From: Fidelibacterota bacterium
GTDB taxonomy: Bacteria > Fidelibacterota > Marinisomatia > Marinisomatales > UBA1611
Length of the DNA stretch: 57,759 nucleotides
Direction: 5' to 3'
Assembly (NCBI GenBank): GCA_018692355.1
Contig: JABHKE010000023.1
Coordinates: 1 to 57,759 of the forward strand
How positions within the stretch are numbered: the first letter of the stretch is position 1; each line of letters begins with the position of its first letter. A program made the translations under genes and the position numbers. A model generated the notes under the pieces. It saw only the letters and a list, made by a program, of their open reading frames with translations. It made no database searches and had not been told where the DNA came from. This document shows positions 1 through 57,759 of this stretch, in pieces.

Positions 1-1053
1 ATCAAGGTTGATGGGTCTGAGTCTATTCAAGGACAAGTCTTTACATCCGAACAATTAACATCAGCAAATCGCACCACGATATTAAATAGAATATTAGAAG
101 CGAACCTTTTCCCCCTGATCCGTCAGCGACCATTCAACAAAGTGGCGAATCCGAATGATTTTCCGAGAGATATTTTTATTTCAGCCGTAAATACGGCGCC
201 CTTATCCGTTGACCTGGACCCTGTAATTGAATCTGAAAAGGCAGCATTCCAGGCCGGAGTAACAGCTTTATCAAAACTCACGGACGGAAATGTTGTGGTT
301 ACATCAAAGAAAGCGATGGAACTTCAGCATGCTGAAGTTCAGACCATATCCGGTCCCCATCCTGCAGGAAATGTGGGCATCCAGATTCATCAATCAAAAC
401 CTATCAAGCCTGGTGAAATAATTTGGAGTGTAAATGCTCAGCATGTCATTACACTTGGAAAACTTTTTTTAAATGGATCGTATAGCCCAGATATTCTTGT
501 AACCATTGCCGGCCCTGGAGCAACAAATCCCCAGACTGTTTCTGCAAAAGTTGGTGCAAGGATTGGTTCCCTGATCCTAAACCAAGATTTAAGTGAACCG
601 ACAAGATTGATTTCTGGAAATGTTCTAACAGGACAAACTGTAGAAGTAGATAATTTCCTGGGATTTTATGATTCATCTGTAAGTATTGTTTTGGATACTG
701 TTGACAGACCTTTTATGGGTATGTTGGCGGTTGGGAATAGCAAATCAAAATACAGCATCACCAATACTTTTCTAACTTTTGGTGAAAAGCTTTTTAATTT
801 TAATACAGCCCAAAATGGTGAACTCCGAGCCATAGTGCCCATCAATTCCTGGGAGAATGTCCTGCCCATGGATGTATATCCCAATGCCCTTTATCGTGCC
901 ATCCTGGCCCATGATATCGAAGAGATGGAACAGTTAGGCATGTTGGAATGTGATGATGAAGATTTTGCGCTTTGTTCTTTTTCCTGTCCCAGCAAAATTG
1001 ATGTAGGCAAAGTAATCCGTGATGGGTTGAATATGCTGGAAGCGGAAGGATAG
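1..1053 (+). CDS. nqrA: Na+-translocating NADH:quinone oxidoreductase subunit A, C-terminal part (5' end outside window)
   Basis: Frame +1 is open from nt 1; the ORF track merely starts it at an internal GTG at 142. It ends 3 nt before nqrB and sits at the head of a complete nqrBCDEF series. Confidence 0.85.
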   Translation: MKVDGSESIQGQVFTSEQLTSANRTTILNRILEANLFPLIRQRPFNKVANPNDFPRDIFISAVNTAPLSVDLDPVIESEKAAFQAGVTALSKLTDGNVVVTSKKAMELQHAEVQTISGPHPAGNVGIQIHQSKPIKPGEIIWSVNAQHVITLGKLFLNGSYSPDILVTIAGPGATNPQTVSAKVGARIGSLILNQDLSEPTRLISGNVLTGQTVEVDNFLGFYDSSVSIVLDTVDRPFMGMLAVGNSKSKYSITNTFLTFGEKLFNFNTAQNGELRAIVPINSWENVLPMDVYPNALYRAILAHDIEEMEQLGMLECDDEDFALCSFSCPSKIDVGKVIRDGLNMLEAEG

Positions 1054-1056
1054 ACA

Positions 1057-2238
1057 ATGAAGTGGCTCCGAGATATATTAGATAAAATTGCTCCCACATT
1101 TAAAGCAAGTGGTAAACTAGAAAAATTATACCCGATCTTTGAAGCCACAGATACCATTCTTTTTAGCACAGGTGAGCGGACTCATTCCGGTCCACACATT
1201 CGGGACAGTGTTGATGTAAAACGTGTCATGATCTTGGTGGTAATTGCCTTGATTCCCTGTTATATTTTTGGCGCCATGAATGTGGGCTATCAAATGGCCG
1301 TGGCACTGGGACAAACTTCTACACTGCAGGAAAACCTAATGAATGGCGCCTTCAAAATACTGCCAATCATTGCCGTGGCTTTTGCTTCTGGTGCATTCTG
1401 GGAACTCCTGTTTGCCGTCGTTCGGCGTCATCCTGTTTCCGAAGGATTTTTAGTTACCTGTGCCTTGATCCCACTGGTTATGCCACCCACCATTCCGCTC
1501 TGGCAGGTTGCCGTAGCCACCACTTTTGGTATTGTCATTGGGAAAGAGATTTTTGGCGGAGTGGGTATGAATATATTTAATCCAGCACTGGTAGCCCGTG
1601 CATTTTTATTTTTTACATATCCAGGACGAATTTCAGGTGATAAAGTTTGGGCATCTGGACCGGATGGATATTCCGGCGCCACAGCATTAGCCGTTCCAGC
1701 AGCAGAATTGAGTCAAGATGCGGTTACCCTTCTTGATTCTGTGACCCAATTTGATTTTTCCTGGATCAATTTGTTCATGGGTTGGATACCGGGCTCCATT
1801 GGTGAAACCAGTACCTTATGGATTATGGTTGGGGCAGTGTTTCTTGCCCTTACAGGTATTGCTTCTTGGAGAGTAATGGCAGGTGCAATCTTGGGACTTA
1901 CAGGCATGGCCGCTCTCACAAATTTCATGGCTGAAATAACGGGTTCTACCAATACCATGCTCACACTTCCAGCCCATTATCATTTAGTCATGGGTGGGTT
2001 TGCCTTTAGCGTAGCATTTATGGCCACAGAACCTGTCACCGGTGCTCATACGGATAAAGGGCGTTGGATTTACGGTATTTTTATTGGCGGGTTAACCGTA
2101 ATTATTCGATCCATCAATCCTGCTTATCCGGAAGGCGCCATGCTGGCAATATTGCTCATGAATGCTTTTGCATCACTTATTGATTATTTTGTGATTCAGG
2201 GCAACATAAAACGACGGATGGTTCGCTATGCGCAGTAA
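1057..2238 (+). CDS. nqrB: Na+-NQR subunit B
   Basis: 393-aa polytopic membrane protein with the FMN-attachment-type motif YSGATAL. Overlaps nqrC by 11 nt. Confidence 0.9.
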   Translation: MKWLRDILDKIAPTFKASGKLEKLYPIFEATDTILFSTGERTHSGPHIRDSVDVKRVMILVVIALIPCYIFGAMNVGYQMAVALGQTSTLQENLMNGAFKILPIIAVAFASGAFWELLFAVVRRHPVSEGFLVTCALIPLVMPPTIPLWQVAVATTFGIVIGKEIFGGVGMNIFNPALVARAFLFFTYPGRISGDKVWASGPDGYSGATALAVPAAELSQDAVTLLDSVTQFDFSWINLFMGWIPGSIGETSTLWIMVGAVFLALTGIASWRVMAGAILGLTGMAALTNFMAEITGSTNTMLTLPAHYHLVMGGFAFSVAFMATEPVTGAHTDKGRWIYGIFIGGLTVIIRSINPAYPEGAMLAILLMNAFASLIDYFVIQGNIKRRMVRYAQ

Positions 2239-2938
2239 CCTTTACACACTGGGATTCACATCCATCGTGACCATCGTTTTAGGTTTTTTTCTTGCTTTAG
2301 CGGCAGACGGGTTAAGAGAGCTACAGGTTACCAATGTGGAAAATGATATGAAGAAAAATATTCTGGTATCCCTTGGGTTTAAGCCTGGAGGAGAAACACC
2401 CTGGACTTCAGATGAAATTCAAAAATTGTTCCAGGAGAATATTGATGCGGTCGTTTTAGATGCTTCTGGCCAGATGACAGAAAAAGATCCTAAAGAAATC
2501 GATACTGAAAAGGACGTTGAATTCCTTCCTATTTATTTGAAAAAAATCGGCAATAATGTGGAGGGATATGCAATACCTATTGCCGGTAAAGGATTATGGT
2601 CGACACTTTTTGGATATTTTGCTATTGAGCCAGATGGACGAACTGTAAAGGGAATCACATTTTATAAGCACGGTGAAACACCGGGGTTGGGTGCTGAAGT
2701 GGACAAGGCCTGGTTTCAGCAAAATTTTATTGGAAAAAGATTTGTGGATGAAAATGATCAATTGGTTGGTATTAATGTTATTAAAGGGAAGGTTGAATCC
2801 GATGATCAGGAAGCCTATCATAAAGTAGATGGTATTTCCGGCGCTACAATTACTGGAAAAGGATTGGAGTTTTTCTTGAAAGATGATCTTAGAAAATATG
2901 AACCCTTTTTTAAACAAGTAAGGGTTAGACAAAGTTAA
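2228..2938 (+). CDS. nqrC: Na+-NQR subunit C
   Basis: 236 aa with a single N-terminal TM helix and the FMN-attachment motif [10 protein letters not shown]. Confidence 0.9.
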
Positions 2939-3564
2939 TGGGATTACTTGAAAAAAAATCTAAACAGGCTTTCACAGATCCATTAAGTGCAAATAATCCT
3001 ATTACACTCCAGGTATTAGGAATCTGTTCAGCCTTGGCTGTTACTGTGAAAATGGATACGGCAGTGGTTATGACACTGGCTGTAGTTGCCGTTTTATCTA
3101 TTTCCAATACGTTGATTTCCTTACTTCGTAATCTGATCCCAGGAAAAGTTAGGATCATAGTTCAACTTTCTATCATCGCATCTCTAGTAATTTTTACCGA
3201 TCAAATCCTTAAAGCATACTTTTATGATATCAGCAAACAACTTACTGTTTTTGTGGGATTGATTATTACCAATTGTATTGTCATGGGGCGGGCCGAAGCA
3301 TTTGCTATGCAAAATTCTCCCGGTAAATCTTTTTTGGATGGGTTAGGAAATGCACTCGGTTACGGTGGTATTTTGATTGTTGTTTCCTTTTTTAGGGAAA
3401 TACTGGGTAGTGGAACGATTTATGGATTTCAAATCATCCCAGATTCTGCTTATGCTGCCGGATATGAGAATATGGGACTCATGTCGTTGTCACCTGGGGC
3501 ATTCATTATATTAGGCTTAATTGTCTGGGTCCACCGGATATCAGTGGACATCGAAGAGGAATAG
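2938..3564 (+). CDS. nqrD: Na+-NQR subunit D
   Basis: 208-aa NqrD/RnfE-type multi-TM protein. Its ATG overlaps the nqrC stop (TAATG). Confidence 0.9.
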
Positions 3565-3566
3565 GC

Positions 3567-4175
3567 GTGGAACATTATATTAGTCTGGCCACCAAAGCCA
3601 TGTTCGTTGAGAATATCCTATTAGCCTATTTTCTTGGCATGTGTTCATTTCTTGCGATTTCTAAGAAGATTGATACATCTATTGGTCTCGGATTTGCAGT
3701 GGTATTTGTTTTGACAATAACAGCACCAGCCAACTGGGCAATCCACAATTATTTTCTCCAGGATAGTGCTTTGGCTTGGGCTGGTTTCCCGGATGTGGAT
3801 TTAAGTTTCCTGAATTTTATTGTATTTATTGCCGTCATCGCTGCCATCGTTCAATTAGTGGAAATGATCCTGGATAAATTCTCACCGACTTTATACTACA
3901 ATCTTGGCATTTTTCTGCCCCTGATCGCAGTGAATTGTTCAATCCTTGGTGGATCCCTTTTTCTGGTTGAAAGAGAATATACTTTATTGGAATCCACCGT
4001 ATTTGGTTTTGGATCTGGTATGGGCTTTTTTTTAGCCATCGTTTCCATGGCTTCCATTCGTCATCGTCTGCGCTATTCAAATGTACCTGCCAAACTTCGT
4101 GGATTGGGAATCACCATGCTTCTAACAGGACTTTTATCCATGGCATTTATGGCTTTTTCCGGAATTGATCTCTAA
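3567..4175 (+). CDS. nqrE: Na+-NQR subunit E
   Basis: 202-aa NqrE/RnfA-type multi-TM protein. GTG start lies 2 nt after the nqrD stop. Confidence 0.9.
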
Positions 4176-5404
4176 TGGAATTGACTCTTTTAACCATTGG
4201 GGTTTTTACCGGAGTGATCCTGGTTTTGGTTCTCATCATTAATTTTGCAGAAAGTAAACTACTGCCCCAAGGTGAAATGACAATTACTGTGAATGATGAG
4301 GAAGATAAAAAATTCAAGGTTGGTTCTGGCGGGACACTATTATCTGCATTAGCAAATGAAACCATTTATCTTCCATCTGCATGTGGTGGTGGCGGAACTT
4401 GCGCTATGTGCAAATGTCAGGTTTTAGATGGCGGTGGTGGGATACTCCCAACTGAAACAGGTCATATTAGTCGCAGCGAAGCAAAGGAAAATTGGCGTCT
4501 TGCCTGCCAGGTAAAGGTGAAGGAAGACATGAATATCCATGTTCCTGATGAAATTTTTAGTATTCGGAAATGGGAATGCACTGTCAAGTCTAATGAGAAC
4601 GTTGCCACATTTATCAAAGAATTGGTATTGGATTTACCTGAAGGGGAGAACCTTAATTTCCAGGCTGGTGGATATATCCAGATTGATATTCCAGAATACA
4701 GAAATTTGTTATTTAAGGATTTTGATGTAGAAGATGAATATCATCCGGATTGGGATAAATATAAAGTTTGGAATTTAGTTGCTAATAATGATGAGCCGAT
4801 ATTTCGTGCCTTTTCTATGGCGAATCATCCAGCCGAAGGGAACCGTATCATGTTAAATGTTCGGATCGCTACGCCGCCGCCGCCGCTATGGAATGATGTA
4901 CCTCCTGGTTTGGCATCTTCCTATATCTTTAATTTGAAACCAGGAGATAAAGTTACTATTTCCGGGCCATATGGTGAATTTTTTATCAAGGAAACGGATA
5001 GGGAAATGGTTTACATCGGTGGTGGTGCCGGCATGGCGCCCATGCGGTCCCATTTATTTCATTTATTCCAAACTCTGAAAACAGGACGGAAAGTTTCATT
5101 TTGGTATGGTGCGCGATCTGTTCGAGAAATGTTTTATGACGACCATTTTAAAGATCTTGCAGATCAGTTTTCAAATTTCAATTATCAAGTTGCTCTTTCG
5201 GATGCTATGGAAGAAGATAATTGGAAGGGTTCCACAGGATTCATCCACCAAGTACTCCATGATGAGTATTTGTCAAAACATGACGACCCTACAGAAGTTG
5301 AGTATTATATGTGTGGCCCCCCACCTATGATCAATGCTGTTGAAGGGATGCTGGATAGCCTAGGTGTTGAACCGGGAATGATTGCCTACGATAGTTTTGG
5401 ATAA
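4175..5404 (+). CDS. nqrF: Na+-NQR subunit F
   Basis: 409 aa with an N-terminal TM helix, the 2Fe-2S ferredoxin motif [12 protein letters not shown], the FAD motif RAFSMAN and the NADH-binding motif GGGAGMAP. Confidence 0.93.
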
Positions 5405-5417
5405 TTATTATTATAAG

Positions 5418-6455
5418 ATGAATATTACAAAAGCCCGACTATTGTTGGGCTTTTTAGTCTGTTTAATTGGCTGCAGTCAACAAAGAGACTTGATCCATTT
5501 TTCAGGTCTAACCATGGGAACCACTTACTCGATCAAGGCAATTCCATTAGAGAAAAACATGGATACTCAAATTTTAAAAAAAGGAATTGATTCCATTTTA
5601 TTTTCTCTGGATAAGCAAATGTCAACCTGGGACCCGAATAGTGAAATATCCCAATTCAACCTTACTCATTCGACTAAACCATACGCGATCTCGGAATCAT
5701 TTAGGACGGTGGTTAAAGCAGCTTTGGATGTATCGGAAAAGACGGATGGGTTTTTTGATATCACAGTGTTTGATCTTATGGGAATATGGGGTTTTGGCCC
5801 TGATCCTAATTCTGGGATACCGGACCAAAAACAAATTGAAACTGTCTTATCCTATACCGGGCATGAAAAAATTAGTGTTACTGAGAAAGCTATTATCAAA
5901 GAGTATCCTGAAACAAAACTGGATTTGAATGCTATCGCTAAAGGTTATGCCGTGGATGAGGTTTTCCATTTTCTCCAATCCAAGGGATTCACGGATTTTT
6001 TTGTAGAAATTGGTGGAGAAGTACAATGTTCTGGACGAAATCAGTTAAATAAATACTGGTCAATTGGCATTGAAAACCCTTCAGGCGGAAATAAGTCAAA
6101 TCAAACATTCGCTGCAATTGTTTATTCGGATGGCGGAGCGATTGCTACTTCGGGGAATTACCGTAATTTTGTTAGCATAGATGGTGAAATTCTTGGACAC
6201 ACAATCAATCCAAAAACCGGTATTCCCATCCTGACAAATGTTCTATCCGTAACTGTCCTGTCAAATTCTTGCATGGTAGCAGATGCGTGGGCAACTGCAT
6301 TAATGGTAATGGATTATGAAACGGGATTAAAAAAAGTGACAGAAAACTCGGACATAAAAGCCGTTTGGATTCTTGATAAGAAAGATGGATCAAGATGTGT
6401 TGCGACATCCGTTGGCGCGAAGATAGATGACTCTATTTACGAAATTATATCCTAA
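5418..6455 (+). CDS. apbE: FAD:protein FMN transferase (ApbE family lipoprotein)
   Basis: Lipoprotein signal with lipobox (LLGFLVCLIGC). ApbE-like sequence in the canonical position after nqrF. I prefer ATG 5418 to the track start 5382, which lies inside nqrF. Confidence 0.85.
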   Translation: MNITKARLLLGFLVCLIGCSQQRDLIHFSGLTMGTTYSIKAIPLEKNMDTQILKKGIDSILFSLDKQMSTWDPNSEISQFNLTHSTKPYAISESFRTVVKAALDVSEKTDGFFDITVFDLMGIWGFGPDPNSGIPDQKQIETVLSYTGHEKISVTEKAIIKEYPETKLDLNAIAKGYAVDEVFHFLQSKGFTDFFVEIGGEVQCSGRNQLNKYWSIGIENPSGGNKSNQTFAAIVYSDGGAIATSGNYRNFVSIDGEILGHTINPKTGIPILTNVLSVTVLSNSCMVADAWATALMVMDYETGLKKVTENSDIKAVWILDKKDGSRCVATSVGAKIDDSIYEIIS

Positions 6456-6630
6456 CTGAATCAGCTTCAGTATTTTCACATTTTTGAGGATCTCCACCAC
6501 AAATGGAACAATTGCCATTGGGATTCAATCCACCGCAGGAACCGGATATCGGTTTATTATTAAAAATGACACCAATAGCCATACCTACGATGGCAATAGC
6601 AAAAACTGTAATTCCAAGAAAAATTTCCAT
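6445..6630 (-). CDS. nqrM: (Na+)-NQR maturation factor NqrM-like small membrane protein (DUF539-like)
   Basis: About 61 aa from MEIFLG..., with one TM helix followed by a Cys-rich tail (SGSCGG...NCSICGG...C) typical of NqrM. Adjacent to apbE but on the opposite strand, overlapping the apbE 3' end by 11 nt. The only - strand gene I accept. Confidence 0.6.
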   Translation of the reverse strand: MEIFLGITVFAIAIVGMAIGVIFNNKPISGSCGGLNPNGNCSICGGDPQKCENTEADSVRI

Positions 6631-6749
6631 GCCTGAAATTACTGGAGAATAGTTCTCCAATACCGATATAATTATATTTGATCAGGGTTCCATTCTATAA
6701 GTGAAATATTGTAATTTTAAGACTTCGGTAAAACTGATATTGAACCATC

Positions 6750-8183
6750 ATGAAACATAAGATACTGTCTTTAATTTTGATTGCTGTCCCTGCGCTGATC
6801 TTGGCCAGTGGCGATCCACATGGTGAAGTCCCCCATTTAGATGGGAGTATAGAGAACTTAAATATTATTTGGGTGATCCCTTTTATTGGTATCTTGCTAT
6901 CCATAGCGGTATTCCCTTTAGTGGCTCCCTTATTTTGGCATCATCACTTCGGAAAAGTATCTCTTTTCTGGGCTGTTTCATTGATCGGTCCATTTTTATT
7001 GAAGGAAGGTTTGGAGATCACCTTATATGAACTACTTCATGTGGCATTTTTAGAATATATCCCGTTTATCATTTTACTATTAGCTTTATTTACAATTTCC
7101 GGCGGTGTACGTTTAACAGGATCCCTTGTCGGGACACCCAGCGTAAATACACTAATCATTCTGATTGGGACAATACTGGCAAGTTGGATGGGAACGACGG
7201 GAGCAGCTATGCTTTTAATTCGTCCGTTAATTCGTGCAAATGCTCACCGAAAGCATAAAGTTCATGTGATTGTATTCTTCATTTTCCTCGTAGCAAATAT
7301 TGGTGGTTCCTTGACACCACTTGGAGACCCTCCTCTATTTCTGGGATTTTTAAAAGGTGTGGATTTCTTTTGGACCACCACAGCTATGTTTAAGCCCATG
7401 GCGTTTATGATTATTTGCTTATTGATACTATTTTATATGTTTGATAAGTATTATTTCGGACATGAGCTTATCCCGGAATCCAATCGAAATGAGGAATCTC
7501 ATAAACTCGGTTTAGAAGGTTCTTTTAACTTGCTATTACTTTTAGGTGTGATCGGAGGTGTTTTATTAAGTGGATTTTGGGATGGGGGAGGTATCTATTA
7601 TGATGTTTTTCATATCCGCTTGGAAATACAAAACGTGGTTCGAGATGGATTGCTTCTTGGGTTGGCCTATGCCAGTTGGATATTGACATCACGTAAGATA
7701 CGCACCGCTAATGATTACACATGGTTTCCTATTATCGAAGTGGCCAAATTATTCGCGGGTATCTTTGTAACAATCATTCCAGCCATCGCCATCCTGAAAG
7801 CAGGAACTCATGGTGCATTAGCATCTGTTGTTTCTTCTGTTTCAAATGGAGACGGAAGTCCCATCGATTTCATGTATTTCTGGGCAACAGGAATTTTGTC
7901 TAGTTTTTTGGATAATGCACCAACTTACTTGGTCTTTTTTAATACGGCGGGTGGTAATGCTACCACACTCATGGAAGATCTGCCAAACACTCTTTTAGCC
8001 ATTTCCGCAGGAGCAGTTTTCATGGGGGCCAATACTTATATCGGAAATGCACCCAATTTTATGGTAAAATCTATTTCTGAAGCATCGGGGATCGAGATGC
8101 CCAGTTTCTTTGGGTATTTTTTTAAATGGGCATTACCAATCCTGTTCCCACTTTTTATTTTGGTATCATTTCTCTTTTTCTAA
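6750..8183 (+). CDS. Ion-transporter-superfamily permease (ArsB/NhaD-like, putative Na+/H+ antiporter)
   Basis: 477-aa, highly hydrophobic polytopic protein with general resemblance to ArsB/NhaD/citrate-transporter-type permeases. Substrate not inferable from sequence. Confidence 0.55.
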   Translation: MKHKILSLILIAVPALILASGDPHGEVPHLDGSIENLNIIWVIPFIGILLSIAVFPLVAPLFWHHHFGKVSLFWAVSLIGPFLLKEGLEITLYELLHVAFLEYIPFIILLLALFTISGGVRLTGSLVGTPSVNTLIILIGTILASWMGTTGAAMLLIRPLIRANAHRKHKVHVIVFFIFLVANIGGSLTPLGDPPLFLGFLKGVDFFWTTTAMFKPMAFMIICLLILFYMFDKYYFGHELIPESNRNEESHKLGLEGSFNLLLLLGVIGGVLLSGFWDGGGIYYDVFHIRLEIQNVVRDGLLLGLAYASWILTSRKIRTANDYTWFPIIEVAKLFAGIFVTIIPAIAILKAGTHGALASVVSSVSNGDGSPIDFMYFWATGILSSFLDNAPTYLVFFNTAGGNATTLMEDLPNTLLAISAGAVFMGANTYIGNAPNFMVKSISEASGIEMPSFFGYFFKWALPILFPLFILVSFLFF

Positions 8184-8719
8184 TGCGCGTTTCTAAAGTG
8201 ATCACAAAATCAGGCGATGAAGGCCAAACCGGTCTGGGGGATGGGAGAAGAGTTTCCAAAACTCATATTCGTATCCAAGCGATTGGATCAATTGACCATT
8301 TAAATTCATTACTTGGATGGGCCATGGTTGAGGCGGGAAGATCGGTTAAGAATGATTTGGAACGAGTCCAACAGGACCTCTTTGACCTTGGTGGCGAATT
8401 GGCCATGCCCGGGATAGAGTTGCAACTTTTGAACGCAGAACGCTTGCAATGGCTTGAGCATGAAACAGAAAAATTGAATAAATCACTTGCGCCTTTAGAG
8501 GAATTTATTTTGCCAGGAGGAACGGAACTTTCAGCCCGAATTCATATTGTAAGGACTGCTTGCCGCAATACAGAAAGAGATATTGTTGCTTTAGCTGAAA
8601 CAAAAGAAGACTCAGATCTTCACAGAGTGTATTTGAACCGCTTGTCAGATTATCTGTTTGTTTTGGCTAGAAAGATCCAAATGGATGAAGGAACGAAGGA
8701 AACTCAATGGGATCATTAA
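8183..8719 (+). CDS. ATP:cob(I)alamin adenosyltransferase, PduO type
   Basis: N-terminal motif TKSGDEGQTGL and helical-bundle-like remainder, about 178 aa from ATG 8183. That ATG overlaps the upstream stop (TAATG). The track start 8126 lies inside the permease gene. Confidence 0.8.
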   Translation: MRVSKVITKSGDEGQTGLGDGRRVSKTHIRIQAIGSIDHLNSLLGWAMVEAGRSVKNDLERVQQDLFDLGGELAMPGIELQLLNAERLQWLEHETEKLNKSLAPLEEFILPGGTELSARIHIVRTACRNTERDIVALAETKEDSDLHRVYLNRLSDYLFVLARKIQMDEGTKETQWDH

Positions 8720-8726
8720 AAATAAT

Positions 8727-9752
8727 ATGAATTTTAATAATACGTCAATAGACTGGTATCAGGTGCATGAAGTGATAAGCGCTGCGGATCGAATTATGCT
8801 CTCAACACATGAAAATCCGGACGGTGATGGCTTGGGAGCCGAATGCGGACTCTATTACCATTTGAAGGAGATTGGGAAAGATGTGAGGATTGTCAATTAT
8901 TCTCCATTACCTGAATATTATACATTTTTGAATTCCGACCAAATATTTGAATGCTATGACCAGAATTTTCACGAAAATTGGGTTAAAGATGTGGATCTGG
9001 TTATCATTTTTGATGTTGGAGATTTTGTTCGAACCAGAACAATTGTAGATGCAATTAAATCACATGGATTAAAAACTTTGAACATAGACCATCATCCTCA
9101 CCCTGATGAGCATCCATTTACCCATAATGTGGTGGACTTATCTGCAGCTGCTACAGGATGTATGGTATACGATTATTTACAAATTGCTCGGACGGATCCC
9201 ATTGCTAAAAAAAGTTTTGAAGGGATTTATACTGCGGTTATGACTGACACAGGTTGTTTTCGATACAGCAATACGGACAAGAAATGCTACGAGATCGCCA
9301 TTCAATGTGTGGAATCTGGCGTAGAAACTCACACGATTTATCAAAGTGTTTACGAGAATAGCACCAAGTCACGGATGCGGCTTATGGGTGAACTTTTAAC
9401 TAATCTACATTACGAATTAGATGGTAATTTGGCATGGTTTATTATTACTCAGGAAATGATGGATCTAGCTCACGCTTCGAAAGCAGATGTGGAAGGTTTT
9501 ACTGATATGGTTCGTACGATTCACGGTGTAGAGGTGGCACTTATGATCTTTGAGCAAAATGTGGAAAGTTGTCGAATCAATTTTCGCTCCAAAGGGAAAT
9601 TCACCGTGAATGACATTGCAAAATCCTTGGGTGGAGGCGGACATGCCTTGGCTGCTGGTGCTGTGGTCTCTGGATCATTAGTGGATGTAAAAGAAAAAAC
9701 TGTGAATGCTTCTATTGATTCTATTCGACAAAAAATGAACGAATCCTTATGA
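8727..9752 (+). CDS. nrnA: DHH/DHHA1 phosphoesterase (NrnA-like oligoribonuclease/pAp phosphatase)
   Basis: Motifs HENPDGDGLG, NIDHHPH and GGGGHALAAG. Start taken at MNFNN (8727) rather than 8658. Confidence 0.75.
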   Translation: MNFNNTSIDWYQVHEVISAADRIMLSTHENPDGDGLGAECGLYYHLKEIGKDVRIVNYSPLPEYYTFLNSDQIFECYDQNFHENWVKDVDLVIIFDVGDFVRTRTIVDAIKSHGLKTLNIDHHPHPDEHPFTHNVVDLSAAATGCMVYDYLQIARTDPIAKKSFEGIYTAVMTDTGCFRYSNTDKKCYEIAIQCVESGVETHTIYQSVYENSTKSRMRLMGELLTNLHYELDGNLAWFIITQEMMDLAHASKADVEGFTDMVRTIHGVEVALMIFEQNVESCRINFRSKGKFTVNDIAKSLGGGGHALAAGAVVSGSLVDVKEKTVNASIDSIRQKMNESL

Positions 9753-10612
9753 AAATATTATTGGCAAAGGATGCAGGCTATTGCTTTGGTGTGAGAGACG
9801 CAGTAAATCTTGCTTATGATACAGCCAAAGATCACGGAGAGGTTTACATGCTAGGTACCATCGTCCATAATGAGAAAGTTGTGGAAGATCTTTCCAAATC
9901 AGGTACGAAAGTTGTGGATAAATTGGTTGAAGTTCCGTCTGATAGACCTATTCTTTTTCGTGCACATGGAACTGCGCCAAGCGTATGGGATAAGGCAAAG
10001 AATAAAAGCCTGAATATCATTGACGCCACTTGCCCGTTGGTGACGGAGATTCACGATGAGATCAAAAAACTGGAAGCAGAAGGTCGGCGAACAATTATCA
10101 TTGGCGATCATGGGCATGATGAAGTTGTGGGTATAGCAGCACAAGTAAAGGATCCCATTATACTTGCCAATGTAAAAGAAGCAAAGGCACTTCGAAAAAT
10201 GAAAAAAGTCGGCGTGGTTAGCCAATCGACACAAATGATCGAGAATGTCCAGGAGATCATTAATGTACTCATGCAAAAAGTTTTCGACCTACGGTTTGTC
10301 AATACAATTTGTTTTCCAACTCGACGGAATCATGAGCAAATTAAGGAATTGGCGACCCAATGCGAAGTAATGATCATAATTGGGTCATTTACAAGTGCAA
10401 ATTCAAAACGATTAACTCAATTGGCATTGGAAAGAAATAAAAGATCTTATCAGGTGACTTGTGCAGATGATATGGAAGCATTCTGGTTTGAAAATTGTGA
10501 AACAGTGGGCATTTCTGCCGGTGCATCCACACCAGACGATATTATTAGAAATGTAGTTGAAAAAATAAAAGGAATTGGGCACGTAACTAAAGAGGAGATA
10601 GTTTATGAGTAA
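9749..10612 (+). CDS. ispH: 4-hydroxy-3-methylbut-2-enyl diphosphate reductase
   Basis: 287 aa with three cluster-ligand Cys contexts ([19 protein letters not shown]) and an HNEKVV motif. Confidence 0.9.
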
Positions 10613-11486
10613 AGGAACATTTGAAGTAAAGGTAGGGTTGGCAGAAATGCTGAAAGGTGGTGTTATAATGGATGTGACCAACGCAGAACAGGCAAAAATC
10701 GCAGAAGATGCGGGCGCTTGCGCTGTTATGGCATTGGAACGAATTCCAGCTGACATCCGAAAAGATGGTGGTATTTCAAGGATGAGCGACCCTGATATGA
10801 TACGGGGAATCCAGGCGCAGGTCTCTATTCCTGTCATGGCAAAATGCAGGATTGGCCATTTTGCTGAAGCGCAAGTACTGGAGACACTGGAAATTGATTT
10901 CATTGATGAAAGTGAAGTTTTGACTCCAGCCGATGAACATAACCATATTTGGAAACATGATTACAAAGCACCCTTTGTTTGCGGATGTAGAAATTTGGGA
11001 GAAGCTCTTCGCCGAATCGCGGAAGGTGCTGCCATGATCCGCACCAAAGGTGAAGCAGGTAGTGGGAATATTGTAGAAGCGGTTCGCCATATGAGAACCG
11101 TTATGACTGAGATCAAAAGAGTCACTCGACTTGGTCAAGACGAACTTGTAGCCGAAGCAAAGAATTTGGGTGCACCCTTATCCTTAGTTCAGCAAGTGGC
11201 AAAACTGGGAAAACTTCCAGTTCCAAATTTTGCAGCTGGCGGGATTGCCACACCAGCGGATGCGTCGCTCATGATGCAGCTTGGCGCCGAGTCTGTTTTT
11301 GTGGGCTCCGGGATTTTTAAGAGTGATGATCCTTCAAATCGGGCAAAAGCTGTTGTGGAAGCAACAACTCATTACAAGGATGCAAAACGAGTTGCTGCAG
11401 CCAGTTCAGGTCTCAAAAAAGCCATGAAAGGTTTGGATATGTCCGAAATTCCTATTGAAGAAAGATTACAGGAAAGGGGCTGGTAA
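10605..11486 (+). CDS. pdxS: Pyridoxal 5'-phosphate synthase, lyase subunit
   Basis: 293 aa, strongly PdxS-like ([36 protein letters not shown]). Confidence 0.95.
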
Positions 11487-12094
11487 TTAAAGTCGGCGTA
11501 TTAGAATTACAGGGCGATTTTGCCCTGCATCACCGTGTTTTTTCCAGGCTCAATATTGAATCTGTTCCTGTGAAAGTACCACTAGATTTAGAATCAGTTG
11601 ATGGGCTGGTGATTCCCGGAGGCGAATCCACGACTCTATCATTGTTGATTGATTCTTTTGACTTACGACAACCGCTCATTAATTTTGGGAAGGACCACCC
11701 CGTTATGGGGACATGTGCTGGACTCATTATGATGGCTAAAGATGTGCCAGATGAGCGTGTTAATCCATTAGGTTTCCTTAATATTTGCGTGGACCGAAAT
11801 GCCTATGGCCGTCAAATAGAATCATCCACAGAAATGGTAAAATATCATTTTAATTCAAATACGGAAATTGAGTTTGCCACAACTTTGATTCGTGCACCAA
11901 AGATCTCTGAAATGGGAGATGATATACAAGTAATTGGAGAATTTAAGGGGTCCCCCGTTGCTGTGATCTCCGGGCATCATCTTGGGTTGTCGTTTCACCC
12001 GGAATTAGATGATATTGACCTTTTTCATCAAATCTTATTTGATCCATCCAGCAACGTTTATACCAAAAATTTAAATCAGATTTATGCAACTTAA
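11486..12094 (+). CDS. pdxT: Pyridoxal 5'-phosphate synthase, glutaminase subunit (non-canonical start likely)
   Basis: Class I glutamine amidotransferase (GTCAG nucleophile elbow, FHPE). The frame is open from 11459 and encodes the conserved N-terminal KVGVLELQG before the first ATG/GTG/TTG at 11570. ATT 11486 or CTG 11480 therefore probably initiates, preceded by GGAAAGGGG. Confidence 0.8.
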   Translation: MKVGVLELQGDFALHHRVFSRLNIESVPVKVPLDLESVDGLVIPGGESTTLSLLIDSFDLRQPLINFGKDHPVMGTCAGLIMMAKDVPDERVNPLGFLNICVDRNAYGRQIESSTEMVKYHFNSNTEIEFATTLIRAPKISEMGDDIQVIGEFKGSPVAVISGHHLGLSFHPELDDIDLFHQILFDPSSNVYTKNLNQIYAT

Positions 12095-14009
12095 TTATTT
12101 ACCAAATATAAAATCTCCTGAAGATATTCGGGGGTATTCAAACGAAGAACTCCACGAACTCTGTGATGAACTTCGAAACTATACCATTGATACCATAACT
12201 CAGATCGGTGGGCATCTGGCGCCGACTCTGGGTGTGATCGAAATCACGGTTGCACTCCATTATGTTTATAACACGCCAAATGATAAATTGATCTGGGATG
12301 TGGGGCACCAGGGCTATGCCCATAAATTATTAACAGGAAGATATGATGATTTTCCAACGATTCGAAAATTCAAAGGATTGAGTGGATTTTTAAAGCGGTC
12401 CGAAAGTGACTATGATGCGATAGGTGCGGGACATGCCTCCACATCCATTTCTTCTGCTCTGGGTATCGCAGAAGGCCGCCACCAAAATAAAGATGATTTT
12501 CGTGTTGCTGCTATTATTGGTGATGGGTCCATGACTGGCGGACTGGCTTTTGAAGGAATCAATAACGCAGGCCATTTAGGGCGGCAACTCCTCGTTATTC
12601 TGAATGATAATGAAATGTCCATTAGCCCTAATGTAGGCGCTATTTCAACTTATTTTACACGTTTGATCTCCAATCCACTTTATAACCGAATCCGAAATGA
12701 GTTTTGGGATCTCACGGGTAAATTACCTCTGGCAAAATCAACTACCCGATCCTTGATCAAGAAAGTAGAAGAAAGTCTTAAAAGATTAATCGTACCAGGT
12801 ATCCTTTTTGATGAATTGGGTTTCAGATATTTTGGACCCATTGATGGTCATGATCTGGATGAGGTCCTTCATACTCTGGAAAATATTAAAGATATCCAGA
12901 AACCGGTATTGCTCCACGTATTAACAAAAAAAGGGAAAGGCATGGTTTCCATGAATGTTGAAAGTCGTGAGTATCATGACGATGCGGTGAAATATCATGC
13001 GGTGAAACCTAATGGTAAACGTCCTTACAAAATTGAAAAAGATATACCCAAATCGAATGCTCCTATTTTCCAAGATGTATTTGGAAAATTATCCTGTGAA
13101 ATCGCCCGGAACCGGGAAGATACAGTGTGTGTTACGGCGGCTATGCGAGAAGGGACCGGACTTGTCCCCTATTCCAAAGAATTCCCGGATAGATATTATG
13201 ATGTTGGTATTGCTGAAGGTCATGGTGTAACATTTTCAGCTGGGTTGGCTACAGAGGGAATCCGCCCCATTGTAGCTATTTATTCTACATTTTTACAGCG
13301 AGCATATGATCATATCATACACGATTGTGCTATCCAGCATCTTCCTGTCATCTTTTGTATGGATCGTTCCGGCATTGCCGGTGAAGATGGCCCCACACAC
13401 CACGGTGCCCTTGATCTTGCTTATTTGAGATGTATTCAAAATATGATTGTTACAGCCCCAAAAAGTGGCAATGAATTCAGACATCTCCTATACACTGCAC
13501 TGAATATAAAAGGTCAACCCATTTCTATTCGTTATCCCAAAGCAAGCTCCGTGGAATTTGATGAAAATGGTCAGGCAGAAATGCTGCCCATTGGATCATG
13601 GGAAGTGGAACAGCGTGGATCGGATGTGGCCATTCTGGCTGTAGGCCCCATGGTTTACACCGCTCTGGATGCGGCAAAACAAATCGCTTCAATGGGGATT
13701 ACATGCGAAGTGGTGAATTGCAGATTCATTAAACCCATGGATACAGCATACTTGGATTCTATTAAGAAAAAATTCGCAAAGATCATTACATTGGAGGAAG
13801 GGACGACCACAGGTGGTTTTGGTGATGGTGTCGCCGGATGGCTTTTGGAAAATGGGTTTCAGGGGCAGTTTAAGAAACTTGGATTGCCAGATAACTTTGT
13901 AGAACATGGCTCCCGTGATCAGATATTGACAATGCTGGGACTGGATGTTGATGGTGTCGCCCAATCAATTCGTAATTTTGTTGGTGAAAAGGACTCCGTT
14001 CCCGTTTAA
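12084..14009 (+). CDS. dxs: 1-deoxy-D-xylulose-5-phosphate synthase
   Basis: 641 aa with the TPP motif GDGSMTGG...NDN and a transketolase-like middle and C-terminal part. Confidence 0.95.
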   Translation: MQLNYLPNIKSPEDIRGYSNEELHELCDELRNYTIDTITQIGGHLAPTLGVIEITVALHYVYNTPNDKLIWDVGHQGYAHKLLTGRYDDFPTIRKFKGLSGFLKRSESDYDAIGAGHASTSISSALGIAEGRHQNKDDFRVAAIIGDGSMTGGLAFEGINNAGHLGRQLLVILNDNEMSISPNVGAISTYFTRLISNPLYNRIRNEFWDLTGKLPLAKSTTRSLIKKVEESLKRLIVPGILFDELGFRYFGPIDGHDLDEVLHTLENIKDIQKPVLLHVLTKKGKGMVSMNVESREYHDDAVKYHAVKPNGKRPYKIEKDIPKSNAPIFQDVFGKLSCEIARNREDTVCVTAAMREGTGLVPYSKEFPDRYYDVGIAEGHGVTFSAGLATEGIRPIVAIYSTFLQRAYDHIIHDCAIQHLPVIFCMDRSGIAGEDGPTHHGALDLAYLRCIQNMIVTAPKSGNEFRHLLYTALNIKGQPISIRYPKASSVEFDENGQAEMLPIGSWEVEQRGSDVAILAVGPMVYTALDAAKQIASMGITCEVVNCRFIKPMDTAYLDSIKKKFAKIITLEEGTTTGGFGDGVAGWLLENGFQGQFKKLGLPDNFVEHGSRDQILTMLGLDVDGVAQSIRNFVGEKDSVPV

Positions 14010-14012
14010 AAA

Positions 14013-15734
14013 TTGAATTCTTTATTTCTAGCACTCATTGGACTCATCCTGTTTGGACTGGGTTATCGGTTTTACGCAACTTATATCTCAACTAAAATAT
14101 ATTCTCTACAGGATTTTACAGGAGATGTTCCGGCAAAAGAGTTCCAAGATGGAATAGATTTCGTACCAACTAAAAAGGAGATTCTTTTTGGGCATCACTT
14201 TACATCTATAGCGGGTGCAGCGCCTATTATTGGCCCCTGTATCGCAGCCTTCTGGGGATGGTTACCGGCTATGCTTTGGATCGTTTTGGGAACCATTTTT
14301 ATGGGTGCCGTTCACGATTTTGGTGCGCTTGTAGTATCTGTCCGGGAAAAAGGGAAGACGATTGCAGATATTACCGGAACCATTATCAACAAGCGTGTAA
14401 AAACCATGTTCCTGATTTTTGTCATGATGTTAAGTTGGCTGGTGTTGGCTGTTTTTGCCATGGCAATTGCAGGACTTTTTGTGAGTATTCCTACAGCAGT
14501 CCTGCCTGTAAATATTGAAATAATTATTGCACTCGCCGTTGGATTTCTACTATATCGAAAAAAAGTGGATGCTTTGATTCCCTCGATCATTGCCTTAATT
14601 CTGCTTTATGTTTTTGTATATATTGGATCTTTCACACCACTTTCATTCGAAGCCCTTGGAATGGATCAAGCCTCCCAATCTACTCTCTGGATCATTTTAC
14701 TATTTATTTACTCCGGGATTGCCAGCCTTCTCCCGGTTTGGTTTTTACTTCAGCCACGGGATTACATAAACAGTCATCAATTGATTGTTGGTTTGGCCTT
14801 GATCTTTATGGGAATAGCCATTGCTCAGCCGGTTGTAGAAGCGCCCATGATAAGATCAGCAGGCGAGGGAGTTCCAAGTTTATTTCCTTTATTATTTGTG
14901 ACCATCGCCTGTGGAGCTATTAGTGGATTTCATGGATTGGTTGCATCCGGTACCACATCAAAACAAGTATCTAATATTCAGGATACAAAAATGATCGGGT
15001 ATGGATCCATGCTTGGAGAAGGGACATTGGCTTTGGCTTCCACCATTGCGGCAGTGGCGGGAATTTCTTTAGTTACAAATTGTAATCTACCTTCTATAGG
15101 CGCTGTAGATAATCTTAATTGGAATATTTATTATGATACCTGGGCTCATGCAACCACCAATAAAGCAACAGCTTTCGTATTAGGTGGAGGTGCTTTGATT
15201 CAGTCTCTGGGAATTCCACCAATACTTGCTAAAACGATCATGGCTGTATTGGTCATTTCATTTGCCGCAACAACTTTAGATACAGCAACAAGAATTCAAC
15301 GATTTATTCTCACAGAAGTGGCCCAAACCATTGATATCCCGTTATTGAAAAATCGTTATATTGCCACATTAGTGGCCATTCTGCCGGCACTAGCGCTGAC
15401 CTTATGGAATGTTGCTGATCCTGTGTCTGGTGAATCAACACAGGCAGGTTGGGTATTGTGGCCCATTTTTGGCGCATCTAACCAAATGTTGGCAGCTTTG
15501 ACCTTAATGATGCTATCCATCTATTTTTGGAAAAAAAATAAACCCGTTTTGCCGCTGATCATCCCTTTTATTTTCATTACTATAACCACACTCACATCTC
15601 TGGCAGTAAATGCCCAATCCTTCGTCGGGAACAATCGACTTTTATTAGTGATAGATGGTATATTAGCCACCCTGATTTTATGGATGTTATATGAAGGTTG
15701 GACAATTTTCAGAACTGGAAGGTTACAAAAGTAA
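14013..15734 (+). CDS. cstA: Carbon starvation protein A family peptide/pyruvate transporter
   Basis: 573-aa polytopic protein with a CstA-like N-terminus (GYRFY..., HFTSIAGAAPIIGP). TTG start. Confidence 0.85.
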   Translation: MNSLFLALIGLILFGLGYRFYATYISTKIYSLQDFTGDVPAKEFQDGIDFVPTKKEILFGHHFTSIAGAAPIIGPCIAAFWGWLPAMLWIVLGTIFMGAVHDFGALVVSVREKGKTIADITGTIINKRVKTMFLIFVMMLSWLVLAVFAMAIAGLFVSIPTAVLPVNIEIIIALAVGFLLYRKKVDALIPSIIALILLYVFVYIGSFTPLSFEALGMDQASQSTLWIILLFIYSGIASLLPVWFLLQPRDYINSHQLIVGLALIFMGIAIAQPVVEAPMIRSAGEGVPSLFPLLFVTIACGAISGFHGLVASGTTSKQVSNIQDTKMIGYGSMLGEGTLALASTIAAVAGISLVTNCNLPSIGAVDNLNWNIYYDTWAHATTNKATAFVLGGGALIQSLGIPPILAKTIMAVLVISFAATTLDTATRIQRFILTEVAQTIDIPLLKNRYIATLVAILPALALTLWNVADPVSGESTQAGWVLWPIFGASNQMLAALTLMMLSIYFWKKNKPVLPLIIPFIFITITTLTSLAVNAQSFVGNNRLLLVIDGILATLILWMLYEGWTIFRTGRLQK

Positions 15735-15743
15735 TTTTAGACC

Positions 15744-17402
15744 ATGAGTGAACAATTAACTCTATTTCAAGATGGATTCAAGCGGTGGGAAAAGACCGCT
15801 AAATCCATGCCGACTCGTGATGCAGATTTTGATACCTTATCCGGCGAAGAACTGGATCTGTGTTACTTCCCTGATTCTCCAAATGGTGATTACATGGAGA
15901 AGATCGGATTCCCAGGGCAATTCCCATACACCCGAGGAGTCCATCCCAATTTATACCGTGGAAAACTCTGGACTATGCGCCAGTTTGCTGGATTCGGTAA
16001 ACCGGAAGAAACCAACCACCGTTTCAAAAAATTATTAGAAAAAGGACAAACCGGTCTCTCCGTAGCTTATGATATGCCCACCCTAATGGGGTACGATCCG
16101 GACCATCCTTATTCAAAAGGAGAAGTAGGGAAATGTGGCGTCAGTGTCTCTTCTCTCGCAGACATGGAAACACTTTTTGAGGGCATCAATTTGGGTGAGA
16201 TTTCCGTTTCCCAAACCATTAACGGTCCAGCCATTGTTCTCCTTGCATTTTATATTGCTGTGGCAGAAAAACAAGGTGTGCCATTGGATCAACTCCGCGG
16301 CACCCTCCAAAATGATATCTTGAAGGAATTCATTGCCCAAAAGGAATGGATCTTCCCGCCGAAACCATCCATGCGTATCATTACAGATATGCTGTCTTAT
16401 TGTACCGAACATATGCCGAAATTCAATACGATTTCCATCAGCGGCTACCACATTCGGGAAGCAGGTTCTACCGCGGCGCAGGAATTGGCATTTACTCTGG
16501 CAGATGGATTTGCTTATGTGGAACATGGCATAGAAGCAGGGTTGGATGTGGATGACTTTGCACCCCGTCTTTCCTTCTTTTTTAATTCACATTTAGATTT
16601 TTTTGAAGAAATTGCAAAATTCCGTGCTGCACGCCGAATTTGGGCCAAGCGGATGAAAAATATGTATGGGGCAAAGAGTGAACGGTCCTGGAAATTGCGC
16701 TTCCATACCCAAACGGCAGGATGCAGTCTTACTGCTCAACAACCTGAGATCAATATTGCTCGTACTGGTTTTCAGGCTTTGGCAGGTGTCTTGGGTGGGA
16801 CGCAAAGTTTACACACCAATTCTATGGATGAAACATTGGCCTTGCCAACAGAGAAAGCAGCGGAGATTGCACTACGAACGCAACAATTGATTGCTTTTGA
16901 AACGGGTGTTGCTAACGTGGTTGACCCATTGGGTGGTTCCTGGTTTATTGAAGAACTCACAGATAAGATAGAAGAGGATGCAGAACAATATTTTCAGGAA
17001 ATTGAGAATATTGGGGGTGTGATCCCGGCTATTGAGCAAGGTTATTTCCAACGTGAGATCGCACGAGCCGCATCGGGTTATCAAGCCAAACTGGATTCTA
17101 ATCAACGTATCATGGTGGGTGTAAACCGGTTTGTTAAAGATGATGAAGAGATTGATATTCCAATCCTGGAAATCGGTGCAGAAGCAGGCGAAGGCCAACG
17201 GAAAAAATTAGCTAACATGAAAAATTCCCGTGATGAAACAAAAGTGCAGGAGACATTATTTGAGATCCAGGAAGCCTGTAAAAACGAGGACAACCTGATG
17301 CCGCCTATCATAAAAGCGGCCAAAGCATACGTGACTATGGGTGAAATTATTGTGGCCATGAAAGCAGAATTTGGTGAGTGGCAGGAAACTGCTGTTTTTT
17401 AG
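15744..17402 (+). CDS. Methylmalonyl-CoA mutase family, catalytic (large, N-terminal domain) subunit
   Basis: 552 aa with motifs [10 protein letters not shown] and TMRQFAGFG in the substrate barrel. It ends without a C-terminal DxHxxG B12-binding domain. Confidence 0.85.
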
Positions 17403-17580
17403 GAAAAAATAATTTGGATATCCAGAGTACATTGAATAAAGATATTTATTATATATTCTTGGGAATAGCTGCGAGTCAACGAATTACTAATTTAAAATTT
17501 TTGATCAATCCACTTGTTTGGCTGGTATGTGCTATTTTTTGGAACCAACATCCGTCTTTGGCCGGCAAAGGATTAAAACC

Positions 17581-17853
17581 ATGAATTTTGTTTTTACAAT
17601 CGCCGTCATTGTGTTGTTCTCCAGTATCGTGTGGTATATGATTTCCCCACTTTTTGAAGAAGAATCAAAGGTTCCTCTAAGAATGAACCAAGGTGATCTG
17701 GATCGAAAAAAACAGGTACTGCTGCGCCAGATCAAAGAATTGGAAATGGATCACCATATCGGGAATATCTCTGATGAAGATTTCAATGGCAGCCGGTTAG
17801 CGCTTAAGCAGGAAATTTCAGAAATTATAGCAGAATTAAAAAAAGTGTTGTGA
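17581..17853 (+). CDS. Small membrane-anchored coiled-coil protein (possibly CcmI N-terminal-like)
   Basis: 90 aa from ATG 17581, with one N-terminal TM helix then a charged helical tail. Its stop overlaps the ccmA GTG (GTGA). The function assignment is weak. Confidence 0.35.
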   Translation: MNFVFTIAVIVLFSSIVWYMISPLFEEESKVPLRMNQGDLDRKKQVLLRQIKELEMDHHIGNISDEDFNGSRLALKQEISEIIAELKKVL

Positions 17854-18467
17854 ATCTCCAAGTCACTAATCTTTCCAAATCATTTTACCACTCTCCCGTT
17901 TTTCAATCCTTTTCTCTCAAAATGGAATCGGGTGAAAAGATTGGCCTTTCCGGTCCCAATGGATCGGGGAAAACCACTTTACTCAAAATGATCAGCGGTA
18001 TTATGTCTATTGATTCAGGCAAGATAAGGATTGGAGAGAATGATGTGAATCCGGATGAGCCAGACACAAGAAAAAACCTGTATTACCTGGGCCATTCCGT
18101 AGGGCTCTATCCCGGTTTAACCGGATACGAAAACCTGACATTTATTTCCGGATTATATGGGAAGATGAACCCAAATATTTCTAACGTATTGATCAAGGTA
18201 AGACTTGATTCTGCCCATGATAAATTGGTGAAATTTTATTCACAGGGCATGCTCCAACGGCTCAAACTTGCCACGGCCATAATTCTTGATCCCGATATTT
18301 TATTATTAGACGAACCTTTGACCGGATTGGATGTTGATGGAATCAAATTGTTTGAATCCGTTATAGTAGAGTGGAATGAATTGAGAAAAACCATGATCAT
18401 TGTTTCCCATAATTCTGATTGGTTGCGTACTAATACAGACCGAATTATAGAACTAAAACAATGTTGA
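17850..18467 (+). CDS. ccmA: Heme exporter ATP-binding protein CcmA
   Basis: ABC ATPase (GPNGSGKTT, YSQGMLQRL, LLLDEP) directly upstream of ccmB/ccmC. Confidence 0.8.
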   Translation: MNLQVTNLSKSFYHSPVFQSFSLKMESGEKIGLSGPNGSGKTTLLKMISGIMSIDSGKIRIGENDVNPDEPDTRKNLYYLGHSVGLYPGLTGYENLTFISGLYGKMNPNISNVLIKVRLDSAHDKLVKFYSQGMLQRLKLATAIILDPDILLLDEPLTGLDVDGIKLFESVIVEWNELRKTMIIVSHNSDWLRTNTDRIIELKQC

Positions 18468-19123
18468 TTCATTTTATACTAAAAGACTTGAAAATTGAAT
18501 GGCGATCCAAAGAGATTATAACATCTATGTTTATTTTTGGATTATCCATTACGCTGATTTTCGCCTTGGCGTTCCAAGTGGCACCGATGTTAATTCGCAC
18601 ATTTGCTCCGGGACTCTTGTGGGTAGTGATCCTGTTTACATCTGTTCTGGGGCTGAATCGTCTTTTCTCGCTGGAGCGGGAAGAACATGCCATGTGGAGT
18701 TGGACATCAGCACCAGTGGATCGTGGAACTGTTTATATATCAAAAGTTATTTCGGCACTTTTATTCGTCTTGATGTCAGAAATCTTGTTCATTGTCCCCT
18801 TTTTCATTTTCTTAAATCTACCGGCCAACTTTTCATTTTTTCAATTTGCACTTATCCTTTTTTTAGGAACTGGCGCCATCGTTTCTGTGGGTTGTTTGAT
18901 TTCAGGTATCACTTTGCAGGCAGGATTGCGTGATGTTTTGATTCCAATATTGCTATTCCCATCTGCATCGCCTGTGGCTATCGCAGCCACAAAATGTACA
19001 GGATCATTATTTGATCAAAAGCCTATGACAGAGTGGAATTTTTGGCTTCTCATTCTTGGTTCTTTCTTTGTAATCTTCGGGATGTTTGGATACTTGGTAT
19101 TTAATCGAATCGTTGAAGAATAA
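18461..19123 (+). CDS. ccmB: Heme exporter protein CcmB
   Basis: 220-aa six-TM protein between ccmA and ccmC, overlapping both. Confidence 0.8.
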   Translation: MLIHFILKDLKIEWRSKEIITSMFIFGLSITLIFALAFQVAPMLIRTFAPGLLWVVILFTSVLGLNRLFSLEREEHAMWSWTSAPVDRGTVYISKVISALLFVLMSEILFIVPFFIFLNLPANFSFFQFALILFLGTGAIVSVGCLISGITLQAGLRDVLIPILLFPSASPVAIAATKCTGSLFDQKPMTEWNFWLLILGSFFVIFGMFGYLVFNRIVEE

Positions 19124-19785
19124 TGCCCTTTTTTAATCATCGAAATAATTTAATTCATGCTGCAATAGCGATTGTACTTTCTGCCATCAATATTTATATC
19201 GTTCTCAGCTTGGAACCGCCGAACTTGGCACAAGGTATTTTTGGCAATATTTTTTATATTCATGTTCCTGTTGCCTGGACAGCATTCCTTCTTTATTTAG
19301 GTGTTATGATTTCGGGAGTTTTATTTCTTACAAAAAAGAATAAAGTATGGGATCATCGTGGCCTTGCTTTTGCGGAGGTGGGAACCATCTTCATGTTTTT
19401 GGTCTTAACCACGGGACCCATTTGGGCGAAACCGGCCTGGGGTATATTTTGGCCCTGGGAGCCCCGTCTCACTACCAGTCTAATCCTTTTCCTGATATTT
19501 CTGGGTTATTTTATGTTACGGGAATTTGGAGGAAATCCAGAACAAGTTTCTCGATATGCAGCCGTGGTTGGAATTTTGGCATTTTTAGATGTCCCTTTAA
19601 TTTTTTTATCGGTAAAGTTCTGGTTACCAGAGATGCAGTCACATCCACAAGTTGGGCAGTATTTTGACAGCGCAAATCCGCTACCAACTTATTTTTTGAT
19701 TTTCTCATTTTTATCATTATTGGTCGTGTCAAGCCTTATGATTCGCTTGCGGACAAATATTTTATCTGTGAAAGAAGCGAATTAA
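19123..19785 (+). CDS. ccmC: Heme exporter protein CcmC
   Basis: 220 aa with the Trp-rich heme-handling motif WGIFWPWEPRL and flanking His residues. Confidence 0.85.
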   Translation: MPFFNHRNNLIHAAIAIVLSAINIYIVLSLEPPNLAQGIFGNIFYIHVPVAWTAFLLYLGVMISGVLFLTKKNKVWDHRGLAFAEVGTIFMFLVLTTGPIWAKPAWGIFWPWEPRLTTSLILFLIFLGYFMLREFGGNPEQVSRYAAVVGILAFLDVPLIFLSVKFWLPEMQSHPQVGQYFDSANPLPTYFLIFSFLSLLVVSSLMIRLRTNILSVKEAN

Positions 19786-19788
19786 GTT

Positions 19789-19890
19789 ATGGAATATTTA
19801 CTTACCGTAGTTATTCTGGTTTATGGCTTAATCTCTGGATGGTTTTTTTATCAACTGAAACAACAGAATTTATCAAAAAGGAGTAAATAA
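19789..19890 (+). CDS. ccmD: CcmD-like small heme-exporter membrane protein (33 aa, below ORF-track cutoff)
   Basis: ATG 19789 lies 3 nt after the ccmC stop. It encodes MEYLLTVVILVYGLISGWFFYQLKQQNLSKRSK, one TM helix plus a basic tail, in the canonical ccmD position. Confidence 0.5.
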   Translation: MEYLLTVVILVYGLISGWFFYQLKQQNLSKRSK

Positions 19891-19892
19891 TT

Positions 19893-20957
19893 ATGGAACG
19901 AAAAATTGTTCACGTCATCGGTACGGGAACGATTGGTGAACCGCTCATCGGACTACTAAGTGATTATAGAGATCAATTGGGGATCGATGAAGTTACCTTT
20001 CATAAAAACTCGGCTCTTCGCCGGGATAGGTCTAAAGTAACCGACCTACTGCGCCGTGGTGCACGCCTATCTGTGGACGAAGGGAAAGAGCAGGAGTTTA
20101 GAAAGTTGGGAATAGATCCTGACCTTGAAACGCAAGAATCAATCAAGCGGTCATCGGTTGTAATTGACTGTACTCCTAAAGGGGTGGGTCAATCCAATAA
20201 AGTGAAGTATTATAAAAAATATTCAGATACTGTAAAAGGATTTCTAGCTCAGGGCAGTGAAGATGGATTTGGGAAAAAATATGCTCGTGGTATTAACGAC
20301 CATGCTTTGGATTCTTCAGATAAGTTCATCCAAATCGTATCGTGTAACACCCATAATATGTCCTGTATCACAAACACCTTGGCTGTGAACGAAGATCCAG
20401 ATAATCTCGTAGAAGGGAAATATGTTTGTATTCGTCGTGCGAATGATTTAAGCCAGACAGGAAGTTTTATACCGGCACCCCAAGTGGGATCACATGGAGA
20501 CGAGAAATATGGTTCGCACCATGCGGCTGATGCGGCTGGCTTATTTGCTACAATGGGAATGGATTTAAATTTGTTTTCTTCTGCCATGAAAGTAAATAGT
20601 CAATATATGCATGTCCTATGGTTCACGCTGAAAGTGAAAGAACCGACTACCCTTGCATCAGTGAAGGAGAGACTGCATAATAATGACAATGTGGCCATGA
20701 CTATGAAGGATATGACCAGTACGGTTTTTTCCTTCGGACGGGACCATGGACATTATGGACGAATCATGAATCAAACTGTTGTGGTAGAACAATCACTTCA
20801 TGTTCGGAATGATCATGAAATCACAGGTTTCTGTTTCACGCCACAGGATGGTAATTCTATCTTGAGTTCAATCTCAGCAGCAGAATGGTTGCTGTATCCA
20901 CATTCTTATGAAGATAAAATCCAGTGCCTTTCGCACCTGTTTTTTAACATCATTTGA
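19893..20957 (+). CDS. Type II (archaeal-type) glyceraldehyde-3-phosphate dehydrogenase homologue
   Basis: Rossmann motif GTGTIGEP. Blocks VVIDCTPKGVG, IVSCNTHN (catalytic Cys context), CIRRANDL and GSHHAADA are collinear with archaeal Gap as I recall it. Confidence 0.6.
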   Translation: MERKIVHVIGTGTIGEPLIGLLSDYRDQLGIDEVTFHKNSALRRDRSKVTDLLRRGARLSVDEGKEQEFRKLGIDPDLETQESIKRSSVVIDCTPKGVGQSNKVKYYKKYSDTVKGFLAQGSEDGFGKKYARGINDHALDSSDKFIQIVSCNTHNMSCITNTLAVNEDPDNLVEGKYVCIRRANDLSQTGSFIPAPQVGSHGDEKYGSHHAADAAGLFATMGMDLNLFSSAMKVNSQYMHVLWFTLKVKEPTTLASVKERLHNNDNVAMTMKDMTSTVFSFGRDHGHYGRIMNQTVVVEQSLHVRNDHEITGFCFTPQDGNSILSSISAAEWLLYPHSYEDKIQCLSHLFFNII

Positions 20958-21604
20958 GCCTAAAAGTTGAACGGATCGTCACTGGCCCGTTTCAAGAAAA
21001 TAGTTATATCGCTTGGCAAGATGGATTGCCATCCTGCCTTGTGATTGATCCCGGTGATGATCCGGGACTGATTATTGAAGTGATTTTAGGAAATGATTTG
21101 AGTCCAATTGCCGTGGTAAATACCCATGCACATTTGGATCATATCGGTGGTGTATCCGGATTAAAAGAAAAATACGGAATACCATTTTATTTACACCCCA
21201 ATGAAAAACCTATTCTGGATGGTTATGAAAGAGATTGTGCTTTTTTTGGAATAACACCGAAAATAACTCCAACGGTTGATCATTGGTTAAGCGCAGGTGA
21301 ATTGAAGGTCAGTGACTTTTTAATCCAATGTGTTGAAACACCGGGACACACACCGGGTGGAACCTGCTTGGTAATCAATGAGCATGTGTTCACTGGTGAT
21401 ACGATTTTTGCCGGTTCTGTTGGACGAACTGACTTGCCGGGCGGTAATTGGGACACCCTATGTGATAGTCTGGTGAAAGCCATGGAAAATATTTCACATG
21501 ATTGTATTTTACATCCCGGACATGGACCGGATACAACATTGGAAAAAGAAATAAAACAAAACCCATTTTTGATTCCATTATTAAAACGGGTAAATTCCTT
21601 TTAA
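20954..21604 (+). CDS. MBL-fold metallo-hydrolase (glyoxalase II-like)
   Basis: Metal-binding motif THAHLDHIGG, plus later TPGHTPG and a GD..F motif. TTG start overlaps the upstream stop. Confidence 0.8.
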   Translation: MSLKVERIVTGPFQENSYIAWQDGLPSCLVIDPGDDPGLIIEVILGNDLSPIAVVNTHAHLDHIGGVSGLKEKYGIPFYLHPNEKPILDGYERDCAFFGITPKITPTVDHWLSAGELKVSDFLIQCVETPGHTPGGTCLVINEHVFTGDTIFAGSVGRTDLPGGNWDTLCDSLVKAMENISHDCILHPGHGPDTTLEKEIKQNPFLIPLLKRVNSF

Positions 21605-22998
21605 TGAGCAAATTACAAACATTTAATAAAAAATTGATTCAACTCGATTCGATTTTCCACAAGTTCACTGACGAATTGGCAACCTTTTCTGATTTAAAGA
21701 AAGAAAACCGGATCATTGTTGCTGTTTCTGGTGGAATGGATTCCATGGCGCTTTTTTCTCTCTTACATTCCAGAGAAAAATTTGATCTAGTCATTGCACA
21801 TGTGAATCATCATTTGCGTGAAGATTCTAATAAAGATGAATCCCTTGTTCAACGTACATGTAGATCATTGGGCATTCCATTCTTCTCTACATCATTGAAT
21901 CCTGAAAAAATTAAAAAAGGGGAAAGTGTTGAACAATGGGGGCGAACAAACCGCTATCGTTTCTTTAATGAAGTTATGGAAAAAACTAAGGCAAATTGGA
22001 TCATGACGGCTCACCATGGTAATGATCAGGTGGAAACTGTTTTAATGAATCTATCCCGTCAGTCTGGTATTTCTGGTCTTTGCGGCATTGGGAAACAAAC
22101 TAAAAATGTTATGCGTCCGTTGTTAGGTTTTACCAAAAAGGAATTAACCGAATTTGTAATGAGGAATGAAATTCCTTTTCGTGAAGATTCCACCAATTCT
22201 GAACTATCCAATCCCCGAAATTTCATTCGACATACGGTCGTAAACCCGTGGGAGAATAATGCTCAAAATCTTGTGACGGGAATTCAAAGTTCAGTTAATC
22301 ATTTTTCCGAATGGAAAGATGCATTGGATTATTTCATTCTGGGGACACTTATTCCGAAAATTCACCAATCTGTCAATCGGTTTGATATTCCCATCAAGAT
22401 GGTCCAAGGTCTGCCAAATATGGTGAAAGTTAGATTGGTGCAACTTTTGATGGAAGCAACTTATCATGAACGTTGGTCCAAACATCAGATCGAACTTTTG
22501 AAATCATTTTTCAAGAAAGAAGAAGTGGGCAATCAACATATTTTACCTAACGGGTGGAAATTGTTACGGGATCGAAAATCAATCATTGGGAAAGAAACGG
22601 CACATCAATCCCCAAAGTATCCCGTGAAACTTGTCCCGGGTCATCCTGTTGATTTTAATGATTATAGATACGAATTGGTCTTTTCTCGACAAGAAAAGTC
22701 TGACACAGCTCAAAATCAGGAACAAGTAGATTGGACTCTATTGAAGGATCAGAAATTGGAGATTCGTGATTGGACAGACGGTGATTATTTTCAGCCTTTG
22801 GGGATGGAAGGACACCAAAAGATTAGTGATTTCCTGATTAATGAAAAAGTGGATCAATTCACAAAAGAATCTCAAGCAGTTCTGACTGCGAATGGTGAAA
22901 TCATCTGGGTGTGTGGCAAACGTATTGCAGATTGGGTAAAACTAACACCCCATACTCAAGAAACTGCTGTCTTAAATCGAACTTTCTTACCATTATGA
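21604..22998 (+). CDS. tilS: tRNA(Ile)-lysidine synthase
   Basis: PP-loop SGGMDS. Length and context (tilS-hpt-ftsH) fit. ATG 21604 overlaps the upstream stop (TAATG); the track start 21502 is inside the previous gene. Confidence 0.85.
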   Translation: MSKLQTFNKKLIQLDSIFHKFTDELATFSDLKKENRIIVAVSGGMDSMALFSLLHSREKFDLVIAHVNHHLREDSNKDESLVQRTCRSLGIPFFSTSLNPEKIKKGESVEQWGRTNRYRFFNEVMEKTKANWIMTAHHGNDQVETVLMNLSRQSGISGLCGIGKQTKNVMRPLLGFTKKELTEFVMRNEIPFREDSTNSELSNPRNFIRHTVVNPWENNAQNLVTGIQSSVNHFSEWKDALDYFILGTLIPKIHQSVNRFDIPIKMVQGLPNMVKVRLVQLLMEATYHERWSKHQIELLKSFFKKEEVGNQHILPNGWKLLRDRKSIIGKETAHQSPKYPVKLVPGHPVDFNDYRYELVFSRQEKSDTAQNQEQVDWTLLKDQKLEIRDWTDGDYFQPLGMEGHQKISDFLINEKVDQFTKESQAVLTANGEIIWVCGKRIADWVKLTPHTQETAVLNRTFLPL

Positions 22999-23534
22999 AT
23001 CCATTAGATCAAAAGAGAACACTTTTAATATCGCCTGAAAAAATCCAAAAGCGGGTCTTAGAAATGGGGAAAGAGATCTCGGGAAAATATACCGATAAGG
23101 ACCCCATTTTTATTGGAGTCTTAAATGGTAGTTTTATGTTCATGGCAGATCTACTTCGAAGTATTTCCATTGATTGTGAAATGGATTTTATTAAGGTTCG
23201 TAGTTATGTGGGAAAAAAATCATCTGGAACAATTCAACTCATAAAGGATATATCCGCAGACGTCACGAATCGCCATGTTATTCTAGTCGAAGATATTATT
23301 GATTCCGGGCATACAATTCAATTTTTAATGGAAAGAGTGAATAGTGCTTCACCTAAGTCAGTATCCATCGCTACATTTTTGATTAAACCAGATATGGCGA
23401 AAATTGATTTCGCAGTTGATTTCATTGGATTTGAAATTCCACCAGAATTTGTTGTAGGATACGGGCTAGATTATGATCAAAAATTAAGACATTTAAATGG
23501 TGTTTATTCTATAGAGAGTGATACTGTCGTATAA
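22995..23534 (+). CDS. hpt: Hypoxanthine phosphoribosyltransferase
   Basis: PRPP-binding motif VILVEDIIDSGHT, about 179 aa from ATG 22995 (ATGA overlap with tilS). Confidence 0.9.
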   Translation: MNPLDQKRTLLISPEKIQKRVLEMGKEISGKYTDKDPIFIGVLNGSFMFMADLLRSISIDCEMDFIKVRSYVGKKSSGTIQLIKDISADVTNRHVILVEDIIDSGHTIQFLMERVNSASPKSVSIATFLIKPDMAKIDFAVDFIGFEIPPEFVVGYGLDYDQKLRHLNGVYSIESDTVV

Positions 23535-23555
23535 AAATATCAAGGAAAATTATAT

Positions 23556-25664
23556 ATGAACAATCAAAAAAATAAACCACAGCAAAACCAAAATAAACAG
23601 AATCCAAAAAAACAACCGGATCAGTTTGATTGGATGCGAGCTGGTAAAACCAGCTTCGTTTGGCTCATGATCATTTTTGGAGCCGTTTATATTTCAGGGT
23701 TATTGACTGAATCCGGTAAAAAAGAAATCGAAATCGAGTATACTGATTACCGTGAATATTTGGCAAATAGTGAGATTGAAAAAGCGGTTATCATGGGTGA
23801 TATATTTCATGGCGAATTCAAAGTACCAAAAACAATTGAAACTCCTATTGGTCCCTTGAATGATGTGACTCATTTTAAATTGACACTTCCGTATCTCGAA
23901 AGGGAAGATACTGATGAATGGGATGCCGCTGGAATAGAATACACGTTTAAGGAAAAAACAATTGACTGGACGGGATATTTACTTAATATGCTTCCTTGGA
24001 TTTTATTAATTGGATTCTGGTTTTTTATGATTCGCAGAATGCAAGGTGGCGCAGGGGGTATGGGCGGTATTTTCAAATTCGGGAAAAGTAAGGCATCGCT
24101 TTGGACATCGGATCAACCTCGTGTCACATTTAAAGATGTAGCAGGTTGTGAAGAAGCAAAAGAAGAGTTGAAGGAAGTGATAGACTTTTTAAAGAATCCC
24201 AAAAGATTCCAAAAACTTGGAGCCAAAGTACCCAAAGGAGCCTTGCTTGTTGGCCGTCCGGGTACAGGTAAAACTCTATTGGCTCGCGCCGTTGCAGGGG
24301 AAGCATCTGTACCATTTTATAGTTTAAGTGGTGCAGATTTTGTAGAAATGTTCGTGGGTGTGGGTGCTTCCCGTGTTCGTGATCTTTTTGAGCAAGCTAA
24401 AAAGACTGAACCATCTATTATTTTTATCGATGAAATGGATGCAGTGGGTCGTCACCGTGGTGCAGGAATTGGAGGTGGACATGATGAGCGTGAGCAAACC
24501 TTGAATGCGCTTCTCGTTGAAATGGATGGATTTAATAATACCCAGAATGTGATTGTCATTGCCGCTACAAACCGGCCGGATGTGCTGGATCCAGCCTTGC
24601 TCCGACCCGGTCGTTTCGATCGCCAAATTATGGTGGATGTACCGGATTACATTGGTCGCTTGGGTATCTTGAAAGTTCATACCAAGAAAGTAGTGGTAAA
24701 TCATGCGAAATCAGATTTGGAATCTTTAGCTAAAGGTACACCGGGCATGGTAGGTGCAGATATTGCCAATCTTGTGAATGAAGCAGCATTGCTTGCGGCA
24801 CGTAAACGAAAAAAATCCATTGATATGGATGATTTCGAAGAAGCAAAAGACAAAGTAATGATGGGTGTTCAGCGTAAAAGCATGATTCTTTCGGAAGAAG
24901 AAAAAGAAGTAACTGCTTATCACGAAGCAGGGCATGCATTGGTGGCCATCAAAACCAAGGGGGCTGATCCTGTACATAAAATTACCATTATTCCTCGGGG
25001 GCGCGCCTTGGGCGTCACAATGCAACTTCCTATTGATGAAAAACATGGCTATAAACGCAGTTATGTGGAAGGTCGTCTTGCTATTCTTATGGGTGGAAGA
25101 AGCGCTGAAATGGTTATTTTTAATCAAATGACAACGGGTGCTGGGAACGATATCGAACAAGCAACCCAAATTGCACGGAAAATGGTGACAGAGTGGGGGA
25201 TGAGTGATTTGTTAGGTCCAATGACCTTCGGGAAAAAGAATGAAGAAATATTTTTAGGACGAGAAATTCAATCTCAAAGGGATTACAGTGAAGTAACGGC
25301 ACGTATGATCGATGAAGAGATCTCTCGGATTGTTCGTGATTCCCAACGATTAGCTGACGAAATTCTTAGGAAAAATATTGAAATTCTTCATAGAATAGCT
25401 CAGGAATTATTGAAATACGAAACGATCGATTCGATAGATCTTGAAAAAATTCTTAAAGGTGAAAAACTTACTCGAGCGTTGAATGGCCAAGATAAACTTA
25501 AAAAAAAGAGGAAACCCCGGCAGCGCCAAAATAAAAAACCCCAAATGAAGGATGGGGAAAAAGCACAACAAAAATCTCGTCAACAGAATCATTCCAAACC
25601 CCAGCAGGGCAAAGCAAAGTCAAAACAACATCAACCACAAAAAAAACAGGATGTGAATTCCTGA
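23556..25664 (+). CDS. ftsH: ATP-dependent zinc metalloprotease FtsH
   Basis: Two TM helices, Walker A GRPGTGKT, Walker B IIFIDEMD and the zinc site HEAGHAL. Has unusual K/Q/N-rich N- and C-terminal tails. Confidence 0.97.
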
Positions 25665-25665
25665 C

Positions 25666-26520
25666 TTGAAATCAAAATTGTCACGCCACAATTTTTCTGA
25701 ATGGTGCCAGAATCCTGACCGGGAAACACTGGTTATGGGTATCATTAATGTAACGCCAGATTCTTTCAGCGATGGCGGGAAATATTTTACAAAAAATTCT
25801 GCTTTAAATCATGCCATGTCGCTGATTAAGGATGGAGCCGATATTCTGGATATTGGAGGTGAATCTTCTCGTCCAGGTGCTGCACCAATTTCTGTAAAAG
25901 ATGAATTGAATCGAATCATCCCCGTCATCAAATTGATTCGGAGGACAGATTCGGTCGTTTTAATTTCTATTGATACTACAAAATCAGTTGTAGCAAAACA
26001 GGCTGTGGAAGCTGGTGCCGATATTGTAAATGATATTAGCGGATTCTCTCTGGACAAAAATATGCCATCTGTGGTATCATCATTGGATGTGCCAGTGGTT
26101 TTAATGCACATGAAAGGAACACCCTTAACAATGCAAAAAAAGCCACACTATGATAACCTTGTGGGTGAAATCAGCTCTTTTTTTCTAAGTCAAATTAATG
26201 TTGCCAAATCTGCCGGAATCAAAACAGAAAAAATCATTTTGGATCCTGGAATTGGATTTGGAAAAACATTAGATCATAATTTTACAATTATTCAAAAATT
26301 GAATGAATTCTGTGAGTTGGGATATCCCGTGTTAATTGGCCCTAGCCGCAAAGCTTTTATAGGGTCCATGTTGGGTCTTCCATCTCATGATCGAATAGAA
26401 GGAACAGCAGCAGCTGTTTCTGCCGGTATTTTAAATGGTGCAAGAATTGTTCGGGTTCATGATGTGAAAGAAATGAAACGAGTGGTTACAATTACTGAAA
26501 AGATCAGGACTGCCGCATGA
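25666..26520 (+). CDS. folP: Dihydropteroate synthase
   Basis: Motif MGIINVTPDSFSDGG and a pterin-binding barrel. TTG start at 25666 is uncertain (alternative ATG 25735). Confidence 0.88.
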   Translation: MKSKLSRHNFSEWCQNPDRETLVMGIINVTPDSFSDGGKYFTKNSALNHAMSLIKDGADILDIGGESSRPGAAPISVKDELNRIIPVIKLIRRTDSVVLISIDTTKSVVAKQAVEAGADIVNDISGFSLDKNMPSVVSSLDVPVVLMHMKGTPLTMQKKPHYDNLVGEISSFFLSQINVAKSAGIKTEKIILDPGIGFGKTLDHNFTIIQKLNEFCELGYPVLIGPSRKAFIGSMLGLPSHDRIEGTAAAVSAGILNGARIVRVHDVKEMKRVVTITEKIRTAA

Positions 26521-27293
26521 CCATCTTCAAATTTGGATTCCTGACTTTGACTTTAATTGATGTGATTGATATCGTCCTGGTCACTTGGATCTTTATAAAA
26601 GTATACCAATATTTCAGAGAAACTCGGGCCGGACAAATGTTGATTGGATTGGTGATATTGCTCATCTCATCCTTCCTGTTCAATTCATTTGGATTGAGTG
26701 CCATGTCATGGTTAGTAAATCAATTCCAAACTGTTTGGGTAGTAGCATTTGTAATTTTATTCCAACCGGAAATCCGACGACTTTTAATCTATGTTGGACA
26801 AACACGATTTTTCCAACGCATTTTTATGATGGGAACTTCCCGTTCCTTGGAAGCGGTTGTGGAAGCTTCTTTAATTCTAGCAGAGAAAAAATGGGGTGCT
26901 TTGATTGTAATTCAGCGAGAGACGGGACTTCGCTCTTATAAAGAAGCAGGAACACCTTTAAAAGCGGAAGTTTCAACACCCTTACTCATGTCTATCTTTA
27001 ATCCAGGTTCGCCCATGCACGATGGGGCTGTCATATTACAAAATACATTATTGGAAGCTGCGGGCTGTATTTTGCCATTGACAGAAAGCTCGATGGTTTT
27101 ACCAGAGATGGGCACGCGACATCGTGCTGCATTAGGGATCACTGAAGAATCGGATGCAATTGTTGTAGTCGTTTCAGAAGAACGAGGGACAATCTCTACA
27201 GCCGAAAACGGTCGATTTACTCACTTGGATATGGATGAAATGAAATTACGTCGTTATTTAAATGAACGTTTATTTATTTCATCTGGTGATTAA
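26517..27293 (+). CDS. cdaA: Diadenylate cyclase CdaA
   Basis: Three N-terminal TM helices plus DAC-domain motifs (HDGAVIL, TRHRAALG, VVVSEERGTIS). Conserved folP-cdaA context. Confidence 0.87.
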   Translation: MTIFKFGFLTLTLIDVIDIVLVTWIFIKVYQYFRETRAGQMLIGLVILLISSFLFNSFGLSAMSWLVNQFQTVWVVAFVILFQPEIRRLLIYVGQTRFFQRIFMMGTSRSLEAVVEASLILAEKKWGALIVIQRETGLRSYKEAGTPLKAEVSTPLLMSIFNPGSPMHDGAVILQNTLLEAAGCILPLTESSMVLPEMGTRHRAALGITEESDAIVVVVSEERGTISTAENGRFTHLDMDEMKLRRYLNERLFISSGD

Positions 27294-27315
27294 AACATCA
27301 CTATCATCCTTGATC

Positions 27316-27368
27316 GTGGGTATGCGGTTTATAGCCGCATCGAGAGTTCGAATCTCTCCCTCTCCGCA
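27316..27368 (+). pseudogene. tRNA-Ser-derived 3' fragment: anticodon-stem 3' strand, long variable arm, T arm, acceptor 3' strand
   Basis: GTGGG, variable arm ATGCGG-tttatag-CCGCAT, T arm GAGAG-TTCGAAT-CTCTC, CCTCTCC plus discriminator G. No matching GGAGAGG 5' strand, D arm or anticodon loop upstream. Confidence 0.8.
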
Positions 27369-27385
27369 CTTTAATAGACGATAAA

Positions 27386-27407
27386 CCCTGCATAAGCGGG
27401 GTTTTTT
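27386..27407 (+). terminator. Rho-independent terminator-like hairpin after the tRNA fragment
   Basis: CCCTGC-ATAA-GCGGGG stem-loop followed by TTTTTT. Confidence 0.6.
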
Positions 27408-27602
27408 GCTTATAGCCTGAATTAGTCTGGATAGTGGAAAAAAGGGCTGAAATGGACTGAAACCACTGGTAATACACTGGTCATTTAGTTTCAACTAAAA
27501 AGTGGTAAGGTAGATGGCAAGCAAGGCAGGGTAGTGTCGGATAAAAAGGTTGACACGCATTCTTGTAGTATTTTTTTTAAAGGATGATGAGTAGATTAGG
27601 AG

Positions 27603-28301
27603 ATGCGTAGATATATTGTTTTACTTTTGATTAAAGGCATTGTGTGGGCACAGACTGATTTTGATAAATTAGTTTTGAAAGATGGTACTACATATTTGGG
27701 AGAATATTCAAAAATTGAAGGAGAGATAGTATATTTTAAACCTCAAAATGCGTTCACTTTCCAACCAATTTCTATTAAACAAATTCAAACACTAGAATTA
27801 AAAGATGGTCATTTTATCATTGTTCGTGGCTATGCAAAAAAAATACCTTTAGCTATTGAAGAATATCAAAAATTAAGTACTAAAGAAAAAGCAATTTATG
27901 ATGCAAAGTCCAAAAATTTGGGTAAGTTGGTTCTTTATGGGCCAACAAGTATTATTGTTTTTTTGGGTAGTATACAATTACATAAAGTTTTAATAGGGGG
28001 TGAATTTTGGGAAAGCCCTATATTTTTAGGAGGTTCTCCAGCGGCCAGTTTGACTATACCTTATTTTGTTTTAAACAGTAAAGAAAAATTTAATTTTCCT
28101 AAATCAATTTTGACTGGTTCTGAAAAAGGCATCTACAAGCAAGCTTATTCTAAAAAACTCCAGGAAAGGAAATTTAAATATGCTGCAGTTTCTACCATTG
28201 TTACTGGAGCAGTTTTAGTAGTTTCCTGGCCTGGTATTGATTGGTCTTCTTCCAGGAGTGGAGGGACAACTGGAAAAGGATTTACCGGACTTGGCCCATA
28301 A
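27603..28301 (+). CDS. Hypothetical secreted/membrane protein, module A (232 aa)
   Basis: Signal-peptide-like N-terminus (MRRYIVLLLIKGIVWA/QTD) and several hydrophobic segments in the C-terminal half. AGGAG sits immediately upstream. The N-terminal ~48 aa are near-identical to module B; the rest is unrelated. Confidence 0.6.
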   Translation: MRRYIVLLLIKGIVWAQTDFDKLVLKDGTTYLGEYSKIEGEIVYFKPQNAFTFQPISIKQIQTLELKDGHFIIVRGYAKKIPLAIEEYQKLSTKEKAIYDAKSKNLGKLVLYGPTSIIVFLGSIQLHKVLIGGEFWESPIFLGGSPAASLTIPYFVLNSKEKFNFPKSILTGSEKGIYKQAYSKKLQERKFKYAAVSTIVTGAVLVVSWPGIDWSSSRSGGTTGKGFTGLGP

Positions 28302-28314
28302 CAATAATTAGCCA

Positions 28315-28399
28315 CAGATTAGTGGGAAGATGGTTCAATTTCCGCTACAGATACACTGGTTGATTACTGGGTCCAGTTGGGAACCAGCCTGCTAAGTGG
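28315..28399 (+). repeat. 85-nt conserved module tail, copy 1 (ends in the anticodon-loop-like CTGCTAAGTGG)
   Basis: Matches 29383-29467 with about 9 substitutions and no indels. Contains ATACACTGGT and a GTGGGA...TTCC(G/A)C hairpin. Confidence 0.85.
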
Positions 28400-28448
28400 G
28401 TATGCGGTTTATAGCCGCATCGAGAGTTCGAATCTCTCCCTCTCCGCA
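28384..28448 (+). pseudogene. tRNA-Ser(GCU)-like partial gene: anticodon stem-loop through acceptor 3' end; no 5' acceptor strand or D arm
   Basis: CCAGC-CTGCTAA-GTGGG (anticodon GCT, one A-G mismatch in the stem), then the same variable arm, T arm and CCTCTCCG as at 27316. No GGAGAGG upstream. Confidence 0.7.
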
Positions 28449-28826
28449 TTTTAATAGACGATAAACCATGCATAAGCGGGGTTTTTTGCTTATAGCCTAA
28501 ATTAGTCTGATTAGTATAAAAAAGGGCTGAATTGGGCTTAAACCACTGGTAATACACTGGCCATTCAGTTTCAACTAAAAAGTGTTAGGGTAGAGGGCAA
28601 GCAAGGTGGGGTAGGGTCGGATAAAAAGGATGACACACATTCTTGTAGTATTTTTTTTAAAGGATGATGTGTAGATTAGGAGATGCATAGATATATAGTT
28701 TTACTTTTGATTACAGGCATTGTGTGGGCACAGACTGATTATGATAAATTAGTTTTGAAAGATGGTACTACATATTTGGGAGAATATATAAAAATTGAAG
28801 GTGAAATAGTATTTTTTAAACCTCTG
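28396..28826 (+). repeat. Direct repeat copy 2 (about 431 bp)
   Basis: See copy 1 at 27316-27746. Confidence 0.9.
28466..28487 (+). terminator. Terminator-like hairpin, copy 2 (weaker stem)
   Basis: CCATGC-ATAA-GCGGGG plus TTTTTT. One stem position is disrupted relative to copy 1. Confidence 0.45.
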
Positions 28827-29390
28827 GAGGGGCTTTATAAGAAAGAAGCATTCGAACCAGTTCCTGTTAAACTCATTAAGAAACTACAATTAAAAGATGG
28901 TCAAATTCTATTTGATGGTAGCAATGTGAAAACATTTGGGTCAGTATATAATGAACAAAAATTATCAGTAAAACAAGCCAAAATGCACTGGTATCAAATT
29001 TCTCCCTTTGAAATATTTTATGTGAGTATCTTAAAAAGACCAGCCAGATGGACAGTAAATAGGGGAAATGGTGGATTGATAGGAGATGAAGAATTTTTTT
29101 TAATAACCGAATCCACTCAAGAACAGATTCTCCTCAAAAATCAGCTTAAGCTTTCAAGGCAACAATTGTTTTTGAGTAGTATATCATTTTTAGTGGGTGG
29201 GTGGATGGCCCTTGCTTCACAACCAGGAAGTGTTTATGGACCTTTAGTTGTCATTATTAGTTCGGGGGTACTTGTGGATAGTAAAATCAATTACTTATAT
29301 CCAGTTATATCATTTGAATCTGCAAAAATTATTGCTGAACAATACAACAAGAACCTTTTATTGAAGAATAATCATCAAGCCCCAGATTAG
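28683..29390 (+). CDS. Hypothetical secreted/membrane protein, module B (235 aa)
   Basis: Same signal peptide and N-terminal domain as module A (MHRYIVLLLITGIVWA/QTD...). Divergent C-terminal part with hydrophobic segments. Stop TAG lies inside the conserved CAGATTAGTGGGA tail. Confidence 0.6.
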   Translation: MHRYIVLLLITGIVWAQTDYDKLVLKDGTTYLGEYIKIEGEIVFFKPLEGLYKKEAFEPVPVKLIKKLQLKDGQILFDGSNVKTFGSVYNEQKLSVKQAKMHWYQISPFEIFYVSILKRPARWTVNRGNGGLIGDEEFFLITESTQEQILLKNQLKLSRQQLFLSSISFLVGGWMALASQPGSVYGPLVVIISSGVLVDSKINYLYPVISFESAKIIAEQYNKNLLLKNNHQAPD

Positions 29391-29467
29391 TGGGATAATG
29401 GTTCAATTTCCACTACAGATACACTGGTTGATTATTAGTTATAGTCGGGAACCAGCCTGCTAAGTGG
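29383..29467 (+). repeat. 85-nt conserved module tail, copy 2, ending in CTGCTAAGTGG and then unique sequence
   Basis: Matches 28315-28399. After GTGG the similarity to the tRNA-derived block stops (taaggtggcctg...). Confidence 0.85.
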
Positions 29468-29614
29468 TAAGGTGGCCTGATTTTGTAATAAAGTTGTGAT
29501 TTTAATAACCATCACTCGTGTAATTCGGATTTAATTATTTACCCGTAGTTTATAACTTAACAATTTTCCCGATTTCCCCCTTAATTCGGGTTCATCTTCT
29601 CTGTAAATTTTCAG

Positions 29615-30725
29615 ATGGAATTATCTGATTTAAAGGAGCAATTTGCAGCAGCAGAATCCAAGGACTCCGAAATACGGAGGTATCTTTGATCTGGATTCCA
29701 GATCAAAAACATTAGTAGTGCTCCGCGAGCAATCTTCCAATCCAGATTTCTGGAATGATAATCAAGGTGCATCTAGCATCCTGAAAAAAATTTCCCGGAT
29801 CGAAAAAGAAATTGCGTTATGGTCAGACCTAACCAGGCGCCATGATGATATGGAGGTGTTATTCGAGTTTGCGGAAGAGGGCGAAACGGGTTTGGATGAA
29901 ATCCAAAATGAGCTGAATCTGTACCAGAAGATCATTGACGATGTTGAAATGAAACTTATTTTAGGCAAACCTGAAGATATTCAAAATGCCATTATGGCGA
30001 TTCACCCGGGTGCCGGTGGAACCGAGAGTCAAGATTGGGCACAAATGCTTTATCGCATGTACAAGCGATGGGCTGAGAAAGAAGATTTTAAAATTGAAAT
30101 TATAGATTTACAGCCAGGGGATGAAGCTGGTATAAAAGATGTAACATTTGAAATAAAAGGTGATTATGCTTTTGGCATGGCAAAAGCTGAAGCAGGTGTG
30201 CATCGCATGGTTCGAATTTCTCCCTTTGATTCTGCTAGCAGGCGCCACACATCATTTGCATCGGTATTTGTTTATCCCGCTGTAGAAGATGACATTGAGG
30301 TGGAAATTAATCCTACGGATCTTCGTATCGATACTTACCGTGCCAGCGGAGCAGGCGGTCAGCATATTAATAAAACAGATTCCGCCGTCCGCATTACGCA
30401 CCATCCAACAGGAATTGTTGCTCAATGCCAGAATGAGAGATCTCAGCATAAAAATAAGAGTCAAGCTATGAAGATTCTGAAAGCTAGGATTTATCAAGTA
30501 GAGCTGGAAAAAGAGAAAGAGAAAAATAAGGATCTGGAAGACCAAAAAATGGATATTGGGTGGGGAAGTCAGATCCGATCCTATGTTTTTCATCCTTATC
30601 AAATGGTAAAAGACCACCGAACCAAAGAAGAAAATGGAAATACCCAATTCGTTATGGATGGTGGTTTAACGCCATTTATTAAAGCATTTTTATTAAGTAC
30701 AATTGGTACTAAAAATAAGGCGTAA
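29615..30725 (+). CDS. prfB: Peptide chain release factor 2, with programmed +1 ribosomal frameshift
   Basis: ATG 29615 opens a 24-codon frame ending ...CGG AGG TAT CTT TGA T (29675-29690). A +1 shift at CTT-T (skip T 29687) joins the 29688-30725 frame. SPF (RISPFDS) and GGQ (SGAGGQHINK) motifs are present, and an SD-like GGAGG lies 3 nt upstream of the CTT. Confidence 0.93.
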
Positions 30726-30735
30726 AGGAAAAGCT

Positions 30736-32226
30736 ATGTCAGACGACCATAAAAGTTTACAACAGATTATTGATTTTAGACTTGAGAAACTTAATAAACT
30801 CAGAGAAGATGGAATAAATCCATATCCAACAAAATATGAGCCGACTCATTGGAGTGAATCCATTAAAACTAATTATGATGAATTAGAAGGAAAAACTGTA
30901 AATGTTGCAGGGCGAGTGATGGCTATTAGGAAGATGGGAAAAGCGTCCTTTGCGCAGATCATGGATTCGGAAGGACGGATCCAGTTTTTTATCAAACGAG
31001 ATGATGTAGGCGAAGAGTCCTACGCCCATTTCAAATTATTGGATATCGGAGATTATGTGGGTGTTGTAGGATACGTGTTTACCACAAAAACAGGTGAAAT
31101 TTCTATCCATACTGACGTTATTACTATATTGGCTAAAAGCATTCGCCCTCTCCCGGTTGTGAAAGAAAAAGATGGAGAAGTATTTGACGCATTTAGGGAT
31201 AAGGAACACCGCTATCGAAACCGCCATTTAGATTTGATTTTAAATCCAGAAGTGAAAGATACATTTGTAAAACGTGCTGCTATTATTAAAACAATTAGAA
31301 ATTTTCTTGATGATCTCGGATTTTTGGAAGTTGAGACACCAGTCCTTCAGCCTTTATATGGTGGAGCAAATGCTCGTCCTTTTACGACACATCACAATAC
31401 CCTTGACCAAAAACTTTATCTCCGAATTGCGGATGAATTATATTTAAAACGGCTCATCATTGGCGGCATTGATCGGGTTTATGAACTCTCCAAAGATTTT
31501 CGGAACGAAGGGATGGATCGTAATCATAACCCGGAATTCACCATGTTAGAATTCTATTGGGCTTATGCGGATTATGAAGATTGCATGGATCTTGTTGAAA
31601 AAATGGTTCGTGAAGCAGCAGAAAAAGTCGGCGCACTCCAGGTGGATTGGGGCGGCATGGATATTGATCTTTCGAAACCCTTTACGCGGGTTCCAATGTT
31701 GAAATTATTGAAAGATGCCACAGGTTGTGACTTAGGTGATGTATCTGATGATGAAATCCAGACGGTCTGTATAAAAAATAACATTAAAGTAGATGAAACC
31801 TGGAATTATGGCCAAATGCTGGATGAACTCATGAGCAAACTTGTGGAGCCAAATTTGATTCAGCCCACTTTTATCATTGATTATCCAAAGGCAATCTCGC
31901 CTCTTGCAAAAGTACATCGAAATGGTAACCAGAATCTTGTTGAGCGGTATGAACTTTTTATTGGTGGTGCAGAATTTGCTAATTCTTTTTCTGAATTGAA
32001 TGACCCTGTGGATCAGCGTGAACGATTGGAAGCCCAGGCGGCTCTCAAAGAAAAAGGGGATGAGGAAGCTCAACCTGTGGATGAACAATTTATCCAGGCC
32101 ATGGAATGCGGTATGCCACCAACAGGAGGTGTGGGTCTAGGTATTGATAGACTCACTATGTTACTTACAGAAAATCGTTGGATTAAAGATGTGATCCTCT
32201 TTCCAGCCATGAGACCGGAAAAATAA
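30736..32226 (+). CDS. lysS: Lysine--tRNA ligase, class II
   Basis: N-terminal OB anticodon-binding domain plus class II core motifs (FRNEGMD..., ELFIGG.EFANSFSELNDP, GGVGLGIDRL). ATG 30736 is preceded by AAGGAAAAG. Confidence 0.93.
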   Translation: MSDDHKSLQQIIDFRLEKLNKLREDGINPYPTKYEPTHWSESIKTNYDELEGKTVNVAGRVMAIRKMGKASFAQIMDSEGRIQFFIKRDDVGEESYAHFKLLDIGDYVGVVGYVFTTKTGEISIHTDVITILAKSIRPLPVVKEKDGEVFDAFRDKEHRYRNRHLDLILNPEVKDTFVKRAAIIKTIRNFLDDLGFLEVETPVLQPLYGGANARPFTTHHNTLDQKLYLRIADELYLKRLIIGGIDRVYELSKDFRNEGMDRNHNPEFTMLEFYWAYADYEDCMDLVEKMVREAAEKVGALQVDWGGMDIDLSKPFTRVPMLKLLKDATGCDLGDVSDDEIQTVCIKNNIKVDETWNYGQMLDELMSKLVEPNLIQPTFIIDYPKAISPLAKVHRNGNQNLVERYELFIGGAEFANSFSELNDPVDQRERLEAQAALKEKGDEEAQPVDEQFIQAMECGMPPTGGVGLGIDRLTMLLTENRWIKDVILFPAMRPEK

Positions 32227-32392
32227 AAATTGAATATGATTTTTTCAAAAAACATAAGATTGGGATGAAGATAATTGTGTTTGAGATAATATTATTTACA
32301 CCCAAGATAGTGGTTGTTTATTTACTGGGGATTCATGATCCTATGGGAAACAACAGGAAATGTTAGTAATCAAATAAAATTATATTTCAATA

Positions 32393-33559
32393 ATGTCCTT
32401 TAATTTTCGCCTGGCTCTTCGTTATTTATTTTCTCCGAATAAATCCAGTTTTTCGTCTACTGCCAGTTGGTTAGCAATTGGCGGACTTTCCATCGGTATT
32501 ACAGCTTTGATGCTTACTGCCAGCATCATTCACGGATTTCAAAAGGTGATTTCTGAAAAACTTTCATCTTTTGAAGGGCAAGGCAGGATTCAGCATATTC
32601 TCGGGAATCAAATAGATTTAACGAATCCAACTTTGGATTCCCTAATTCAATCCTATTCCAAATCATTTTCGCCTTTTGTCCGGGGTGTTTGCATGGTTCG
32701 CTCTGGCTCCCATGCAGATGGCGTATTGATTGAAGGAGTCAAACTGCTTCCAAAAGCAATTTCAGACTATCCAAATAATAAAATAAAGCCCGGGGAAATT
32801 GTTGTGGGCAATGGTTTAGCACAGGAGCTAAAGATCGAACAAGGAGATACAGTTTTTCTCCAAGTATTTTCATCGGGACAATCTTCACCATTCCCCAGAA
32901 AAATAAAACCTGTTATGGTGAAAGAAATTTTTCATTCCGGGCTCCAGGAATATGATAAAACTTTGGCTTATATCGATTTGGATGATGCCAGGAACTTATT
33001 TGGATTTGAAAATAATTTTGTGTCTGGCATGATTTTGAGTGATGCCAATATCCCTGTGATTAGAAAGAAAATTTCGTATCCTTACTTCTATGAATCCTGG
33101 CGAGATCGGCATGCACTTCTTTTTGAATGGATCGATATCCAGCGTTGGCCAGCTTATATTATGTTTGGACTTATTGCACTGGTGGGAATTGTCAATATTA
33201 TTGCCGCTATTGCCATGATCATTACCGAGAAATCCGGGCAAATTGGGATTCTTATGGCCCAAGGCACCCATAGGTCAACACTAAAGAGTATTTTCATGAT
33301 CCAGGGCGGGTTTATTGGCCTTATGGGTGGAATCATTGGTGGATTACTTTCCATGTCCATTATTTGGGCTCAATTGAAATTCGAGATTCTGAAAATTCCT
33401 GCAGAGATCTATTTCATGGACCAAATCCCATTTTCATTTGATTATCCAGCATTTGGACTCATTCTGATCATTACTTTTATCTTTTGCATGGTAGCTTCGT
33501 GGTGGCCAACAAAAGTTGTCACCACCTTAAACCCTGCGGTTGCATTGGGATACGAATGA
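32393..33559 (+). CDS. LolC/LolE-like ABC transporter permease (FtsX/MacB family)
   Basis: 388 aa with an N-terminal TM helix, a large periplasmic domain and a C-terminal FtsX three-TM bundle. Followed by a paralogue and lolD. Confidence 0.8.
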   Translation: MSFNFRLALRYLFSPNKSSFSSTASWLAIGGLSIGITALMLTASIIHGFQKVISEKLSSFEGQGRIQHILGNQIDLTNPTLDSLIQSYSKSFSPFVRGVCMVRSGSHADGVLIEGVKLLPKAISDYPNNKIKPGEIVVGNGLAQELKIEQGDTVFLQVFSSGQSSPFPRKIKPVMVKEIFHSGLQEYDKTLAYIDLDDARNLFGFENNFVSGMILSDANIPVIRKKISYPYFYESWRDRHALLFEWIDIQRWPAYIMFGLIALVGIVNIIAAIAMIITEKSGQIGILMAQGTHRSTLKSIFMIQGGFIGLMGGIIGGLLSMSIIWAQLKFEILKIPAEIYFMDQIPFSFDYPAFGLILIITFIFCMVASWWPTKVVTTLNPAVALGYE

Positions 33560-34722
33560 ATTGGGAGAAAAAAGTCTCAAAGAGGTTTTCTGAATCATCG
33601 AGAAGGCAGGTATGGTTCTCCGGGTTATTTTCCATGATCGGCATGGGCGTGGGATGTTTTGCTATGATTGTTTCTCTATCGGTCATGAATGGATTCGAAA
33701 CGCTCGTCCATTCCAAATTAAAGGGATTTGAAGGTGATCTTCGCGTTTCGGGTCAAGTTTCTGAAAATGAAATTTCTGAATTGGATGGAATTGAAATAGT
33801 AATGCCATTTATGGAGCGTCGAGGTGTGGTTGAAGACGGGAATGATCAAAAGGTGGTTTCCTTAAAAGCCGTAGATGTTGCAAAAATGACAGATTTCTAC
33901 AATTTTCCACTTCGTGGAAAGTCTCCCGAAATAAGTGAAGTAGTGATTGGTCAGGATCTAGCCTATCGATTGGGAAAAGATGTTGGTGATGAAATCATGG
34001 TTTATAGTCCCATTGATCAGTCCTTTGGATTTGGTTTAACACCAAAAACGAAAATGACAATAAGTGGTATTTTTTCAACAAGAATTCTGGATTACGATGA
34101 TAGATTTGTTTTTTTATCACTTCATGATGGGAAAAAATTGTTCAAGCGAAAATCCGGTTTGGATGGAATCGATATTCGCGTTTTAAAAAATTTCAATGTA
34201 TCATCGCTAAAATACAATTTGGCACAAAAATTGAGTGATTCCGTAACTATACAATCTTGGGAAGATTTAAATCGGTCCCTGGTGGAAGCCATGAAAATGG
34301 AACGATTGGGCACCATCGTGATTTTAAGTCTCATATTTCTGGTGGCAGCCTTCAATTTGGCTGCTGCATTATCGCTGATTTCTATCCAGAAAATAAAAGA
34401 AGTGGGGATACTGAAAGCAATGGGTGCACCGATTGAATCCATCCAAAAGATTATAATTCGTATGGGCTTTAACCGAGCAGGGAAAGGTGCCATCTGCGGA
34501 TTTATTTTGGGCATTTTGCTTACACTAGTTCAAAACCAATTCGGGTTGATACCGATTCCATCAGATATCTATTTTATTGATGCCTTGCCCATGGTACTTT
34601 TTCCAAAAGATCTATACACTGTGATCTTTATTTCATTTATGTTTATTTTATTAGCTTCGTTTATAGCAGGACGAAAACTGGCTCACACACAAATCAAGGA
34701 TGCGCTCCAATGGGGGAAATAA
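33556..34722 (+). CDS. LolC/LolE-like ABC transporter permease, second copy
   Basis: Same architecture. ATG 33556 overlaps the upstream stop (ATGA); the track start 33484 is inside the previous gene. Confidence 0.8.
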   Translation: MNWEKKVSKRFSESSRRQVWFSGLFSMIGMGVGCFAMIVSLSVMNGFETLVHSKLKGFEGDLRVSGQVSENEISELDGIEIVMPFMERRGVVEDGNDQKVVSLKAVDVAKMTDFYNFPLRGKSPEISEVVIGQDLAYRLGKDVGDEIMVYSPIDQSFGFGLTPKTKMTISGIFSTRILDYDDRFVFLSLHDGKKLFKRKSGLDGIDIRVLKNFNVSSLKYNLAQKLSDSVTIQSWEDLNRSLVEAMKMERLGTIVILSLIFLVAAFNLAAALSLISIQKIKEVGILKAMGAPIESIQKIIIRMGFNRAGKGAICGFILGILLTLVQNQFGLIPIPSDIYFIDALPMVLFPKDLYTVIFISFMFILLASFIAGRKLAHTQIKDALQWGK

Positions 34723-35387
34723 TTTTACAGGCAAAAAATATTGATAAATCTTTTTCTAATGGAAAAACTAAACTATCTGTTCTTAAGGATTTCTCCTTGG
34801 ATGTGGATGTGGGCCAAATTATAACAATAATGGGGCAATCAGGTTCGGGGAAAACAACCGCATTAAATATTCTGGGCACATTGGATCAGGCCGATGCTGG
34901 GGAATTAAGTATCAATGGGAAACAAGTTCATGATATGAATGAAACTGAATTATCAACAATTCGGAACCGTGATATCGGTTTTGTTTTCCAATTTCATCAT
35001 TTATTACCAGAATTTTCAGCAATTGAAAATATACTAATGCCTACATGGATAAATGGAGCGGATGACAGAAGAGATCGTGCTTTAGATTTAATTGAGAAAA
35101 TGGGATTATCAGAAAGAAAAGATCACTTCCCAAGCCAATTATCTGGGGGTGAAAGATCCCGAGTGGCAGTGGCCCGTGCATTAATGAATAAGCCCAAGCT
35201 AGTTTTGGCAGATGAACCAACGGGAAACTTGGATGAAAAAAATGCAAATAAACTCATTGACCTTTTAGGTAAAATTAATAAAGATTTTCATCAGGCGATC
35301 GTGCTTACAACGCACAATCCGAAAATCGCACGAATCGGCCACAAACAATTCTTTTTAGAAAACGGATCCTTATCCGAAAAAGCATAA
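34710..35387 (+). CDS. lolD: Lipoprotein-releasing system ATP-binding protein LolD-like
   Basis: Walker A GQSGSGKTT, signature LSGGERSRV, Walker B LVLADEPTGNLD. Confidence 0.85.
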   Translation: MGEIILQAKNIDKSFSNGKTKLSVLKDFSLDVDVGQIITIMGQSGSGKTTALNILGTLDQADAGELSINGKQVHDMNETELSTIRNRDIGFVFQFHHLLPEFSAIENILMPTWINGADDRRDRALDLIEKMGLSERKDHFPSQLSGGERSRVAVARALMNKPKLVLADEPTGNLDEKNANKLIDLLGKINKDFHQAIVLTTHNPKIARIGHKQFFLENGSLSEKA

Positions 35388-35394
35388 CCGAATC

Positions 35395-37863
35395 ATGAAA
35401 GAAAATTTTTCAAAGCGCGTCCAATTGATCATTAAACTGTCTAAGGAAGAAGCGATTCGTCTGGGTCACAGTTATGTAGGCTCGGAACATCTATTATTGG
35501 GTTTATTGAAGGAAGGCTCAGGATTAGGCAAGAAGGTTCTGGATGTGTACGACATTGATCCAAATGAAATGGTGTCTATGATCGAGGATATGATCAAAAC
35601 TTCCGGCGGCACCATGACCCTTGGGCATTTACCTTTAACCCGTCGTGCGGAACGGATTCTTCGAAATGCATTCAGTGAAGCATCATCTCGTGGTGAAACC
35701 ATTGCAGATGATGAACATTTACTCTTAGCTATGCTCAGGGAATCTGAAGGTATAGCCTTTGAAATATTGAAATCATTTTCATTGGATTATGATACAGTTG
35801 GTGACCTGATTAAAACCACCGAAGATGAATCGGATTTAGATATACCCATGTCATCGAAACCATCTTCCAAAAGCAAAACACCAACATTGGACCACTTTTC
35901 CCGCGATATTACCCAACTTGCCAAAAAAGGGAAGTTGGATCCTGTGATCGGGCGAGAAAGTGAAATCGAACGTGTGGCTCAAATACTGACCCGGCGGAAG
36001 AAAAATAATCCTGTTTTAATTGGTGAACCCGGCGTTGGAAAAACAGCCATTATCGAAGGATTGGCTCAAATGATCATACGGAAAACAGTTCCTAGGATTC
36101 TTCACAATCAACGAATTTTATCTCTAGACCTGGCTGCTATAGTTGCTGGAACGAAATATAGAGGGCAATTTGAAGAACGTCTAAAAAGTATCATGGTGGA
36201 ATTAGAGATGAGTGAAAATGTGATCATTTTTATTGATGAGATTCATACTCTGGTTGGTGCTGGTGGTGCTTCAGGTTCTTTAGACGCATCTAATATGTTT
36301 AAACCGTCCTTGGCTCGGGGAGATATTCATTGCATAGGTGCCACAACAATGGATGAATATCGGAAGTATATTGAAAAAGATGGGGCGTTGGATAGACGAT
36401 TCCAAAAGATTACTATTAGCCCGCCTTCAGTCGAAGAATCCACAGCTATTCTCCATGGGTTGAAAGAAAAGTATGCAGAGCACCATAAGGTGAATTATAC
36501 CGATAATGCAATTGAAGCTTGCGTCCATTTGTCTGAACGGTATATTTCAGACAAATTCTTGCCGGATAAGGCCATTGATGTAATGGATGAAGCGGGTGCC
36601 AAGGCACATATGTACAACCTTGAAGTACCAAAAAGTATTTTAGAAATTGAAGATGATCTTCAAAAAATAAGAGATCAAAAAGAGACAAAGGTCTCAAACC
36701 AGTTATTTGAAGAAGCGGCGGTCTTAAGAGATCAGGAAAGGAAATTGCTCCATCGATTGGGTATCGCACAAAAACAGTGGCAGAATGAAGAAGATGATAA
36801 ATCTGTCCTAATTAATGCTGAGCATATTGCAGATGTAGTTTCTCTCATGACAGGCATTCCACTATCAAAGGTAGCAGAATCTGAAAGTCAACGATTGTTA
36901 CACTTGAATCACGAATTAAGTAATTATATAATTGGGCAGGAAGAAGCAATTGTGAGTTTAACAAAGGCAATTCGCAGATCCAGAACAGGATTAAAAAATC
37001 CAAACAGGCCTATAGGTGTTTTTCTCTTCCTCGGACCCACTGGCGTTGGGAAAACAGAATTAGCTAAATCATTAGCGAAATACTTATTTCCCCATAACCA
37101 GGCTTTGGTAAAGTTGGATATGTCTGAATTCACGGAACGGTTTTCCATTTCAAGATTAATCGGCGCACCTCCCGGATATGTTGGATATGAGGAAGGTGGT
37201 GAGCTTACTGAAAAGGTGCGACGCAATCCGTACTCTGTTGTTTTATTGGATGAAATTGAAAAAGCTCATCCAGATATATATAATGTATTACTTCAAGTAT
37301 TTGATGAAGGTATATTAACAGATGGTCTTGGAAGAAAAATAGATTTCAAAAACTCGATTATTATCATGACATCAAATCTGGGAACAAAGGATTTGAAAAA
37401 TGATGGATTTGGTTTTGGTGGAAGTAAAGCTGAAGAGAAATATCAAAATATGAAAGAGCGAGTTATGAAGAATGTTCAGGACCTTTTTTCTCCGGAACTA
37501 ATGAATCGAATTGATGAATCTATTGTATTTCATTCTCTCTCTGAACAGAATGTGTATGATATAATTGATCTCCAGTTGTTTGACCTGGTCCAAAACCTTT
37601 CCAAACTGGGACTAAAACTTAAAATGACAAAAACTGCAAAGAAACTCTTGGCGAAGAATGGATATGATGCAAAATATGGTGTTCGACCACTTCGAAGAGA
37701 GATTCAAAAGTCATTAGAAGATCCCATTTCCGAAATGATACTTAAACATGCATTTACCAAAGGGACAACCATTACAGTCAAAGCATTGAAAAAAGACCTG
37801 TATTTCGATTATAAGTCCAGTAAGAAATCCCAAGGAAAAAGGTCTAAATCATCGCCTGAATAA
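35395..37863 (+). CDS. clpC: ATP-dependent Clp protease ATP-binding subunit ClpC
   Basis: 822 aa with N-terminal Clp repeats, two AAA+ modules (GEPGVGKT, GPTGVGKT) and a UVR-like linker (LFEEAAVLRDQERKL). Confidence 0.9.
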   Translation: MKENFSKRVQLIIKLSKEEAIRLGHSYVGSEHLLLGLLKEGSGLGKKVLDVYDIDPNEMVSMIEDMIKTSGGTMTLGHLPLTRRAERILRNAFSEASSRGETIADDEHLLLAMLRESEGIAFEILKSFSLDYDTVGDLIKTTEDESDLDIPMSSKPSSKSKTPTLDHFSRDITQLAKKGKLDPVIGRESEIERVAQILTRRKKNNPVLIGEPGVGKTAIIEGLAQMIIRKTVPRILHNQRILSLDLAAIVAGTKYRGQFEERLKSIMVELEMSENVIIFIDEIHTLVGAGGASGSLDASNMFKPSLARGDIHCIGATTMDEYRKYIEKDGALDRRFQKITISPPSVEESTAILHGLKEKYAEHHKVNYTDNAIEACVHLSERYISDKFLPDKAIDVMDEAGAKAHMYNLEVPKSILEIEDDLQKIRDQKETKVSNQLFEEAAVLRDQERKLLHRLGIAQKQWQNEEDDKSVLINAEHIADVVSLMTGIPLSKVAESESQRLLHLNHELSNYIIGQEEAIVSLTKAIRRSRTGLKNPNRPIGVFLFLGPTGVGKTELAKSLAKYLFPHNQALVKLDMSEFTERFSISRLIGAPPGYVGYEEGGELTEKVRRNPYSVVLLDEIEKAHPDIYNVLLQVFDEGILTDGLGRKIDFKNSIIIMTSNLGTKDLKNDGFGFGGSKAEEKYQNMKERVMKNVQDLFSPELMNRIDESIVFHSLSEQNVYDIIDLQLFDLVQNLSKLGLKLKMTKTAKKLLAKNGYDAKYGVRPLRREIQKSLEDPISEMILKHAFTKGTTITVKALKKDLYFDYKSSKKSQGKRSKSSPE

Positions 37864-37868
37864 ACTCT

Positions 37869-37934
37869 AGTCCGCCATATAGGTGGACTAATCAATCCCA
37901 TCTGTCAAATTGTACCACCATTGTCGGTGGTACA
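37869..37934 (+). other. Pair of related GC-rich hairpins between clpC and dnaK
   Basis: AGTCCGCC-atata-GGTGGACT (37869-37889) and TGTACCACC-attgtc-GGTGGTACA (37911-37934). They share a CC(G/A)CC/GGTGG core and neither is followed by a T-tract. Confidence 0.6.
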
Positions 37935-37997
37935 TTCCTTGCCTAAATAAACCAGTATTTTAACACAATTTTTGTTTTTCGATTAAAAGGAGAAAGA

Positions 37998-39899
37998 ATG
38001 GGCAAGATTATTGGAATTGATCTAGGAACCACAAACTCGTGTGTTGCCGTCTTAGAAGGCGGGGAACCTACAGTAATCACTAATCCGGAAGGCGGCCGGA
38101 CGACACCGTCCGTTGTAGGATTTACAAAAGACGGGGATCGACTTATTGGACAGGCCGCAAAACGCCAGGCAGTTACAAATCCTGAAAACACTATTTTTTC
38201 TATAAAACGGTTCATGGGCAGGATGCATGATGAAGTTGGGACTGAATTGACTGAAGTTCCTTATAAAGTTGAGAAAAATTCAAATGGTGCATGTGTGGTG
38301 AATGCAGGTGATAATGAGTACACTCCACCAGAAATTTCTGCTATGATTTTACAAAAACTCAAACAACAAGCAGAAGAATATCTTGGGACAAAAGTCTCCG
38401 ATGCGGTTATAACAGTTCCTGCTTATTTTAATGATTCTCAGCGTCAGGCAACCAAGGATGCAGGGAAGATCGCCGGATTGAATGTTCGCCGAATTATTAA
38501 TGAACCTACTGCAGCATCTCTCGCTTATGGTTTGGATAAAAAGAAAGATGAAAAGATCGCTGTTTTTGATCTCGGTGGTGGAACATTTGACATTTCTATC
38601 CTCGAATTAGGAGATGGTGTGTTTGAAGTAAAATCGTCCAATGGAGACGGGCATCTTGGTGGTGATGATTTTGACCAGAAGGTGATTGATTGGATAGCGG
38701 ATGAATTCAACAAATCAGATGGAATCGATCTTCGAAAAGATGCAATGGCGCTTCAGCGTTTAAAAGAAGCAGCGGAAACGGCAAAGAAAGAATTGTCTTC
38801 CTCAAAGCAAACCGATATAAATCTCCCTTTTGTTACGGCTGATGCATCCGGTCCTAAACATTTAAACCTGACACTTTCACGCGCAAAATTTGAGGACTTA
38901 GTGAATGACCTTGTTGAGCGAACGATTCAACCTTGTATGCAAGCTATTAAAGATGCTGGTGTATCCAAAAGTGAAATTGATGAAGTAATCCTGGTGGGTG
39001 GTTCAACACGGATTCCAAAGATTCAAGAAAAAGTAAAAGAGATCTTTGGTAAAGAACCGAATAAGAGTGTGAACCCTGATGAAGTTGTTGCTCTGGGTGC
39101 TGCAATTCAGGGAGGTGTTCTTTCCGGTGATGTGGATGATATACTACTATTAGATGTGACACCACTTTCTCTGGGGATTGAAACATTGGGCGGCGTTTCC
39201 ACAAAACTCATTGAACGAAACACAACTATTCCCACTAAGAAATCGCAGGTATTTAGTACGGCGGCTGATAATCAAACCACCGTTGAGATTCATGTGCTAC
39301 AAGGTGAACGAGAAATGGCTCTGGATAATAAGACCATTGGCCGTTTCCATTTGGCGGACATTCCGCCTTCACCTCGCGGCATTCCACAAATTGAAGTTTC
39401 CTTCGATATCGATGCCAATGGTATTCTAAATGTAAATGCAAAAGATAAAGCCACGGGTAAAGAGCAAAGTATTCGAATAGAAGCATCTAGTGGATTATCT
39501 GATACCGAGATCGATAAATTGGTGAATGATGCCAAGAAACACGAAAGTGAAGATAAAGAAAAGCGCGAAAAGATTGATTTGGTTAATCAAGCAGAACATT
39601 TAATCTATGAAACAGAGAAAAATGTGAAGGAACATGCTGAGAAATTGGATGATTCTGAAAAAGAGAGTTTAACTGAAAAAGTTGAAGAATTGAAAAAAGC
39701 CAGAGAGAGTGGTAGTGTAGATAATATTAAATCTGCCATGGAATCTTTAAATGCATTCTGGAGTACTGTAGCATCAAAAATGTATGATTCTGCAAAGCAG
39801 GAAGAGGATACTTCAAGTGGTGAGTCAACGGATGGCACGGATACAAAAAAGAAAAAAGAGAGTGAGATTGAAGACGCTGATTTTGAAGTTGTCGATTAA
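37998..39899 (+). CDS. dnaK: Molecular chaperone DnaK (Hsp70)
   Basis: 633 aa with [16 protein letters not shown] and a full substrate-binding and lid domain. RBS AAAGGAGAAAG upstream. Confidence 0.98.
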
Positions 39900-39920
39900 T
39901 CTTTTTTCTTAAGATTAAAA

Positions 39921-39955
39921 AAAGCTTTCGGCCGGTTGGTTGAGAGCTTTTTTTA
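39921..39955 (+). terminator. Rho-independent terminator after dnaK
   Basis: AAAGCTTTC-(12-nt loop)-GAGAGCTTT, a 9-bp stem including one G-U pair, followed by TTTTT. Confidence 0.7.
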
Positions 39956-40002
39956 TATATGGAACTCACTTCCAAAATTAGAGTTCACATTGTAACCTTT
40001 CT

Positions 40003-43000
40003 ATGGTGCAAAACAAGAAAAAATACATACTCGGCATCAGTGCCGCCTTAATCCTATTTTTAATGATACTGTTACGAGCAGCAGTCTGGGGAGAGTTCAT
40101 TCAAAAAAAGCTTAATGAAAAGATAGCATCAACCGGTTGGTCTATCGATGTTGGATCATCATCCGGTAGCCTATTTGGAACAATGCGTCTTCAGAATATT
40201 TCTTTAAGTCATCAGGACGGTCCCCAAATCCAGATAAAAAAATCATCGATTAATTTTGGACATATTGCATCCTTCTTCGGAGAAATAACTTTCGATATCT
40301 TGAGTATTGAAGGGCTGACAACTGAATTTGATAAAACTTGGACAAAAATGGATTCATCAAAAATTGGAAGACAATCTATCAATATTCCATTTCATGTAAA
40401 ATCATTTTTTGTGTCAGGACAAATTATGTCAGCCTTCAATGAACAATTCTACAAAATGAATTTAAAAATTGGAGGTGAATTTGAAGGTGGGACTCGACCA
40501 ATATTAGTTTGTGATCTATTTCAATTATCCATTGAAGAGAATCCAAATATGTTTGTAAACCTTCGTAGTCTAGTTTTGGGATTTGATGGATCAGCCTTTT
40601 ATCTTAATAAGGTCACTGGTGATATTTTGGGGGTTCCTACCCGGGGTGAGATGATTTTTGATGATCAGCGCTCCTTATTGACAGGAAATATGAATATAAG
40701 TGAAATTAAAATTCCTGAAGAACTATTCAGCAAATTACCTCTTCAAAATAAATTTTCTACTTTTTCAGGTAATTTTGATTTTGAATCTGATTTGAAATAT
40801 TTCTCCGGAACTTTGGTTCTTGAAAATGACCTTGGATTGGACATGATGGGAGAATTTTTAATAGGAAGACAAAAACAAGCGTGGGTTATAAAGAAACTTC
40901 AATTAGCGGGAGAGATGTCCCAACTAAACATGAATGGTATTTGGCAGCCGAGTGAAGAAGTTAGTTGTACTCTGAATCTTATGAAATTGGATCTGAGTCG
41001 ATGGATGACTGATCAGGCCCCAACTCAATTATCAGGATTAGCTATAATTGACGCTGGATTAACAAAATCCGGTTCATTGGACCAAATTGATTTGATACTG
41101 GAAATAATCGAATCCAAATTATATGATGAGGGTGAAATATCCATTCAGGGGCAAGTATCCTACCAAGATAGTATAATTACAACTGTAGATCCTGTAATGG
41201 TTATGGTGGGGGATAGTTATCTTACCGTCAATGGGGAAGGGAATTTTAAGGATAATACTATCGATATTATGGCTGAATTGGAACAGGCTGATATTGAATT
41301 AGTGAATCAATTTTTACCAGGTAATTTTATGTCGGGCCGTGCAACAGGTAGTCTCAAGGTTCAAGGTGATTATTATTCGCCATCCGCTAATGCCGAATTG
41401 ATTTGTGATGATATAAAATTCGATGATTTTGAATTGAAATCACTTGAATTAAATTCTCAAATATCTATTTCAGATTCTTTGACATCCGGATTTGTTGATA
41501 TGAAAGCAGGTGCGGGATCATGGAGAGATAGATTCTTTGAAAATGGGACAGCCTATGCGACTCTTCGAAATGGTGAAGTAGATATTGAAAATTGCCATTT
41601 TACATCAGGGGAAGATTATTTCCAAGCGTCCGGTAAATATGATGGAATTAAACAGTATTCAATCAACCGATTACAAGCGTTGTATCACAACCATTTTCTT
41701 GTGAATGCCCGTCCTGTTACTTTTTCATTTCAAGACTCGATCTTGATAGTAGACCCATTTGTATTGCATATTAATGACGGCATGATGGAAGGAGTCATTA
41801 CCGGAGGTGACAAACCGGAAGGACGTTTCAAAATGTCTAATTTTGACGCGGAGATCCTGACACAATTCCTTAAAGATAAGCGCTTCCAAGTATCCGGAAT
41901 AGTTTTTGGTGAGGTTTGGTTACAATGGGTGAAAGATGGACTGGATATTGATGCGGACCTATCATTGAAAAATGGTCGATATATGGATGAACCCTTTGAT
42001 GAAATGACTCTTTCTTTCTTATTTAATAAAGGCATGCTTCATATGGATGATATTTCAATGACACGGGGTGAATCCATGGGACTTCAAGCCAATGGGATTC
42101 TACCCTTGGGTAAAAATCGTGTGGGGAAAACACCCATTTCCTTGAGATCAACTTTCTCTAATCTCTCCTTACAATTTATCCACAAATTTATTCCAAAATT
42201 TTTTACGCTAGGTGGTGAATTATCGGGTTCTTTTCATTTAAAAGGTATTCCTGCCAATACTCAATTCACTTATGATTTTGATGTTCAAAATGGATTATTT
42301 GATAGTATTGAATTAGGTCATGTATTCGGAAATGGATCATATGATGGTCGCAGAATTTTTGTGAAAAAAGTTGAGGCCACCCATCCTGATGGAAAAATAA
42401 CCGCTCAGGGGTCAGTTCCTTTTGATTTTAATATCAATTCACCCAGTATTGGCCGATTATTCCCAGGAGATTCATTGGATTTTCATGCATTGGCACAAAT
42501 GGGATCACTGCCATTTCTAACGCCATATATCGAGGATTTGGATTCAGTGCGTGGAGACATGGACATATCTTTATCCTTAACTGGCCCTGTAGAATCGATT
42601 CAAAGAAGCGGTCATATTAAAGTGAAAAATGGAAAAATCTATACCCTCTTGACCACTGATCCAGCAACATCGGTTGAAGGTGAAGCCTTTTTGAACCATA
42701 ATCAATTAGTAATACAAGACCTGGTGACAACACTTTATCATTCAAATGGAAAATATCCAAAACCAAAAAAGCAGAATACAACTTTGTCAGGTTCTATAGA
42801 TTTCACCCAGTTTTTTAATCCTGGTTACGATTTGCATCTAAAAGGGAAAGAAGCATCTTTTAAGGCGCTTTACTTGGATATCACAGGACAAAGTAATGTG
42901 GATGTAACTATTTCCGGGCGGGACACAATCATAATCGCCGGTACAATTGAATCTTTGGATGCAAATATATTTTATGAATTTACTACAGAAGAAATGGGTA

Positions 43001-43779
43001 CAGCTCTTCCTCGAGAGACTGGTACTGTCATGTCCTACCAACTCAATATTCCTATCCGGGGAACTGCATTATTTCAGAATTCCCAGATCGATGCAGTGGT
43101 GACCGGTGAAATGAGTATATCCCAAATTGGACATCAGGAAATGGATTTTGGGGGTGAAATCTTTGTAGAAGATGGGAGTGTTTTCTCTTACAAGGATAAT
43201 TTCAAGGGGCTTCAGGGATATGTGAGTTTTGACAACAAAGGATTCAATCCATTATTTGATGTAAATGCCTTCACAATGATTGACGATGAACGGATAAATC
43301 TCCGTATCAATGGTGGGATAGATGATTTAGATATAATGTTGGAATCCGCCAGTGGATTTTCTGAAAGTGATATTTTAGAATTATTGACTTGGGGAAAACG
43401 ATTTGAAGATCAGGAATTAACATCAACTGGTTTCGGGAATCAAACTGTATCCGTTCTTGGATCATTATTAGAGCATCAATTTGAAAAAAACTTGAAAGAT
43501 TCTGAATTTGGTAAATTGGGGTTGGTGGATGATATTGCTATATCGGGTGCTGCCGGATTACTTCAAGGTGCTGATGAAGATTTTGAAGTCACAGCAAAAA
43601 GACAAATAGGTGATAAAACTTTCTTAAATTTATCGTATAAAAGGTCCTTTTCATTAACAAATCCGAACCAATCACAGATTGGTGTAGAGTATAAATTAAA
43701 CCGACATTTTTCTGTGGTAGGGAACATAGATGAATATGGAAATTTAAACCTAAAATATCGTTACCGATACGCTTATTAA
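40003..43779 (+). CDS. tamB: Translocation and assembly module protein TamB-like (AsmA/DUF490 family)
   Basis: 1258 aa with an N-terminal TM anchor, a long beta-rich repetitive body and a DUF490-like C-terminus ending in an aromatic residue. Immediately upstream of an Omp85 gene. Confidence 0.8.
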   Translation: MVQNKKKYILGISAALILFLMILLRAAVWGEFIQKKLNEKIASTGWSIDVGSSSGSLFGTMRLQNISLSHQDGPQIQIKKSSINFGHIASFFGEITFDILSIEGLTTEFDKTWTKMDSSKIGRQSINIPFHVKSFFVSGQIMSAFNEQFYKMNLKIGGEFEGGTRPILVCDLFQLSIEENPNMFVNLRSLVLGFDGSAFYLNKVTGDILGVPTRGEMIFDDQRSLLTGNMNISEIKIPEELFSKLPLQNKFSTFSGNFDFESDLKYFSGTLVLENDLGLDMMGEFLIGRQKQAWVIKKLQLAGEMSQLNMNGIWQPSEEVSCTLNLMKLDLSRWMTDQAPTQLSGLAIIDAGLTKSGSLDQIDLILEIIESKLYDEGEISIQGQVSYQDSIITTVDPVMVMVGDSYLTVNGEGNFKDNTIDIMAELEQADIELVNQFLPGNFMSGRATGSLKVQGDYYSPSANAELICDDIKFDDFELKSLELNSQISISDSLTSGFVDMKAGAGSWRDRFFENGTAYATLRNGEVDIENCHFTSGEDYFQASGKYDGIKQYSINRLQALYHNHFLVNARPVTFSFQDSILIVDPFVLHINDGMMEGVITGGDKPEGRFKMSNFDAEILTQFLKDKRFQVSGIVFGEVWLQWVKDGLDIDADLSLKNGRYMDEPFDEMTLSFLFNKGMLHMDDISMTRGESMGLQANGILPLGKNRVGKTPISLRSTFSNLSLQFIHKFIPKFFTLGGELSGSFHLKGIPANTQFTYDFDVQNGLFDSIELGHVFGNGSYDGRRIFVKKVEATHPDGKITAQGSVPFDFNINSPSIGRLFPGDSLDFHALAQMGSLPFLTPYIEDLDSVRGDMDISLSLTGPVESIQRSGHIKVKNGKIYTLLTTDPATSVEGEAFLNHNQLVIQDLVTTLYHSNGKYPKPKKQNTTLSGSIDFTQFFNPGYDLHLKGKEASFKALYLDITGQSNVDVTISGRDTIIIAGTIESLDANIFYEFTTEEMGTALPRETGTVMSYQLNIPIRGTALFQNSQIDAVVTGEMSISQIGHQEMDFGGEIFVEDGSVFSYKDNFKGLQGYVSFDNKGFNPLFDVNAFTMIDDERINLRINGGIDDLDIMLESASGFSESDILELLTWGKRFEDQELTSTGFGNQTVSVLGSLLEHQFEKNLKDSEFGKLGLVDDIAISGAAGLLQGADEDFEVTAKRQIGDKTFLNLSYKRSFSLTNPNQSQIGVEYKLNRHFSVVGNIDEYGNLNLKYRYRYAY

Positions 43780-43786
43780 GTAATAC

Positions 43787-45571
43787 GTGAAAACACTATA
43801 CACTATTTTTTTATGCCTTCTGGCATGGACGGGTGCTGTGCGCTCGCAATCCGATGATATTATAATCAAAACAGTCAATTTGATAGGAAATGAGCACGTT
43901 TCCATGAATGATGTAATGTATATCATTCGTCAACGTCCACCTAATTGGTTTGTCCGCCAACCTGAATTTGATTCTCGTCTTTTAAAACTCGATGCGCTGA
44001 CTTTAAAAAGTTTTTACCATTCTAAGGGTTTCCTGGATGCCAAACTGGAAGAATCTTATTCCATTGAAAACAATTTTGCTAATATCGTTTATAATATAGA
44101 AGAGGGGAAACAGTATTTCATTAGAAAAATTTCTATTACTGGCAATCATTCAATTTCGGAGAAAAAAATAATAAAACTGCTGGGCCTAGACAAGAGAAAA
44201 CCATACAACCCAGTTTTCATTAATGATAATTTATACGCTGTTGAAAATGAGTATCATCAAATTGGGAAATTATTTTTTACTATCAATGTTCTGGATGATA
44301 TTACTGATTCGGTAAAAGTAAATATCCAAATCTCGGAGGGCAAGGATGTTAGGATCAAAAATACATATTTAGAGAAACTAGGAGGAATAGATAGTACATT
44401 AGTTTGGCGAGAATTGTCTTATAAACCTGGAAGTATTTATTCAAAAAATACCATGGATAATACAACAAGGCGACTTCGTGAAATGGGCATATTTTCTATG
44501 GTAAATATGATTCCTATTAAAGTTGCAGATACAGATTCTTTGGTGAATATGGTTATAGAATTCCGCCGATATAAACAACGGGAATGGATTTCAGATGGCG
44601 GATATGATCCTATTCAATTTGCTGAAGGTACCGAACCTTTACCCGCCATAAGTGGAACAGTAGAATGGCGGAATCGATCCTTTTTTAACACACCAACTCA
44701 ATTCTCCACGAAACTATTAGCCGGTGTGCCGATGGAAGAACAATTTGTACTTCCCCGTCTCAGATATGATGTGAGTTTTGCTAGCAGTTGGTTTATGGGA
44801 ATACGTTTCCCATCGAAGCTCACTGGATTTTATGAAACATTCATCGAATACAAAGACAAGGTTGAAACGATAGAACGATTTGGCATCAACCTTTCACAAC
44901 TTATCCGATTTGACAAACGCTCCTATTTTGAAACTAAATCAGTATGGGAATCTTTTAGTGACCAATCAGCAACAGAGAAGAATATTGAGCAAAGGTCCTT
45001 TGCGTTAAAGATTAATATTGATAAAAAAGATGATCCACTTTTTACTCAAAAAGGATATTTGTTATCCGGATTATTCAAATCAGCAGGGTATGTCTTAGGG
45101 GGTAATCGGGATTATTTTAAAGTAGACCTTGCAATTCAATACTATACGCCAATTGGAAAAAAATCCGTTTTTGCAACCCGTATTAAACTTGGCCGGTTAT
45201 GGGGATGGGATTCTAAGTTTAATGATTACAGTTATGAAAAATTTTATCTTGGAGGAAGTACATCTATGCGGGGATGGGAAGTTCTAAAGTTTAAAAAAGA
45301 AAATGGTAAACCCGTCGGGGAGATTATTCGTTTTATGACCAATGTGGAATACAGATTTCCTTTTTATAAATCGTTTGGGTTTACTATTTTTGCTGATGGT
45401 GGTTTATTGGCAGACCCTACAAAGAACAATTCATCTGATTCATTGGAATGGGACTCAGGAATTGGTCTCACTATACTAACTCCTTTAGGTCCCGCTCGTT
45501 TGGATTATGCAATTCAAGTAAATGATCCGGGAAAAAGAAAAATACAATTAGGCGTTCAAAATTTATTTTGA
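43787..45571 (+). CDS. Omp85-family outer membrane protein (TamA-like, POTRA plus beta-barrel)
   Basis: 594 aa with a signal peptide, POTRA-like repeats and a C-terminal barrel ending ...GVQNLF. GTG start. Confidence 0.8.
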   Translation: MKTLYTIFLCLLAWTGAVRSQSDDIIIKTVNLIGNEHVSMNDVMYIIRQRPPNWFVRQPEFDSRLLKLDALTLKSFYHSKGFLDAKLEESYSIENNFANIVYNIEEGKQYFIRKISITGNHSISEKKIIKLLGLDKRKPYNPVFINDNLYAVENEYHQIGKLFFTINVLDDITDSVKVNIQISEGKDVRIKNTYLEKLGGIDSTLVWRELSYKPGSIYSKNTMDNTTRRLREMGIFSMVNMIPIKVADTDSLVNMVIEFRRYKQREWISDGGYDPIQFAEGTEPLPAISGTVEWRNRSFFNTPTQFSTKLLAGVPMEEQFVLPRLRYDVSFASSWFMGIRFPSKLTGFYETFIEYKDKVETIERFGINLSQLIRFDKRSYFETKSVWESFSDQSATEKNIEQRSFALKINIDKKDDPLFTQKGYLLSGLFKSAGYVLGGNRDYFKVDLAIQYYTPIGKKSVFATRIKLGRLWGWDSKFNDYSYEKFYLGGSTSMRGWEVLKFKKENGKPVGEIIRFMTNVEYRFPFYKSFGFTIFADGGLLADPTKNNSSDSLEWDSGIGLTILTPLGPARLDYAIQVNDPGKRKIQLGVQNLF

Positions 45572-45685
45572 TAAGAAAGATAAAATTGGAACAGAAATTG
45601 GCTAGATGCATTAAATCATGACCAAACACTTTTCAGGATGATGAACAGGTATTAATTTCCGCCGCTTAAAAACTACAGGAACACA

Positions 45686-46420
45686 ATGAAAACTAAACTT
45701 ATTATATCATTATTAGGATTATTACTAATCGCAGGTTGCTCTAAAACAGCTAGTGAACTTTTTGAATTATCAAATGAAAACTTAAAAGATAAAAAAACAG
45801 ATCAGGCCATTGAGGATTTAGAAACACTCGTGACCAAATATCCACAAGATAGTTTGGCATCCCAAGCTCAATATAAGCTGGCTTCCATTAATTTGAATTG
45901 GAAAAACGAGCTTGCTTCTGGGTATGCGGCACTCCAAGCTACTGTAAATAATTATGGGGGTTCAATTCAAGCCATCCAAGCTCAAAAAGAGATTGACCAG
46001 TTCCCTGAATATATCTTGAATAAGGCTGAATCGCTTAGGAAACGGAAAATGGTGAAAGAAGCCGTGGAACACCTCATGTATATGACAGAGAAATATACCC
46101 AGCATGAACTGGCTCCAAAAGGGCAGTATATGTTGGGTGACCTTTATATGAATGAATTCCGTGATTTTCCAATAGCAATCCAGGAATATCGGAAAGTTAT
46201 CGAGAATTTTGCAGGTTCATCGCAGGAAGCACATGCCCTTTTCATGATAGGTTATATTTATGCGAATGTTGTGAATGACCCTAAAAGTGCAGAAATTGAA
46301 TATGGCGAATTTTTAAAAAGATTTCCAAACCATGAGTTGGCTCCCTCGGTCAAATTTGAAATTGAATTTCTTGGTAAGGGGATTGAAGAAATTCCAGCCT
46401 TGAAGCACATTACATCGTAA
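45686..46420 (+). CDS. TPR-repeat lipoprotein (BamD/YbgF-like)
   Basis: Lipobox LLIAGCS. Repeated ...YP.(D/H).LA..AQY.L... units, as in BamD/YbgF-type proteins. Confidence 0.55.
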   Translation: MKTKLIISLLGLLLIAGCSKTASELFELSNENLKDKKTDQAIEDLETLVTKYPQDSLASQAQYKLASINLNWKNELASGYAALQATVNNYGGSIQAIQAQKEIDQFPEYILNKAESLRKRKMVKEAVEHLMYMTEKYTQHELAPKGQYMLGDLYMNEFRDFPIAIQEYRKVIENFAGSSQEAHALFMIGYIYANVVNDPKSAEIEYGEFLKRFPNHELAPSVKFEIEFLGKGIEEIPALKHITS

Positions 46421-46433
46421 TCCAAGCAAGATT

Positions 46434-47429
46434 ATGAGCGATTTTAGTTTGACAGAGATTAATGAAAAGATCTCGAAAACGTCAGTATTTGTAGATGAAT
46501 TAAAAAAGAGTATGGCCCAAGTGGTCGTTGGTCAGGATGTATTAATCAACAAAATTCTGATAGCAATGTTAGCAAATGGACATATCCTATTGGAAGGTGT
46601 TCCAGGTTTGGCAAAAACCCTTACAGTCAATACCTTAGCAAAACTCATTTCTACGAAATTTCAACGCATCCAATTTACACCGGACATGTTGCCAGCTGAT
46701 TTATTAGGAACTTTAATTTATAATCAGAAGACAGGGGAATTTGATACACGAAAAGGCCCCATTTTTTCTAATATTATTTTAGCAGATGAAATTAATCGGT
46801 CACCTGCAAAAGTTCAAAGTGCCTTACTCGAAGCTATGCAGGAACGGCAAGTAACCATCGGTGAAAATACATTTAAACTAGATTCACCATTCCTTGTTAT
46901 GGGAACTCAAAATCCGATCGAGCAGGAGGGGACTTACCCATTACCAGAAGCACAAGTAGATCGTTTTATGTTCAAACTTATTGTGGATTATCCTGATCAT
47001 GATTCTGAAAGAATGATTTTACGCCAAAATACTAAAAAGGTGAATATTGATAATTTGGCGGCAGTTGTTTCCAGCCAGGAAATCCTGGATGCGCAATCTG
47101 TGATTCTTGACATTTATGTAGATGAAAAAGTCGAAGATTATGTTTTAAACCTAGTCTTCGCTACACGGAATCCCGCTGAAAACGGCTTAAATGATTTGGA
47201 AGGTATAATCGATTATGGAGCTTCACCGAGAGCAACCATCAATTTAGTTCGTGCAGCAAAAGCACGGGCATTTACTGAACATCGTGGTTACATCACACCT
47301 GAAGATATTCGTTATATTGGTGCTGATGTTTTACGCCACCGCGTAATCTTGACCTATGAAGCAGAAGCTGAAGAATTGACATCGGAAGATGTGATACAAC
47401 GATTGTTTGAAGTTGTAGAAGTTCCTTAA
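46434..47429 (+). CDS. MoxR-family AAA+ ATPase
   Basis: 331 aa with Walker A GVPGLAKT and Walker B ILADEINR. Followed by a DUF58 gene, the classic pairing. Confidence 0.9.
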   Translation: MSDFSLTEINEKISKTSVFVDELKKSMAQVVVGQDVLINKILIAMLANGHILLEGVPGLAKTLTVNTLAKLISTKFQRIQFTPDMLPADLLGTLIYNQKTGEFDTRKGPIFSNIILADEINRSPAKVQSALLEAMQERQVTIGENTFKLDSPFLVMGTQNPIEQEGTYPLPEAQVDRFMFKLIVDYPDHDSERMILRQNTKKVNIDNLAAVVSSQEILDAQSVILDIYVDEKVEDYVLNLVFATRNPAENGLNDLEGIIDYGASPRATINLVRAAKARAFTEHRGYITPEDIRYIGADVLRHRVILTYEAEAEELTSEDVIQRLFEVVEVP

Positions 47430-47435
47430 ATATCC

Positions 47436-48311
47436 ATGATTCCCCGTCAGATCCTGAAAAAGGTGAAGCAGATCGAGATCCGCACTCGGGGTCTTGTGAA
47501 TGATTTATTTGGCGGTGAATACCATTCCGTATTTAAAGGGCGTGGTATGACATTTTCTGAAGTCCGTGAATATCAGCCCGGCGATGATATCCGCCTTATC
47601 GATTGGAATGTAACTGCACGAACCGGGTCTCCATTCATTAAAGTATTTGAAGAAGAACGGGAATTGACCGTATATCTCTTGGTGGATATTTCTGCATCGG
47701 GCGAATTTGGATCAGGCCAACAATTAAAGCGAGAAGTGGGTGCTGAAATTGCCGCTGTCTTAGGATTTTCAGCTATAAAGAATAATGATAAAGTTGGATT
47801 AATCCTTTTTTCAGATGAAATAGAAAAATATGTTGTCCCGAAAAAAGGAAAAAGCCATGTACTCCGCGTTGTTAGGGAACTCCTTTATACTGAACCACAG
47901 CGAACAGGTACATCTATAAAATGTGCCTTGGATTATCTCTTGAAAGTTGCAAAACGGAAAAGTGTGGTTTTCATCATTTCTGACTTTTTAGATCAAGATT
48001 ATTGGTCATCCTTGAAAGTGGTAAACAGAAAACATGATGTAATTGGCATTCGGCTCTATGATCATGCAGAAACAGACATGCCCGATATGGGATTGGCAAA
48101 AGTGGAAGATCCGGAAACGGGAGAATCCTTTTGGGTGGATACATCGTCCAAAGATGCGCGAACGCGATTGAAAAAAGAGATCCAGATTCGTCAGGAGATA
48201 TTTCAAAAAGATACTCGTAAAATTGGATTCGATCTGATTCCAATTTCAACAAATCAAGATTTTGTTGAACCACTCATGTCATTTTTTCGAATGAGAGAAA
48301 AACGATACTGA
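47436..48311 (+). CDS. DUF58 domain protein (vWA-like, MoxR partner)
   Basis: 291 aa with the motif EYQPGDDIRLIDWNVTAR typical of DUF58. Confidence 0.85.
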   Translation: MIPRQILKKVKQIEIRTRGLVNDLFGGEYHSVFKGRGMTFSEVREYQPGDDIRLIDWNVTARTGSPFIKVFEEERELTVYLLVDISASGEFGSGQQLKREVGAEIAAVLGFSAIKNNDKVGLILFSDEIEKYVVPKKGKSHVLRVVRELLYTEPQRTGTSIKCALDYLLKVAKRKSVVFIISDFLDQDYWSSLKVVNRKHDVIGIRLYDHAETDMPDMGLAKVEDPETGESFWVDTSSKDARTRLKKEIQIRQEIFQKDTRKIGFDLIPISTNQDFVEPLMSFFRMREKRY

Positions 48312-49171
48312 TGCGTACATTTTTTATTTTTCTCTTTTTATCAATTCTTTTTTCCCAAAGTCTTTCCATCGTTTCTGAGTTGGATACAACTCAAGGATTT
48401 ATTGGTGATATATTTCAATGGACAATTAAAGTAGAAGAGCAGAATGATCAAGCCATTCGTTTTCCGGAATTAGAAATGACCAATGATACAATTTCGATTC
48501 GAAATCAAACACTGATACATGAGAATGGGAAATTAATTGGAATTGAATTTGAGATCGTGGCTTGGGATACTGGATACTTTATCACACCAGATTATGCTTT
48601 AGAAATTTTAAAAATAGATGGAACAAGAGATTATTATATTTCAGCAAATCCAATCCAATTTTCTGTTGGATCAATCTTGAATTTATCAGAGAATACAGAA
48701 TACCGTCCTTTAAAAGGACCCGTTTCTGTAAAAGGCGTTTTCCCTCTAAGAACCGTATTATTGAGCATTGTATTATTCGCTATGTTGGGAAGTATGATTT
48801 GGACTTGGAAGCAAAGACAAGACATCCAATTTCAGAAACTAGATTATACAATTAATGAATCTCCTGAAGATCGCGCAAAGCGCCGTTTAAGGGATTTGGA
48901 TATGAATGGTCTATCCAAAGATTATTATGCGGACCTTTCTCATATATCACGAGAATTTATAGAAACAAAATACTTCATCCGGACTATGGAAATGACCACG
49001 GAAGAGATCAATCAATTTCGATTCTTGATTCCCTTGAAAGATGAGATATTTTCCGAATGGGCCCAGTTTCTTTCAGAGGCAGATATGGTGAAATATGCTC
49101 GGGAAACTCCATCTCCGGAGAAAATGTCTACCGATAAAAAATTGATTTCTTCTCTAATTTCTCAAGTATAG
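48311..49171 (+). CDS. Membrane protein, BatD-like N-terminal domain plus DUF4381-like C-terminal domain
   Basis: 286 aa with a signal peptide, a beta-rich ectodomain, a central TM helix (LLSIVLFAMLGSMIW) and a helical cytoplasmic tail (AKRRLRDLD...YYADLSHISREFIETKY). Its position after moxR-DUF58 resembles Bat-type operons. Confidence 0.45.
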   Translation: MRTFFIFLFLSILFSQSLSIVSELDTTQGFIGDIFQWTIKVEEQNDQAIRFPELEMTNDTISIRNQTLIHENGKLIGIEFEIVAWDTGYFITPDYALEILKIDGTRDYYISANPIQFSVGSILNLSENTEYRPLKGPVSVKGVFPLRTVLLSIVLFAMLGSMIWTWKQRQDIQFQKLDYTINESPEDRAKRRLRDLDMNGLSKDYYADLSHISREFIETKYFIRTMEMTTEEINQFRFLIPLKDEIFSEWAQFLSEADMVKYARETPSPEKMSTDKKLISSLISQV

Positions 49172-49336
49172 CAACTTTTTGGTTCATTAAATCTCATTTC
49201 CTATTGTATAGTACTTTATGTATAATTAGAGTAGCCTTTTAGGGAGAATCTTAGGGAAGATAAAATCCGTTCATTTGAACACAAGAAGTCCCATCGTAAA
49301 TTTCAGGCTAAGTTTTATAATTAATTAAGGAGAACC

Positions 49337-49900
49337 ATGGCAACCACATCAGATATTCGAAACGGAGCTGTCATCATACACAAGCACAAACGCATGAAAG
49401 TTATGGAATTCCAGCATGTAAAACCGGGCAAAGGCGGTGCCTTTGTTCGCACTAAATTAAAAGATATCCAATCAGGAAAGATTTTTGATGAAACATTTAA
49501 TGCTGGCCGTAAACTTGAATTCATTCGTGTGGAAGCGAAAACTATGCAGTTCCTATACGATGATGGTGAATCGTTTGTGTTTATGGACAATGAAACCTAT
49601 GATCAACTCAATATCCCAGCAGAATCTGTGGGCGGTGGCAAAAACTTTATGATTGGTGGTATGAACGTGGATTTGCTTTTTGATGGATCGGAAGTGTTGG
49701 ATATTCGTATGCCATCTCATGTTGTATTAGAAGTAACTAAAACAGAACCGGGATTTAGAGGAAATACAGCACAAGGTGCAAACAAACCGGCTACTGTTGA
49801 AACAGGATATACTTTAAATGTCCCACTTTTTATTGATGAAGGAGATAAACTTAAAATTGACACCCGTAACGGTGAATATGTAGAACGTTCAAAAGAATAA
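49337..49900 (+). CDS. efp: Elongation factor P
   Basis: 187 aa with the KPGKGGAFVRTKLK loop. RBS AAGGAGAA upstream. Confidence 0.95.
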   Translation: MATTSDIRNGAVIIHKHKRMKVMEFQHVKPGKGGAFVRTKLKDIQSGKIFDETFNAGRKLEFIRVEAKTMQFLYDDGESFVFMDNETYDQLNIPAESVGGGKNFMIGGMNVDLLFDGSEVLDIRMPSHVVLEVTKTEPGFRGNTAQGANKPATVETGYTLNVPLFIDEGDKLKIDTRNGEYVERSKE

Positions 49901-49918
49901 GATTGATTAGGAGTATTT

Positions 49919-50377
49919 ATGTGGCAGGATAAATTAAAAGAGATTATTTACATTCTTGAAAATTCAAATGTGAATGAAATTGAAGTCAACTTTTGGGGAA
50001 GGAAATACCGAGTATCAAAATCTGGAAGTTTAACAGCAACTTCAGCAGTTACGCCCCTACAGACCTCTGAGCCATTATTGGCTCAATCAGAAACAGATGA
50101 CCCCCAGCAAGCGGAGGCTGTCGAATCTGTAGCTAAAGGAGAAGACCTATTTTCTCCAATGCCTGGCACCTTTTATTCTTCAGCAACTCCAGATGATCCA
50201 CCATTTGTTGCTAAAGGAGATTCAGTGAAAAAAGGTCAAACACTTTGTATCATTGAGGCCATGAAAATAATGAACGAGATCGAAGCAGAATTTGATGGTA
50301 CGATTATTGAAGTTATGGCTGGGAATGGAGACCCTGTAGAGTATAATCAATCGTTGTTTATTATTAATCCCGCATAG
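49919..50377 (+). CDS. accB: Acetyl-CoA carboxylase biotin carboxyl carrier protein
   Basis: 152 aa with the biotinylation motif EAMKIMNEI. Confidence 0.92.
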   Translation: MWQDKLKEIIYILENSNVNEIEVNFWGRKYRVSKSGSLTATSAVTPLQTSEPLLAQSETDDPQQAEAVESVAKGEDLFSPMPGTFYSSATPDDPPFVAKGDSVKKGQTLCIIEAMKIMNEIEAEFDGTIIEVMAGNGDPVEYNQSLFIINPA

Positions 50378-50383
50378 ACCCAC

Positions 50384-51757
50384 ATGTTTAAAAAAGTCTT
50401 GATCGCAAATCGTGGCGAAATTGCGCTTCGTATTATTCGTGCCTGCCATGAATTAGGTATTAAAACTGTGGCAGTTTATTCAACAGCGGATGAATTATCC
50501 CTACATGTAAAATTCGCTGATGAAGCTGTTTGCATAGGTCCCCCACCCAGTAATGAGAGTTATTTAAATATTCCCAGAATCATGGCAGCTGCTGAGATTA
50601 CCGGTACAGATGCAATTCACCCCGGTTATGGGTTTCTATCCGAGTCAGCTCAGTTCTCCAAAATTTGTGAAGAGAATGGATTTACTTTTTTGGGACCGAC
50701 ATCCGAAATTATCAATGCCATGGGGAATAAGGCACAGGCCAAGATTACCATGAAAAATGCCAATGTACCTGTGGTCCCGGGTGGTGAAGGTATTTTAGAG
50801 GGTCCAGAAGATGCACAAAACAAAGCGGATGAAATGGGCTATCCGGTTATGCTAAAAGCATCAGCTGGTGGCGGTGGACGAGGAATGCGTCTTGTGAAAA
50901 AATCTGAAGATGTGATATCATCTTATAAATCTGCCAGCCAGGAATCTGTAACTGCTTTTGGCAATGGGGATATGTACATCGAGAAGTTTATTGAAAACCC
51001 TCGTCACGTTGAAGTCCAAATCCTTGCAGATAGCCATGGGAATGCTATTCATCTTGGTGAACGAGAATGTTCAATCCAACGGCGGCACCAGAAATTGGTA
51101 GAAGAATCTCCTTCACCAATTGTAGATGAAGAGACAAGAAAGTTGATTGGTGAAGCAGCAGTTACCGGCGCTAAAGCTGTTAATTATATTGGTGTTGGTA
51201 CCATCGAATTTTTAATGGATAAAAATAAGAATTTCTATTTTATGGAAATGAATACAAGGATCCAAGTTGAACATCCGGTTACAGAAATGGTTACAGGAGT
51301 GGATCTTATCAAACAGCAGATCAAAATGCATGACGGGACGGAATGTCCAGCCAATTTACAAAATTTTCGTTTGCGAGGACATTCCATTGAATGCCGGATC
51401 AATGCGGAAGATCCTGCCAATAATTTTATGCCATTTCCTGGAGTAATCACCAATTTTCACATGCCGGGGGGAAAAGGAGTTAGAGTAGATAGTCATGCCT
51501 ATTCCGGTTATAAGATCCCGACTCAATATGATTCAATGATCGGTAAGATCATCGTTCACGCAAAAAATCGTGAAAGAGCTATTATCAGAATGTGTCGTGC
51601 TTTAGAAGAAACAATTATTTCGGGAATAAAAACAACCATTCCATATCAAATGGCTATTATGGAAAATGAAATATTTAAGTCAGGAGATTTTGATACAAGC
51701 TTTCTTGAAACGTTCAACTACGACTCTGAAAAATACGCTCACAAGGATGAAAAATAA
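50384..51757 (+). CDS. accC: Acetyl-CoA carboxylase biotin carboxylase subunit
   Basis: 457-aa ATP-grasp protein (KASAGGGGRGMR, EMNTRIQVEHPVTE). Confidence 0.95.
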   Translation: MFKKVLIANRGEIALRIIRACHELGIKTVAVYSTADELSLHVKFADEAVCIGPPPSNESYLNIPRIMAAAEITGTDAIHPGYGFLSESAQFSKICEENGFTFLGPTSEIINAMGNKAQAKITMKNANVPVVPGGEGILEGPEDAQNKADEMGYPVMLKASAGGGGRGMRLVKKSEDVISSYKSASQESVTAFGNGDMYIEKFIENPRHVEVQILADSHGNAIHLGERECSIQRRHQKLVEESPSPIVDEETRKLIGEAAVTGAKAVNYIGVGTIEFLMDKNKNFYFMEMNTRIQVEHPVTEMVTGVDLIKQQIKMHDGTECPANLQNFRLRGHSIECRINAEDPANNFMPFPGVITNFHMPGGKGVRVDSHAYSGYKIPTQYDSMIGKIIVHAKNRERAIIRMCRALEETIISGIKTTIPYQMAIMENEIFKSGDFDTSFLETFNYDSEKYAHKDEK

Positions 51758-52134
51758 TGAATACTCCAGACCACCTACATTACACCGAAGACCACGAGTG
51801 GGCAAATTATAACGGGAATGAAGTTACCATTGGTATCACTGATTTCGCCCAGAGTCAATTGGGAGATGTAATTTTTGTTGAACTTCCGGAAGTTGGAGAA
51901 GAAATAATCGCTGGAGAATCTTTTGGTGAAGTTGAAGCAGTTAAAACTGTTTCTGAATTATTTGCACCAATTTCCGGCACCATTTGTGCCGTAAATGAAG
52001 ATTTAGAAGGTTCCCCAGATAAAGTGAATGCTGATCCATATGGAGACGGATGGTTGATTAAAGTAACACCATCAAATGTAGATGAAAAAAAAGAATTAAT
52101 GAATTTTATTTCTTATGAGGAGTTTATCGGTTAA
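51757..52134 (+). CDS. gcvH: Glycine cleavage system H protein
   Basis: 125 aa with the lipoyl-lysine motif EAVKTVSELFAP. Confidence 0.92.
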   Translation: MNTPDHLHYTEDHEWANYNGNEVTIGITDFAQSQLGDVIFVELPEVGEEIIAGESFGEVEAVKTVSELFAPISGTICAVNEDLEGSPDKVNADPYGDGWLIKVTPSNVDEKKELMNFISYEEFIG

Positions 52135-52875
52135 ATGTCTGTTTTTACAAAATTGAATTCTGTCATTGATGAAAAAGGGGCTGCCTATGTGGTCCTAATA
52201 GACCCGGATCGTAAAAACGAAGATTCGTTAGAATCTTGTGTAGAATCTGCGAATATATCAGGAGTAGATGCTCTTTTTGTTGGTGGAAGTTTAATGATGG
52301 ATGGTAAATGCAACGATCGTGTGAAACGAATTAAGGATGTGTCAAATGTTCCTGTGATCTTTTTTCCCGGCGGGGTGGGACAATTAAATTCCTATTATGA
52401 CGCCATGCTTTTTATGTCTGTCATTTCTGGCCGAAACCCTCATTATCTCATTGGGGAGCAGGCCATCGCAGCACCTATGGTAAAAGACATTGGTATAGAA
52501 ACAATTCCAACCGGATATATGCTTATGGATGGTGGTGCAGGATCTACAGTTGAATTCATGAGTGGAACACGTCCGATACCTATGAATCGGTCGGATATTG
52601 CTGTTGCACATGCTTTAGCGGGGCAATACCTCGGAATGAAATTAATTTACCTTGAAGCAGGGAGTGGTGCGAAGGAACCTGTGGCTACGACTGTAGTTGA
52701 AGCAGTGACAGATGCGTTAGATATTTCTGTCATCGTCGGTGGTGGAATTCGAAATCCAAAAATAGCATTAGAAAAAGTTAAAGCTGGTGCTTCTATCATA
52801 GTAACTGGAACAGTGATTGAAGAAAATTCTAACTTGATGTCTGAATTAGCAGACGCGGTGCATTGGAGGGCTTAA
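52135..52875 (+). CDS. Geranylgeranylglyceryl/heptaprenylglyceryl phosphate synthase family protein (GGGPS/PcrB)
   Basis: 246-aa TIM-barrel protein with family blocks LIDPD, FVGGS, IFFPG, SGRNP..LIG, YLEAGSGA, VGGGIR. Confidence 0.8.
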   Translation: MSVFTKLNSVIDEKGAAYVVLIDPDRKNEDSLESCVESANISGVDALFVGGSLMMDGKCNDRVKRIKDVSNVPVIFFPGGVGQLNSYYDAMLFMSVISGRNPHYLIGEQAIAAPMVKDIGIETIPTGYMLMDGGAGSTVEFMSGTRPIPMNRSDIAVAHALAGQYLGMKLIYLEAGSGAKEPVATTVVEAVTDALDISVIVGGGIRNPKIALEKVKAGASIIVTGTVIEENSNLMSELADAVHWRA

Positions 52876-53447
52876 TGCAAGAAAAAATAAAAGAACAAAT
52901 TTTAGCCAGTGCATCCATGAAAGAAGCCATGGTGATTTCGTGTATCGAAGATATAGAATCTGCAGCAAATTTGATGATTCATTCTATCCGAAATAGTGGA
53001 AAAATTTTGTGGTGTGGCAATGGTGGCAGCGCAGGTGATGCCCAACATCTGGCTACGGAATTGATGGGCGGCATGACGAGCCATGAACGGAAGCCAATCC
53101 CGTCTATTGCACTAACGACAGATTCATCTTTTATCACAGCTTGGTCGAATGATACCGATTTTGAATCCATCTTTTCTCGTCAAGTCCAAGGACTTGGAAA
53201 TGAAGGAGATGTTTTAGTCGGTATTTCCACAAGTGGGAATTCAAAAAATGTGATTGCTGCCATTAATCAGGCTAAATATAAAGGGCTTAAAACAGTGGTC
53301 TTTACTGGGAAATTTGGAGGAATGATTAATAATAAGGCTGATGTAACGATTAATGTTCCTAGTGATGACACACAGCGAATTCAGGAAGGACACATCATGA
53401 CAGGCCAGATCATTTGCGGATTGATCGAAGATGACTTTTTAAGCTAA
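52875..53447 (+). CDS. gmhA: SIS-domain D-sedoheptulose-7-phosphate isomerase
   Basis: CGNGGSAGDAQH and GISTSGNS motifs. ATG 52875 overlaps the upstream stop (TAATG). Confidence 0.85.
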   Translation: MQEKIKEQILASASMKEAMVISCIEDIESAANLMIHSIRNSGKILWCGNGGSAGDAQHLATELMGGMTSHERKPIPSIALTTDSSFITAWSNDTDFESIFSRQVQGLGNEGDVLVGISTSGNSKNVIAAINQAKYKGLKTVVFTGKFGGMINNKADVTINVPSDDTQRIQEGHIMTGQIICGLIEDDFLS

Positions 53448-53448
53448 T

Positions 53449-54336
53449 ATGGACACCCATTTTCAAGACTACCTGACCATGCTTCGGGTGGAACGAAATT
53501 TGTCCCCCCGTACTTTGGAAGCTTATCAGCGGGATTTAAAACACTATTTATCTTTTATCGTTGACAAAGGCGTTATATCTCTATCCAATATATCACAAAT
53601 GCATATTCGAGAATATATTCGAAGTTTGAATGAAAAAGGGTTGGCCGCATCCAGTATTGCCAGGATATTTTCATCCATTCGATCCTATCATAAATTTTTA
53701 TCCGCAGAAAACTATGTAAATGAGAATCCAACATTGATTTTAACTAGTCCGAAAGCGCCCAAAAAACTGCCGCACGTTCTCATGGAAGAAGAAATTTCCG
53801 CTATTATCAATGTAGTAGTAGAGACATTTCAGTATGCTAAGCGAGATAAAGCCATTATCGAAATGTTGTATTCATGTGGACTTCGTGTGTCTGAATTATG
53901 TGCCTTGTCCTTAAATAATTTATATTTAAATGATGACATGATCCGTATCATGGGAAAAGGATCAAAAGAACGATTACTACCTGTGGGTGGGCGAGCGAAA
54001 AATTTTCTTAATGATTATTTAATTCACTGCCGTCCAGGAATTCAAAAAGATAAAGGATCAAGTTCAGTATTTTTAAGCCGAAACGGCAATCCTCTAACAC
54101 GGGCTATGATAAATAATATATTACGAAAATGGTCACAGGTTGCCGGCATAAGTAAATCTGTTTCACCGCATACTTTGAGACATTCGTTTGCAACTCATTT
54201 ATTGGAAGGCGGTGCTGATTTAAGATTTGTACAAGCATTGCTGGGGCACAGCGATATTTCTACCACCCAGATTTACACGCATTTGGATAAGCACCATCTA
54301 AAAGAAGTATATCAAACTCATCATCCAAGAAGCTAA
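53449..54336 (+). CDS. xerD: Site-specific tyrosine recombinase XerD/XerC
   Basis: 295 aa with catalytic boxes CGLRVSE, HTLRHSFATHLL and LLGHSDISTTQIYTH. Housekeeping context. Confidence 0.85.
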   Translation: MDTHFQDYLTMLRVERNLSPRTLEAYQRDLKHYLSFIVDKGVISLSNISQMHIREYIRSLNEKGLAASSIARIFSSIRSYHKFLSAENYVNENPTLILTSPKAPKKLPHVLMEEEISAIINVVVETFQYAKRDKAIIEMLYSCGLRVSELCALSLNNLYLNDDMIRIMGKGSKERLLPVGGRAKNFLNDYLIHCRPGIQKDKGSSSVFLSRNGNPLTRAMINNILRKWSQVAGISKSVSPHTLRHSFATHLLEGGADLRFVQALLGHSDISTTQIYTHLDKHHLKEVYQTHHPRS

Positions 54337-54971
54337 TGTTATTCCGTTTGCCACCTGAAGCACTAGTATTATTGATACCAACATTGATGTTTGCCTTGTC
54401 TTTTCATGAATTTGCCCACGCATGGATGGCAGCAGAATGTGGCGATACCACGGCAGCTCGTATGGGACGACTGTCTTTGAACCCTATGGCACATTTGGAT
54501 ATGATGGGATCACTTATGATTTTATTTGTAGGATTTGGCTGGGCGAAACCGGTTCCTGTGGACACGCGCTTTTTACAAAATCCCAGGACAGATATGATGA
54601 AGGTAGCAGCTGCAGGACCTGCGGCTAATTTGATCTTGGCATTAATTGGTGGACTAATTCTTAGATTTTTGAATGGAACAGGACTCTTGACAGACTCTAT
54701 TTTCATATTATTACTTTATTTTACACGAATCAATATTGCATTGGCTGTTTTTAATATGATTCCGGTGGCACCTTTAGATGGTTCACAAATATTTTCCGGT
54801 TGGCTCATGAAAACAAATCCACAATTGGCCTGGAAAATCCAATCCTATGGCCCCCAGGTTTTATTTGGTCTCATACTATTTGGATATATTACAGGATTCT
54901 CTATTATCTGGTTGGTTATGGAACCGTTTGTGAGTTTTTTTATGATGATTTTTTCAGGAATATCAATCTAG
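54336..54971 (+). CDS. Site-2 protease family (peptidase M50) membrane metalloprotease
   Basis: 211 aa with HEFAHAW (HExxH) in a TM helix and NMIPVAPLDG (the second zinc-ligand motif). Confidence 0.85.
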   Translation: MLFRLPPEALVLLIPTLMFALSFHEFAHAWMAAECGDTTAARMGRLSLNPMAHLDMMGSLMILFVGFGWAKPVPVDTRFLQNPRTDMMKVAAAGPAANLILALIGGLILRFLNGTGLLTDSIFILLLYFTRINIALAVFNMIPVAPLDGSQIFSGWLMKTNPQLAWKIQSYGPQVLFGLILFGYITGFSIIWLVMEPFVSFFMMIFSGISI

Positions 54972-54974
54972 CTG

Positions 54975-55100
54975 ATGAATTATTTTAAACAATTAATCCC
55001 GATACGGCGAAGAAAAGGGCGATCTCTTTGGTGGATTCTTACCATGCTCATGATTGTTCTTTTTTTCATTGTCTATTTAAGAAATATTGCTATCCAATAA
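54975..55100 (+). CDS. Possible 41-aa single-TM protein (below ORF-track cutoff)
   Basis: MNYFKQLIPIRRRKGRSLWWILTMLMIVLFFIVYLRNIAIQ fills the M50-ftcD gap exactly, with a basic N-terminus and one TM helix. No homology evidence. Confidence 0.25.
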   Translation: MNYFKQLIPIRRRKGRSLWWILTMLMIVLFFIVYLRNIAIQ

Positions 55101-55103
55101 AAT

Positions 55104-56804
55104 ATGAAAAAGCTAGTGGAATGCGTCCCAAACTTTTCTGAAGGTCGGGACCAGAATAAAATTGGCGACATCCTCAAACAAATGTCAGATGTCCCAGGTA
55201 TTACGGTGCTGGATGTTGACTCTGGTCCTGATACCAATCGGACTGTTGTGACCATCGTAGGTTCACCCGAAGCAGTTGGCGAAGCTGCATTTCAGGGAAT
55301 CAAACGTGCATCCGAAGTTCTGGATATGAGTCAACATTCTGGAACACATCCAAGAATGGGTGCCACAGATGTTTGTCCCTTTATTCCTGTCAGTGATGTA
55401 ACAATTCAAGAATGCGTAGAATTATCCAAACAAGTTGGCCAGCGTGTTGGCGATGAGCTTAGAACTCCTGTTTATCTTTATGAAAAATCAGCCCAAAAAG
55501 ACAATCGTGTTAAACTACCGGATATTCGAAAAGGAGAATATGAAGGTTTTGCTGAAAAATTAACCGATCCAAATTGGGAACCGGATTTTGGTCCCGCCAA
55601 GCTTCATATGAAAGCTGGAGCTACGGTCATGGGTTGCCGGGAATTTCTTATTGCCTATAATATTAATCTCAATACCAAAGACCATCGTTTGGCTACAGAT
55701 ATTGCGTTTGAACTCCGTGAAGCAGGGCGTAGTAAAAGGACACCAAATCCAAACTCAAAAAATTTACTTGATGGCGAAATTGTTCGGAACGAGGATGGAA
55801 GTCCGGTAAAAGTTCCGGGCATGTTTAAAGATGTGAAAGGCATCGGGTGGTATGTGGATATATATAACCGAGCGCAAATTTCTATAAATTTTAATAATTT
55901 TAAAGTGTCCACCATTCATGATGTTTTTGATGCGGCATGTATATTAGCAAACGAACGAGGAATTAGGGTTACGGGAAGTGAATTGGTAGGACTCATACCG
56001 TTAGAAGCCATGCTCATGGCCGGGAGACACTATCTTAATAAACAGAATCGGTCTTTGGGTGTACCTACAGCAGATATAGTCGAATGTGCGGTCCAGTCAC
56101 TGGGATTAAACGATGTTACAGAATTTGATCCCAATGTTAAAATTATTGATTATGCAGTACAGTTCGAAGATCGTCCGCTGATGAATTTAGTTGGAAAGGA
56201 ATTTGTTGAAGAATTATCTACAAATAGCCCTGCGCCAGGCGGAGGGAGTGTTTCAGCATTGGCCGGAGCCTTAGGCGCTGCATTATCATCTATGGTGGCT
56301 GCTCTGTCCCATGAAAAAAAGGAACTATTAGATCTGAAACCGGAAATGAGTGAGATCGGAATAGAAGCACAAAAATTAAAAGATCGTCTATCATTTTTGG
56401 TGGATGAAGATACAAATGCATTCAATAAGGTTATGGATGCCAATCGGTTGTCTGCAACAAATGACGAAGAACAAACAGCCAAAAATCAAGCAATTGAGAT
56501 TGCAAATAAATATGCCATTGAAATTCCAATGGAGACGGCAAAAAAATGTTTTTGTGTTATTGAGTTAGCCGATACACTGGTGGAAAAAGGCAACCCTAAT
56601 TCTGTTTCTGATGCGGGTGTTGCAGCGGAAGTTGCTTTGGCAGGTGTAAGTGGCGCATGTATGAATGTGCTGATAAATCTCACCAGTGTTGAAGATGAAT
56701 CGTATTGCGACGATATGAAGAATAAAGTAGAAGACATCATGGAAAAGGCGGAATCCCTACAAAAGGTTGTATTTGAAAAAACAATGAACATCATTAATGA
56801 TTAA
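55104..56804 (+). CDS. ftcD: Bifunctional glutamate formimidoyltransferase / formimidoyltetrahydrofolate cyclodeaminase
   Basis: N-terminus VECVPNFSEGRD is typical of the transferase. The C-terminal ~200 aa is a helical cyclodeaminase-like domain (SPAPGGGSVSALAGALGAAL). Confidence 0.85.
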   Translation: MKKLVECVPNFSEGRDQNKIGDILKQMSDVPGITVLDVDSGPDTNRTVVTIVGSPEAVGEAAFQGIKRASEVLDMSQHSGTHPRMGATDVCPFIPVSDVTIQECVELSKQVGQRVGDELRTPVYLYEKSAQKDNRVKLPDIRKGEYEGFAEKLTDPNWEPDFGPAKLHMKAGATVMGCREFLIAYNINLNTKDHRLATDIAFELREAGRSKRTPNPNSKNLLDGEIVRNEDGSPVKVPGMFKDVKGIGWYVDIYNRAQISINFNNFKVSTIHDVFDAACILANERGIRVTGSELVGLIPLEAMLMAGRHYLNKQNRSLGVPTADIVECAVQSLGLNDVTEFDPNVKIIDYAVQFEDRPLMNLVGKEFVEELSTNSPAPGGGSVSALAGALGAALSSMVAALSHEKKELLDLKPEMSEIGIEAQKLKDRLSFLVDEDTNAFNKVMDANRLSATNDEEQTAKNQAIEIANKYAIEIPMETAKKCFCVIELADTLVEKGNPNSVSDAGVAAEVALAGVSGACMNVLINLTSVEDESYCDDMKNKVEDIMEKAESLQKVVFEKTMNIIND

Positions 56805-57759
56805 AGCATTATCAGAAGATCTTCGGAATAAAATTTCTGCCGGTGAAGTAGTGGAGCGGCCAGCATCCGTCGTTAAAGAATTAATTGAAAACAGTCTGGA
56901 TGCCAACGCCACCGAAATTTCAATCGTGGTTGAAAAGGGTGGACATCAAACTATCCAAGTTCGAGATAATGGAAGTGGTATGTCTCCTGAACAATTGCCA
57001 TCTTCGGTTCTTCGATATCATACCAGTAAAATAGCAACATTGGATGATCTATTTTCGATCAATACACTGGGGTTTCGTGGTGAAGCATTGGCAAGTATTG
57101 CATCTGTCTCAGAAATGTCGATCTTATCCAGTGATGGAACAGGCGAAGGGGCGGAATTACCTATTATTGATGGGCATGCTGGAGAAATTCAACCTGCTGC
57201 AGAAATTGGTGGGACAGAAATAACTATCCGTAATCTATTTTATAATACACCAGCTCGTAAAAAATTTCTTAAAACTCCCCGGACAGAACTAAGAAAAATA
57301 GTGGATGTGGTTCGTCGTTTTGGACTTGCCTTTCCGGAAGTTTCATTCAAACTGGTTTCAGATGACAGGGATATTTTTCATGTAAAAACTGAAAATTTGG
57401 AAGACCGAATTGATAATTTATTAGATCCCACTTATTCTAGAAATTTGCTTCCAATCAATTTAGTAAAAGGTGATTATGCCTTCTCCGGATTTGTAGGCAA
57501 TCTGAATTTGGTCCGATCCAGACCGGGAGAACAATATCTTTTTTTAAATCGCAGATTTATTAAGGATCGATTGATGAATACTGCAGTTTATGGAGCCTAT
57601 GAATCTTTGGTAAAACGGGGTGAGTATCCATTTTTTGTTATCAATCTTATTTTACCAACGGATCAAGTGGATGTGAATGTGCATCCCATGAAAACAGAAG
57701 TCAGGTTTAAAGATGAATGGCGTGTTTTTCATGTTTTAAAAGCGGGAGTGAATGATTCA
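56797..57759 (+). CDS. mutL: DNA mismatch repair protein MutL, N-terminal part (3' end outside window)
   Basis: ATG 56797 overlaps ftcD by 8 nt. It encodes MIKALSEDLRNKISAGEVVERPASVVKELIENSLDA plus later GHKL ATPase motifs (DNGSGM, LGFRGEAL). The frame is open to the window end, so it is absent from the ORF track. Confidence 0.93.
   Translation, partial: MIKALSEDLRNKISAGEVVERPASVVKELIENSLDANATEISIVVEKGGHQTIQVRDNGSGMSPEQLPSSVLRYHTSKIATLDDLFSINTLGFRGEALASIASVSEMSILSSDGTGEGAELPIIDGHAGEIQPAAEIGGTEITIRNLFYNTPARKKFLKTPRTELRKIVDVVRRFGLAFPEVSFKLVSDDRDIFHVKTENLEDRIDNLLDPTYSRNLLPINLVKGDYAFSGFVGNLNLVRSRPGEQYLFLNRRFIKDRLMNTAVYGAYESLVKRGEYPFFVINLILPTDQVDVNVHPMKTEVRFKDEWRVFHVLKAGVNDS

Follow-up and report, generated by a model that had tools for sequence, protein, structure and literature searches.

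The spacer between cdaA and prfB of a marine SAR406 (Marinimicrobia) bacterium raises the question of how two gene cassettes that carry no enzyme for their own movement came to be placed, to the nucleotide, between essential-gene neighbours, and it offers a clean natural experiment on this question. Few uncultured bacteria of the dark ocean are as abundant as those of SAR406, for which we know of essentially no established route of flexible-gene acquisition. The spacer holds two tandem modules, at positions 27316-28395 and 28396-29467 of the window (that is, of the whole 57,759-nt stretch of DNA analysed; all features given below lie on the plus strand), each composed of a 3' part of tRNA-Ser(GCU), a terminator, a leader, a signal-peptide ORF and a conserved tail. 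The neighbours of the array in the window are ftsH, folP, cdaA, prfB, lysS and lolC/E.

The modules share a 300-nt direct repeat (27316-27615 and 28396-28695; identity 93%, spacing 1080 nt) and a second repeat of 90 nt (28310-28399 and 29378-29467; identity 89%, spacing 1068 nt), which bears out the original prediction, made from the letters alone, of two tandem cassette-like modules between cdaA and prfB. The same prediction had counted about 21 substitutions and no indels in a 287-nt noncoding block, and the two copies differ there by exactly 21 substitutions and 0 indels. Conservation between the modules also extends into the first ~47 codons of ORF1 and ORF2; hence, the conserved block is real but spans ~520 nt, more than had been stated, the inclusion of the ORF N-termini having been overlooked. 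Since the array was found in ~47 contigs from many samples and assemblers, it is not an assembly artefact.

Filled and empty alleles within one species

The array is a real insertion of ~2.15 kb. Contigs of the same species that lack it read ...catccttgatcGTGGtaaggt... with one GTGG, and the empty-site reading across these contigs, ...catccttgatcGTGGta(a/t)(g/t)gt(c/g)gcctgatt..., matches almost letter for letter the empty site that had been predicted (ccttgatcGTGGtaaggtggcc). The spacer measures 174 nt in the empty-site conspecifics vs. 2321 nt in the carriers. The empty-site contigs have 98.6-98.9% nucleotide identity over 2.3 kb upstream and CdaA proteins with 1-4 amino acid differences, and there are carriers and non-carriers whose CdaA differs by at most 1 amino acid. 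That is, presence and absence of the array are seen directly as two alleles of the same species. More distant relatives (CdaA 86-93%) have a spacer of 43-52 nt with no tRNA and no array, and no tRNA was found at the empty sites of the conspecifics either.

Homology to the array in >25 independent loci begins exactly at 27316 and ends exactly at 29467 (blastn); the abrupt GTGG boundaries described earlier are thus exact. The left GTGG (27316-27319), where the family homology starts, is the crossover microhomology and occurs once in empty sites and twice in carriers. The host spacer to its left (27294-27315; aacatcactatcatccttgatc), which would be the left arm (attB') of a pseudo-attachment site, abuts GTGGtaaggt in the empty-site contigs (L080-L085, L087-L093, L095), and the host spacer to the right of the array (29468-29614, up to the prfB start), which would be the right half of this site, is colinear with the empty-site contigs, a few SNPs apart. 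Beyond GTGG, the target shows neither deletion nor duplication. A larger target duplication, suggested by the presence of AAC(C)ATCACT on both flanks, was rejected because both copies already exist in empty sites. A degraded third cassette on the right, suggested by a 12-nt match of the right junction (AAGTGGTAAGGT) to the cassette-1 leader, was rejected as well; the match is not significant (25/200 shuffles score equally well) and the junction sequence is host spacer present in empty sites.

Comparison of related cdaA-prfB intervals, which had been proposed as a check, revealed the empty site as anticipated but not the different module numbers that had also been envisaged: each of the ~47 carrier contigs holds precisely two cassettes, with no one- or three-cassette carrier among them. 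No circular junction was seen among the contigs, the ~1-kb metagenome contigs being repeat-broken fragments and not overlapping circles.

tRNA mimicry and attachment-site architecture of the cassettes

The segment that opens each module and had been recognised as tRNA-Ser-derived (27316-27368 and 28396-28448) matches perfectly the 3' 53 nt of the genuine 91-nt tRNA-Ser(GCU), as called by ARAGORN in related contigs (L043, L045, L059, L070). Copy 1 lacks the 5' half of the tRNA and runs from the anticodon stem 3' strand through the variable arm and the T arm to the acceptor 3' strand, and copy 2 shows 0/53 differences from it. The perfection of the tRNA copy had gone unremarked. The substitutions between the modules are distributed unevenly, with 0/53 in the tRNA part vs. 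21/234 elsewhere in the noncoding block (Fisher p = 0.018), as would follow from a need of the cassettes to restore a functional tRNA. A function of the tail plus tRNA part itself as a tRNA, tmRNA or other structured RNA was rejected: ARAGORN called none (and no complete tRNA anywhere in the window), the Rfam matches were limited to an antisense one, of the tRNA-derived segment, to a family derived from plastid trnS and one below threshold to a tmRNA T arm, the fold z-score was -1.9, and there is neither an acceptor 5' strand nor a proper D arm.

Downstream of the tRNA part, an intrinsic terminator region (27383-27417) includes the hairpin and T-tract that had been predicted, located at 27383-27404, followed by a conserved TTTTTTGCTTATAGCC motif that is also found 3' of genuine tRNA-Ser and of most cassette genes in related arrays. 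A direct repeat, CACTGGT-aata-CACTGGT, then forms the putative P' arm of cassette 1 (27464-27481), at a fixed distance from the core, with its counterpart in cassette 2 at 28544-28561 (CACTGGTAATACACTGGC). The leader (27482-27602) contains a promoter-like region (TTGACAcgcattcTTGTAGtattttttttaaagg...gtagatt) and an RBS, is conserved with other cassette leaders and with the TTGTAG-N10-TTGTAGATTT junction motif of locus L001; from these motifs, it may well act as a promoter.

The only open reading frames inside the array are the two cargo genes. ORF1 (27603-28301, 232 aa) has a signal peptide, a small beta-barrel N-domain and a predicted helical/TM C-terminal part, and ORF2 (28683-29390, 235 aa) is 57% identical to it over the ~100 N-terminal residues. 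Neither ORF matched a domain in Pfam, NCBIfam, PHROG or PADLOC; structure prediction with AlphaFold was of low confidence (pLDDT 52) except for the small beta-barrel at residues 20-75, and Foldseek returned only insignificant Sm/Hfq-like barrels (E at least 0.018). ORF1 has 1392 relatives, and the exact ORF2 protein was found at this locus only (24 contigs). By their predicted features, the two ORFs belong to a family of secreted or membrane proteins with >1,300 relatives, whose benefit to the host would probably be cell-envelope variation. Cassettes of this kind also explain why assemblies of these SAR406 genomes break into ~1-kb contigs around this very large hypothetical secreted-protein family.

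Tail 1 (28310-28395) consists of an ORF terminator hairpin remnant, the tail core TCAATTTCCGCTACAGATACACTGGT (28335-28360), a 28-nt spacer and CCAGC-CTGCTAA (28384-28395), the latter a mimic of the anticodon stem 5' strand and loop. Tail 2 (29378-29467), which forms the attR-like junction, has its tail core at 29403-29428, CTGCTAA at 29457-29463 and the right GTGG at 29464-29467. Read from motif and position, the tail is the integrase-proximal (P) arm of an attachment (att) site, and the tRNA part is the predicted att core plus the piece that would rebuild the tRNA; tail 1 together with tRNA copy 2 makes a complete attP-like site of P arm, core and P' arm. That the tail contains the anticodon loop and forms the other att arm had likewise escaped notice. 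Cassette 1 accordingly measures 1080 nt (27316-28395) and has whole-cassette homologues of ~80-83% identity in six loci (L053, L058, L061, L063, L066, L068), and cassette 2 measures 1072 nt including the right GTGG (28396-29467).

Both modules are members of an extensive Marinimicrobia family of cargo cassettes bounded by att sites, which usually stand in stacks behind a genuine tRNA-Ser(GCU) or tRNA-Pro(UGG) gene, with a 292-aa tyrosine integrase alongside. Behind the gene at the genuine tRNA-Ser(GCU) locus come the identical 3' part and terminator, the TATAGCC motif, the CACTGGT arm and then cassettes; two such loci (L052 and L068) hold ORF1-family cassettes directly behind the tRNA, and the block of another (L045) is 94% identical to that of the window. 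The geometry of these arrays is nearly constant: tail and core are 28 nt apart in 19/20 Ser and 32 nt in 13/13 Pro cases, and core and P' arm are 155 nt apart in 13 of 15 independent Ser loci and 140 nt in 7/7 Pro loci, with unit sizes, core to core, ranging from 1028 to 5421 nt. A single type of tail carries no fewer than 17 unrelated cargo families, counted in 33 cassettes, and with the same end points it occurs on 42 cassettes in unrelated loci. Other array ends break at the same core position (after ...ctaagtg in L008 and after ...ctaa in L010), tRNA identity in integrase-bearing elements begins at this position, and the attL-like, attP-like and attR-like junctions of the present array each fall on it.

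These observations bear directly on two other explanations. The first is a local tandem duplication of a gene with its upstream region, the noncoding blocks being kept alike by gene conversion, which had been offered as an alternative from the outset and would account for two adjacent paralogues with upstream blocks 93% identical. It is rejected, since dozens of other loci and genomes contain the blocks, the two ORFs are unrelated in their C-terminal halves, the whole array is absent from conspecifics with a clean empty site left, and the blocks represent att sites whose tRNA copy does not differ from the genuine gene. The proposed search for the repeat blocks elsewhere, that is, found them in many other genomes, and presence/absence polymorphism exists, opposite to what would have spoken for a plain ancient duplication. 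The second is that one larger integrase-bearing element integrated here and lost its integrase and other genes in situ, leaving two remnants; degenerate integrases and partial tRNAs are indeed common in such islands (tycheposon preprint, 10.1101/2020.12.28.424599). However, no remnant of an integrase or other gene exists within the 2.15 kb, both units are intact with the architecture typical of the family, and the same tail and end points recur on the 42 cassettes, with 17 cargo families, mentioned above, so that tail-type cassettes spread as such and do not arise by independent deletions; in-situ decay is thus very unlikely. The empty site and the family elsewhere favour instead the other original reading, tandem accretion of small non-autonomous integrative cassettes.

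Probable insertion in trans at a pseudo-attachment site

No family integrase was found in the 57.8-kb window (tblastn, no match with E < 2), in line with the earlier statement that none lies in or next to the array. Several related elements (L046, L071, L067, L019, L042) do encode integrases; the family enzyme matches PF00589 and phrog_1 (E = 5e-33), with the R, HxxR and H...Y residues visible. Two of these elements (L046 and L071) have the integrase on the minus strand, then the core, then the cassettes on the plus strand, the divergent integrase being ~70 nt away from the Ser core, and a pair of 7-mers lies at a distance of 29 nt from this core. These 7-mers (ATGCTAC-ccat-ATGCTAC, beside the integrase gene) and the tail repeat (CACTAC-agat-ACACTGG) are at equal distance from the core, a shared geometry that supports the tail being the integrase-proximal arm. 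The Ser-type integrase-side motif (ATGCTAC twice) nonetheless differs from the tail motif (CACTAC/ACACTGG), and the L046-type enzyme is a candidate only. In L067, a tail-core sequence (ATGCTACAGATACACTGGT) lies directly upstream of the integrase; single-ORF units in one orientation next to a divergent integrase also occur in L013, L017, L057, L063 and L069, and the integrase relatives beside Pro-type arrays are mostly truncated or frameshifted. A phage origin was rejected, the tail core and the Ser segment having no exact match in IMG/VR viral contigs.

Given that the window has no integrase, insertion in trans at a 4-bp pseudo-att site appears most likely; that is, we consider it probable that two integrase-less cassettes of this tRNA-targeting Marinimicrobia family were inserted at an ectopic, non-tRNA site by an integrase supplied in trans. 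Under this model, each cassette would be a complete mobile unit minus the enzyme, with an attP-like site made of the P arm (tail) and a core mimicking the anticodon loop and 3' stem of tRNA-Ser(GCU), a perfect tRNA remainder and terminator by which the tRNA would be rebuilt upon integration at the genuine gene, the two-CACTGGT P' arm, its own promoter-like leader and one cargo gene. A two-cassette circle (or two successive single-cassette circles, which would give the same product) would have been recombined by the family integrase with the pseudo-att site in the cdaA-prfB spacer (catccttgatc-GTGG-taaggt), the crossover taking place in or beside GTGG, immediately downstream of the anticodon-loop mimic. 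This would yield the arrangement found: attL (host, GTGG and tRNA part) on the left, a complete attP-like site inside the array, and attR (tail, CTGCTAA-GTGG and host) on the right. Both the catalysis in trans and the circular intermediate are inferred.

Alternatively, a two-cassette circle or fragment released from a tRNA-Ser island through homologous recombination, or derived from vesicle or free DNA, might have been joined at GTGG by microhomology-mediated illegitimate recombination with no integrase involved. The attP and the pseudo-site share only 4 bp, plus CA.CCT upstream, an identity that is weak for a tyrosine recombinase; the window has no integrase, and the array is stable with no copy-number variation, all of which would suit such an event. 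Yet if a 2.15-kb circle were broken at random, the break would lie within a few bases of the att core in only ~0.5% of cases, whereas both junctions lie exactly at the core, directly after the anticodon-loop mimic and at the same place where the arrays of L008 and L010 end and where the tRNA identity of integrase-bearing elements starts, and the target is unaltered beyond GTGG. Hence, we regard integrase-independent joining as unlikely and favor integrase-mediated insertion in trans.

Comparison with known mobile elements

The original prediction knew of no described element class with this architecture, which was too strong: the modules resemble miniature, integrase-less versions of tRNA-targeting tyrosine-integrase islands, and can be compared with tycheposon islands with their partial tRNAs, with accretion CIMEs and, functionally, with integron cassettes. 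In tRNA-targeting islands, tyrosine integrases split tRNA genes that the island restores, and displaced fragments are left behind (Islander, PMC4383910). The 3' tRNA copy identical to the real gene is the same in these islands and in our cassettes; however, an island sits in a tRNA or tmRNA gene that is regenerated intact, which holds for the sister cassettes at the canonical locus but not for the present array, and it encodes its own tyrosine integrase, which the cassettes do not. Fragments that mark boundaries and tandem islands are known from classical tRNA/tmRNA islands as well (Islander, PMC4383910; Dehalococcoides ssrA islands, PMC3146451), but these measure 5-100 kb vs. 1 kb here, and the cassettes further differ in having no integrase per unit, an anticodon-loop crossover combined with a shared tail, and an ectopic insertion.

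Tycheposons of Prochlorococcus are closer in several respects: the host is a streamlined marine bacterium, a tyrosine recombinase targets tRNA genes, and elements stand head to tail with only partial tRNAs between them, successive integrations pushing older elements inward, and with degenerate integrases and tRNA snippets scattered in the islands (Hackl et al., 10.1101/2020.12.28.424599). Tycheposon cargo consists of niche or surface genes. In contrast to the cassettes, tycheposons carry an integrase by definition, usually have a replication module and span several kb or more, whereas the cassettes are 1.07 kb long with one gene, a dedicated conserved P-arm tail, and neither a tycheposon-clade recombinase (tyrosine or large serine) nor a replication module. 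The host belongs to another phylum (Marinimicrobia or SAR406 is not mentioned in the main text of the tycheposon preprint, 10.1101/2020.12.28.424599), and this copy lies at a non-tRNA site; partial tRNAs flank and separate its units, but only the sister cassettes are tRNA-proximal. If our reading is correct, the concept of mobile-element-built, tRNA-anchored islands would take in one more phylum and far smaller units.

CIMEs, for which ICESt1/3 of Streptococcus thermophilus are the model, are att-bounded elements without integration or transfer genes that accrete in tandem, site-specifically, with an integrase acting in trans; they arise by decay, span several kb and occupy a single protein-gene or tRNA site in Firmicutes. 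The cassettes share the att boundaries, the lack of recombination and transfer genes inside, and the precise presence/absence between close relatives, but they are proliferating mini-cassettes of uniform build, whose cargo is interchangeable and which have at least two tRNA specificities.

Finally, integron cassettes are likewise ~1 kb long, with one ORF and one recombination site, and are mobilised in trans; they too form one-orientation stacks next to a divergent tyrosine recombinase, as the family does, although this is an analogy of layout only, and they occasionally insert at short secondary sites. Their attC site is a folded single-strand hairpin, whereas the cassettes described here have a tRNA-mimic core with arm repeats, each with its own promoter-like leader and terminator, in arrays anchored at tRNA genes and not at attI. 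Membership in integrons was rejected given the lack of an IntI-type integrase and of attC: the family integrase scored 30.5 and 23.2 bits against integron-integrase models with cut-offs of 265 and 435, and no attC-type hairpin was found in the inter-ORF block, where the inverted repeats are only the terminator and the tRNA arms (fold z-score as above).

The locus points to cassette-level exchange with perfect tRNA halves as docking sites, and the defined att sequences and the integrase candidate are potential genetic tools. More broadly, it may expose a previously undescribed, integron-like form of gene swapping in streamlined ocean bacteria. We tentatively propose, as a possibility somewhat short of even, that Marinimicrobia have independently evolved an integron-like cassette system in which ~1-kb tRNA-mimic-attP cassettes with their own promoter and terminator would be shuffled in trans by a small tyrosine recombinase among tRNA-Ser(GCU) and tRNA-Pro(UGG) arrays and, occasionally, into 4-bp pseudo-sites. 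If so, cassettes, not whole integrase-bearing elements, would be the unit of gene flow in an abundant deep-ocean phylum, and the system would stand conceptually between tycheposons and integrons.

Insertion polymorphism at the cdaA-prfB interval

The interval between cdaA (26517-27293; PF02457/PF19293) and prfB (start at about 29615; PCRF/RF-1) consists of two head-to-tail units, cassette 1 (27316-28395) and cassette 2 (28396-29467), and comparison with related database contigs and loci (L-numbers) shows this array to be a precise, recent and polymorphic insertion. Both cargo genes, ORF1 (27603-28301, 232 aa) and ORF2 (28683-29390, 235 aa), were present in all contigs with an identical CdaA (23 read) and in all contigs with the exact ORF2 (24 read). 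Progressively closer relatives were drawn from the 90%-identity CdaA cluster. The cdaA-prfB spacer is 43-52 nt in the more distant ones (86-93% CdaA identity), and the array is absent from L072-L079, whose CdaA differs at 9 aa. In L080-L085 (4 aa different), prfB follows cdaA by 174 nt (a gap measured in the set differing by one residue) and in the spacer, aacctcacgatcatccttgatcGTGGtaaggtcgcctgattctgtcataaagttgtgattttaataaccatcactcgtg..., the window's two array flanks meet across a single GTGG. Among the contigs whose CdaA differs by one residue, two (L086, L094) have the array and share 99.8-99.9% nucleotide identity with the window across 2.3 kb upstream, and eight (L087-L093, L095) have the empty site and share 98.6-98.9%. 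Such empty sites among close relatives indicate that the array is a gain of ~2.15 kb within one species, in which nothing of the target was lost and GTGG alone was repeated. No tRNA was found at the array position in any compared locus, empty-site contigs and distant relatives alike. The original prediction had proposed a search of related intervals for an empty site, and one with a single GTGG was found in conspecific contigs; what it had named as the sign of a plain tandem duplication, i.e., stable orthologues everywhere and no presence/absence variation, is the opposite of what was seen.

A few additional observations concern this interval. In a sister-lineage contig (L073:5778-5900; HAWL17-1_SAMN08283974 scaffold_600), a run of Ns begins exactly after ...catccttgat, at the equivalent of window 27316, and thus coincides with the array insertion point; the same sample (ERZ23491215/SAMN08283974) also contains a carrier contig (L096), and the gap could hide another variable insert. 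Carriers occur as well in JGI datasets 3300025770, 3300028706 and 3300025727. The other contigs with 9 aa differences (L072, L074-L079: 5778-5950; window 27294-29614) are colinear with the window as far as ...ccttgatTGTGG and continue with unrelated sequence (gtgtttgcaaaaaaagatcctgg...) up to ~40 nt before prfB, so the GTGG point is a breakpoint in another lineage too; GTGGGTGTTTGC in these contigs is faintly like the start of the tRNA part. The left flank plus array start (27288-27325, ATTAAAACATCACTATCATCCTTGATCGTGGGTATGC) aligns with an ORF1-internal stretch (27796-27835, ATTAAAAGATGGTCATTTTATCATTGTTCGTGGCTATGC) at a score matched by 0 of 200 shuffles, which may be chance or may reflect recurring CGTGG(G/C)TATGC-like sequences. 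Finally, the start of prfB (within 29615-29700) has a classical programmed +1 frameshift site, cggaggtatCTTTGAtc (an SD-like element, then CUU UGA C), and the gene is listed from 29643 in another frame because of it; this is known biology with no relation to the array.

Cassette anatomy and the composite attachment site

The units share a 300-nt direct repeat (27316-27615/28396-28695, 93% identical, spacing 1080) and a 90-nt repeat (28310-28399/29378-29467, 89% identical, spacing 1068), both recovered by a repeat search of the window. In pairwise alignment the similarity extends into the first ~47 codons of ORF1 and ORF2 and then collapses (the BLASTP alignment of the products is limited to residues 1-100, at 57% identity). 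Since it reaches the ORF N-termini, the conserved block amounts to ~520 nt, i.e., tail, tRNA part, terminator, leader and ORF N-terminus, which leaves the C-terminal two thirds of either ORF as the sole unit-specific portion. The original observation is confirmed, and our recount of the 287-nt noncoding block agrees with the 21 substitutions and no indels that it gave; these fall at 0 of 53 positions of the tRNA part and 21 of 234 positions of the remainder (p = 0.018). Such repeats had also been read as a local duplication with gene conversion, to which we give next to no credence; the main interpretation offered at the time, tandem accretion of small non-autonomous integrative cassettes, draws support from both the empty site and the cassette family described below.

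No tRNA was detected in the window by ARAGORN, and the only notable Rfam matches ran antisense to a plastid family, which in turn is the antisense of trnS. A metagenome scan using the tRNA-derived segment recovered 29 loci, four of which (L043, L045, L059, L070) have a genuine tRNA-Ser(GCU) of 91 nt, GGAGAGGTGGCCGAGTGGCTGAAGGCGCCCGC-CTGCTAA-GTGGGTATGCGG..., with the segment as its 3' part. The window copies (27316-27368 and 28396-28448) start at the anticodon-stem 3' strand (GTGGG) and match the real gene without a difference up to and including the acceptor 3' strand. The tail, a conserved block 3' of each ORF (tail cores at 28335-28360 and 29403-29428), ends in CCAGC-CTGCTAA, an imperfect anticodon-stem 5' strand followed by the exact anticodon loop. 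That is, the junction of tail 1 with tRNA part 2 mimics a tRNA from the anticodon arm onward, without the acceptor 5' strand. The corresponding sequence is ...ggcgcccgcCTGCTAAGTGGGtatgcgg in the real tRNA, ...gggaaatcaaCTGCTAAGTGGGtatgcgg in an integrase-proximal site (L046), ...gggaaccagcCTGCTAAGTGGGtatgcgg at the cassette junction, ...catccttgatcGTGGGtatgcgg and ...gggaaccagcCTGCTAAGTGGtaaggtggcc at the array's left and right ends, and ...catccttgatcGTGGtaaggtcgcc in an empty site (L080). A two-cassette circle would be expected to join tail 2 to tRNA part 1 (29440-29467 + 27320-27350) as ...ccagcctgctaaGTGGgtatgcgg, and the putative pseudo-attB in the cdaA-prfB spacer is catccttgatcGTGGtaaggtggcc.

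The candidate integrase is a 292-aa tyrosine recombinase found in L046 and L071 on the opposite strand, starting ~70 nt from the Ser core (the anticodon-loop mimic plus 3' stem), with no tail in between. Its family is assigned to PF00589 (L019 homologue) and phrog_1 (E = 5e-33), scores only below threshold against the Xer and IntI NCBIfam models, and shows the catalytic residues in sequence (...TGARSGE..., ...HDLRRSF..., ...LLGHGSVRTTEKHY...). The DNA between integrase and core contains ATGCTAC-ccat-ATGCTAC 29 nt from the core, and the tail contains CACTAC-agat-ACACTGG at the same distance; GGGAA directly precedes the core in both. In L067, the sequence directly upstream of the integrase start, ATGCTACAGATACACTGGT, is essentially the tail core, and we thus read the tail as the integrase-proximal (P) att arm of an element whose integrase gene was lost. 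Related integrases adjoin a tRNA-Asp(GTC) missing only its 5' acceptor strand (L019:4262-4345) and a tRNA-Arg(CCG) 3' part with GGGACA(C) direct repeats on both sides (L042:10465-10520); GGACACA is a second arm-repeat type, occurring in some Pro and Arg elements. With these fragments, the integrase family counts at least four specificities for tRNA and three kinds of arm repeat (CACTGGT, GGACACA and ATGCTAC). The window itself contains no integrase, and a larger element that decayed in situ is, in our judgement, an improbable origin for the array.

Integrases of Pro-type arrays often look incomplete: all 103 database relatives (P0241-P0343) of the integrase C-terminus beside the L017 array (L017:1-330) are 62-189 aa long, and the gene is split by frameshifts in both of the long-read contigs inspected (L041:9682-10438, L042:9330-10552). 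This points either to pseudogenes in most cases or to assembly errors.

A cassette family with variable cargo

In the species-representative genome set, 15 stretches contain the tail core TCAATTTCCRCTACAGATACACTGGT, nearly all of them from Candidatus (Neo)marinimicrobiota MAGs/SAGs or unclassified marine MAGs. Most of these have the tRNA-Pro(UGG) anticodon arm and 3' part next after the tail core, ...gagCCTGCTTTGGGAGCAGGaggtcgggagttcgaatctctccaccccgac; L007 has the Ser version instead. L007 (JAAZXG010000044.1), a 2.7-kb contig that carries the end of a Ser-type cassette, has been assigned to a 'Methanobacteriota archaeon' MAG, almost certainly by misbinning of a Marinimicrobia fragment. L001, L013 and L017, for instance, are same-strand gene arrays punctuated by tail, tRNA fragment, terminator and arm repeat. 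Measured over 45 independent loci, the cassette geometry is fixed: tail core and core are 28 nt apart in 19 of 20 Ser and 32 nt in 13 of 13 Pro cassettes, and core and P' arm (CACTGGT-aata-CACTGGT) 155 nt in 13 of 15 and 140 nt in 7 of 7, respectively. Successive cores are separated by 1028, 1095, 1301, 2108, 2325, 2919, 3981 and 5421 nt, and the window's 1080-nt units represent the small end of this continuum.

Across 33 cassettes, the gene directly upstream of the tail represents 17 unrelated families, of which that of ORF1 is the commonest (13/33). Whole-cassette homologues of cassette 1 (80-83% nucleotide identity) are found in L053, L058, L061, L063, L066 and L068, and ORF1-family genes lie immediately behind a genuine tRNA-Ser in L052 and L068. 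Together with L045, a genuine tRNA-Ser locus 94% identical to the window block through the leader and ORF start, these loci indicate that the tRNA-Ser(GCU) island is the normal home of the cassettes.

Common to both ORF products are a signal peptide and a domain of ~50 residues in which the motif L-x-L-K-D-G recurs; structure modelling renders this domain as a small beta-barrel (residues 20-75, pLDDT ~82). Behind it lie unit-specific helical parts (pLDDT < 50) that are probably membrane-spanning. No curated family in Pfam, NCBIfam, PHROG or PADLOC matched either protein, and a structure search with the model was uninformative. The 1392 database relatives are drawn from marine metagenome collections (ENA, JGI, Tara); most of them lie on contigs of only ~1 kb, whose shortness probably reflects assemblies breaking at the conserved att blocks. 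The cargo of other cassettes includes T9SS-sorted proteins, lipoprotein-like genes, guanylate cyclase, methyltransferase and small regulators, a mix typical of flexible, largely cell-envelope gene pools, which suggests that the benefit of the cargo may be envelope variation.

Two further features of the arrays were observed. Nearly every array gene in L001:2200-13200, L006, L011-L013 and L017 has the same conserved junction motif behind it, consisting of the hairpin CCCCACATTCGTGGGG plus TTTTTTGTTTATAGCC and CACACATTGTAGGGTAATTATTTGTAGATTT (TTGTAG-N10-TTGTAG). The motif looks like a terminator-plus-promoter joint that is portable, and cargo genes may be swapped between cassettes at this point. 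In addition, 9 of 42 tails have no tRNA core within 60 nt (e.g., L009:377-420, L011:2329-2370, L016:2101-2140, L020:783-820, L006:3202 and L068:1859); in L009, L011 and L016 the P'-arm end, ...ACACTGGTcattt, comes straight after the tail core, in what looks like a deletion from tail ACACTGGT to the second P'-arm CACTGGT that removed tRNA part and terminator.

Model of insertion and relation to known systems

Tyrosine integrases recombine the attP of an element with a tRNA gene, which is restored by the element's own tRNA copy, and the displaced tRNA fragment marks the element's far end (PMC4383910); repeated integration produces tandem elements with partial tRNAs between them (tycheposon preprint, 10.1101/2020.12.28.424599). 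Judged by their sequence, the cassettes hold all substrate parts for such integration, the enzyme excepted. We propose that two cores within a tRNA-Ser array would recombine to release a two-cassette circle (arrival of the pair in two steps is just as possible), and that an integrase supplied in trans would recombine one core with the spacer sequence catccttgatcGTGGtaaggt, which has GTGG and the upstream CA.CCT in common with attP. The crossover would fall within GTGG or adjacent to it, directly 3' to the anticodon-loop mimic; tRNA identity at integrase-proximal sites starts in this region (CTGCTAA), and solitary tails stop there as well (at ...ctaagtg in L008 and ...ctaa in L010). The insertion would since have been inherited stably in one sub-lineage. 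The weak points of this model are the 4-bp pseudo-site, an integrase that is a candidate only, and no sign of current mobility. Integrase-independent joining at microhomology is an unlikely alternative, if a slightly less remote one than in situ decay. An integrase is favored over random joining because the array has both its ends at the core and because its tRNA copy is unaltered at every position, as selection for rebuilding a functional tRNA would be expected to produce. Ectopic insertion of two att-cassettes by an integrase acting in trans is our best explanation, and a probable one.

We found no description of single-gene units of 1 kb, of one dedicated tail common to at least 17 cargos and to two tRNA specificities, of such cassettes in Marinimicrobia, or of a clean ectopic insertion of this kind. 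A limited full-text search found no literature on these features for Marinimicrobia, and Marinimicrobia/SAR406 is unmentioned in the main text of the tycheposon preprint (10.1101/2020.12.28.424599). Integron cassettes are alike by layout; however, the family integrase scores far below IntI cut-offs and the cassettes have no attC-type hairpin. Among the closest described cases are the tycheposon-built islands of Prochlorococcus (10.1101/2020.12.28.424599), although our cassettes differ from tycheposons as defined in having neither integrase nor replication genes. The CIMEs of streptococcal ICEs are similarly close: the cassettes are att-bounded, carry no mobility genes and vary in presence at a precise site. 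Functionally, the array is a tandem accretion of non-autonomous integrative units.

Follow-up and report, generated by a model that had tools for sequence, protein, structure and literature searches.

The presence of sequence resembling tRNA-Ser(GCU) at three sites between cdaA and prfB, only the middle one of which is contiguous, raises the question of how such an arrangement came to lie in a spacer without a tRNA gene. The original prediction, made from the letters of the whole 57,759-nt stretch of DNA analyzed here (the window), was that these sites correspond to an attL - element - attP-like - element - attR layout, with crossover having occurred in or next to the anticodon stem. In the following, related loci are referred to by L numbers, and sequence features lie on the plus strand unless noted otherwise.

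Source of the tRNA-derived sequence

All three proposed sites were recovered, namely a left 3' fragment (27316..27368) comprising the end of the anticodon stem, the variable arm, the T arm, the 3' acceptor strand and the discriminator, a middle segment (28384..28448) that runs contiguously from the anticodon arm to the 3' end, and a right part ending at 29467. A 49-nt block (GTATGCGG...CTCTCCGCA) is found in exactly two copies (27320-27368 and 28400-28448) with no mismatches, as is GGAACCAGCCTGCTAAGTGG (28380-28399 and 29448-29467). Shuffled sequences are expected to contain no copy of the former, none is expected of the latter, and the repeats are not the product of chance.

The genuine tRNA-Ser(GCU) gene of the close relative L082 (positions 52-142, minus strand) was next compared with these copies, the original prediction having proposed such a comparison with the gene of the same genome. 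Identity was 100% over 94 nt to the left copy (27318-27411) and 96% over 108 nt to the middle copy (28384-28491), and continued beyond the 3' end of the tRNA, through the downstream terminator. The intrinsic terminator detected by a terminator scan behind the left fragment (27383..27410) has the same sequence as that which follows the genuine tRNA gene in L082 and L113, having been copied from the native tRNA-Ser locus, with the second copy (28463..28490) presenting one stem substitution (CCATGC vs. CCCTGC). The tRNA part hence derives from a genuine tRNA-Ser(GCU) gene. Given this match, the contiguous version is ancestral, as had been argued; moreover, the loci examined include at least 27 occurrences of the junction between the upstream motif described below and the tRNA-Ser 3' part, with 25 of them lying in other contigs.

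No functional tRNA is encoded by any of the copies, again as predicted. ARAGORN returned no tRNA genes across the whole window, and a search of the window against Rfam gave nothing at gathering thresholds and no tRNA match even at E ≤ 10. A full cloverleaf with a 5' acceptor strand and D arm was not seen; what lies upstream of position 28384 is the P arm of a recombination site rather than a D arm. Elements that integrate into tRNA genes are known to retain the 3' part of the target tRNA in attP, such that the gene is regenerated upon integration (PMC4383910, the Islander paper). An element-borne att site containing a near-identical 3' part of its target tRNA is precisely what is found here. 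As such, the proposal that the element itself carries the tRNA-like block holds, although the term "mimic" used for it is too weak, the block being an ordinary copy of the 3' part within an attP that includes arm sites.

The insertion between cdaA and prfB

In the close relatives L002 and L003 (98% CdaA identity), the same spacer presents an empty site, reading ...ATCATCCTTGAT(T/A)GTGGTAAGGTCGCC..., in which the cdaA and prfB flanks abut at a single GTGG with no insert. In the empty-site alignment, the left flank ends at position 6803 and the right flank starts at 6800, the 4-nt overlap corresponding to GTGG. Relative to this site, the region spanning 27316-29467 is a 2,148-bp insertion made up of two diverged tandem units of 1,080 and 1,068 bp (27316-28395 and 28396-29467), with GTGG at each boundary (27316, 28396 and 29464). 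The predicted layout is thus borne out, the insertion having a direct repeat of the crossover sequence at each boundary and the empty site containing but one GTGG. At the left junction, non-tRNA sequence (...CCTTGATC) precedes GTGG, and at the right junction, GTGG ends at 29467 and is followed by TAAGGTGGCC. The GC content of the cargo parts of the insert is 31-36%, as compared to 38-44% in the flanks. Looking beyond the three tRNA pieces, it was also observed that what is repeated is a complete unit of some 1.07 kb, with the two units sharing 93% identity over the first ~430 nt (300 nt ungapped) and 89% over the last 90 nt.

The flanking chromosome, consisting of the housekeeping genes cdaA and prfB of a marine SAR406 (Marinimicrobia) bacterium, does not correspond to a tRNA gene, as the original prediction had stated, and the target was neither a tRNA nor a tmRNA gene but the spacer itself. 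A stem-loop directly follows the cdaA stop codon (27293). This hairpin, which is predicted in the window as well as at the empty site of both L002 and L003, forms the left half of what can be considered a pseudo-attB (27299..27319), with a stem of eight positions including one internal mismatch and a 3' strand that ends in the GTG of GTGG. The right half (29468..29490; TAAGGTGGCCTGATTTTGTAATA) is contiguous with the left half in L002 and L003.

Since contigs of related metagenome-assembled genomes (MAGs) often break at such repeats (L001, L005 and L082), the possibility that the structure is an assembly artefact, reflecting strain variants or a repeat-induced chimera, was considered. However, a 2,401-nt sequence crossing all three junctions shows 100% identity between contigs assembled from different ENA and JGI samples (24 such contigs were read, with the index listing 80 blocks). 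The insertion is thus present unchanged in independent assemblies of several samples, on contigs of 31-92 kb, and so is not an artefact of assembly; a 4-nt overlap is, moreover, too short to mislead an assembler. The chances of this explanation being correct are virtually nil. When a circular form or an excised (empty) allele was sought in the same population, none was seen. Because the insertion is invariant across samples, it may be immobile at present.

Each unit contains a single ORF behind a conserved leader. The leader of unit 1 (27411..27602) contains the P' sites described below and has GGATGATGAGTAGATTAGGAG at its end, immediately ahead of the start codon; it is 93% identical to that of unit 2 and is conserved in L081, L096, L150 and other loci. 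The cargo proteins, encoded by ORF1 (27603..28301; 232 aa) and ORF2 (28683..29390; 235 aa), are 57% identical over their first ~100 residues and unrelated over the remainder. Both, when read by eye, offer a hydrophobic, signal peptide-like N-terminus and hydrophobic C-terminal segments. No match to ORF1 was found in Pfam, NCBIfam or PHROG; related proteins form 1,391 clusters, almost all of them from short contigs of marine origin. A cassette in L133, adjoining a tRNA-Ser 3' part with AAGC as in the native gene, shares 93% identity with unit 2 over 1,006 nt, and in L199, a 1,028-nt cassette with a different cargo lies between two P-arm/tRNA-Ser junctions. In this sense, the cassettes behave as modules.

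These observations speak to two other origins for the locus. The first is a plain tandem duplication of a native chromosomal segment via GTGG microhomology, with the tRNA-like middle junction being a by-product. Such an event would yield two head-to-tail units sharing a 4-nt boundary, yet not even one unit is found at this site in relatives, the units have diverged and encode unrelated C-termini, and their joined ends match a genuine tRNA-Ser gene over ~100 nt and recur in more than 100 unrelated contigs, leaving duplication exceedingly improbable. The second would have islands integrate into a genuine tRNA-Ser(GCU) locus that later lost its 5' half. While tRNA 3' fragments are typical of island borders and arrays at tRNA-Ser exist in L113 and L133, tRNA sequence is missing from the empty sites in L002 and L003, where just the hairpin and one GTGG are found, and the genuine tRNA-Ser of L082 lies on a different contig among other neighbors. 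Both junctions, furthermore, break at the same 4 nt, as expected of reciprocal recombination and not of deletion. Decay of a tRNA locus is accordingly very improbable.

Recombination sites and the point of crossover

The middle site lies within an attP of ~235 bp organized in the manner of that of phage lambda. In order, this contains a P-arm site (CTACAGATACACTGGT), a spacer of ~26 nt, a GCCTGC core, TAAGTGG, the tRNA 3' part with its terminator, and tandem P' sites (CACTGGTAATACACTGG). Together with its flanks, the contiguous tRNA segment hence forms a complete P-O-P' site (28332-28560). The P arm is present in unit 1 at 28332..28360 (GGTTCAATTTCCGCTACAGATACACTGGT) and in unit 2 at 29400..29428 (GGTTCAATTTCCACTACAGATACACTGGT), and the P' arm-type sites, a tandem direct repeat of CACTGGTAATACACTGG, are found at 27464..27480 in unit 1 and at 28544..28560 in unit 2. 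This tandem repeat occurs twice in the window, as opposed to an expectation of 0.04, and within the window, both the P and P' motifs are confined to the insertion. Putative arm-type repeats are thus seen on both sides of the core, the P arm having a single copy of ATACACTGGT and the P' arm carrying CACTGGTAATACACTGG. The arm motifs are shared by copies joined to tRNA-Ser and by those joined to tRNA-Pro, and the arm-site architecture is conserved.

The three junctions place the crossover in or next to the anticodon stem, as had been proposed, and pin it to GTGG, corresponding to tRNA positions 39-42 in the 3' strand of that stem. At the left, attL-like junction (B-O-P'), GTGG (27316..27319) is common to chromosome and element. 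In the intact attP-like junction (28387..28399), GCCTGC is followed by TAAGTGG (GTGG at 28396-28399), as it is at the right, attR-like junction (P-O-B'; 29455..29467, GTGG at 29464-29467). The exact overlap would be the seven nucleotides TAAGTGG, based on junction mapping in a handful of loci: GTGG is where the junctions seen here locate the crossover, the point of joining in the Ser/Pro hybrids L162 and L192 falls within CAGCCTGCT, and seven nucleotides separate GCCTGC from GCA(A/G)G in type C sites and in tRNA-Pro. Homologous exchange also takes place between the tRNA segments of different repeats, as shown by mosaic copies in L127 and L147.

Flanking of each unit by GTGG also resembles the target-site duplication that would be left by a transposon or MITE-like element moved by a transposase. 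The ends of the unit (GTATGCGG... and ...GCCTGCTAA) are, however, not terminal inverted repeats, and a search of the region for inverted repeats found none at the ends. Nor does any transposase recur near the family upon protein clustering of related loci, the recurrent enzyme being a tyrosine integrase. Finally, the joined ends rebuild a tRNA segment, which is a signature of conservative site-specific recombination. Transposition is as such hardly credible.

A further alternative concerns the chromosomal side alone, namely that an excised cassette circle was inserted by an illegitimate process (microhomology or end-joining), with no integrase acting at the chromosomal site. Only 4 nt are common to element and target, no integrase is encoded in the window, and the similarity of pseudo-attB to attP outside GTGG is modest (~7/15 matches on the left side, counted by eye) and not statistically compelling, which leaves this explanation improbable but with some weight. 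Against it, the element is broken exactly in the anticodon-arm region next to GCCTGC, to which recombination is also assigned by the Ser/Pro hybrids L162 and L192 and by a T/C polymorphism after the P arm (AAGT vs. AAGC). In L193, L144 and L086, moreover, the P arm and core are followed by non-tRNA sequence from that same position, after TAAGTG(G/A), and the target hairpin in the window ends in GTGG, as does the anticodon arm.

The cassette family, its integrase and known systems

The P-arm motif was found in more than 119 metagenome contigs, and in more than 100 marine contigs, the same arm sites are joined to the 3' parts of tRNA-Ser or tRNA-Pro(UGG). Among the matches listed, the motif was followed by tRNA-Pro sequence in at least 42, by tRNA-Ser sequence in at least 27, by a Ser/Pro hybrid with the CAGCCTGCT junction in at least two and by no tRNA sequence in at least 13. 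In most related loci, the P' tandem repeat lies at the same distance behind the tRNA-Ser or tRNA-Pro 3' part. A single arm-site architecture thus serves both tRNA-Ser-GCU and tRNA-Pro-UGG via a common GCCTGC(T), with the anticodon arm being in a different register in each. Elsewhere, members of the family sit at tRNA-Ser, Pro, Ala and Arg. In the literature searched, no description of such a family of tRNA-targeting cassettes in Marinimicrobia was found.

A tblastn search of the 57.7-kb window detected no integrase, each unit presenting one non-integrase ORF. By contrast, integrases were found beside related att sites in other loci, the original prediction having suggested such a search elsewhere in the genome. 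A 293-residue tyrosine recombinase (PF00589, E = 1.4e-18) adjoins related att sites in L193, L113, L118, L147 and L092, in each case facing inward, and an integrase gene is likewise found next to attP in L209 and other relatives. GCTACAGATACACTGGT, an arm motif shared with the window, is found ~30 nt from the integrase start codon in L147, L092 and L133. The solved structures closest to the family integrase are 5dor/5c6k, designated "Integrase", and HP1 integrase (E = 2e-7 to 3e-4). Several related loci, such as L147 and L223, contain a truncated or stop-interrupted integrase, and in L147 and L133, an integrase or its remnant is followed in tandem by an integrase-less cassette. The single-cell genome L209 offers a canonical complete relative, with an intact tRNA-Ala, cargo, an inward-facing integrase, arm repeats and a tRNA-Ala 3' fragment that starts at the anticodon stem.

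Taken together, the region at 27316-29467 is most likely a tandem pair of non-autonomous, single-gene integrative cassettes belonging to a tRNA-targeting family of SAR406, introduced into a pseudo-attB by an integrase acting in trans. A cassette with joined ends would consist of a cargo gene and a complete lambda-style attP of ~235 bp. Normally, a tyrosine integrase with an N-terminal arm-binding region would recombine attP with the anticodon arm of tRNA-Ser(GCU), or, for sister attPs, of tRNA-Pro(UGG), with the tRNA gene being regenerated by the element's own 3' part and repeated integrations giving rise to tandem arrays. At the present locus, an integrase presumably supplied in trans would have recombined attP with the hairpin pseudo-attB downstream of cdaA, the 3' strand of which ends in GTGG, yielding B-O-P' (27316), an intact internal P-O-P' (28332-28560) and P-O-B' (29467). 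This could have come about by a single insertion of a two-cassette circle released from a tRNA-Ser array or by two successive cassette insertions.

Few uncultured bacterial groups are as abundant in dark and oxygen-poor ocean waters as SAR406 (Marinimicrobia), and little is known of the routes by which flexible genes enter its streamlined genomes. The locus provides a base-resolved example of a cassette family that appears to generate much of the gene flexibility of SAR406, with the empty site, the two junctions and an internal attP that is intact all being available. It also offers an att-site anatomy that can be tested, an arm architecture directed at two different tRNAs and evidence of an off-target insertion at a hairpin. 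In practical terms, many contig breaks in SAR406 MAGs are explained by these repeats, and stray partial tRNAs in such MAGs should not be annotated as genes. No new principle is involved, given that tRNA-targeting islands, tandem accretion and integrase-less derivatives are already established.

As in the tRNA-integrating islands and prophages of the type catalogued by Islander, whose tyrosine integrases cross over in the anticodon arm, attP contains the 3' part of the target tRNA and thereby restores the gene, the far border is marked by a displaced tRNA fragment, the family's integrase gene lies beside attP and arm-type repeats occupy both sides of the core. L209, at tRNA-Ala, is a textbook case within the SAR406 family. 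The units in the window differ in having no integrase, in their length of ~1.07 kb, of which attP is about one fifth, and in occupying a non-tRNA hairpin, and the family differs in using one arm architecture for two tRNAs.

CIMEs and tandem accretion are known from the ICESt1-type islands of Streptococcus, with CIMEs usually being several-kb remnants of ICEs or IMEs that have decayed at the primary target. By definition, such elements have lost their integration genes but kept their att sites; they are found in tandem with integrase-bearing or other elements and rely on a relative's integrase (PMC5704250). The units in the window, with att sites at both ends and no integration, transfer or conjugation genes, fit this definition as regards gene content and att sites, and the tandems in L147 and L133 are of the same type as CIME tandems. 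Mobilization by a related integrase is suggested circumstantially by the appearance of the same cassette type in different contexts and in tandem with integrase-bearing elements. These units depart from CIMEs in being a standard module (leader, one ORF and att) that carries many cargos across the family and in lying at a secondary site.

Tycheposons of Prochlorococcus and similar elements of other marine bacteria integrate at tRNA genes, encode an inward-facing tyrosine recombinase and bring cargo into hypervariable islands, with partial tRNAs separating tandem integrations and fragmented integrases and stray partial tRNAs persisting as remnants (bioRxiv 10.1101/2020.12.28.424599). The SAR406 family is alike in its streamlined ocean hosts, tRNA targets, inward-facing tyrosine recombinase, cargo in hypervariable islands, tandems and remnants. 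The layout of a tRNA gene, a recombinase facing inward at one end and partial tRNA repeats is seen in L209, L208 and L193, with the window units having neither recombinase nor tRNA target. When the translated ORFs of L209 and L193 were inspected by eye, nothing resembling a primase or helicase replication module was recognized. The preprint names Alpha-, Gamma- and Deltaproteobacteria as hosts with no mention of Marinimicrobia, and the text searched contains no description of one-gene, integrase-less units with a full attP (bioRxiv 10.1101/2020.12.28.424599).

Lastly, integron cassettes rely on a folded, single-stranded attC, whereas the site found here is a lambda-type attP that is double-stranded and comprises both arm sites and a stretch of tRNA, and the window units carry their own leader and lack an attI/Pc platform. 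The family integrase, moreover, scored 27 bits against the integron-integrase model, relative to a cutoff of 265. Likenesses include a length of ~1 kb, a single ORF, no recombinase, an own recombination site, head-to-tail order, proposed movement by a tyrosine recombinase encoded elsewhere and a very large cargo pool (1,391 clusters for the ORF1 family alone). It is conceivable, if rather doubtful, that SAR406 runs an integron-like cassette economy on lambda-type recombination, in which a few integrase-bearing elements would shuttle a very large pool of ~1-kb, one-gene, integrase-less cassettes with tRNA-derived attPs in trans among tRNA-Pro, tRNA-Ser and hairpin pseudo-sites, and in which the 7-nt spacer, which is hypervariable in the type C sites that have no tRNA sequence, would serve as an address code determining which sites can pair.

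Two head-to-tail units between cdaA and prfB

The window comes from the chromosome of a bacterium of the marine Marinimicrobia (SAR406, Neomarinimicrobiota); relatives of its CdaA protein, sharing 72-99% identity, all come from marine Marinimicrobia (SAR406) MAGs and single-cell genomes. The gene order at the site considered is ftsH, folP and cdaA (26517-27293), followed by an insertion (27316-29467) and then by prfB and lysS. The insertion comprises two head-to-tail units, namely, unit 1 (27316-28395; 1,080 bp) and unit 2 (28396-29467; 1,068 bp plus a shared GTGG), whose first ~430 nt (300 nt ungapped) show 93% identity and whose last 90 nt show 89%. The GC content of the cargo parts is 31-36%, as compared to 38-44% in the surroundings.

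In two loci lacking the insert, L002 and L003 (CdaA 98% identical), the flanks abut as ...ATCATCCTTGAT(T/A)GTGGTAAGGTCGCCTGATT...; an empty allele in the window's own population is predicted to read CCTTGATCGTGGTAAGGTGGCC. In alignments with these loci, the left and right flanks overlap by exactly 4 nt, GTGG. No part of the units was found in any of the 80 cdaA loci compared. A short hairpin, predicted for the window as well as for the two empty sites, immediately follows cdaA, and its 3' strand is the insertion point. The stretch cdaA-ORF1-ORF2-prfB, ORF1 and ORF2 being the cargo genes of the two units, was also recovered, on contigs of 31-92 kb, in several ENA and JGI assemblies made independently of one another. 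Over 2,401 nt that take in the three junctions, identity is 100%. This excludes an assembly artefact, and the abundant population concerned is fixed for the insertion. Metagenomes in which this population occurs include ENA ERZ23491365, ERZ27237646, ERZ4201000 and ERZ4200968 and JGI 3300025770.

In a further locus, L004 (CdaA 97% identical), the post-cdaA hairpin appears twice within 6780-6900, as CCACGACCATCATGGTCGTGG and CCATGACCATCCTTGGTCGTGG, with ~80 nt of unrelated sequence in between and more after the second copy; this spot may have been hit by something else. On the other side of the insertion, prfB presents, at 29615-29700, an ordinary, classical programmed +1 frameshift: its leader of 24 codons (MELSDLKEQFAAAESKDSEIRRYL) ends in CTT TGA, with GGAGG upstream, and the main frame resumes at 29643.

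tRNA-derived sequence and att sites

The original prediction held that sequence derived from tRNA-Ser(GCU) is distributed over three sites in a permuted, att-like pattern. This layout was recovered as described. A 49-nt block spanning the variable arm through the acceptor end is present in two copies without mismatches (27320-27368 and 28400-28448), as is a 20-nt block ending in the anticodon loop and GTGG (28380-28399 and 29448-29467); neither was found in shuffled sequence. A pattern scan of species-representative genomes identified the genuine tRNA-Ser(GCU) gene (contig L082, positions 52-142; ARAGORN call) in the same MAG as the empty site L002. From GCCTGCTAAG onward, this gene and the window copies are 100% identical over 94 nt and 96% identical over 108 nt, with identity extending through the intrinsic terminator 3' of the tRNA, bearing out the proposed derivation. 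The element copy differs from the genuine gene at tRNA positions 29 and 40 (CCAGC/GTGGG vs. CCCGC/GCGGG) and, upstream of the anticodon stem, includes neither a D arm nor an acceptor strand.

In agreement with the expectation that no functional tRNA is encoded, ARAGORN detected no tRNA in the window and Rfam yielded no match there at gathering thresholds. A permuted or two-piece tRNA or tmRNA was dropped because the 5' acceptor strand, GGAGAGG, occurs nowhere nearby. Below threshold, the tRNA-like blocks gave only antisense RF04351 matches and one very weak tmRNA T-arm match. The RF04351 (Plastid-psbl-rps4 3'UTR RNA) matches, at 27310-27366 and 28392-28446 on the minus strand, reach 36-46 bits, where gathering requires 68, and cover the tRNA-Ser 3' parts in reverse complement; apparently, this model resembles antisense tRNA-Ser, and the matches do not count as evidence for a plastid-like RNA here.

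A metagenome scan with the conserved sequence upstream of the tRNA block returned more than 119 marine contigs among the matches listed. Once oriented and compared, these revealed a constant att architecture, consisting of a P arm, GGTTCAATTTCC(A/G)CTACAGATACACTGGT; a spacer of about 26 nt; the core GCCTGC and then 7 nt; the tRNA 3' part with its terminator, followed by about 55-95 nt; and a P' arm comprising the tandem repeat CACTGGTAATACACTGG and then TCATTT. Given this constant architecture, and since the P arm, core and P' motifs of the window are confined to 27316-29467, the region 28332-28560, in which the middle join reads ...GCCTGCTAAGTGGGTATGCGG, is a complete P-O-P' site, with attP arms around an overlap. 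The left junction is B-O-P' and the right P-O-B', where B is the chromosomal pseudo-attB provided by the hairpin. Taken with the empty sites in L002 and L003, this is the attL - element - attP-like - element - attR layout originally put forward.

Contigs were also sorted by what comes after the P arm, all counts being lower bounds among the matches listed. At least 42 present the tRNA-Pro(UGG) 3' part and at least 27 the tRNA-Ser(GCU) 3' part, with at least two hybrids joining a Ser-type P arm to the Pro 3' part within CAGCCTGCT. At least 13 contain no tRNA sequence (type C), reading GCCTGC-7 nt-GCAAGTG and then the leader, while in at least 15, the P arm is fused directly to the distal P' repeat, as if the stretch between the ATACACTGGT repeats had been deleted. 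In at least four, including the right junction of the window, P arm and core are followed by non-tRNA sequence. At least five showed something else, and at least 17 contigs were too short for classification.

The apparent exchange lies in, or at the edge of, GTGG at the window junctions and in, or at the edge of, CAGCCTGCT in the Ser/Pro hybrids. Between the limits so set lies a T/C polymorphism, AAGT in element copies and AAGC in the genuine tRNA, both versions being found after the P arm. As the window junctions, the hybrids and the polymorphism all fit, we infer a 7-nt overlap, TAAGTGG, directly 3' of GCCTGC. The 7 nt at the corresponding place in tRNA-Pro, TTTGGGA between CCTGC and GCAGG, coincide exactly with the anticodon loop. 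Relative to this, the register in tRNA-Ser is shifted by 4 nt because GCCTGC there covers the stem end, C32, U33 and the first two bases of the anticodon. Recognition of the GCCTGC sequence by the enzyme, and not of tRNA shape, is thereby suggested and would account for one arm architecture at two tRNAs.

Several further features of these sites were noted. In type C sites (L086 1497-1560, L147 1050-1110 and L133 121-200, as well as L140, L177, L197 and others), the arms are highly conserved, and almost every copy has its own version of the central 4-5 spacer nt (e.g., TTATTAA, TTGAAGA, TTAGACA, TTTATAA and TTAACGA), the variable nucleotides occupying the positions of the anticodon and position 37 in the tRNA-Pro arm. 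For a tyrosine-recombinase site, hypervariability in the overlap region is unusual. A junction upstream of uvrC in L086 was rejected as a second chromosomal pseudo-attB, as its flank starts GCAAG...CCTGATT and resembles degenerate type C/P' sequence. A 2.7-kb contig binned as 'Methanobacteriota archaeon' (L081; JAAZXG010000044.1) contains a SAR406 P-arm/tRNA-Ser junction and leader, with ~88% identity to the window, and is probably mis-binned. Finally, contigs very often terminate at or within att repeats (L001, L005, L082, L220, L221 and many of L088-L206); L005 ends 5 nt short of GTGG at the cdaA site and L082 ends 50 nt past the genuine tRNA-Ser. It looks as if the att repeats systematically break assemblies of SAR406 MAGs.

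Cassette cargo and the associated integrase

ORF1 (232 aa) and ORF2 (235 aa) share only their first ~100 residues (57% identity), and neither matched Pfam, NCBIfam or PHROGs. At 90% identity, the ORF1 family falls into 1,391 clusters, which likewise match nothing in these collections and come almost entirely from short marine contigs. The units behave as modules, and related cassettes occur elsewhere. In L133, an integrase remnant is followed by a type C site, a 704-aa cargo gene and a last cassette, which shares 93% identity with unit 2 over 1,006 nt and ends in a P arm and tRNA-Ser 3' part (with the native AAGC). In L199, a 1,028-nt cassette with unrelated cargo is flanked by two P-arm/tRNA-Ser junctions, while L113 contains an integrase, a tRNA-Ser 3' part with native downstream sequence, two window-family ORFs and a third, and a further P-arm/tRNA-Ser junction.

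Small cargo genes in SAR406 islands are separated by a recurring intergenic module, a terminator hairpin followed by a conserved box, with AAGCCCCACATTAGTGGGGTTTTTTGTTTGTGGGATGATnnGTAGATTTGG directly before the start codon (window 27582-27602 and 28662-28682; L083 2870-2900 and 3530-3570; L086 100-150 and 1000-1050; L113 830-880; L208). The window cassettes contain its second half (GGATGATGAGTAGATTAGGAG-ATG). A promoter, ribosome binding or something else are candidate roles. A G-rich leader stretch (window 27500-27560 and 28580-28640; e.g., GGTAAGGTAGATGGCAAGCAAGGCAGGGTAGTGTCGGATAAAAAGG), kept even where cassettes have unrelated cargo, is a candidate location for accessory-factor sites, a promoter or a small RNA.

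ORF clustering of the related contigs revealed one recurrent recombinase, a 293-aa tyrosine integrase. The version in L193 presents the motifs ARSGE, HDLRRTF and LLGH and a C-terminal Y, and matches PF00589 (E = 1.4e-18); among solved structures, those nearest to it are 5dor/5c6k ('Integrase') and HP1 integrase. The gene always points away from the att site, its start codon lying 25-70 nt from the arm repeats. The tyrosine integrase adjoins related att sites elsewhere, namely, in L147, L092 and L133, where the nearby arm repeat, GCTACAGATACACTGGT, is the same motif as in the P arm of the window, and in L113, next to the tRNA-Ser 3' part. The N-terminal region of this CACTGGT-arm subtype was found in 92 metagenome protein clusters, all on short contigs; none of these is full-length, all being cut by contig ends or stops. 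Complete integrases could be read only for a sister type with GCTACATAT-type arm repeats (L193 and L209). The window contains no integrase. Integrase genes of this family are often truncated or stop-interrupted (L147 605-1024, L223 740-1600 and L222 1934-2653), consistent with decaying elements in islands.

In the single-cell genome L209, a canonical complete element runs from an intact tRNA-Ala(GGC) through a 1,037-aa repeat protein, an integrase facing inward and arm repeats to a tRNA-Ala 3' fragment beginning at the anticodon stem; L208, L213 and L210 (tRNA-Arg) are similarly arranged. Translations inspected by eye placed the repeat-rich protein, ending ...KKMVLLK, within 4440-7550 of flipped L209, and revealed, within 1652-6267 of L193, cargo proteins of 658 aa, with a P-loop NTPase motif, and 331 aa, rich in cysteine, as well as a small one resembling MazG. 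Neither the att motifs nor close relatives of the integrase were found in IMG/VR, which therefore offers no support for a phage or satellite origin.

Origin of the insertion and comparison with known systems

The best-supported explanation is insertion of two integrase-less cassettes by a trans-acting integrase. Two such cassettes, each with a full attP, would have entered the hairpin pseudo-site through the action of a CACTGGT-arm type integrase supplied in trans, either as one two-cassette circle excised from a tRNA-Ser array or in successive entries. Tandem duplication, a decayed resident tRNA, a transposon and an assembly artefact are each contradicted, given that relatives have empty sites, the genuine tRNA matches, the ends recur elsewhere and the assemblies are independent. 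Of the alternatives, only microhomology-mediated insertion of an excised circle keeps some, albeit low, probability, because the target resembles attP only weakly outside GTGG; there, ~7/15 positions match on the left side by eye, too weak to serve as an argument. No related contig obtained, all of which were checked, presented the terminal overlap of a circular cassette; neither a circle nor an excised allele turned up, and samples do not vary at this locus. The observation behind the original prediction is confirmed, and its interpretation as an att-type layout is supported.

A full-text literature search combining Marinimicrobia with integrase, tRNA and genomic island returned nothing on this cassette family. 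The principle is already established for tRNA-targeting islands (PMC4383910), and the units of the window work alike. Lacking integration genes and having kept their att sites, they are CIMEs by definition (PMC5704250). The logic is similar to that of integron cassettes, although attC and IntI features are not those of the window units. The SAR406 family as a whole resembles tycheposons in its tRNA targets, inward-facing recombinase, tandem integrations, partial tRNAs and decayed integrases (bioRxiv 10.1101/2020.12.28.424599); the other hosts named in that study are Alpha-, Gamma- and Deltaproteobacteria, Marinimicrobia not being among them. What is added here is a widespread SAR406 element family absent from the literature searched, distinguished by unusually small, standardised integrase-less cassettes, an arm architecture common to two tRNA targets, and an off-target insertion that is documented here.

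Follow-up and report, generated by a model that had tools for sequence, protein, structure and literature searches.

Two tandem single-gene units with tRNA-derived ends, candidate mobile cassettes, in the cdaA-prfB spacer of a Marinimicrobia genome

Two genes with a common head and different tails

Why would two neighbouring genes share an almost identical beginning, noncoding upstream DNA included, and end in sequences without detectable homology? This question is raised by ORF-A (27603-28301, 232 aa) and ORF-B (28683-29390, 235 aa), a pair of genes located, like all the features discussed below, on the forward strand of the window (i.e., the whole stretch of 57,759 nucleotides that was analyzed). 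A global alignment and direct counts confirmed the near-identical head of about 48 residues reported in the original prediction: in the first 48 codons (27603..27746 and 28683..28826) 133 of 144 nucleotides are identical (92.4%). The preceding noncoding DNA (27316-27602 vs. 28396-28682) is, as claimed, equally conserved (266/287 positions, 92.7%), which gives approximately 92.5% identity for 27316-27746 vs. 28396-28826 as a whole. Nine codons of the head differ, three of them synonymously and six non-synonymously, so common descent or exchange, and not purifying selection, accounts for the identity.

Past the head, it takes only a few codons for the identity to drop to about 60%: it falls to 62% in the next 100-column block of the alignment, then to 58%, and then to about 50%. 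Such a series indicates a step at 27746/28826, with no gradient. The predicted cliff is therefore real, although the sequences beyond it, with 62% identity in the next block, are not unalignable. Similarly, the view that the tails differ completely holds for the last approximately 135 residues, for which no homology was detected (tail-only profile-profile comparison with hhalign, probability 0.85%), but not for the preceding segment, as the two proteins show lower-identity homology up to about residue 100 (57% over residues 1-103, BLASTP). A profile match over the whole length of both proteins was rejected as a sign of tail homology, because it is driven by the head. The step itself is a signature of recombination, as had been proposed.

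A second direct repeat of 90 nt follows each ORF (28310-28399 vs. 29378-29467, 89% identity), so the units are conserved at both ends. The units are 1080 and 1068 nt long, adjacent and co-oriented. The identical layout (cdaA, the 232-aa gene, the 235-aa gene, prfB) was found in at least six places (17 further similar ones were collapsed), and its presence in every place listed shows that the arrangement is no assembly artefact. The adjacency, the common orientation, the near-equal lengths and the homologous N-terminal 100 or so residues would also fit a local tandem duplication, in which the middle parts diverged, gene conversion kept the ends alike and no mobile element was involved; the lack of detectable homology between the tails speaks against it, and we return to this explanation below.

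Judging from hydropathy, the products of both genes are predicted to be exported, membrane-anchored proteins. ORF-A has a putative signal peptide, a small beta-barrel N-domain (residues ~20-80) and hydrophobic segments at 106-135 and 191-213, and ORF-B shares this signal peptide and N-domain but has another tail, carrying a hydrophobic hairpin (161-202). An AF2 model of ORF-A, based on a 23-sequence alignment, reached pLDDT values of 80-86 only at residues 20-80. For residues 104-232 the values were below 50, which made a fold comparison of the tails impossible. The best Foldseek matches of the N-domain were Hfq/Sm-like barrels, with a non-significant E of ~0.02. Relatives of both proteins are numerous in metagenomes (1,392 for ORF-A and 781 for ORF-B), and metatranscriptome contigs, though too sparse to mark a transcription start, span the unique tail of ORF-A.

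A constant head, variable tails and a conserved promoter had been read in the original prediction as reminiscent of a polymorphic surface or effector locus. In a locus of this kind, be it one of Rhs/CDI-like orphan modules or of phase-variable surface proteins, an expressed copy would receive new tails and so vary in antigenicity or toxicity. The predicted export and membrane anchoring of the proteins would agree with this, and so would the large mosaic family, with its many head-tail combinations in marine metagenomes. However, no Pfam match was obtained for either protein, be it to a domain of toxins, immunity proteins, Rhs, CDI or known adhesins; within the ORF list of the window, no small immunity-like ORF is paired with either gene. 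Moreover, both genes are complete and have their own promoter-like region, neither of them being a silent 5'-truncated orphan, invertase or shufflon-type sites are lacking, and the modules bounding the units carry enzymes and transporters elsewhere, which means that the system is not restricted to proteins of this one family. A polymorphic locus is thus an improbable explanation.

A precise insertion bounded by tRNA-derived sequences

The 2,152-bp block that spans 27316-29467 was inserted, precisely, between the housekeeping genes cdaA and prfB. In three genomes of the same genus (G007, G005, and G003) cdaA is directly followed by prfB, with an empty site of the form ...TCATC CTTGATN GTGGT AAGG..., and the alignment of the window flanks to these genomes placed the insert boundaries exactly at GTGG. 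The chromosomal left half of this pseudo-attachment site (27294..27315) runs from the cdaA stop to ...TCATC CTTGATC and aligns with the empty spacers, while the right half, together with the spacer leading to prfB (29468..29614), is collinear with the empty sites of G007 and G005; the chromosomal TAAGGTGGCC... of the attR-like junction also agrees with the empty sites. The target is a pseudo-site and not a tRNA gene. As the microhomology at the junctions is limited to GTGG, an insertion or deletion that was not site-specific may, judged from sequence alone, have occurred there. The absence of the block from the spacer of three congeners, with exact boundaries, argues against a tandem duplication, and so does the nature of its ends, since the block opens with a tRNA 3' fragment and closes with an anticodon-loop core.

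The fragment at the left end of the first unit (27316..27366, 51 nt) comprises the 3' strand of the anticodon stem (GTGGG), the variable arm, the T arm, the 3' strand of the acceptor stem and G73, and matches, without a single difference, the 3'-terminal 51 nt of the genuine tRNA-Ser(GCU) gene of this genome (contig C22:16698-16788). A second copy, 100% identical to the first, forms the left end of the second unit (28396..28446). Both gave antisense matches to Rfam RF04351 (E of 2e-5 for copy 1 and 5.9e-8 for copy 2), a family which we take to be antisense to a plastid tRNA-Ser. ARAGORN found no complete tRNA or tmRNA in the window, and no Rfam family reached its gathering score there. The idea of a permuted tmRNA was dropped once the fragment had been matched to the tRNA-Ser of C22; the tmRNA of this genome is encoded on contig C123.

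Each tRNA fragment is followed by a hairpin with a T run that reads as an intrinsic terminator (27383..27407 and 28463-28487). This element is also located behind the real tRNA-Ser on C22, and related modules of two other genomes (G011 and G065) have a hairpin of other sequence at this position. Further downstream lies the right-arm (P') repeat CACTGGTAATACACTGG (27464..27480 and 28544-28560), containing two copies of CACTGGT 11 nt apart. In this genome the exact motif occurs only in these two places. It recurs, co-oriented, seven times in G065:C8, five times in G064:C10 and in other arrays, and is conserved in the alignment of the modules. Then comes a promoter-like region with a short leader (TTGACAC ... 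TAGATTAGGAG ATG; 27550..27602 and 28630-28682, copies 92-94% identical), which may well act as a promoter; its motif recurs upstream of many genes for exported proteins in this genome and genus.

Between the two genes, a left-arm (P) region (28310..28383), with a degenerate terminator AGATTAGTGGGA and the motif CTACAGATACACTGGT at 28345-28360, leads into an intact attP-like core (28384..28400). This core, CCAGC CTGCTAA GTGGG, corresponds to the anticodon stem-loop of tRNA-Ser, which reads CCCGC CTGCTAA GTGGG on C22, and is flanked by the conserved arm repeats CTACAGATACACTGGT and CACTGGTAATACACTGG, both candidate protein-binding sites. The right end of the second unit (29378..29467) is an attR-like junction, with a P arm (motif at 29413-29428) and the core CCAGC CTGCTAA GTGG (29452-29467). 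Hence, each unit has a tRNA-Ser 3' fragment at its left end and an anticodon-loop core at its right end, the attL-like, attP-like and attR-like junctions are all present with intact arms, and each unit carries one cargo ORF and no recombination or transfer genes.

We consider it likely that the block is a dimer of two integrase-less mobile gene cassettes of ~1.07-1.08 kb (A and B), each of them an integrated small circle. The putative circle would contain the P arm, the core, the tRNA 3' fragment, the P' arm, the promoter and a single gene. A tyrosine integrase acting in trans would recombine its attP-like site with the look-alike TCATC CTTGATN GTGGT in the cdaA-prfB spacer, the 7-nt anticodon loop serving as the overlap region. 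The left junction would then retain the chromosomal loop-equivalent, the right one the CTGCTAA of the cassette, and an intact attP-like core would be left between both cassettes. The near-identical 430 nt would represent the constant part of the cassette family, with the recombination functions (tRNA fragment, terminator and arm repeats) first, followed by the promoter and leader, the signal peptide and the first beta-strands, and the cliff at codon 48 would be a breakpoint of homologous recombination. As the constant ends (430 nt on the left and 90 nt on the right) provide shared homology, variable gene segments could be reshuffled, giving mosaic combinations of heads and tails. The resemblance to cassette exchange seen in the original prediction thus proved apt in the literal sense. 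That prediction did not include the tRNA fragment, the second 90-nt repeat, or the insertion of the whole block into an otherwise empty cdaA-prfB spacer.

The module, its cargo and its integrases in related genomes

In the metagenome-assembled genome SI039_bin89, a gene with an A-type head and a third tail is located after proS-recO, behind a tRNA-Ser fragment, arm and promoter of like type. Its tRNA fragment matches the version found in G011, and on this basis SI039_bin89 appears to belong to another genus. The head of this gene is 93.8% identical to that of cassette A, so it is as similar to A as the local heads are to each other (92.4%), which a local tandem duplication would not lead one to expect; the same is true of the bounding module, which is found beside unrelated genes across many genomes and genera. 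The tRNA and terminator parts are closer between the local units (100% and 91%, respectively) than to the SI039_bin89 copy (88% and 72-75%), and this would fit some homogenisation. Nevertheless, a tandem duplication is very improbable and is already strongly disfavoured. To regard the conserved 5' block as a putative promoter and leader kept alike by local gene conversion is incomplete, as the block also includes the right arm of the attP-like site, and as its promoter-plus-head part is equally similar in the SI039_bin89 copy.

The same head does occur on other tails elsewhere: A-type heads are joined to at least three tails, and the B tail to at least four different heads. In the ORF-A family, variants of multi-residue blocks are seen in all four combinations. 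The protein families are thus visibly mosaic, which identifies the cliff as a recombination breakpoint.

On contig C22 of this genome, the genuine tRNA-Ser has this terminator, arm and promoter region behind it as well (86% identity over the 287 nt), the gene that comes next being a different one, and the content downstream of tRNA-Ser differs also in G002 and G006. In G005:C124 and, in another genus, in G011:C45, the module delimits unrelated cargo. With at most one mismatch allowed, the P-arm motif CTACAGATACACTGGT has 44 occurrences, spread over 21 of the 54 family genomes and 9 of the 15 genera (reversed control: 3), and its copies are co-oriented and spaced by 1-6 kb. In G053 the cargo, located between housekeeping genes, includes an ABC transporter, a hydrolase, and proteins with DUF805 and START domains. 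A single match to the P' arm in viral contigs lies inside a phage tail-fibre gene and was dismissed as a chance one.

In marine metagenome contigs, the module segments were found at 3-15x the depth of the unique tails, and the P arm with the core runs on into several different flanks. No empty site or circle joint of the element was detected in the Logan contigs of eight runs. A joint in X25 that "goes back 2147" was rejected as a circle, because it continues into a different terminator and represents another module.

No integrase gene is present within 27316-29467. This genome encodes only three tyrosine recombinases, all of Xer size and none within 24 kb of the cassettes, and in its 86%-complete assembly no homologue of the array-type integrases was found at E <= 1e-15. 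In relatives, the module is associated with an integrase. In one genus, represented by G065, where the arms are as here and a tRNA-Pro(UGG) fragment forms the core instead, the array begins immediately after a gene for a tyrosine recombinase with Phage_integrase and SAM-like Pfam domains, co-oriented with the cassettes, and the tRNA fragment comes next. A metagenome contig with an integrase 65% identical to that of G065 has the same layout, and behind each of the related integrases in G002, G021, G050, G011, and G048 lies a tRNA fragment starting at the anticodon loop. The 387-aa integrase homologue of the metagenome locus L074 has an apparent N-terminal extension of the arm-type DNA-binding kind. 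The link between an integrase and the CACTGGT arm is an association seen in two Pro-type cases (G065 and L074); no integrase adjoins a Ser-type core in any of the sequences searched, 80 metagenome integrase loci included.

These observations also bear on whether the two units are decayed remnants of a pair of tRNA-Ser-integrating islands or prophages, immobile and left with one cargo gene each. Elements of this type classically leave partial tRNA repeats as a scar, there is no integrase in cis, and degenerate variants of the module exist (without the P' arm in G005, and with boundaries reduced to the terminator and leader on C22). The position of the pair, fixed in every context listed, likewise favours decay and counts against mobile cassettes. 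On the other hand, the target does not lie in a tRNA gene, the two arms and the core are undamaged and show high conservation from genus to genus, and a 408-aa cassette protein occurs in identical copies in arrays of two genera. The array units are uniformly small (1-5 kb, one to three genes) and co-oriented, with up to seven or more beside an integrase, which has the look of a cassette system and not of random decay. We find decayed islands a rather unlikely explanation.

Returning to mobile cassettes, a broader proposal can be made tentatively, namely that Marinimicrobia might possess an undescribed gene-capture system, doing the job of the integron with different parts, in which a P4/lambda-type integrase would capture, stack and reshuffle self-expressed cassettes. 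Its site would be a duplex, attP-like one, with invariant arm repeats around an interchangeable core reaching from the anticodon loop to the 3' end of a tRNA (Ser-GCU or Pro-UGG), and its targets would be tRNA genes and look-alike secondary sites. The constant ends of the cassettes would double as homology anchors driving domain shuffling in an abundant family of exported proteins.

In the dark and oxygen-poor ocean, few uncultured bacteria are as abundant as SAR406/Marinimicrobia. Our literature search revealed no paper on these modules in Marinimicrobia, nor one on the gain of flexible genes by the streamlined genomes of this group. The locus serves as a clear example, since relatives show the empty site, all three junction types are present, and the single-gene cassettes have a tRNA-derived site, and the module marks arrays in approximately 40% of the family genomes. 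The cassette model accounts for the mosaicism of a very large exported-protein family (~1,400 relatives). If the cassettes are active, they would constitute a second, integron-independent route to cassette-based genome plasticity, which could be approached experimentally through well-defined parts, namely a single integrase family, a site of ~250 bp, and two alternative cores.

Comparison with known systems

By their sequence, the cassettes may be classed as a variant of tRNA-targeting integrative elements that is integron-like in layout. Tycheposons integrate site-specifically at tRNA genes, of which seven are used in Prochlorococcus, and are flanked by partial tRNA copies; they accumulate in tandem in flexible islands, carry niche-related cargo, and both degenerate remnants and junctions with tandem repeats have been reported for them (Hackl et al., bioRxiv 10.1101/2020.12.28.424599). 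They are defined by a tyrosine or large serine recombinase of their own, usually accompanied by replication genes (bioRxiv 10.1101/2020.12.28.424599). The cassettes described here share with them the tandem stacking, and with tRNA-targeting islands in general the presence or absence with exact boundaries (empty site in G007, G005, and G003). The tRNA-Ser 3' fragment and the anticodon-loop core that delimit each unit may recall the partial tRNA copies of tycheposons, but the chromosomal target is a pseudo-site; the genuine tRNA-Ser on C22 has the right arm behind it too. However, unlike tycheposons, the units are only ~1 kb long, with one gene, no integrase, and a complete attP-like site whose arm repeats are conserved; moreover, this pair occupies a non-tRNA pseudo-site, and the host belongs to Marinimicrobia.

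The CIMEs (cis-mobilisable elements) of streptococcal ICE/IME accretion arrays, reportedly described by Pavlovic/Bellanger et al., are said to be att-bounded and devoid of recombination genes. The integrase of a related element would move them, and they would accumulate one behind the other at their att site; reportedly, they derive from the decay of ICEs that occupied a single chromosomal attB. The cassettes are, likewise, bounded by att-like sites, whose function is predicted, and have no recombination or transfer genes. They differ from CIMEs in being uniformly tiny, in occurring across genera, and in having interchangeable tRNA cores (Ser-GCU/Pro-UGG) on the same arms.

The likeness to integrons and CALINs (integrase-lacking cassette arrays) lies in the small, co-oriented, mostly one-gene cassettes with one recombination site each and diverse cargo, as well as in the arrays, some of which are headed by an integrase (G065) and many of which have none nearby. 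No IntI-type integrase with an adjacent attI and Pc was found in this genome, and no attC at the 3' ends of the cassettes, where a core derived from a tRNA, with direct arm repeats, forms the boundary. Whereas the integron site is an attC, an imperfect palindrome that recombines as a folded single strand, the site found here is a duplex attP-like one of ~250 bp, composed of a tRNA core and arm repeats; the array integrase is P4/lambda-like, not IntI, and is co-oriented with the cassettes; and each cassette comes with a promoter-like region and terminators of its own, in contrast to the promoterless cassettes of integrons.

The two cassettes and their tRNA-derived flanks

ORF-A (27603-28301, 232 aa) and ORF-B (28683-29390, 235 aa), the two exported-protein genes of the original prediction, were both recovered as described, within units (cassettes A and B) of 1080 and 1068 nt that occupy positions 27316-29467 between cdaA and prfB. 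The predicted sharp identity step at 27746/28826 is real: in the global alignment of both units, identities per 100 columns were 93, 89, 94, and 94 over 27344-27743 and 62, 58, and 50 beyond, and direct counts gave 266 of 287 identical positions in the noncoding part and 133 of 144 in the 48-codon head. A further direct repeat (28310-28399 versus 29378-29467, 89%) was found 3′ of both stop codons. The layout comparison covered 23 contigs (the index lists 86 blocks), and the order cdaA, 232-aa gene, 235-aa gene, prfB was identical in all six places displayed (17 more similar places were collapsed), which rules out an assembly artefact as its source.

Both long repeats open with GTGGGTATGCGGTTTATAGCCGCATCGAGAGTTCGAATCTCTCCCTCTCCG. 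The sole notable Rfam match of the conserved DNA was antisense to RF04351 (E 5.9e-8 and 2e-5), which we take to be the antisense of plastid tRNA-Ser; ARAGORN found no complete tRNA within the window. The genuine tRNA-Ser(GCU) of the window's genome (G000) lies on contig C22 (16698-16788), and its 3′ 51 nt are identical to the window fragments. The 220 nt 3′ of it match the window noncoding repeat with 86% identity and contain the terminator hairpin, the CACTGGT repeats, and a promoter-like region; the next gene encodes a different exported protein. The obgE-dprA-tRNA-Ser synteny is kept in the genus, and the content 3′ of the tRNA differs in G002 and G006. The anticodon stem-loop of this tRNA (CCCGC CTGCTAA GTGGG) and the junction between the units (CCAGC CTGCTAA GTGGG) are corresponding sites.

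In three genomes of the same genus (G007, G005, and G003) prfB directly follows cdaA, and junctions were defined by aligning their spacers with the window flanks. The empty site reads ...TCATC CTTGAT(T/A) GTGGT AAGGTCGCC..., the left junction TCATC CTTGATC GTGGG TATGCGG..., and the right junction ...CCAGC CTGCTAA GTGGT AAGGTGGCC; a crossover at any point in GTGG yields the same junction sequence. Judged from these alignments, the block is an insertion in the window's genome, and the junctions together show the attL/attP/attR pattern that tandem integration of two circular elements at a secondary site would be expected to give. The 7-nt loops, chromosomal on the left and element-derived on the right, could be the product of a tyrosine recombinase with a 7-bp overlap after replication of a heteroduplex. 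In G009 and G010, of other genera, the cdaA-prfB spacer is short and unrelated. The G002 contig stops exactly at ...CATCCTTGAT, a mere hint that a repeat was inserted there too.

The otherwise empty spacer of G003 (L028, G003:C7, about 280-480) contains about 150 additional nt that include another copy of the pseudo-site (ACCATGACCATCCTTGGTCGTGGG); the site was apparently duplicated, or an earlier event took place there. The 12-mer AAGTGGTAAGGT occurs both in the leader of cassette A (27500-27511) and across the right junction (29462-29473; core AA, GTGG, and chromosomal TAAGGT), and cassette B, the C22 copy, and the SI039_bin89 copy carry AAGTGTTAGGGT at this leader position; the 12-mer could be there by chance, as a secondary core-like site, or as a trace of earlier recombination. 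At 29615-29690, prfB shows a short upstream frame and then the ORF listed from 29643, the usual and ordinary programmed +1 frameshift arrangement.

Arms, exchangeable cores, and associated integrases

The relatives used for comparison were all draft MAGs or single-cell genomes. Alignment of the modules (left arm, tRNA-derived core and fragment, right arm) revealed an invariant left arm, GG..AATT.CC.CTACAGAT.CACTGGT, and a right arm, CACTGGTAATACACTGGTCAT, in six of seven modules, that of G005 being without it. Otherwise, both arms are conserved in modules from three genera, the window's own (G005), that of G011, and that of G065. With at most one mismatch, CTACAGATACACTGGT had 44 occurrences (reversed control, 3), spread over 21 of the family's 54 genomes and 9 of its 15 genera, typically as several co-oriented copies per contig, 1-6 kb apart; in G000 both arm motifs are restricted to the window. 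The arrays examined were not located at tRNA genes. Their cargo is diverse: G011 has a methyltransferase and an exported protein of 408 aa, the latter found again in the G065 array, and in G053 a glyoxalase gene and uvrC enclose genes for a START-domain protein, an ABC transporter, and a hydrolase with DUF805. The module is a family-wide cassette boundary.

A near-identical terminator hairpin, CCCCACATT(A/C)GTGGGG plus a T run, has 11 copies in G000 (including C22:17636, 18236, and 19737; C28:35363 and 35625; C73:13759 and 14173) and in other genomes (e.g., L035:9570) stands immediately 5′ of the cassette left arm; AGATTAGTGGGA in the window (28316, 29384) is a degenerate version of it. The small exported-protein genes that follow tRNA-Ser on C22 are set apart from one another by this hairpin, as though only terminator and leader were left of the cassette boundaries.

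On contig G065:C8 the right arm recurs at least seven times in the same orientation, the first copy lying 170 nt past a gene for a tyrosine recombinase (Phage_integrase and SAM-like domains). These modules have the same arms, with the core and tRNA piece of tRNA-Pro(UGG): CCTGC TTTGGGA GCAGG ... CACCCCGA. The metagenome contig L074 shares this layout, a tRNA-Pro piece being followed by the right and then the left arm, and encodes a 387-aa integrase, 65% identical to that of the G065 array, whose N-terminus reads like a putative arm-type DNA-binding extension. In G002 (the window's genus), G021, G050, G011, and G048, a tRNA fragment starting at the anticodon loop (Pro or Arg) comes after each homologous integrase, and the direct repeats are different ones, of the GGACAC type. 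As the related integrases adjoin such fragments, the array-integrase family probably uses anticodon-loop att sites, one branch being associated with the CACTGGT arms, which we infer to be putative integrase binding sites. The related integrases have direct repeats GGACAC(A) at two places, within the 3′ end of their coding sequence and about 120 nt 3′ of the adjacent tRNA fragment (L060 700-1000; L059 2350-2650; L057 2350-2650; L058, minus strand, 1300-1560); these resemble another set of arm-type sites, unlike the first, for this family. No array-type integrase was detected in G000 at E ≤ 1e-15 (the assembly is 86% complete), its only three tyrosine recombinases being of Xer size, and none was found adjoining a Ser-type core.

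The constant head, mosaic tails, and probable expression

That the heads are alike and the remainder unrelated, as originally proposed, holds for the last ~135 residues, which showed no similarity in a tail-only profile-profile comparison (probability 0.85%), but residues 1-103 are still 57% identical (BLASTP), so the N-terminal domain is homologous throughout. The same head also occurs on other tails. In the MAG SI039_bin89, an A-type head gene with a third kind of tail, located after proS and recO, is preceded by a tRNA-Ser fragment, terminator, right arm, and promoter; we infer from this fragment, which matches the G011 version, that the MAG belongs to another genus. In a single-cell genome the same first 27 residues recur, joined to a further architecture. 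For A vs B, A vs SI039, and B vs SI039, respectively, identities were 100, 88, and 88% in the tRNA fragment, 91, 75, and 72% in the terminator region, 91, 83, and 88% in arm plus promoter, 92.4, 93.8, and 88.9% in the head, and 59, 80, and 63% after the step. By these values, promoter and head form a constant region of the cassette family across lineages. The tRNA piece tracks the host's own tRNA, as would be expected if the cassettes passed repeatedly through the tRNA site of the host. Recombination or gene conversion had been proposed for the conserved 5′ block; recombination between cassettes is retained, but recent local conversion is not its sole source, given the 93.8% identity of the SI039 head to that of A. 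Since the nine differing head codons comprise three synonymous and six non-synonymous changes, head identity reflects shared ancestry or exchange rather than purifying selection.

Within the ORF-A family, multi-residue variants at the signal peptide, after LKDG, after KEKAIYDA, and at the C-terminus occur in all pairwise combinations (a four-gamete pattern), and the B tail stands behind four starts (its own head, one that is A-like, a third and distinct head, and a signal peptide by itself). Marine metagenome contigs split into alternative sequences at 27904/27905 and contain module parts at 3-15 times excess depth. The protein families are mosaic, and the simplest reading is homologous recombination between cassettes sharing 430-nt left and 90-nt right constant regions, the identity step being one breakpoint. 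On contig 35 of SAG AG-404-J18 (L051 3908-4213), an A-type head gene copy ends at residue ~101, directly past LKLKDGD, and probably represents either a pseudogene of this family or a leftover of recombination.

Both proteins have a signal peptide of n-h-c type (MRRYIVLLLIKGIVWA|QT), a ~60-residue beta domain predicted as a small barrel (pLDDT 80-86; the best structural neighbours, Sm/Hfq-like barrels, were not significant at E about 0.02), and hydrophobic tail segments at residues 106-135 and 191-213 (A) or 161-202 (B); no Pfam domains were found in either. Our guess is that they are envelope proteins under diversifying pressure. Both genes are probably expressed, as their unique tails are matched perfectly by metatranscriptome contigs, DNA carry-over being the alternative source of such matches. 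In G000 and its relatives, many genes, most of which encode signal-peptide proteins, have the motif GATG(T/A/G)GTAGATT(T/A)GG 2-12 nt 5′ of their ATG (including window 27586-27605 and 28666-28685, and G000 C75:1931, C75:2657, C97:480, C150:3428, and C71:376), a position that suggests very short or leaderless mRNAs. TAGATTTG agrees with TAnnTTTG, the -7 promoter element of the Bacteroidetes type.

Comparison with known mobile elements

A literature search found no description of such cassettes in Marinimicrobia. Three kinds of described system come closest. Tycheposons and other tRNA-targeting integrative islands have partial tRNA flanks, tandem accumulation, and cargo, but tycheposons are defined by their own recombinase, which the window elements are without. 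Integrons and CALINs share the array logic, yet have another site type and another integrase. The window elements thus do not show the defining features of either group. CIMEs are likewise att-bounded elements without an integrase, and here the fit is descriptive only. What distinguishes the window elements is their uniform small size, a complete attP-like site in each cassette, invariant arms with interchangeable tRNA cores, the use of pseudo-sites, and a constant expression-and-export block promoting domain shuffling.
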